64,000 bases of DNA, taken from positions 682,001 through 746,000 of the forward strand of contig OZ218961.1 in NCBI GenBank assembly GCA_965112735.1, read 5' to 3'. The notes below the pieces were generated by a model, which was not told where the DNA came from, did no database searches, and was given only the letters and a program-made list of their open reading frames with translations. Positions 1-64,000 of this stretch are shown here, piece after piece. The stretch is from Phaeosaccion multiseriatum. Its lineage: Eukaryota; Protista; Ochrophyta, other classes. A program made the translations under genes and the position numbers. How positions within the stretch are numbered: the first letter of the stretch is position 1; each line of letters opens with the position of its first letter.

Positions 1-13
1 CCTCCTCCCACAG

Positions 14-799
14 GTGGCACGTGTGCTCCGGTCTGGGGGAAAGTTCGTCTTTATGGAGCACATCGCTGCGGCGCCCCCGAGGGAGGAGGAACCCCGGGGG
101 GAGGGAAGTAGCAGTGACGCCCCGGGAGAGGGCAGGAGCACAAGTTGGTGGCAGCAGCGCTTCGGTCTGTACTCTCAGCAGCAGCTGCTTGAGCCTCTGC
201 AGGAGACACTGGCAGGGGGGTGCCATCTTACGCGGCGCACGGATAAGGTAATGGGGTTTCGGGGGGAGGGAGGGAGGGGGGGATGGGGGGAGGGAGGGAG
301 GGGGGGAGGGAGGGAGGGAGGGAGGCAGGGAGGGATGGAGGAAGGAAGGGAGGGAGGAAGGAAGGGAGGGAGGGAGGAAGGAAGGGAGGGAGGGAGGGAA
401 GGAGGGAGGGACGGAGGTAGGGAGGAAGGGAGGGAGGGAGGGAGGGAGGGAGGAATGTAGGGATGGGAGGAGAGGGGTGGGGAGACCAGGGAGGGAGAGA
501 CCATGAGGGTGTGCATGTGTGTCATTTGAGTGTGTGTGTTTCCCACGACACCTCTTGGCAGAACATCTTGACATGAGTGAAATGGTCTCAACCCCCACCC
601 CGGCTACCTACCTCCCTCCCTTCCCCCCCTGCCCCCCCCCCCCTCCTACCCCACCCCTTCTCCCCAGGCCATCATAGACCGCTGTAAGGAGGAGGGGCCT
701 TCTCCTCGCCTGTTCTCAAGGTTGCAGACACTCGAGTACTTCTCCGTTGGGTCGCGCTGGCCGGCTTCCCGCCAAATCTCCGGAGTGGCCATCAAATGA
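14..799 (+). CDS. Class I SAM-dependent methyltransferase, METTL7/TMT1-like (last two exons; 5' part outside window)
   Basis: Exon 14-247 (cag|GTG ... AAG|gt) encodes VARVLRSGGKFVFMEHI...LEPLQETLAGGCHLTRRTDK, which matches the RVLRPGG.F.F.EH...GC.LTR pattern of METTL7-type enzymes. Exon 668-799 (cag|GCC ... TGA) continues in frame: AIIDRC...RQISGVAIK*. Confidence 0.75.
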
Positions 800-1235
800 G
801 GCGGATCTTTCCATCCACGACCTTTCCACGAACGTTCCACCACCGTTGTTGTACGACCGTTCTTCCCGCCAAAGAATCTTCTCGGATGTGGAACAAGAAG
901 GTGCAAATGTTCCATCTCTGCTCTTCTCCCCTTTGACCCTCGGTGGATGGATGGTGGGGGGTGGATGGTAGTGGATGGATGGGAGGGAGCGTATCGGTAT
1001 CGATGCATCATCGACTCTGTTGTGTGTTGTTCTCTCCTCTGGTTGGGCTCTCTCTCTCTCTCTCTCACCATGCTGTGGCAGGAAAGAGAGGAAGCCTGAA
1101 GCCTTGAGACGGGGAAAGGAAAGGGAAGGAAGTACACTACTCTCCTCTGGCCTCTTGTTCCCCCCGAGTTGTTTCAAAGAGAGTTTTCTCTCCCTTCTCT
1201 CTCTGAAAGAGGAGGAGAGAGTTGAAAGGAATCTC

Positions 1236-1356
1236 GAACCGAAACGTCCAATGTCGAGGAGCACCGAACCGAAACGTCCAATGTCGAGGAGCACCGAACC
1301 GAAACGTCCAATGTCGAGGAGCACCGAACCGAAACGTCCAATATCGAGGGGCACCC
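1236..1356. repeat. 30-bp tandem repeat, ~4 copies (GAACCGAAACGTCCAATGTCGAGGAGCACC)
   Basis: Directly visible, head-to-tail copies with no spacers. Confidence 0.9.
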
Positions 1357-2217
1357 AACGGCAGCATTTGCCTGCTTGCTGGCGATGTGCTGGCGACTGT
1401 TTTTGCGACTTGTTGGAGCAGGCCGTCGGAAATGAATCACCAACCTTCAGATGGTCGAGCAGGGATGGGGGGAGGGAAGGGAGCCGGCCTGCACAGCAGC
1501 GCTGGTCTATCTCGAGCATTCACGTCCAGCGTTGCCAGCCGTCCAGTCAGTCGGTGAGTCTGTCAGGCAGGCACGTGGTCAGTCAGTCTGTCAGGCAGGT
1601 AGGCAGTCAGTCAGTCAGTCAGGCAGGCAGGCAGTAAGTCAGTCAGTCAGTCAGTCAGGCAGTCAGGCAGTCAGCCAGGCAGTCAGCCAGGCAGTCAGTC
1701 AGTCAGTTCGAGAACCAGTGGTCCGGGCACAAAACTGAAACTGAACCTGGAGCTGCAGAGAGGAGGATAATAGGCAAAGAGCGATTTCGCCCCAGGGGGG
1801 GGGAGGGCTGTGCTGCTGCTGTGGTGGTGCTGCGCTGCTGCTGCTGCCGCCGACGACACTTGCGGCACACTTGTGGCTGGCCCCATTGCAGGACGGCTCA
1901 ATAGATGGGAGTGAGTGAGGAGCCCCCTTGTTCTCAATGGGAAAGACGAGAGAGGGAAGCTCACTGTGTACAATTTAGTACTTTTGTTATACAGAGAAGC
2001 GCTATTCTCTTAGACCAGAGAGGTGGAGCTTTTTCTTAGACGAGCTCAAGCTTTCTTCGAGAGGAGAAGCTCTTTTCTGGAGAGACCATGTCGATGCGTG
2101 GGAGGCACAGCATGTGGGCGGGTGTTGGCTTGGCAGGAAGGGGCACATTGCTGAGGGCGAGCCAAGCGGGTGCGGTCGACTTGTGGAGTCAAGCAAAGGA
2201 GCAAGAGGATAGTAGAC

Positions 2218-2446
2218 TCAGGGCCAGGGCCAGGGCCAGGGTCAGGGTCAGGGTCAGGGTCAGGGTCAGGGTCAGGGTCAGGGTCAGGGTCAGGGTCAGG
2301 GTCAGGGTCAGGGTCAGGGTCAGGATCAGGGTCAGGGTCAGGGTCAGGGTCAGGGTCAGGATCAGGGTCAGGGTCAGGGTCAGGGTCAGGGTCAGGATCA
2401 GGATCAGGATCAGGGCCAGGGTCGGAGGCAGGGTCAGGGTCAGGGC
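2218..2446. repeat. (TCAGGG)n telomere-variant-like hexamer array
   Basis: More than 30 copies of GGGTCA, with GGATCA and GGGCCA variants. Confidence 0.9.
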
Positions 2447-2976
2447 CGGGATCTGCTCGTCTTCGACCGAGGGCTACTCATGGGGGAGCCAACGTCGATG
2501 AAGCAGCAGGAGGAACAGCAGGAGGAGCAGCAGGGGCAGCAGCATGGCGAGAGCTTCCGAGTCGATGGATGCGGTGGGCAGGCGGTGAGAGAAGGACCCG
2601 TGGTGCTCCGCTGAGTGAGGGGCATGCCCTCTGTCATGCCGGGTCGGCTCACTGTGGGGCGGTGACGGGAGAAGGGGGGGATGGCAGTGGAGGGGAAGTG
2701 GCAGGAACCGGGCACATTCTGGGAGAAGGAGAGCTGCGGTTGCCAGGGGGGGTTGGAGGGGGGGGGCAGCCGCAGCCACAGCAATAGCAGTTGGTGATAC
2801 AGCAGCAGCTCTTGGCGTGTGTGTGTAAGCAACCTTACGCAATCTTACGAGCTGTTTCGTGATGTTGGATACATATTGTATTAAAGGCCTCACGATCAAG
2901 TTTGCCTGGTGCACTTGAACAATCGCTTTCCGTCCGTCCGTCGGACCTCCCCTGCTATCGCTCGTTCGCTGTGTTC

Positions 2977-3016
<40 letters not shown>

Positions 3017-3018
3017 GA

Positions 3019-3052
<34 letters not shown>

Positions 3053-3053
3053 T

Positions 3054-3094
<41 letters not shown>

Positions 3095-3105
3095 ATATCT
3101 ATCTA

Positions 3106-3139
<34 letters not shown>

Positions 3140-3215
3140 CCTCTGAGTCTATCTTCTCTCTCTCTCCTCCATTTCTTACACTCCGTCTTGGCTTTGGTTG
3201 GCCGTTCATTATCAC

Positions 3216-3275
<60 letters not shown>

Positions 3276-3370
3276 CCTCCTCTTCCTCCTCTCATATGAC
3301 TGGCTGGCTGGCTTGCCTTCCCTCCTCCTTCTCGACTCGCTCCCTCTATATATGCTGTGCGCCTCTCTCT

Positions 3371-3401
<31 letters not shown>

Positions 3402-3863
3402 CCTCGGCAGTTACCTATCATCCTCACGTATTGTATCGGTGCTCAAAAATCGTACATTGGACCGAGATAAGTCACTAGCCTCACTCGTCTGATGCTCTCC
3501 TCTCGTTGTGTAACAACGCTCTCTCGACTCTCTCGTCTCTCTCTCTCTCTCGATCTCCGAACCTTCTCCGACCTTTCTAAACTATCTTTCCCTTCCTATC
3601 CACCGGCTGACCTATTTCGCGCCCTCAATGCCGTCGCTCGCTCATGCGCCCTTTCGTTCTCATCTCCCTCTGTGACTAACTGCTTAACCCTAACCATCTA
3701 ACCAAGGCCTCTCCCTCCCTCCGTCCCTCTCCTTCACTCTTCCCGGCGCCTCTGACCCCCCCCCCCCCCCCAACTCACGCACTCCCACTCAGTTGGGCGG
3801 GTCCCGCCTTACTAACTAACACACTCCCTCTCCTTCTCCCTCTCTTCTCCCTCAGCCCCTCAC

Positions 3864-5204
3864 TTACTCCCTCTCCTTCTCAAAGTGAATGTAGGCATGC
3901 ACGTAATCCATCGCATGGTGCATCGGATCCGCCGCAATCCTCCCCTCATACCTCCCATAGAGCTCATCCACCAACGCGGCCCTCTCCTCCGGCGACCTCT
4001 TGTTCGCATCCAGCGCCGACAAGAAGGTGCTGTTAGACCACGATCGCACCGTCAGAACCACCGACAAGGGGGTTCCCTTGCCTCGACCAAAGGGGCATAT
4101 CTGCTTCCTCCACTCGAGCTTCTTTACACGAAGCCCGGGCACGGTCGAGCCCGGCGTGGCAGCACTGCCGCTGCTTCCCTCAAAGGGTGCAAGCAGCTCC
4201 GCCTCGTCCCTGTAGTAATTGACGAAGGAAGCCTCCTCGTACTCCTTCTGTGTGATGCGTCCCTCCTTCTTCATCTCCATCCAACACGAGTTGAGTTCCC
4301 CAAACATGTTGGCGAAACCCTCTTCCCCATTCCAGCCCAGGTAGTGCCCCTCCGGATCCTTGGCCAGTGTCGAAATCACCATCTGACCCCCCGGTTTCAG
4401 CTCGGCCGCCCGATGGGTCAAAATCTCCTTCCAATCCTTCGCCGCCTGCGCCGCGTACTGCTCCTGCGCGGCCAAGTTTCCAGTGCCAGTGTGGTGGACG
4501 TGGTCGAGGATAGTGCAAGGGAGCTCACTCATCCAGTGCAAGGCAGTGTAGGACATGGCCAAGTCCACGGATCCGCGAGGGAAGCACTGCTCAAAGAAGC
4601 TGCGTCCGACGGCGTGGTAGTAGATCCCAGGGGTGGAGGTCAGAGGAGGGCACTCTACGGGAACTTGTTCAGTGCCGTTGGCGAGGTAGAAGAGGGATTT
4701 GAAGTCGTTGTTCGGCTGGTCTTCGAACCCAACCTTTTGTCGGGCGTGCGTAGAGGAGAGGGGAGTGAGTGACAGGAGAGGGAAGGAGGGGAGGAGGGGA
4801 AGGGGAAGGGGAGAGGAGAGAGAGGGGGAGGGGGAGAGGGTCGATAGGAGAGGAAGGAGGGAGGGAAGGGGGAGAGGGGAGGGAGGGCGGTCAGTCGGGT
4901 TGTTGTGGAGAAGGGCGAAAGATGAGGGTGGAGCGAGGGGGTGTCTCTCTTTGTTCCTCTCCCTCCCTCTCCCGTATCCCCACCCACTCTCTAGCCCCCC
5001 CCCCCCCCTCCCTCTCTCTCCCTCCCTCCTCCCTCCTCTCCCCTTCGCTCTCTCTCACCTCAAGGTCGCACCCCTCGGGGATGATGCCCCTGACGTGATT
5101 GACCATGGGCATGAGTGGGCCTCCGTCAGCGCTACCGAAGTCGGCAATGCGTACCGTGTTGGTCGAGTCCTGTGGGTGGGAGAGACCAAGAGAGACAGAG
5201 AGAG

Positions 5205-5242
<38 letters not shown>

Positions 5243-5680
5243 AGTGAGAGAGAGGGAGAGTGTGAGGGATAGGGAGGAGAGAGGCATATACAGATACGCT
5301 TGAGCAACACAACATCAGGGGAACAGCCGATATGCTTCCCGGGAACACACTCCTCACCCTCGTCTTGGGGAGGCCGATGGAGAGAGAGGCAGACACACGC
5401 ACACGCACACGCACGCACACATACATAGACGAGATATAAGAGCTGGGAAAGAAAGAGAGAGAGAGACACACACGCACGCACACTTCACCAACACCACACA
5501 ACCCTCCCCTCCCCTCCCCTCCCACACTGCTCACCTTGGGAAGGCGAAGCGCGCGAATGGAATCTTCAATCATATCCTTCGCCTTCATCACCACATCAAA
5601 GCAACCCAGCGTGATCTTGCTGTACGTGGCGGCTCCTTCGTCTCCATAGGGGACGTGGGCCCTGCCGTAGGCAACGTCGT
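3864..5680 (-). other. Domain 3: SABATH / SAM-dependent carboxyl- or N-methyltransferase (Methyltransf_7)
   Basis: Motifs RIADFGSADG, FEDQPNNDFKSLF, GRSFFEQCFPRGSVDLAMSYTALHWMS, DW..IL..RAAELKPGGQMV and C-terminal MDYVHAY. Confidence 0.88.
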
Positions 5681-7350
5681 GGCTGCCGCTGCTGTTGAGG
5701 AGGAGGCCTGGTCGGGTGATGGCCATACGGGAAACGTCGAAGGAAGGCTCCTGCCCGAGGGTCTGGTGTGGGGGGAGGAGGGGGAGGAGGGGGAGGAGGA
5801 GGGGGGGCGGATAGGAGGAGGAGGAGGAGGAGGAGGAGGAGGAGGAGGGTCAATAGTCGTGGAAATGAAGTAGCTCACTCACCCACCCACCCACCCACCC
5901 ACTCGCGTGCTCGCGCACTCCCTCACCCCCCCCCCCCCCCCGTCAGCTTCCTTCCAAATCCACAGCCATCTCTCTCCATCCACTGCCATCCTTCCCTCTG
6001 TGTATCACCAACTCACTCACCAGATCGGCCAAGGCCTTGCCCAGCATGGGGGCAAACTTGAATGCACGTCCGTTGCCAGCTGTGAAGATGGATACATTGG
6101 GGTGGTCCGGCAGAGTGTCCAGCACAAACATGGCGTCCTTCGTCATGGCGTAGGGGGAGGACATCATGTCCACCTGGGGATATAAAGCGTTACGTAAGCG
6201 TGACGTAACGGTAAAATAAGGGTTGGGTTTGGTACGGGTGACGTAGTGGTTAGATAAGGGCTGGTTTGCAGGCGTCCCCTTCGTCATTGCGGGAGAGGAC
6301 ACCTATGTCCACCGGGGGACACCTATGTCCACCGCGGGACACCCATGTCCACCGGGAAGGGGGCTAGGTACGTAAGGTAATTACGTAAGGGGAGGGTAGG
6401 AGGAGGAGGACTTGGGCTTACGTAAGGGATAGATAAGGGTCACGTAAAGGTTTTAGCCCGGAGGGTTCGACTTGCTTACCTCCTCGGTGTAGAGGTCGCC
6501 CCACTGCTTGGCCAAGAAATCCGACATTTGCTTCTGCACGCCCGAGTCCGCTTCGTACTCAAAGCTGTCCATCGTCTCATAGTGGTTCCTCTCCGGCGAG
6601 AAGTCGGCGCCAACCTTGCCGACGACTGTTGTATCACCAACGTCTGCACTCCGCCCCAGCGCGGCACTACTCGGGCTGCTCTTCTTGTCAACAGGGAAGC
6701 CGTAGAAGAGGGCGTCATCTTTGCCGAAGTGGAACCATTGGGAGGGTTTGGCGCCATCTTTGAGTCCGTAGTGTCCCCAGTGCACACCCCAGACCTGTAG
6801 CAGTTGGAGGGCACAGCATAGCAGATGTTGGGTACAGCAGTTGGTGATACGGACACAGCAGTTGGCGGTGCAGCGCAGCACGTTCCATTTTTGAGGAAGT
6901 TGAGAGATGAGGGGGCGAGAGTAGAGGAGCCGTGACGACCGAGAAGAGCACGCACACACACACGCACACACACACACACACACACACCTCCACCTCCACC
7001 CACCAAGCCACCCTCACCCACTCTCCATCCACCAATTGACATGCTACACCCACCCATGGACTCACTACATCCACCCACTGACTTACTGCCTACCCACTGA
7101 CTTACTCCCCACGCACCTGCATGTCCAATTTGAGGTCGAAGTGTGCAAGGAGGTCGTTGCCCCATGCCCCGGGGCAGAGCACGAGCTTCTCTGCTGTGAA
7201 GTTCTGCCCATCCGACGTCGTCACGTGGTATCTGTGAGTCAGTCAGCGGGTGAGTGAGGGAGTGAGTGAGTGAGTGAGTGGGTGAGTGAGTGGGTGAGTG
7301 AGTGGTGAGTGGGTGAGTGAGTGAGTGAATGAGTGAATGAGTGAGTGAGT

Positions 7351-7384
<34 letters not shown>

Positions 7385-10300
7385 CAGCGAGTCAGACAAG
7401 TACAATGAGAAAGAAGAGAAGTGGGAGGGGAGTGGGTTGGGTGGCCTCTGCATCCCCTCCCACTGCACTGACACAAAACTCTTGCCTAACTCAGCCCGAT
7501 ATCGACACCCATTTTAATTTAATGTGTTCGATATTGTTTTGATGACGAGACTCTTTCACTGACTTACCCTGTGTCACCATCCCCCTGCCAGATGTCCACC
7601 ACCTTTGTGCTGACCTCCAAGTCCCAATTGCCGCCCTTCTGCGCCTCTGACATCATCGACTCGCATGCAAGGGACGAGTTCACAGACCCTGGGAGGGAGG
7701 GGAGGGATGGCAGTCCATGGGGACGGACGGCAGCGGACCGGACGGGTGGACGGCGCCGGACAGGAAGAGGGAGGGAAGGAGGAGGATTGGTTGGATGGTT
7801 AGTGCAAACGTTTCAACTACTTCACATAAATCACGCATCCGCAAAGCACAAACGCATTCACTACATTCAATCGCTCCCACCCCCCACCCCCCATTGACTA
7901 ACTACGCCCACCCACCCACCCATTCCCCATTGACTTAGGTACATCCACACACCTGCCGTCTCTTCGTAGAGTCCAATGTGCTTGGGCTCGGGCTTCATGG
8001 GCGGGAAACGCTCCGCCATCTGTGACGGGTTGTCGAAGAACTGATGCGGTATCTTGCGCTTTTGCATCACATCCAGGGCCCCCGGGATGCTTCCCTCTAC
8101 CGTCTCGCCCGTGTCTGCCTCTCCGTAAAAGAGGAGACCATTCACGTCGAGCAGCGTGGTAGCAGACTCCTCCTCCAGCTCCTTCCACAGACTCAGCGAC
8201 TTGGTCTGAAGGTCGCTAAAGTAAGGATCCGAGTACATTTGCCGAAACATTCGGCTTGTCCCGTACGAACTGCCCCCCTTGTGTGCCACCTCCTCCCCAG
8301 CCTCTAGCACCACCCCGGCTACTTGAGGGGCGAGCTTGGACAGTTGGTACGCCGCAGCCGTTCCCGCCATGCCTGCACCGATCACCACCACATCCTTCCT
8401 CACCGCGCTCTCCTCGGCCCATCGCTCCATCCTGGATCCAATCACCCCCTTATTGACGGGTTCACTGCCCCTGCTGCTGCTCTTGTTTCGCATGGTAATG
8501 GTGCCTCCGCTGCTCTTGCTCCCACTCCCCGAGGCGGAGGTGCTTCCCACTCGACTCGCTCCTGCACTGCGAAAGTTTGCGCTGGCGGGACTGACGATGC
8601 TCTTTTTGGTTGCCTGACAGGCCTTACTCGGCCTACTTGCCCTACTACTACTACTGCTGCTGCTGCTCATCGCGCCGCTGCTGCTATTGTTAGCCCTGAC
8701 TGTGTGGTTCTCATTGCTGCTGTTGTTGCTGCTGTATCCTCCTCTGCCTGCAGTGCCCACCGAGGCGACGGAGTCGGCCATGTGGTCCACACATCTGTTC
8801 TTGACGGGGGTGTCGGCAACAAGGGCCAGATAGTCTCCCACCTGAGCAGCAGGAGGAGGAGGATGGTGATGAGGAGGAGGAGGAGGATGGTGATGAGGAG
8901 GAGGAGGAGGAGGAGGAGGAGGAGGAGGAGAACGAGGAGGAGGAGGAGGAGAACGAGGAGAACGAGGAGGAGGAGGAGGAGGAGGAGGAGGAGGAGGAGG
9001 AGGAGAACGAGGAGGAGGAAGAGGAGAAAGACATGAGGGAAGGAGTGTTCCTACAAGCACCAGTTTTGCATCCGTCCGACCCTCCTCCACTCATACACTG
9101 CCATCCAGTCCCATCCAACCTCCTTCCTTCTCCGGCCCTCCCTCCTCCTCCTCCTCCTCCTCCTCCTCCTTAGCCTCCTCCTCCTCCTCCTCCTCCTCCT
9201 CCCCCTCCTCCTCCTCCCCCTCCTCCTCCTCCTCATCCTCATCCTCCTCCCCCACCCCGCCCTTACTCTCTCTCCCCCTCCTCCCCACCTACCTTGGCGC
9301 TGATCTGATCGATGATGAAGGCGTATGCCCTCGAGGGCCTGAGTGATTGGTACTCGTCACTGTTCCACTCCAGAGAGTCGATGATGATGGCACCGGCACT
9401 CGCCACGTGGTCGGGCACAATGATGATGCCTGTTTCATTTGTTTGAGCAATTGTGTTTCATTTGTTTGAATAATTGTGTGTCATGTGTTTGAGCAATCGG
9501 TCGGTGTGTTTCATTTGTTTGAGCAATTGTGTTGTGATTTGTGTAGGATTGACCGGCGGATAGATTGGTGTAATATGGAGGAGGAGGAGGAGGAGGAGGA
9601 GGAGGAGGAGGAGGAGGAGGAGGAGGAGGAGGAGGAGGAGGAGGAGGAAAGGGGGGGGGGAGGCAGGGAGAGGTCCGGCAGTAGTTCGTCACAAACGCTG
9701 CAAGGTCAAACAGCCCAGTGTTGAAGTCAATTAGAGGAGGCATCACTCATACGGCAGCAACAGGACTCACTCAGTAAGTCAGGCAGAAGGAAGCCTTTGG
9801 TACGTAAGTCAGTAAAGTAAAATATTCCTTCCTCACCTTTGGCAGAGGCGGCCACTCTATCCGCATCAAACTGAAACGGCACATTGGCGGCCCCGGCAAT
9901 GGCCTTGCAGCGCATTTCTGTAACGACATCTTTGGTAATCACTCCGGCGGCACCGTTGGGAGAGAAGATATCAACGTCCAGACTCTCCCAATTGGTGCCA
10001 CTGACGTTTGTGCAGCCGGGTACGTCGGCTTTGCTTGGGATGATGTCACTAGTGTACACGGTGGCGCCGTAGTCGACAAGGCGGTTAGCGAGGTCGCTGC
10101 CGACGTTGCCGGTACCCTGGGGGGGGGAAGGAGGGAGGGAGGGAGGGAAAGAGGGGGAGAGAGCGACGGGGAGCGGAGGGAGCGAGGGAGGGAGCGAAGG
10201 GGCGGGGAGGGAGGAGAAGGGGATGATGAGAACGAAGTATAATGACAATTATGATTCTCTCCGCCTTGCCTCGTACTACAGTATCCACACGCAGCACACA

Positions 10301-11809
10301 GATACACACACAAACGCACTCACACACACACGCACCTGCACGTGAACCCTGAAGGTCCTGGGCAGGCCCAAATGTTCCGCGGTGCGCACCACAGCGGCGA
10401 AGGCTCCGGCGGCGGTGGCGACGTTAGTGTCGATTGGAGAGCCGATGCCTGCGAGGACATAGGGAGACATGTCATCGAGAGCCACCATGTCCTGAGGGAG
10501 TTGGTGATACAGAGGGAGGGGGAGGGGGGGGGGGGGGGCAAGAGAGGGGAGGGGAGTGGAGGGTTGGAAATGGGAGAGGCGGGTTGGTGTAGGTAAGATT
10601 ACATGAAGAGAAGGGGTGGGATGGGGAAAGTGCGTGAGGAGGTATGCGCAGGAAGGTGTCGGTGGCTGCACTGAGAGAGAAAGAGAGAGAGATACACCCC
10701 CCAGAAGGAGCTGAGGAGGAGGAGGAGGAGTGGAGGGCATGGCTGCGCTGGCTGGAGGAGCGGCTACAGAGAAACGGTGGGGCTGCTGATGCGATGTGGT
10801 GAGAGAGGGACGAGATGGCGGTATATGGTGCTCTGGGGCCTTGGTGCAATACACGTAATACACAAAAGACATGTTCCTTCGATAGTCACGTGGCAGGCAG
10901 CCTCGACGCTGCCGCTGAAGCGCTCTCCCGTCTAACTCTATCCCTCCCTTCCTCCATCTACACCCCTGCCATACGCATCCATATATATATATATATCTTC
11001 CTCCCATCCCATTCCTTTCCCGCACCAACCTTGTGGGTGGTGTTCATGTCACACCCCGTATAAACGGAGCCCTTCATTGCTCCCAGCGAGTCGGCCACCT
11101 CCTTCATCAAGGTGTCTTTGCACAAATCAGGGATAGCTACGTCGCTATCAAACACGAGCTTGGCCCCTGTAAAGCCGGTGTTGTACATTCCGTGTTTGGC
11201 GGACATGGCCTCAGTCAGGGCCACGGCTTCGTCCTGGGCGGCATCGGGGGAGTCGTAGGTGCCGATGCGCAGGCCACCGTTACCAGGTAGCTCGGGAGTG
11301 GCACCGGAGTCAAAGCCCATGTACAGTGTGCCCTCGGAGAGTTTTTGCTCGCGTACGTGGGTGTGGTCGTTGATGCGGTTAATCGTGGCGGCGGCCCCTA
11401 CCGACCCTGCGCCCGCCACCTCCTTGCTGCTGTAGCTGCTGCTCTCGATCGTGCCGGCAGCCGTGCTGTGGTGCTTGAGGTGCTTGCTGGTGGCGGTGGT
11501 GGCTCGGTTGGTGCTGGGGATTTTGAAGGCCGTGGACGATTGCGATCGTCGACCCGGCACCTGTGCGGCCTTCCGCTGCTGTTGACGGACCTTCTGGTGC
11601 ATGCGCTGCTCCTCACAAGCGCGGGAGAGAGTGACCGTGGACAGAGTACTTCGGCATCTCCTGCTGCCGCGGCCGACGGACGCAGCACCGGAGATAGTGC
11701 AACCGCTGACACTTCGTGTGGCCACGGCGGGTAAGTTTCCTCCAGACGCCAAAGCTGCCGCCACGGCCCGCCTCGTGCCCCCCTTCGCACCTGACCCGAC
11801 TCGCATCAT
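3864..11809 (-). CDS. Trifunctional fusion: amino-acid dehydrogenase (Glu/Leu/Phe/Val DH family) + NikD/sarcosine-oxidase-like FAD oxidase + SABATH methyltransferase, ~1384 aa, 12 exons
   Basis: Exons (minus strand): 11809-11030, 10491-10336, 10116-9837, 9429-9293, 8841-7953, 7688-7568, 7231-7117, 6794-6480, 6173-6021, 5762-5535, 5169-5059, 4733-3864. All introns are GT-AG, the phases are compatible, and the total is 4155 nt with a single stop at 3864-3866. The start ATG at 11809 is the first in-frame Met and is inferred. Confidence 0.85.
5720..8405 (-). other. Domain 2: FAD-dependent amine oxidase, MSOX/PIPOX/NikD family
   Basis: Motifs DVVVIGAGMAGTAAAYQL (FAD-binding GxGxxG), GGSSYGTSRMFR, VLCPGAW, WFHF...LFYGFP, and FVLDTLP...AGNGRAFKFAPMLGKALADL...FDVSRM. 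Confidence 0.85.
9293..11340 (-). other. Domain 1: NAD(P)-dependent amino-acid dehydrogenase (LeuDH/PheDH-like)
   Basis: Motifs GNGGLRI...EAMSAKH...GFTGAKLV (cf. GG.R...MTYK...GGGK), YTGCDMNT (cf. TAEDVGT), Rossmann VQGTGNVG, IAGAANVP and GIIIVPDHVASAGAII. Confidence 0.85.
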
Positions 11810-12159
11810 CCTTGCCGAGCTAATGAACGGATCACTTTTCTTTGGCAGTGACGCCCACAAGTTTTTGGAGGTACCTTCCTTCCTCTCACTTCCCGTGTTC
11901 CCAGGCCGCACAGCCGCGAAAAAAAATCTGTCCAACTCGGGATTTTCCCAGCCAAACTTAGGCGCTCCTGGTCACGTAGTAGCGCAGGGAACCCTTCTAT
12001 CGAGTATCGTTGGCCGTGGATTTTTTTGCGTGCTGTGCTCGTCGTGAATTCAGCTAGCGTTTGTGTGTGATCGACGGAATCACGATACAACCGCAGGGGT
12101 CGTGATGCGTCCCTTACGTAAGGCCTGCAAAGACCCGCTCTTTGCAAAATAATGAAATA

Positions 12160-13420
12160 CTACAGCGGCGAGAGAAGGAGGGGAGAACGAGGAAGAGGAG
12201 AAGGGATGGAGACAAGAGGGCACGGCAAGAGAACGAGGGCAGACAAGAGGACACAACAGAGAACGAGGGAAGAGAAGATTACACAGCAGATAACAGACAG
12301 AAGAGGACAGCAGAGAACGAGGCCAGAGAGGAGCAGGACACGGCAGAGAACGAGCGAGGGCAGAGAAGAGGACACAACAGAGAAAGAGGGAAGAGGAGAT
12401 TACACAGCAGATAACGAGGGCAGATAGGAAAACACAGCAGAGAACGAGGGCAGAGAAGAGGGCGCAGCAGCTGAGAAAGAGGGCAGAGAAGAGGACACAG
12501 CAGAGAACGAGGGCAGAGAAAAATAATGAGGGAGAGAAGAGGACACAGCAGAGAACACAGCAGGGAACGAGGGAAGAGAGATCACACAGCAGATAACGAG
12601 GGCAGAGAAGAGGACACAGCAGAGACCGAGGACAGAGAAGAGGACACACCAGAGAACGAGGGCAGATACGAGGAACACACAGCAGAGAACGAGGGCGAGA
12701 AGAGGGCACAGCAGGGAACGAGGGAAGAGAGATCACACAGCAGATAACGAGGGCAGAGAAGAGGGCACAACAGAGAAAGAGGGAAGAGGAGATTACACAG
12801 CAGATAACGAGGGCAGATAGGAAAACACAGCAGAGAACGAGGGCAGAGAAGAGGGCGCAGCAGCTGAGAAAGAGGGCAGAGAAGAGGACACAGCAGATAA
12901 CAGAGAGAAGAAGAAAACAGAGAACGAGGCCAGAGAGGAGCAGGACACGGCAGAGAACGAGCGAGGGCAGAGAAGAGGACACAGTAGATAACGGGGGTTA
13001 GAAGAGGAGAGGAGAGAAGGAGGGGGAGAAAGGGGAGAAGAGGGAAAGGAGGGAAGGAGGGAAGAGAGATCACACAGCAGAGAAAAGGAGGGAGAGGAGA
13101 GGGCACAACATAGAAAGAAGGAAGAGGAGATTACAAATTATTACAAAGATTACACAGCAGATAACGAGGGCAGATAGGAAAACACAGCAGAACGAGGGCA
13201 GAGAAGAGGGCGCAGCAGCTGAGAAAGAGGGCAGAGAAGAGGACACAGCAGAGAACGAGGGCAGAGAAGAGGACACAGCAGAGACCGAGGACAAGAAGAG
13301 GACACAGCAGAGAACGAGGGCAGAGAAAAGGGCACAACAGATAACGAGGGCAGAGAAGAGGAGACAGCAGAGAACGAGGGCGAGAAGAGGACACAGACTG
13401 GAGTCGAGAAGACATAGCAG
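12160..13420. repeat. GA-rich complex minisatellite (~30-bp core GAGGGCAGAGAAGAGGACACAGCAGAGAAC) with higher-order duplicated blocks
   Basis: The core unit recurs dozens of times. The block containing GATTACACAGCAGATAACGAGGGCAGATAGGAAAACACAGCAG...GCGCAGCAGCTGAGAAAG recurs near 12400, 12790 and 13150. Confidence 0.85.
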
Positions 13421-13887
13421 AGAGGAAGAGAGGGAAAGGGAAATGAGAAGAGGATACGGTGCAGATTCACAGCGGAGGGAGTCTTGCGTGTATTGGAAAA
13501 GCCTTTAGTATCGAGCAAAGGCTTCTCCAGAAGGGAACATGAGTACGCATTCAAAGCGCGGTTCAGGTTCGGGATGTCATGCTCAACGGAATGAGCACGG
13601 GGTTCAGGAGAGCGGCATTTGTAAGTGTATGGGTCAGCACTTCGACATTGAGAATCGAGGAGATCTCTTTTGTGTGTTGAGGCAGGGACGGGTAGTAGCA
13701 GGGGTCGAGGCAAGGGTTGATAGGCACAGGGAAGGACTCAGCATCGGACATCACACCCACGTGTACTAAGGCAATCAATACACACCATTTACGCACATGA
13801 CACACATCTCTCTTTTATATCTGGGGGACGTGAGTGATTGAGTGGTAGACAGGTTGTGAGTGATTGAGTGGTAGGGTGAGGGTGAAG

Positions 13888-13921
<34 letters not shown>

Positions 13922-14488
13922 GAGGGTGAGGGTGGGCGAGGGTGAAAGGTAAGGGACACTAAATCAGACGTACGTAACACGGTGCGCAAGACAGTCGGTA
14001 AGCCAAAAAGATGCGTAAGGGCTCATATTTTAATTAATTAATTATACGTATGTACTTCTAGCACGGGCGGGGCGTGCAGATACACTACCAACAGGCTTAT
14101 ACCACCAACCCGCCAACTAGCTATACTGCTCGGTGCGTGTTTGCACTCACAGCAGCGCGACTCACGCCGCTAACAGATGGCAAGAACTTAGATAGGTATC
14201 CTACCCGTACCACCAACTGCTGCACCAAATTGGCAAGGGAGTTGAGGCTTCTCCAGGAGCATGGTGGTGAGAGAGGGCTTGACGAGAACGATGGAAGTAC
14301 GTCGTACCTCACAGTATTCATCACCAGGTGTATACCTTTACCACCACCACCACCAGCAGCAGCAGCAGCAGCAGCACCACCACCACTTCTCCACCTTATT
14401 TACTCGGTGTTGCTTTGTAGGGTGAGAACCACCCCCACCACCACCAGCACCATCCCCACCACCACCCCTTGTCTGTCCACTCCTGACG

Positions 14489-56775
<42,287 letters not shown>

Positions 56776-57318
56776 GGCGACCGACCACTCCTCCCCCCCC
56801 TTCTCCTATGCGCCGCCGCTGTCTCAGCTCAATAGTGCGTGCGCTACGGCTGTTTGCTCCTTGTGCCCCCCCTCTTCTTCCCCCAAGGAGCCTTCTGTCC
56901 TTCGTTCCGTCGCTCCCGCTCTCTTGGCGCCTGACTCTCGTCGGCTGGGGCGATCGCGCAACTCCTCTACCTCATGAAATGCCTCCCTTATTGTACGAAT
57001 CGGGTCTGTCTCCTTTATATCTCTCTTCCTGCTCCTCCTGATGTAACAGTCGTCCCAAGGGGGCCTTCTTGTCTAAAAGTAGCCGGTTTCAGTTTCCATT
57101 TTTGGCGCTTGATCGCTTGAGGCGAGGGGGCAAGATGCAAAGGCCCCAGGCAACGACGCTCCAGCAGCGTAAGGAGTGTGAAAGTTCCCCGGGAGCCAGT
57201 GGTTGGGTCTGGTGGTGCTTGCGTGGCCCTTCGCTGCTGTACGGAAGCTCGGAGGCTCGGCCTCAACCGTCCCCTCCTTCTCGTGCAATTTTCGTTCAAG
57301 AAACAAAAATCGAGAGGT
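56776..57318. promoter_or_regulatory. Probable bidirectional promoter / 5' UTR region between dynein and photolyase-TFIIS
   Basis: Head-to-head ATGs (56775 minus, 57319 plus) are separated by only 543 bp of microsatellite-free sequence. No specific elements were identified. Confidence 0.55.
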
Positions 57319-60300
57319 ATGTCCTCCCCCACGAAGAGGGCGAAGGTGTTGGACAGCAGCAGTGACGAGGACGAGGACGGTAAGGGAGGGGCGGAAGCCG
57401 CAGGAGCAACAGCTACCCTGGTGGCGAAGTCGGGGCTTGAGTCTTCCTCTTCGGAGGACGAGGACGAGGAGGAGAACGTAGAAGCAGCAAAGAGTAATGA
57501 TTCAGAGTCAGACTCGGAGGAGGAAGGGCGAGGCCGAGGTGGCGAGACCAAGAGGACTAAGATCGCGGGGAACAAAAAGGGAGGAGGAGGCGCCAAGAGT
57601 GACGACCTTTACGACTCCGACTCCGACAGCAGCGTTGAGGGTGACTCGTTGCCCTCTCCCAAATGGTTCGATGCTCGGAGAGTACGTTGCCTCACTGCCG
57701 CTCGGCGACCCCTCTCTACCGGTACGTATCGCATACCTATTCACCCAACACGATGTGTCTCAACAGTATCCTTCGTGCTTGGTCGCGGCAGACACCCTCC
57801 ACCCACCCGCGGCCCCCTTCCTTCACCACTCGCTTCTAGCCACCAGACCAGATCTGAGCATGTTTCCTTACCGCACTCCACTTATGTTGCGCGTCTCATT
57901 GGGCTTGCATTGGTTTGGCTCGATACAGCTGTACCCCTTCAACGTTACTGCCCTGTGCTTTTCAACATGAATGCCCCCCCCCCCCCCCCCCTTGTCAACG
58001 AATAGCATCCTTACCAACGCGAATGCCCTCGTTACCCCCTCATCAGGCAAGAGCGTCGTGTACTGGATGCACCGCGAGCAGCGCTGCAGCGAGAACTGGG
58101 CCATGCTCTACGCCAAGCACCTCGCGGACGAGGCGGGGGTGCCCCTCAGGGTGGCCTTTTGGTGAGTGAGTGTGAGTGCGTGAGGCAGGGCCGGGCAAAG
58201 AGGCGGGGAGGGAGGGGTTGCGTGGAGCTGGGGAGAGGGCGGGGCACGCTGGCCCTCAGTTTCAGTTCCAGCTTGCCCTCAGTGTTTCAGAGGTTTGCGC
58301 TCAAGCCGCACCGCACGCGTGCACTCGCCTGTCGGCGTCTCTCGTCGCTGGCCTGTCTTTTCTTGTCTTGTTGGTAGCAGAGGGTCCTCCCATCTGGAGC
58401 TGCTACTGCTGACTCCACTTGTGTGCTGCATGCATTCCTTCCCTACTCCCTCTCTCTCTCTCTGCCTACCCCCCCCCCCTCTCTCTCTATCCAATACCCA
58501 ACCCACCCTCCACCAGCCTGCAGAACAAGCCGGAGCTGGGCACCCTCCGCCGCTCCGGCTTCATGCTCAAAGGCCTGGCTGAGGTGGAGGCCTCTCTGAG
58601 AGAGCTCCACATCCCCTTCCACTTGCTCACAGATGGCGCAGATGGCAGTGGCCCCCCGTCCACTGCCATCCCCTTGCTGGCAGCGGAGCACTCTGCGGTG
58701 GCTGTGGTGTGCGATATGAGCCCCCTCCGACAGGCTGTAGAAGGGGCACAGGCGGTGGCCGAGGCGCTCAACGCGCAAGGCAGGGACGTGCCGCTCCACC
58801 AGGTACGTAACAGGACAGTACGGTGCAGTACACGCGTTGGGTGTACACCTACTGGCGATGACGATTGTGGTGGTATCGATACTGTATTGTGTGGTCGATA
58901 TCGAAGGATCGAGGACGATGAGCAAACTGGTCTTGCAAACTGGTCTTGCATGTGGTAGGGGAAGGGCGACTCAGGGCCACTGACACACACACAATCTGTG
59001 AGGTGACGCTCCACTCCCTGGTAAAGAGTGAAAGGGCTCAGGGCCATACACACGCTCTGTGAGGTGACGCTCCAATGTACAGGGGGGAAAAGGCACCGCC
59101 CTCATCGTGTCATTACTATTCGTTCCTTGACTTACGTTCCTTTGACTTATGTGCGTTTGGGGCGTTTCCTTCTTCTGTACACACGTGGCAGGTGGACGCA
59201 CACAATGTGGTGCCTGTGTGGCAGGCGTCCAACAAGCGAGAGGTGGGGGCGAGGACCCTTCGGAAGAAGATCATGAGCCAAGACGACTTCTTCACTCCTT
59301 TCCCCGCCCTCACGGCCAATGACAAGGTCACTAATCTCAAGGCATTGACCAGCAGCAGCAACGTTAAGGAGGAGGAGGGGGGCGGCCCACAGTCCTTGAA
59401 GGACCTGCTGGTGGAGAAGGGGGTGGACTGGGCGGCCACATTGAAGGGGATGGACATTGACAGGAGTGTGGGCGAGGTGGATTGGCTGACCCCAGGGACG
59501 GCCGCAGGCAAGGAGCAAGTGGGCAAGTTCATCAAGGACGGTCGCCTCAAGGCCTACGGCAACTCCAGAAACGACCCCAATGTGCCTGCGCAGTCCGATC
59601 TGTCGCCCTACCTTAACTTCGGCCAGCTCAGCGCTCAGTGGGCGGCGCTGACTGTAAAGGAATGTGGCAAGTATCCAGAGAGCGTCAAGGTGAGAGGGAG
59701 AGGGAAGAAGTAGCCCAGTGGGTCTCCACTCCACTCCACTCGATGTTGGAAGTGTGGTGTATGCCAACAAGGCGCCCATCCGCTTACACACACACACACA
59801 CACACGCACACACACACACACTACCCACTCACACGTACACACACACGCACACACATACACACACTACCCACTCACACGTACACACACACGCGCGCGCACA
59901 CACACACACGCACGCAGGATTTTGTGGAGGAGAGCGTGGTCCGTCGCGAGCTGGCGGACAACTTCTGCTTCTACTGCGCTGAGTACGACTCACTCGACGC
60001 GGCTGCGGGCTGGGCCAGAGAGACGCTCAGCAACTGCGAGGGCGACGAGAGGGAGCACCTGTACTCGCTGAAGCAGCTCGAGCAAGCAGAGACGCATGAG
60101 GACCTGTGGAACGCCGTGAGTGAGGGGAGGGGTATTGGGCAGGGATGGGATGGCAGTGGATGGGGAGGGGTGAGGGGTACTGTATGGACTCACGGGCATC
60201 AATTTTAGACTTTTACCTAAGGGGTCCCTAAGACTTACGTAAGGGTGAGAGGGGGTAAGGGGCGGGGCTGGTCACCACATCGGGCAGGGCATACCGTTTT

Positions 60301-62228
60301 CCCATCACTCAGCTCGGAAAGTGATAAGGTGTCTCCTTCTCATCCCCTTCCTCCTCCTCCTCCTCCTCCTCCTCCTCCTCCTCCTCCTCCTCCTCCTCCT
60401 CCTCCTCTTCCTCCTCTTCCTCCTCCTCCTCCTCCTCCTCCTCCTCCTCATCCTCCTCCTCCTCCTCCTCATCCTCCTCCTCCTCCTCCTCCTCCTCCCC
60501 CTCCCCCTCCCCCTTCTCCCTCTGCTGCTGCTCCTCCTCAGGGTCAACTGCAGCTGGTGCGGCATGGCAAGATGCACGGGTGGGTGCGGATGTACTGGGC
60601 TAAAAAGATCTTGGAATGGACGCCCTCACCCGCGGAGGCGCTCCGAATAGGGCTCCTGCTAAACGACAAGTATGTAGGTGGGGGGGGGGCTTGGGATGGA
60701 CAGGGTGAGGGCAGAGGGAGAGAGGGGAAGAGACAGAGACAGAGGCGGGGGCTGGAGAGAGAGAGAGGCCCGTGAACTTAGATACTTGCGCTTTGAACCC
60801 TTTTTTCTGTAACACTCTCTCTCTCTCTCTCTCTCTCGCTCCCTCTCTCTCTCTTCCCCTCTCTTTTGTCTGCGTTCGCTTGGAAAGGTACTCACTGGAC
60901 GGTCAGGACCCGAACGGCTTCACTGGGCTTGGGTGGTCCATAATGGGCATCCACGACATGGGGTGGACACCGCGACCCATCTTTGGCAAGATCCGTTACA
61001 TGAACTACAAGAGCACAAAGACCAAGTTCGACATTCACGCCTATGTCAACAAATTCCCAGGGGCGGCAGACAAGGCTACCGCAGCAGGGGGTACACCGGC
61101 CAGACCGAAGGGAGAGAGGAAGAGCAAGGGGAAGGGAGGGAAGAAGGAGGCAGGGAAAGGGGGCGGCAAGGGAGGGAGTAAGGGGAATACTGCAGAGGAG
61201 GTGTTGGGCCTGAGGAAGCAGCTGGACAAGGCGATTGATGCAAAGGTATGTATGTATGTATGAATGCGATTTGTGTCATCTTACGTATGTAGGTATGTCA
61301 TCTTATGTGTTTGTTTTCCTACGGTGTAGAGAGGAGGGAGAGGGAGTGAGGCAAGGAGGGGGAAGCATGGGAGAGAGGGTGGCGGGTAGAGGGAGGGTGT
61401 ATGTGTGTGCGTATGTGTGCGTCTTTGTGGACAAGGGGCTTTATTGACTCGCGCCTTCCCTCCCTCCCTCCCCATCTCCCTCCCTACCTCCCTTCCTCCC
61501 TCCCTTTCTCCCTATTTCCCTCCCTCCCTCCCTCTCTATCTCTCTCCTCAGGACATGGGCCGCGTGGGTGACATCGTGTCCGCCCTGGGGAATGTTGGCA
61601 TGACCTTCGACCTGCTTAAGGCAACAAAGATCGGCCTCAGTGTCAACAAGGTATGTGTTATGTAAGGAATACGGAAGGGTACGTAAGGTGTACATATTTG
61701 GGACTATCGTCAGCAAATGCATATTCTCCATAAGGAACGCAGTGCTCGTTATCCTCTTGCCTCAACAGTATCTTCTTCTTCTTCTTCTTCTTCTTCTCCC
61801 CGTCCTCATTCTCCACTCACCCTGCACCTTGTCAATCAATCTATCATGTCAGGTGAAGAAGCTGGCGACCGGGGAGGTGAAAGCTCTCGCCAAGGACCTC
61901 ATTAAGAAGTGGAAGGCCGTCGCTGAGAAGGCCGGGCAGCAAGCCAAAGTAGCCACTCCTGGGATGGCCAAGGGGGGTCCTGCTGGTGCTTCTTCTTCTT
62001 CCTCGTCGGGGGCGGGAGGAGGAGGTGGTGGTGGTGGCAACGGGGGGGGGGGGGGGAAGGAAGGGGGGGGTGATGACGACAATGCTGACATTGACGAGTC
62101 TGTTGTTGCTGGGCCGAGAATGCGGATCATTGCTAAGCTGACTGAGGTACGTGCTTCCGAGAAGAAGGAAGGGGGGGGGGGGGGTCAGGAGCGAGAGGTC
62201 TCTCTGTCTGTCTGTCTGTCTGTCTCTC

Positions 62229-62283
<55 letters not shown>

Positions 62284-62328
62284 GTCTGTCTGTCTGTCTG
62301 CCTGTCTGTCTCTCTGTCTGTCTCTCTC

Positions 62329-62375
<47 letters not shown>

Positions 62376-62406
62376 ACCTGTCTGTCTGTCTGTCTGTCTG
62401 TCTGCC

Positions 62407-62443
<37 letters not shown>

Positions 62444-62466
62444 GCCTGTCTGTCTCTCTGTCTGTC

Positions 62467-62497
<31 letters not shown>

Positions 62498-62510
62498 GTC
62501 TGTCTGTCTA

Positions 62511-62575
<65 letters not shown>

Positions 62576-62620
62576 GTCTGTCTGTCTGTCTGCCTGTCTG
62601 TCTCTCTGTCTGTCTCTCTC

Positions 62621-62679
<59 letters not shown>

Positions 62680-62762
62680 ACCTGTCTGTCTGTCTGTCTG
62701 TCTGTCTGCCTGTCTGTCTGTCTCTCTGTCTGTCTGTCTGCCTGTCTGTCTCTCTGTCTGTC

Positions 62763-62833
<71 letters not shown>

Positions 62834-62952
62834 GTCTGTCTGTCTGTCTGTCTGTCTGCCTGTCTGTCTGTCTGTCTGTCTGTCTGCCTGTCTGTCTCTC
62901 TGTCTGTCTCTGTCTGTCTGTCTGTCTCTCTCTCTGTCTGTCTGTCTGTCTA

Positions 62953-63013
<61 letters not shown>

Positions 63014-63058
63014 GTCTGTCTGTCTGTCTGCCTGTCTGTCTCTCTGTCTGTCTCTCTC

Positions 63059-63141
<83 letters not shown>

Positions 63142-63144
63142 GCC

Positions 63145-63177
<33 letters not shown>

Positions 63178-63200
63178 GCCTGTCTGTCTCTCTGTCTGTC

Positions 63201-63263
<63 letters not shown>

Positions 63264-63390
63264 GTCTGTCTATCTGTCTGTCTATCTGTCTGTCTGTCTG
63301 TCTGTCTGCCTGTCTGTTTGTCTACCTGTCTGTCTACCTGTCTGTCTCTCTGTCTGTCTGTCTGTCTCTCTGTCTGTCTGTCTGTCTGTG

Positions 63391-63429
<39 letters not shown>

Positions 63430-63506
63430 GTTTTCTCTCTGTCTGTCTGTCTCTCTCTCTGTCTGTCTGTCTGCCTGTCTGTCTGTCTGTCTCTCTCTCT
63501 GTCTGC

Positions 63507-63538
<32 letters not shown>

Positions 63539-63880
63539 GACTCTCTGTCTCTCTGTCTGTCTGTCTCTCTGTCTGTCTGTCTGGTAAAAATAATCTTTAT
63601 CCTCTGGTGGGTGGGGTGGGGGTGGCGCTTTTCGTATCATTTGTCTTGTGCAATTTTTATTCATATTCATGAAACTTACACAACACAACAGGCCCTGAAG
63701 GAGGGCGACAACTCGGAAACGGCCAGGCGTCTGTCCACTGCCATCGAGCTGCTGATGCACAAGACCTTCCAACAGGAGCCCCAGGGGGGTGGGGATAAGG
63801 CTTACAATGACAAGGCGCGCTCTCTGCTCTTTAACCTGAGGAAGAATGAGGTCCTCAGAAACCATGTGCTGGAGAGCAAG
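57319..63880 (+). CDS. Class II CPD photolyase fused to TFIIS N-terminal and central domains (continues beyond the window)
   Basis: Exons 57319-57721, 58047-58161, 58517-58802, 59192-59689, 59918-60115, 60542-60669, 60888-61245, 61552-61650, 61853-62146 and 63692-63880 are all GT-AG and phase-compatible. Photolyase II motifs: [40 protein letters not shown]....[76 protein letters not shown] motifs: [16 protein letters not shown]...[14 protein letters not shown] and [23 protein letters not shown]. Confidence 0.88.
62198..63582. repeat. (TCTG)n microsatellite, ~1.4 kb, intronic
   Basis: Fills the intron 62147-63691. Confidence 0.95.
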
Positions 63881-64000
63881 GTAGGGAGTTGGTGATACAG
63901 AGAGAGAGTGTGTGTGAGGGGAGGGAGGGAGGGAGGAAGGAAGGGAGGGGGTGGAGAGGGAGGGGGAGAGAGAGAATGGGAGGGAGAGGGACAGGGGACA

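Follow-up and report, generated by a model that had tools for sequence, protein, structure and literature searches.

The closest described counterpart of the chemistry considered here is the NikC/NikD branch of nikkomycin biosynthesis in Streptomyces tendae, which takes L-lysine to piperideine-2-carboxylate and then to picolinate, as in the first two steps that we propose below. In that pathway the first step is carried out by an aminotransferase, NikC, and the picolinate goes to a peptide synthetase, whereas at the Phaeosaccion multiseriatum locus described here the first step would fall to an ELFV NAD-dependent dehydrogenase and the product would be N-methylated. In gene layout, the nearest parallels are compatible-solute operons with a dedicated transporter, such as ectABC with its uptake systems or the Synechococcus glycine betaine methyltransferase genes adjoining ProVWX. 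The bacterial form of the enzyme trio shares this layout, with a few biosynthetic genes in an operon and an osmolyte carrier (here BCCT) behind them, but its enzymes are unrelated to those of the other operons and its whole putative pathway also occurs collapsed into one eukaryotic polypeptide.

Homarine (N-methylpicolinate) is among the most abundant small nitrogen metabolites of the surface ocean, and is also an osmolyte and infochemical. It can account for as much as 3% of particulate carbon, and it has been reported in Synechococcus WH7803, in Synechococcus WH8102, the strongest producer known, which contains as much as 400 mM, in four of six diatoms and in E. huxleyi (PMC8269262); another article cites its presence in the green flagellate Platymonas (PMC3721227). 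The methyl group has been described as SAM-derived (PMC9321204) and a pathway for its degradation by bacteria appeared in 2026 (PMC13236597), while the biosynthetic pathway has been stated to be uncharacterised (PMC8269262). We found no description of homarine biosynthesis genes in the literature searched. Labelling work in animals by Netherton and Gurin in 1982 reportedly pointed to other precursors, either glycine and succinyl-CoA or quinolinate. Fused in an alga and conserved as a unit in marine Synechococcus and diatoms, the dehydrogenase-oxidase-methyltransferase trio is the strongest candidate so far for the homarine pathway.

Structure of the P. multiseriatum gene

The gene occupies positions 3864..11809 on the minus strand of the window, the 64,000-nucleotide stretch of P. 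multiseriatum DNA that was analysed; all features below lie on that strand. The earlier note had proposed 12 phase-compatible exons without an internal stop, and the gene rebuilt from the DNA bore this out: the CDS of 4155 nt has 1384 codons and a single terminal TAA, encoding an open 1384-residue protein, and all 11 introns (219-538 nt) are of the GT...AG type. Pfam searches with exon pieces found each of the expected domains (ELFV_dehydrog, DAO and Methyltransf_7). The protein is collinear with independent full-length three-domain proteins, aligning end to end at 53-66% identity in each domain, and retains 112 of the 113 residues that do not vary in the family alignments, which argues that the gene model is not a chance product. 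The open exons and the relatives together suggest that a single mRNA is made from the locus.

Both domain junctions lie within single exons, as the earlier note had stated. Exon 5 (8841-7953) encodes the C-terminal helix of the dehydrogenase domain (8785..8841), a Ser-rich linker of 125 residues, 36 of them Ser (8410..8784), and the FAD-binding N-terminus of the oxidase (7953..8409); the corresponding linker in relatives has about 35-40 residues. Exon 10 (5762-5535) begins with the final 12 residues of the oxidase (5727..5762), and this domain end (TLGQEPSFDVSR), closing with Arg994, continues directly into the methyltransferase N-terminus, which starts at Met995 (5535..5726). At the other end of the protein, the first part of exon 1 (11363..11809; the exon spans 11809-11030) carries the start codon and an N-terminal extension of ~149 residues rich in Arg, Ala, Ser and Thr, compared with 0-100 residues ahead of the dehydrogenase domain in full-length relatives. 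The extension is possibly a targeting peptide.

Active sites of the three domains

The dehydrogenase is encoded by the second part of exon 1 (11030..11362), which covers the substrate-binding half, exon 2 (10491-10336), an inter-domain segment, exon 3 (10116-9837), which holds the Rossmann fold with GTGNVG, exon 4 (9429-9293), with the SAGAIIID segment, and the start of exon 5. The exon 3 piece scored 30.5 bits for ELFV_dehydrog in Pfam against a cut-off of 23.4, and relatives scored 53-63 bits in addition to the N-terminal domain. The best PDB matches of the dehydrogenase family profile were Rhodococcus PheDH (174.9 bits) and LeuDH (166 bits), and by sequence the domain belongs to the PheDH/LeuDH clade of ELFV amino-acid dehydrogenases. 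With the Phe, Leu and Trp dehydrogenases it shares the Rossmann fold and the equivalents of the catalytic Lys, Lys and Asp: Lys205, Lys217 and Asp254, all in exon 1 and all family-invariant, align with LeuDH Lys68, Lys80 and Asp115, such that Lys217 occupies the catalytic Lys position (Lys80, GGxK) and Lys205 that of the substrate-carboxyl Lys68.

The side-chain pocket is where the domain departs from these enzymes, in addition to being always fused to, or encoded beside, the oxidase. With LeuDH Leu40 and Val294 and GluDH Lys89 and Ser380 (literature numbering) as the classic specificity residues, we found Asn177 (exon 1) at the Leu40/Lys89 position and Asp423 (exon 4) at the Val294/Ser380 position, both invariant in the family. 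By alignment, the domain lacks the hydrophobic pocket of LeuDH, and the Asn/Asp pair would constitute a new specificity class within the ELFV fold, fitting a basic or cationic side chain such as that of lysine. The assignment of lysine as the putative substrate rests on these two aligned residues and on the literature numbering of LeuDH and GluDH.

The oxidase runs from the end of exon 5, with GAGMAG, Arg651 and a TGETVEGS insert containing Glu700, through exon 6 (7688-7568), exon 7 (7231-7117; second FAD-binding strand and CPGAWG), exon 8 (6794-6480; catalytic domain with WFHF, LFYGF including Tyr857, and GADF including Asp890) and exon 9 (6173-6021; Ser937-Pro-Tyr939 and GNGRAFKF including Arg967 and Lys970) to the start of exon 10. 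Pfam DAO and full-length alignment to MSOX and NikD indicate a two-domain DAO fold with GxGxxG, and an AlphaFold model (pLDDT 90.5) gave TM values of 0.87-0.90. With MSOX, MTOX and PIPOX, the oxidase has in common the fold, the FAD-binding motifs and the equivalents of Arg52, Lys348, Tyr254 and Tyr317; it differs by Asp at His269, Ser at Cys315 and the extra TxEGS insert, and its context is a methyltransferase, not demethylation partners. With NikD, full-length alignment shows identity of only about 26-27%, with Arg53, Glu101, Tyr258, Asp276, Lys358 and AFKF in common. The carboxylate binders are thus present as Arg651 (NikD Arg53, MSOX Arg52) and Lys970 (NikD Lys358, MSOX Lys348), while Glu700, Tyr857 and Asp890 correspond to Glu101, Tyr258 and Asp276, which work of the Jorns laboratory reportedly places in the NikD active site; none of the three varies among 14 diverse members of the family. 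In the alignment, His269 of MSOX falls at the Asp276 position and MSOX shows no counterpart of the Glu101 insert; PDB titles name Tyr258Phe NikD and His269 of MSOX.

These alignments recovered the NikD motifs that had been proposed for the oxidase (TxEGS insert with Glu101, LFYGF with Tyr258, G-x-DF with Asp276, AFKF). The broader proposal, that the oxidase is more NikD-like than MSOX-like, held for the active-site motifs, but overall similarity did not separate the two enzymes: the family profile scored 178.2 bits with NikD and 177.7 bits with MSOX, the single-sequence search gave MSOX 84.6 bits and NikD 77 bits, and Foldseek with the AlphaFold model ranked MSOX best by E-value and NikD best by TM-score and rmsd (0.90, 2.1 Å). 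In addition, the position of the flavin-stacking Trp355 of NikD is an invariant Arg (Arg967), and the covalent-FAD Cys is gone, with Ser937-Pro-Tyr939 at MSOX Cys315-Met-Tyr317 and NikD Cys321 in an insert absent from the family; catalytic details must therefore differ.

The methyltransferase comprises the remainder of exon 10, with Tyr1029 and Cys1036, exon 11 (5169-5059), with the SAM-binding motif DFGSADGG, and exon 12 (4733-3864), with the core, the C-terminal cap and the stop codon. Exon 12 alone scored 83.3 bits for Methyltransf_7 in Pfam against a cut-off of 29.8, and the domain has the DxGxxxG, NDF and HW motifs of SABATH methyltransferases (here DFGSADGG, NNDF and TALHW, the last with His1161-Trp1162). 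Identity with solved SABATH members is only about 25-30%; the domain falls in a subfamily of bacteria and algae that occurs exclusively alongside the dehydrogenase and oxidase, and ocean data contain hundreds of members of its cyanobacterial clusters alone. The highest score was to an M. marinum fatty-acid O-methyltransferase (158 bits), followed by LAMT, IAMT and SAMT, with caffeine-type N-methyltransferases lower. The nearest solved enzymes are thus all carboxyl O-methyltransferases, and the sequence does not tell N- from O-methylation. The SABATH carboxylate clamp consists of Gln25 and Trp151 in SAMT. Of this pair, the Trp is retained (Trp1162), whereas the Gln found in all three solved O-methyltransferases aligned (FAMT, LAMT and IAMT) is replaced by Cys1036 in this protein and by Cys, Ala or Ile in the family as a whole. 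Coffee trigonelline synthases, which are SABATH nicotinate N-methyltransferases, provide a precedent for N-methylation of a pyridine carboxylate.

Packaging of the module in other organisms

The dehydrogenase-oxidase-methyltransferase architecture, correctly recognised from the window, proved to be conserved rather than unique, as 20 database proteins share the domain order. Other fusions in the database comprised 49 dehydrogenase-oxidase, 5 oxidase-methyltransferase and 2 methyltransferase-dehydrogenase-oxidase proteins. Complete three-domain transcripts were found in MMETSP for Pyramimonas sp. CCMP2087, P. parkeae and Nephroselmis pyriformis, and the trio of Shewanella surugensis is a single intron-free ORF of 1170 residues. 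The unfused dehydrogenase-oxidase gene adjoins the orthologous methyltransferase gene in all five eukaryotic genomes examined, those of the diatoms Pseudo-nitzschia, Cylindrotheca and Cyclotella and of the green algae Dunaliella and Pycnococcus.

Screening bacterial genomes for two motifs specific to the family yielded 105 loci, of which 80 were listed; these, together with a duplicate copy of the Shewanella contig, make up the 81 loci analysed. All three enzymes are encoded in 71 of the 81. Among the matches listed, 69 of the 71 complete loci have the order methyltransferase, dehydrogenase, oxidase, and the other two are the Shewanella copies of the fused ORF; a contig end truncates seven of the ten incomplete loci, which leaves Streptomyces L066, L077 and the fragmented L079. 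Carriers among these matches are marine Synechococcus, including WH7803 (locus L068), some Prochlorococcus, Myxococcota and Bacteroidota. In Streptomyces mashuensis, the dehydrogenase and oxidase occur without the methyltransferase and are followed by an adenylating enzyme, an arrangement expected if picolinate or another aromatic acid were the product of the dehydrogenase-oxidase pair. A BCCT transporter (PF02028, 421 bits) lies directly after the trio in 59 of the 81 loci, in a layout that spans Cyanobacteria, Myxococcota and Bacteroidota among the matches listed. The usual cargo of BCCT carriers is a quaternary-ammonium or sulfonium solute.

These data show that the three enzymes are tightly linked across kingdoms, in bacteria also with the BCCT transporter. 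Fusion is one of several equivalent packagings, alongside the operon, neighbouring genes and other domain orders. It had been suggested that the algal domain order matches the reaction order, as in an assembly line. The bacterial operons and some fusions instead run methyltransferase-dehydrogenase-oxidase, and with the same module packaged in several ways the domain order is probably of no mechanistic importance. The module is a striking case of packaging, in which one pathway takes the form of an operon in some organisms, of paired genes in others and of several distinct fusions.

Candidate route to homarine and alternatives

The best-supported reading, which we consider likely on the basis of active sites and gene context, is that the trio converts lysine via piperideine-2-carboxylate and picolinate to homarine. 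One polypeptide would then hold a complete three-step route from L-lysine to a compatible solute. First, the NAD-dependent dehydrogenase, with its repurposed pocket (Asn177, Asp423), would oxidatively deaminate the α-amino group of lysine, and the resulting 2-oxo-6-aminohexanoate would cyclise spontaneously to Δ1-piperideine-2-carboxylate. Second, as suggested by active-site conservation, the non-covalent-FAD relative of NikD would carry out an O2-dependent four-electron aromatisation to picolinate. Third, as suggested by context, the SABATH methyltransferase would use SAM to methylate the ring nitrogen. Comparison with producers, which the earlier note had recommended, showed that carriers of the trio (Synechococcus, diatoms and green flagellates) overlap known producers. 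The Synechococcus operon with BCCT and the diatom gene pairs, both from producer groups, give the homarine reading strong support from context. More broadly, on balance we favour the view that the module is the missing homarine pathway, a single polypeptide in the alga, and that it perhaps accounts for a large share of marine homarine; this view may cover the Synechococcus operon with BCCT, the diatom gene pair and a haptophyte variant with a swapped oxidase.

If this is correct, the module would provide a gene marker by which homarine producers could be mapped in metagenomes and metatranscriptomes, studies of homarine flux would become genetic and strain differences would be explained. It would also add an ELFV-type L-lysine α-dehydrogenase, a NikD-like aromatising oxidase without covalent flavin and a non-plant SABATH N-methyltransferase.

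An unlikely alternative is that another basic amino acid yields a different N-heterocyclic or N-methylated solute, for example ornithine via Δ1-pyrroline-2-carboxylate to pyrrole-2-carboxylate, followed by methylation. The Asn/Asp pocket indicates a polar or cationic side chain but not its length, the oxidase is unlike NikD at Trp355 and the covalent-FAD Cys, and for Myxococcota, some Prochlorococcus and Dunaliella, all of which carry the module, we found no homarine reports in the literature searched. Against this, NikD Glu101, Tyr258 and Asp276 are all invariant, there would be no call for a BCCT carrier with N-methylpyrrole carboxylate, which is no betaine, and the literature searched revealed no other abundant unexplained betaine common to Synechococcus, diatoms and green flagellates.

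We give little credence to a second alternative, in which lysine is converted to picolinate in the same way but the SABATH enzyme methylates the carboxylate, giving methyl picolinate or another derivative in place of homarine. This is what the closest solved relatives, all carboxyl O-methyltransferases, and the lower scores of caffeine-type N-methyltransferases would suggest, and the His-Trp of the TAxHWLS motif is kept. However, the clamp-position Gln of FAMT, LAMT and IAMT is not conserved in the family, the BCCT gene in 59 of the 81 loci (among the matches listed) is easier to reconcile with a zwitterionic betaine than with a volatile ester, and the carrier taxa agree with homarine producers (PMC8269262).

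A catabolic trio, in which BCCT takes up an N-methylated solute for demethylation by the MSOX-like oxidase in the manner of sarcosine oxidase, and the dehydrogenase then removes the amino group of the resulting compound, is very improbable. Database names of members ('N-methyl-L-tryptophan oxidase' or 'sarcosine oxidase'), the equal overall closeness of the oxidase to sarcosine oxidase and NikD, and the adjoining BCCT importer are all in keeping with it, but it assigns no function to the SABATH methyltransferase, a SAM-dependent enzyme that is either fused to the others or encoded beside them across lineages. Moreover, His269 and the covalent Cys315 of MSOX are both replaced, and carriers are mainly photoautotrophs with streamlined genomes, in which solutes are accumulated rather than burned.

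Finally, although an in-frame Met (Met995) marks the precise boundary between oxidase and methyltransferase, the linker between dehydrogenase and oxidase has an unusual length and low complexity, and the methyltransferase is a separate gene in other lineages, it is hardly credible that the 1384-residue protein is a model artefact and that the locus yields two or three transcripts, for instance by an internal start at Met995, given that neither junction contains a stop and each lies inside an open exon, that exon 10 encodes both the last 12 residues of the oxidase and the N-terminus of the methyltransferase, that in the closest relatives (53-66% identity) the domains occur in this order on single complete transcripts and that Shewanella has one uninterrupted ORF.

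A twelve-exon gene and its full-length relatives

Rebuilt from open-frame segments and splice sites, the gene comprises 12 exons on the minus strand, running from 11809 to 3864, with phase-compatible introns of 219-538 nt that each start with GT and end with AG. The spliced CDS of 4155 nt encodes 1384 residues and has a single terminal stop, and separate exon pieces matched the Pfam families ELFV_dehydrog, DAO (twice) and Methyltransf_7. An earlier note on this DNA had placed each of the two domain junctions inside one exon, and both exons (8841-7953 and 5762-5535) were recovered with the same coordinates. In exon 5, one open frame crosses the junction, from the last dehydrogenase helix through a Ser-rich linker of 125 residues to the FAD-binding segment with which the oxidase starts, and exon 10 carries the last 12 oxidase residues together with the start of the methyltransferase. 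The observation of a three-domain gene is confirmed. Two features set this gene apart from its relatives, the long Ser-rich linker and an N-terminal extension of 149 residues. Bacterial contamination was rejected in view of the 11 spliceosomal-type introns and the adjoining axonemal dynein gene.

The last exon served as query in an exhaustive HMMER search for relatives, which matched many long proteins with a C-terminal methyltransferase, assigned by Pfam as ELFV-DAO-Methyltransf_7 or DAO-Methyltransf_7. The relatives include complete MMETSP transcripts from Pyramimonas sp. CCMP2087, P. parkeae and Nephroselmis pyriformis, a Tribonema minus protein, an oxidase-methyltransferase from Porphyridium purpureum and a single 1170-residue ORF from Shewanella surugensis; their database names are generic only (‘FAD-dependent oxidoreductase’, ‘N-methyl-L-tryptophan oxidase’, ‘SAM-dependent methyltransferase’). 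Aligned over its whole length with eight complete three-domain proteins, the window protein is 53-66% identical per domain and keeps 112 of 113 family-invariant residues. The alternative of a gene-model artefact was rejected: the model is real, and its fusion is a conserved one.

Among the proteins fetched up to that stage of the analysis, 20 were dehydrogenase-oxidase-methyltransferase fusions, 49 dehydrogenase-oxidase, five oxidase-methyltransferase and two methyltransferase-dehydrogenase-oxidase. In an oxidase-domain tree rooted on the divergent haptophyte-type oxidase, the window protein groups with proteins from green algae, Tribonema and Porphyridium in a clade that has full support. Four further database proteins of 700-865 residues (P0003 from Pterosperma sp. 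CCMP1384, P0021, P0413 and P0416) have the dehydrogenase and the methyltransferase with little or no oxidase between them; these may have arisen from errors of splicing or assembly, or may represent a genuine third architecture. A choanoflagellate transcriptome (Choanoeca flexa, P0249) also contains a stand-alone methyltransferase of the same subfamily, which is of interest because many marine animals contain homarine.

Linkage of the three enzymes in bacteria and eukaryotes

Bacterial genomes, one for each species, were scanned with two oxidase-family-specific motifs; this gave 105 loci, of which 80 were examined. Most of the 80 loci listed are from marine Synechococcus (WH7803, RCC307, WH8017 and many others), and about 17 are from Prochlorococcus (MIT9322, MIT9201, HNLC1, HNLC2 and others); the others come from Myxococcota, two Bacteroidota, one Legionellaceae genome, Streptomyces mashuensis and Shewanella. 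These 80 loci and a duplicate of the Shewanella contig were searched with profile HMMs of the three domains, with a Pfam check, and all three enzymes were found in 71 of the 81. In 69 loci each enzyme has its own gene, ordered methyltransferase, dehydrogenase, oxidase and often with overlapping stop and start codons; in the two Shewanella copies the three form one fused ORF. Seven of the 10 remaining loci are truncated by a contig end, and the other three are the Streptomyces locus (L066), L077, where an upstream dehydrogenase was not detected, and L079, where the dehydrogenase is fragmented.

The next gene on the same strand encodes a BCCT-family transporter in 59 of the 81 loci (421 bits against PF02028 for that of WH7803); every complete Synechococcus locus has this gene, as do Myxococcota and one of the Bacteroidota loci. 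Since carriers of the BCCT family usually move quaternary ammonium or sulfonium solutes, the operon with its adjoining transporter has the appearance of a compatible-solute operon that makes a betaine. A catabolic operon was also considered and rejected. No relevant lysine-supply or other pathway genes were found beside the operon in the Myxococcota and Bacteroidota loci. Among the 81 loci, no BCCT gene follows the operon in those of Prochlorococcus (L013, L035, L057, L074 and others); some high-light strains (MIT9322, MIT9201, MIT9215, HNLC1 and HNLC2) have the three-gene operon on its own.

In the Streptomyces mashuensis locus (L066, 6235-12835), a dehydrogenase-oxidase pair without a SABATH gene precedes the genes for a free-standing AMP-binding adenylating enzyme and a gamma-glutamyltranspeptidase. 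This layout would be expected if the pair made an aromatic acid for a secondary metabolite, and the pair may feed picolinate into some natural product. Another locus, from a MAG labelled Salipiger bermudensis (L017), has its operon inside the Synechococcus clade of the oxidase tree, beside MIT S9503, and is probably a mis-binned cyanobacterial contig.

Eukaryotes without the full fusion also keep the genes together. The dehydrogenase and the oxidase are fused in diatoms and some green algae, and the immediate neighbour of this fusion gene was a Methyltransf_7 gene in all five such genomes inspected, divergent in Pseudo-nitzschia multistriata, Cylindrotheca closterium, Cyclotella atomus and Dunaliella salina and in tandem in Pycnococcus provasolii. 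The neighbour genes of the three diatoms and Pycnococcus gave near-full-length matches to the family-specific methyltransferase profile, while only short exon fragments of the Dunaliella gene matched it. The haptophytes Pavlovales sp. CCMP2436 and Diacronema lutheri have a version with the same dehydrogenase and methyltransferase and a different DAO-type oxidase, which scores only about 80 bits against the NikD-like profile; an N-terminal methyltransferase is present or absent among these proteins (P0038, P0215, P0220, P0405 (Pavlovales sp. CCMP2436), P0409 (Diacronema lutheri)). This oxidase is possibly a non-orthologous replacement of the aromatising step. E. huxleyi, a reported homarine producer (PMC8269262), is also a haptophyte.

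Enzyme types and the proposed product

The dehydrogenase family profile matched Rhodococcus PheDH best (174.9 bits), then LeuDH and TrpDH, with GluDH well behind, and Lys205, Lys217 and Asp254 align with LeuDH catalytic residues. Invariant Asn177 and Asp423 occupy the two classic specificity positions of this superfamily (Lys89/Ser380 of GluDH, Leu40/Val294 of LeuDH). A pocket with Asp at its base would suit a cationic side chain, lysine's for example.

The claim that the oxidase is more NikD-like than MSOX-like held at the level of residues but not in overall comparisons, as single-sequence phmmer, profile hmmsearch (NikD 178.2, MSOX 177.7 bits) and Foldseek with an AlphaFold model (best E-value for MSOX, best TM-score, 0.90, and rmsd, 2.1 Å, for NikD) gave a tie; only the residue-level comparison is informative here. 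A search of the exon 8 piece against the PDB gave only a chance match. The oxidase family has a TxEGS insert with the equivalent of NikD Glu101, an insert that MSOX lacks, an Asp at the position of NikD Asp276, where MSOX has His269, and an AFKF motif. It also keeps the equivalent of NikD Tyr258, though the aligned MSOX residue (Tyr254) is Tyr too. All four features are invariant in 14 diverse members. The family departs from both enzymes at two points: it has an invariant Arg at the position of NikD Trp355, and the covalent Cys that anchors FAD in both MSOX and NikD is absent, with Ser-Pro-Tyr in its place.

The methyltransferase is a clear SABATH member that retains the SAM motif, NDF and His-Trp, and its nearest structure is the M. 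marinum fatty-acid O-methyltransferase. The N-terminal clamp Gln of the carboxyl O-methyltransferases FAMT, LAMT and IAMT is replaced by Cys, Ala or Ile, which is compatible with, though no proof of, a different methyl acceptor atom. Each of the three enzymes is a new subfamily of a known enzyme type.

The trio matches the chemistry needed to turn a basic amino acid into an N-methylated pyridine carboxylate. The dehydrogenase would deaminate the amino acid to a product that cyclises spontaneously, the oxidase would carry out a four-electron aromatisation, as in NikD, and the methyltransferase would N-methylate the ring. Compared with the NikC/NikD route, a dehydrogenase would replace the aminotransferase and a methylation step would be added. 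We consider a single-polypeptide synthase leading from lysine to homarine (N-methylpicolinate) the best-supported reading of this candidate gene and a fairly probable one; it is backed by the cross-kingdom linkage of the trio. The further proposal of an assembly line in reaction order is unsupported, as the domain order varies among fusions and operons, and fusion is better understood as one means among several of holding three co-dependent enzymes together.

One culture study found homarine in two Synechococcus strains, WH7803 and WH8102 (up to 400 mM in the latter), in one strain of E. huxleyi and in four out of six diatoms; its text does not name the cultures of Prochlorococcus, Crocosphaera, dinoflagellates, Micromonas or Ostreococcus as containing it, and states that the biosynthetic pathway is uncharacterised (Heal et al., 2021, PMC8269262). 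In Platymonas, a green flagellate, homarine is an osmolyte (Dickson and Kirst, 1986, as cited in PMC3721227), and SAM is described as the source of its methyl group (PMC9321204). The trio was found in WH7803 (operon L068), in diatoms as the gene pair and in several green flagellates as the full fusion. The module also occurs in some Prochlorococcus, Myxococcota, Dunaliella and Shewanella, where homarine is unreported; no report in the literature was found for Prochlorococcus MIT9322, MIT9201, MIT9215, HNLC1 or HNLC2. Neither homarine biosynthesis genes nor a trio operon was described in the literature searched, which covers few subscription journals. If true, the lysine-to-homarine reading would settle a long-standing gap for a major ocean metabolite.

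Surroundings of the gene

A minisatellite at 12210-13396, purine-rich on the plus strand, with a repeat unit of 151 bp that contains a smaller one of 30 bp (about 8-26 copies), lies ~400 bp upstream of the start codon and explains why AT and GC skew are strong at 12-14 kb. An axonemal dynein heavy chain gene with many exons (about 16300-47500, minus strand; Dynein_C, AAA_lid_11, AAA_9, AAA_7, AAA_6 and DYH2-5-8_CC) identifies the source as a flagellated eukaryote and has no evident link to the candidate synthase gene. A long open frame on the plus strand at 61640-63895 has a TFIIS central domain at its C-terminal end. The candidate gene itself is rich in simple repeats, with the coding Ser-rich linker at 8410-8784 and intronic tri- and tetranucleotide microsatellites (AGG, CCT and GTGA units; for example 7234-7381, 8851-9026 and 9141-9250), and these repeats give rise to spurious long open frames on both strands.

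Follow-up and report, generated by a model that had tools for sequence, protein, structure and literature searches.

The window analysed here, a stretch of 64,000 nucleotides from Phaeosaccion multiseriatum (OZ218961.1:682001-746000), carries on its plus strand, at 57319-63880, a gene in which a class II CPD photolyase is continued by domains of TFIIS, the first of them the TND (domain I, PF08711). The gene comprises ten exons with canonical GT...AG borders, which when joined give a coding sequence of 2568 nt, or 856 codons, without a stop. A donor (gtaggg) stands at 63881, directly 3' of exon 10, and the gene goes on past the end of the window. Its features are:

57319-57721, plus strand: exon 1, from the first ATG of the open reading frame; the photolyase begins at the exon end (12 residues)
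58047-58161, plus strand: exon 2, N-terminal alpha/beta photolyase domain (PF00875, 5e-5, model positions 1-30)
58517-58802, plus strand: exon 3, N-terminal alpha/beta photolyase domain (PF00875, 3e-10, model positions 45-122)
59192-59689, plus strand: exon 4, which jointly with exons 5 and 6 encodes the interdomain linker and the FAD/CPD-binding helical domain (TIGR00591 147-396 for the three exons)
59918-60115, plus strand: exon 5, part of the same region
60542-60669, plus strand: exon 6, part of the same region
60888-61245, plus strand: exon 7, photolyase C-terminus, Lys/Gly linker and first TND helix
60888-61062, plus strand: first part of exon 7, photolyase C-terminus (TIGR00591 398-452 of 453; 3umv 424-481, 8oet 426-490)
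61063-61188, plus strand: middle of exon 7, Lys/Gly-rich linker of 42 residues placed by alignment, with neither stop nor Met
61189-61245, plus strand: end of exon 7, first TND helix, aligning with the EEL-containing helix 1 of other photolyase-attached TNDs
61552-61650, plus strand: exon 8, middle of the TND (15-residue motif; Pfam Med26 2-27, TIGR01385 21-51)
61853-62146, plus strand: exon 9, end of the TND, acidic Gly/Ser-rich linker and presumed start of domain II (TIGR01385 52-84)
62102-62146, plus strand: presumed start of TFIIS domain II, placed by eye
62147-63691, plus strand: intron 9, with GT..AG borders, holding a (GTCT)n microsatellite
63692-63880, plus strand: exon 10, TFIIS central domain (domain II; PF07500 model positions 26-78 of 114)

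Each exon junction restores motifs that are conserved in relatives, as at the exon 1/2 junction, which yields RVR.L...VVYWM.R.QR, and the positions matched in TIGR00591 and TIGR01385 are collinear on either side of each intron. The exon model also bears out the original prediction that exons 8, 9 and 10 are all phase 0. A chance open reading frame, a bacterial or viral origin and a pseudogene were rejected. The microsatellite of intron 9 (about 351 copies, 62198-63583) holds no stops in the coding frame and gives rise to a spurious ORF of 751 aa.

The photolyase part is predicted to be a complete class II CPD photolyase. TIGR00591 (phr2, class II; NCBIfam), scored exon by exon, covers positions 147-452 of 453 collinearly over exons 4-7, thus following the class II-type helical domain to the last positions of the model; since the exons were scored apart, the summed pieces were not set against the whole-protein cut-off of 550 bits. 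PF00875 is present, with exon 3 alone beating the gathering score, and the best PDB matches are class II enzymes only (3umv, 2xry and 8oet). With the rice (3UMV) and M. mazei (2XRY/8OET) enzymes the window protein has in common collinearity with TIGR00591 over its full length and the contact residues, whereas neither these nor the photolyase of Tribonema minus (P0372) share the N-terminal extension encoded in exon 1, which is about 110 residues long, acidic, rich in Ser, Asp and Glu, and carries basic NLS-like patches. The class II Trp triad had been described as intact, and the alignment agrees: LWNA and a 10-residue motif align with the Trp positions of the rice and M. mazei photolyases, and W360/W381/W388, Y345 and N403 (M. 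mazei numbering) are all matched (in a 14-residue stretch, ..REHLY and LLLND), Y345 and N403 (flavin N5) being what we take to be defining class II positions in MmCPDII.

Roles in contacting the CPD or the bubble have been assigned in MmCPDII to R164, R256, N257, E301, M379, W421, D428, W431 and R441 (PMC6126647), and equivalents of all nine are kept in the window photolyase. Exons 4-6 hold those of R164, R256, N257, E301 and M379 together with W360, W381, W388 and N403, and the first part of exon 7 holds those of W421, D428, W431 and R441. The equivalent of R429 is Met, an allowed replacement (PMC6126647), and that of W305 is Arg, as in rice. Of 114 near-invariant columns, 9 differ from the consensus in this domain, among them the equivalents of R280W, H336C, R411Q and E433P, and its branch in the photolyase tree is long (0.81 vs 0.36 for Tribonema), so that its light-dependent CPD repair activity may be altered.

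In the TFIIS part, exon-by-exon searches with Pfam match Med26/TFIIS_N in exons 8 and 9 (positions 34-50 of Med26 in the latter), and these pieces, scored apart, reach 18.2 and 20.0 bits against a whole-domain cut-off of 20.6; once spliced, the TND reaches 40.7 bits with an independent profile built on photolyase-attached TNDs. The domain ends in a 21-residue stretch of exon 9 (61853-61924). TIGR01385 (TFSII; NCBIfam) covers the TND at positions 21-84 and is matched again at 164-211 of 300 in exon 10, which Pfam assigns to PF07500 (TFIIS_M) at 8.4e-9 and 36.3 bits, above the cut-off of 29.2. Of the TND and central domain originally read from these exons, the TND (exons 7-9) and the TFIIS_M of exon 10 stand; the 'R..I...L.EAL' motif with which exon 9 closes, read as where the central domain begins, gives no TFIIS_M match in Pfam when taken alone. 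A phmmer search of exon 10 against PDB sequences gave no match at E<=0.01; the domain is recovered by Pfam and NCBIfam, here through its first half, the second lying past the window end. As in TFIIS itself (TCEA1 / Dst1; TIGR01385), TND, flexible linker and domain II follow each other in canonical order and spacing; unlike TFIIS, the window gene has a photolyase of 640 residues ahead of the TND and no start codon belonging to the TFIIS part. Domain III, the C-terminal zinc ribbon with its acidic hairpin, would fall past base 64000, and the window gene is read to domain II.

Photolyase and TFIIS are fused in frame at the DNA level, as first proposed: 856 codons are open and the ends of both moieties lie within exon 7. 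This exon carries both domains in one frame, its translation passing from the photolyase C-terminus (28 residues) through the 42-residue Lys/Gly linker into 19 residues of the TND with no intervening stop or Met, and the expected run from photolyase to TFIIS is thereby confirmed. The two other frames of the linker are both interrupted by stops. A frame open across the linker was nevertheless found in 16% of shuffles, so that the linker alone is weak evidence for a fusion; the case rests instead on domain content, the shared exon 7 and homologous architectures elsewhere.

Such architectures indicate that the fusion of a photolyase to a TFIIS domain has precedents. An N-terminal TFIIS domain on a class II photolyase of Chattonella antiqua (Chaan_9990) has been mentioned in passing (PMC6685483), and the combination PF00875+PF08711 is present without comment in public protein sets, for instance in Mantoniella antarctica (A0A7S0SHQ2) and Botryococcus braunii (Bobra.0348s0010.1). 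Class II photolyases with a TND form at least 25 protein clusters at 90% identity, from hosts that include Mamiellophyceae, Pyramimonas (a transcript), Botryococcus and haptophyte-like plankton, with many Tara and JGI contigs, and some are single intronless ORFs on metagenome contigs (L001, L002). As in the window gene, a low-complexity linker separates photolyase and TFIIS-type TND. The TND is C-terminal in some of these proteins, N-terminal in P0261, and set within the interdomain linker in P0285, P0290 and P0069. The profile of these TNDs matches the solved TNDs of TFIIS, Elongin A and Med26 at 1e-13 to 1e-16, and the photolyase tree requires at least 7 changes of state.

The full architecture of photolyase, TND and TFIIS_M is another matter, since the relatives either end after the TND or have it in N-terminal or internal position, whereas the window protein runs on into TFIIS_M. 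The first two domains thus recur, but TFIIS_M is absent from all relatives listed, which makes the version with domain II new. No proteins of 413-1314 aa with the TFIIS_M words of the window were found; a metagenome scan with exon 7 returned class II photolyases at 15 loci, all without TND or TFIIS_M downstream and none near the window sequence; and on L001 the gene that follows the haptophyte-like fusion lacks TFIIS_M.

The nearest named photolyase, that of Tribonema minus (58% identity), is unfused. It ends at a basic C-terminal tail to which the start of the linker (10 residues) is homologous, whereas the window protein carries on into TFIIS. Against the profile of the relatives' TNDs, moreover, the window TND scores below the human TFIIS and Elongin A TNDs (56-61 bits). 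That the window TND is no closer to this profile, and that the nearest photolyase is unfused, suggests that the window fusion arose independently of the others. The gene that follows the Tribonema minus photolyase, 330 bp downstream, bears no similarity to TFIIS, which leaves an origin by read-through into an ancestral neighbour unsupported.

We favour, with a probability of roughly 55%, the reading that this single nuclear gene of an intron-rich, probably ochrophyte flagellate alga joins a class II CPD photolyase through a flexible linker to TFIIS so as to tether photorepair to elongating Pol II. The TFIIS part would be the tether: its TND would dock on the disordered motifs through which elongation factors such as IWS1, PAF1 and LEO1 bind TNDs, domain II would in the window lineage additionally bind Pol II directly, and the photolyase would ride with the elongating polymerase on a linker of about 45 residues. 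Photorepair would then be focused on transcribed DNA, acting in front of the polymerase or on lesions bared by backtracking of a stalled one. A CPD within the active site of stalled Pol II cannot flip into a photolyase, and direct repair there needs extensive backtracking. According to a review, the TFIIS TND binds disordered motifs in IWS1, PAF1 and LEO1 and is dispensable for backtrack rescue. Photorepair in yeast is slower on the transcribed strand, an effect put down to stalled Pol II in the account given by a review, and tethering would offset this known handicap of the free enzyme.

The TND is distinct from the Pol II-binding domain II and from the cleavage-stimulating zinc ribbon. The occurrence of class II photolyases with a TND in several lineages and in three positions lends comparative support to a Pol II-linked photorepair, and the TND as recurrent partner points to a conserved logic of riding with the elongation complex rather than one in which TFIIS cleavage re-exposes the lesion. 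Of the proposal that the fusion delivers photorepair to stalled Pol II, the recurrent TND fusions thus back the link to the polymerase but not the cleavage logic, only the TND being recurrent. As the relatives keep the TND alone, the window gene may have no use for domain II and the cleavage function of TFIIS, or may retain them only as vestiges. Only tentatively would we entertain the broader proposal that transcription-coupled or -associated photoreactivation is real and has gone unrecognised, algae having wired class II photolyase to Pol II elongation several times via TNDs, with a complete, functional TFIIS here bringing the photolyase to polymerases that have arrested or backtracked, where direct reversal by light would be an alternative route to that of CSB-type TC-NER.

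Eukaryotes are thought to depend on excision-based TC-NER. A covalent union of photolyase and Pol II elongation-factor module, with fusions in several lineages and three topologies behind it, is a 'Rosetta stone' hint: in some sun-exposed algae, direct reversal may be coupled to transcription. If true, this would be a new branch of transcription-coupled repair, and the TND interaction network would gain a DNA-repair enzyme as a new kind of client. The likeness to Mfd in bacteria and to CSB/CSA/UVSSA TC-NER in eukaryotes is one of functional analogy only, lesion removal being linked in each to the transcribing polymerase: there is no sequence relationship, and those systems work by excision, displace the polymerase at the cost of ATP and signal through ubiquitin, whereas the window protein would reverse damage directly with light.

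The fusion could be an artefact of misassembly over the microsatellite, of a stop lost by sequencing error or of a decaying pseudogene, and the link between exons 9 and 10 does cross the 1.4-kb (GTCT)n array of intron 9, while an exact look-up of three window ORFs did not find the gene in other assemblies. The critical exon 7 junction is free of repeats, however, and such an origin is made very improbable by a frame that stays open for 856 codons, by splice pairs that are canonical in all ten cases and by collinear models flanking every intron. It is unlikely, too, that the locus yields two products, most photolyase mRNA ending in or just after exon 7 and TFIIS starting internally at Met580 or at Met664 in exon 8, with the fusion minor or absent. 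Retention of intron 7 would lead after 5 codons to a stop (ORF 60772..61263; 10 residues, then the stop at 61263), the protein of Tribonema minus ends at the homologous tail, and initiation at Met664 could still give a working TFIIS because the TND is dispensable for backtrack rescue. Yet helix 1 of the TND sits in the photolyase exon without a preceding Met, there is no intergenic spacer, introns 7 and 8 (306 and 202 nt) are of ordinary size for the gene and leave no space for a terminator and a promoter, and the intronless photolyase-TND ORFs of other lineages show that fusions are made and retained.

Two further explanations accept the fusion and question its purpose. The TND/TFIIS part might serve mainly nuclear import or retention, or photolyase stability, with repair uncoupled from transcription; mutations in the human TFIIS TND alter nuclear localisation (review), and many class II photolyases have basic NLS-like C-terminal tails instead. 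This seems distinctly unlikely, for a plain basic tail already suffices in relatives, and import alone hardly explains the repeated capture, in three topologies, of a fold that docks elongation factors. Little credence, finally, is given to a functional shift in which the photolyase would be a cryptochrome-like sensor of light or damage that modulates TFIIS or elongation rather than a delivered repair enzyme: it would suit the long branch and the 9 changes at near-invariant columns, but the CPD-, bubble- and FAD-contact residues examined and the Trp triad are all retained, and the TND-only relatives resemble ordinary photolyases.

The fusion gene lies in a eukaryotic, intron-rich region of about 56% GC, and its 10 exons, all bordered by canonical GT...AG, join into a single open frame of 856 codons that opens with the first ATG (57319) and meets no stop before the donor site after 63880. 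All exon junctions match motifs that are unbroken in intronless or differently spliced relatives (e.g. GQLQLV directly after a junction, LNDK directly before one). Scored exon by exon, exons 1-7 encode a complete class II CPD photolyase, with Pfam DNA_photolyase matching exons 2-3 and NCBIfam TIGR00591 positions 147-452/453 running collinearly across exons 4-7, and the PDB relatives of this part are class II enzymes only (rice 3UMV, M. mazei 2XRY/8OET). Exons 8-10 encode TFIIS according to both Pfam and NCBIfam: Med26/TFIIS_N, the N-terminal domain of TFIIS (TND), is found in exons 8 and 9, TFIIS_M exceeds its gathering score in exon 10, and TIGR01385 positions 21-51, 52-84 and 164-211/300 follow in order in exons 8, 9 and 10. 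The two parts meet within one exon, composed as follows:

60888-61245, + strand, first part: final 58 photolyase residues, reaching the last position of the model
60888-61245, + strand, middle: Lys/Gly linker of 42 residues, basic
60888-61245, + strand, end: first TND helix, in the same frame as the photolyase C-terminus

The linker is free of stops and Met in the coding frame and has stops in each of the other two frames. Since an open linker is expected in 16% of shuffles, the case for a fusion rests on the shared exon, on the sizes of introns 7 and 8 (306 and 202 nt, both typical) and on the parallels found elsewhere. The in-frame photolyase-TFIIS fusion of the original prediction is borne out in all particulars bar one, the start of domain II. 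Past the TND, exon 9 goes on via a Gly/Ser linker into the TFIIS central domain (domain II), which had also been predicted; its TFIIS_M match stands in exon 10, and its start, where exon 9 ends, can be discerned by eye only.

We found no paper in which 'class II photolyase' occurs together with 'TFIIS N-terminal', and no discussion in the literature of the function of a photolyase-TFIIS fusion. A single sentence in an RNA-seq study of a raphidophyte, Chattonella antiqua, places a TFIIS domain on the N-terminal side of the class II CPD photolyase Chaan_9990 (PMC6685483). Fusions of a class II photolyase to a TFIIS-type domain are also present, unremarked, in public data, and are not categorically new. 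The junction exon, used as query in an exhaustive search that needed no profile, retrieved photolyase fragments running on into a TND (P0012/P0151, P0009 and P0085/P0155), and two follow-up searches gave at least 25 clusters at 90% identity with precomputed Pfam PF00875 and PF08711, among them:

Mantoniella antarctica A0A7S0SHQ2 and many Mamiellophyceae-like sequences
Pyramimonas transcript P0186
Botryococcus braunii Bobra.0348s0010.1
a clade with the haptophytes Prymnesium and Emiliania as nearest named relatives

In two metagenome contigs (L001 and L002) the photolyase-TND fusion is one intronless ORF within a compact gene array. A profile of photolyase-attached TNDs, built without the gene studied here, matches TNDs of known structure from Elongin A (6ZUZ), TFIIS (8H6R, 6ZUY) and Med26 at 1e-13 to 1e-16 and those from IWS1, PNUTS and LEDGF far more weakly, which identifies the TNDs of these relatives as TFIIS/Elongin A-type. 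Three topologies are found, the C-terminal one being the commonest; the other two are:

P0261 (622 aa, 12 members, on contigs of up to 18 kb): class II photolyase with an N-terminal TND
P0285, P0290 and P0069 (environmental, sister to haptophyte-like C-terminal fusions): TND inside the linker that joins the alpha/beta domain to the helical domain, at about residues 223-308

The P0261 arrangement is that reported for Chaan_9990. The presence of the TND entails at least seven changes on the photolyase tree, and the differences in topology call for a minimum of three separate fusion events independently of the tree. A TND-less subclade (P0180-P0190, 499-691 aa) is nested within the TND-bearing Mamiellophyceae-like photolyases, suggesting secondary loss or truncated models. 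The 'CPD photolyase isoform B' of Chlorella sorokiniana (P0217, 891 aa), with precomputed Pfam protein kinase domains besides DNA_photolyase, is a further fusion of a photolyase or else a merged gene model.

The novelty of the Phaeosaccion locus is the domain II that its fusion carries. TFIIS_M is absent from every photolyase-TND relative among the matches listed. These proteins end a few residues past the TND, whereas the Phaeosaccion fusion alone runs into domain II; the gene downstream of the L001 fusion is unrelated. In a quick tree the Phaeosaccion photolyase groups with that of the xanthophyte Tribonema minus (58% identity, SH-aLRT 94), the basic tail of which reads AAGGEPAKPKKAR..KK and then stops, whereas the homologous tail of the fusion reads on. 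No TFIIS-like sequence is found within 10 kb downstream of the Tribonema photolyase. Moreover, against the profile of photolyase-attached TNDs the fusion gene's TND reaches 40.7 bits, compared to 56-61 bits for human TFIIS and Elongin A TNDs, placing it outside any special photolyase-type TND lineage. Together, the Tribonema grouping, its stopping tail, the lack of a downstream TFIIS and the low profile score suggest that the Phaeosaccion lineage joined its photolyase to a whole TFIIS independently. Only 330 bp after the Tribonema photolyase, on the same strand, lies a gene for a 230-aa protein (L018, 15692-16860) that has no Pfam match and is not TFIIS-like by tblastn.

Residue roles were taken from work on the Methanosarcina mazei enzyme (MmCPDII; PMC6126647) and transferred through PDB alignments. 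The equivalents of R164, R256, N257, E301, M379, W421, D428, W431 and R441 are all kept, as are Y345, N403 and the triad W360/W381/W388, in agreement with the intact class II Trp triad noted earlier. The R429 equivalent is Met, a permitted replacement (PMC6126647), and that of W305 is Arg, as in the rice enzyme. Across 114 columns with a conservation of 95% or more in 88 other class II photolyases, the fusion agrees at only 105, the median of the other sequences being 99%. The deviating columns include the equivalents of R280W, H336C, R411Q and E433P, substitutions at invariant or near-invariant columns (residues 418, 474, 549 and 571 of the spliced protein, in exons 4, 5 and 7), for which no structural roles were found in the literature examined, and the branch is long (0.81 versus 0.36 for its sister). 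The photolyase likely retains repair activity, but its function may be altered.

In yeast, the non-transcribed strand undergoes faster photorepair, which has been read as photolyase being blocked by stalled Pol II (reviewed in PMC7694213). The TND of TFIIS binds TND-interacting motifs in IWS1, LEO1, PAF1 and others, connecting these factors to Pol II, and is not required when TFIIS rescues backtracked polymerase (reviewed in PMC9987994). It seems reasonable to postulate that the TFIIS part acts as a tether, with the TND probably recruiting photolyase to the elongation complex through such motif-bearing factors, so that repair would be enriched over transcribed DNA; since the TND is the feature common to all lineages, this is probably the general mechanism. 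Canonical TFIIS domain II contacts the Pol II jaw and funnel. In the Phaeosaccion fusion it would add direct polymerase contact, and the basic 42-residue linker would allow the enzyme to reach DNA ahead of or behind the polymerase. The interpretation given in the original prediction is partly supported: the link that it draws between photorepair and transcription gains from the recurrent fusions, which in their three topologies make transcription-linked photorepair a concrete, testable hypothesis. The proposed re-exposure of the lesion by transcript cleavage is disfavoured, because a CPD that has entered the Pol II active site could, on steric grounds, hardly be repaired without long backtracking; a photolyase travelling with the polymerase is favoured, the two not being mutually exclusive.

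Other readings have to be weighed against such a tether. Photolyase and TFIIS might be separate products of alternative ends or starts, which we regard as unlikely for parts that share an exon, and it is slightly less likely that the TFIIS part serves nuclear import, retention or stability alone. That the photolyase is a cryptochrome-like sensor that controls TFIIS appears improbable, and the possibility that the locus is an assembly artefact or a pseudogene is slight.

Within exon 1, 57319-57650 (residues 1-110) encodes an N-terminal extension that is acidic, rich in Ser/Asp/Glu and marked by CK2-like SxxE/D runs as well as basic KRxK patches. In composition it resembles the acidic linkers of TND-interacting motifs, and the extension might be a putative intramolecular or intermolecular TND ligand. 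The surroundings and introns of the gene hold the following features:

about 33-54.5 kb (from about 33200), minus strand: dynein heavy chain exons upstream of the fusion gene (DHC_N1, AAA_6, AAA lid and AAA_7 matches)
59786-59913, intron 4: (AC), about 63 copies
60333-60539, intron 5: (CTC), about 69 copies
62198-63583, intron 9: (GTCT), about 351 copies

The dynein and fusion genes stand head to head and hence probably have in common a divergent promoter region, 1-3 kb long, around 54.5-57.3 kb; the organism makes dynein motors and, probably, flagella. Microsatellites abound in the introns of the fusion gene, and the (GTCT) array of intron 9 has no stop in the coding frame, giving rise to a spurious 751-aa ORF (61640-63895) and to long antisense ORFs.
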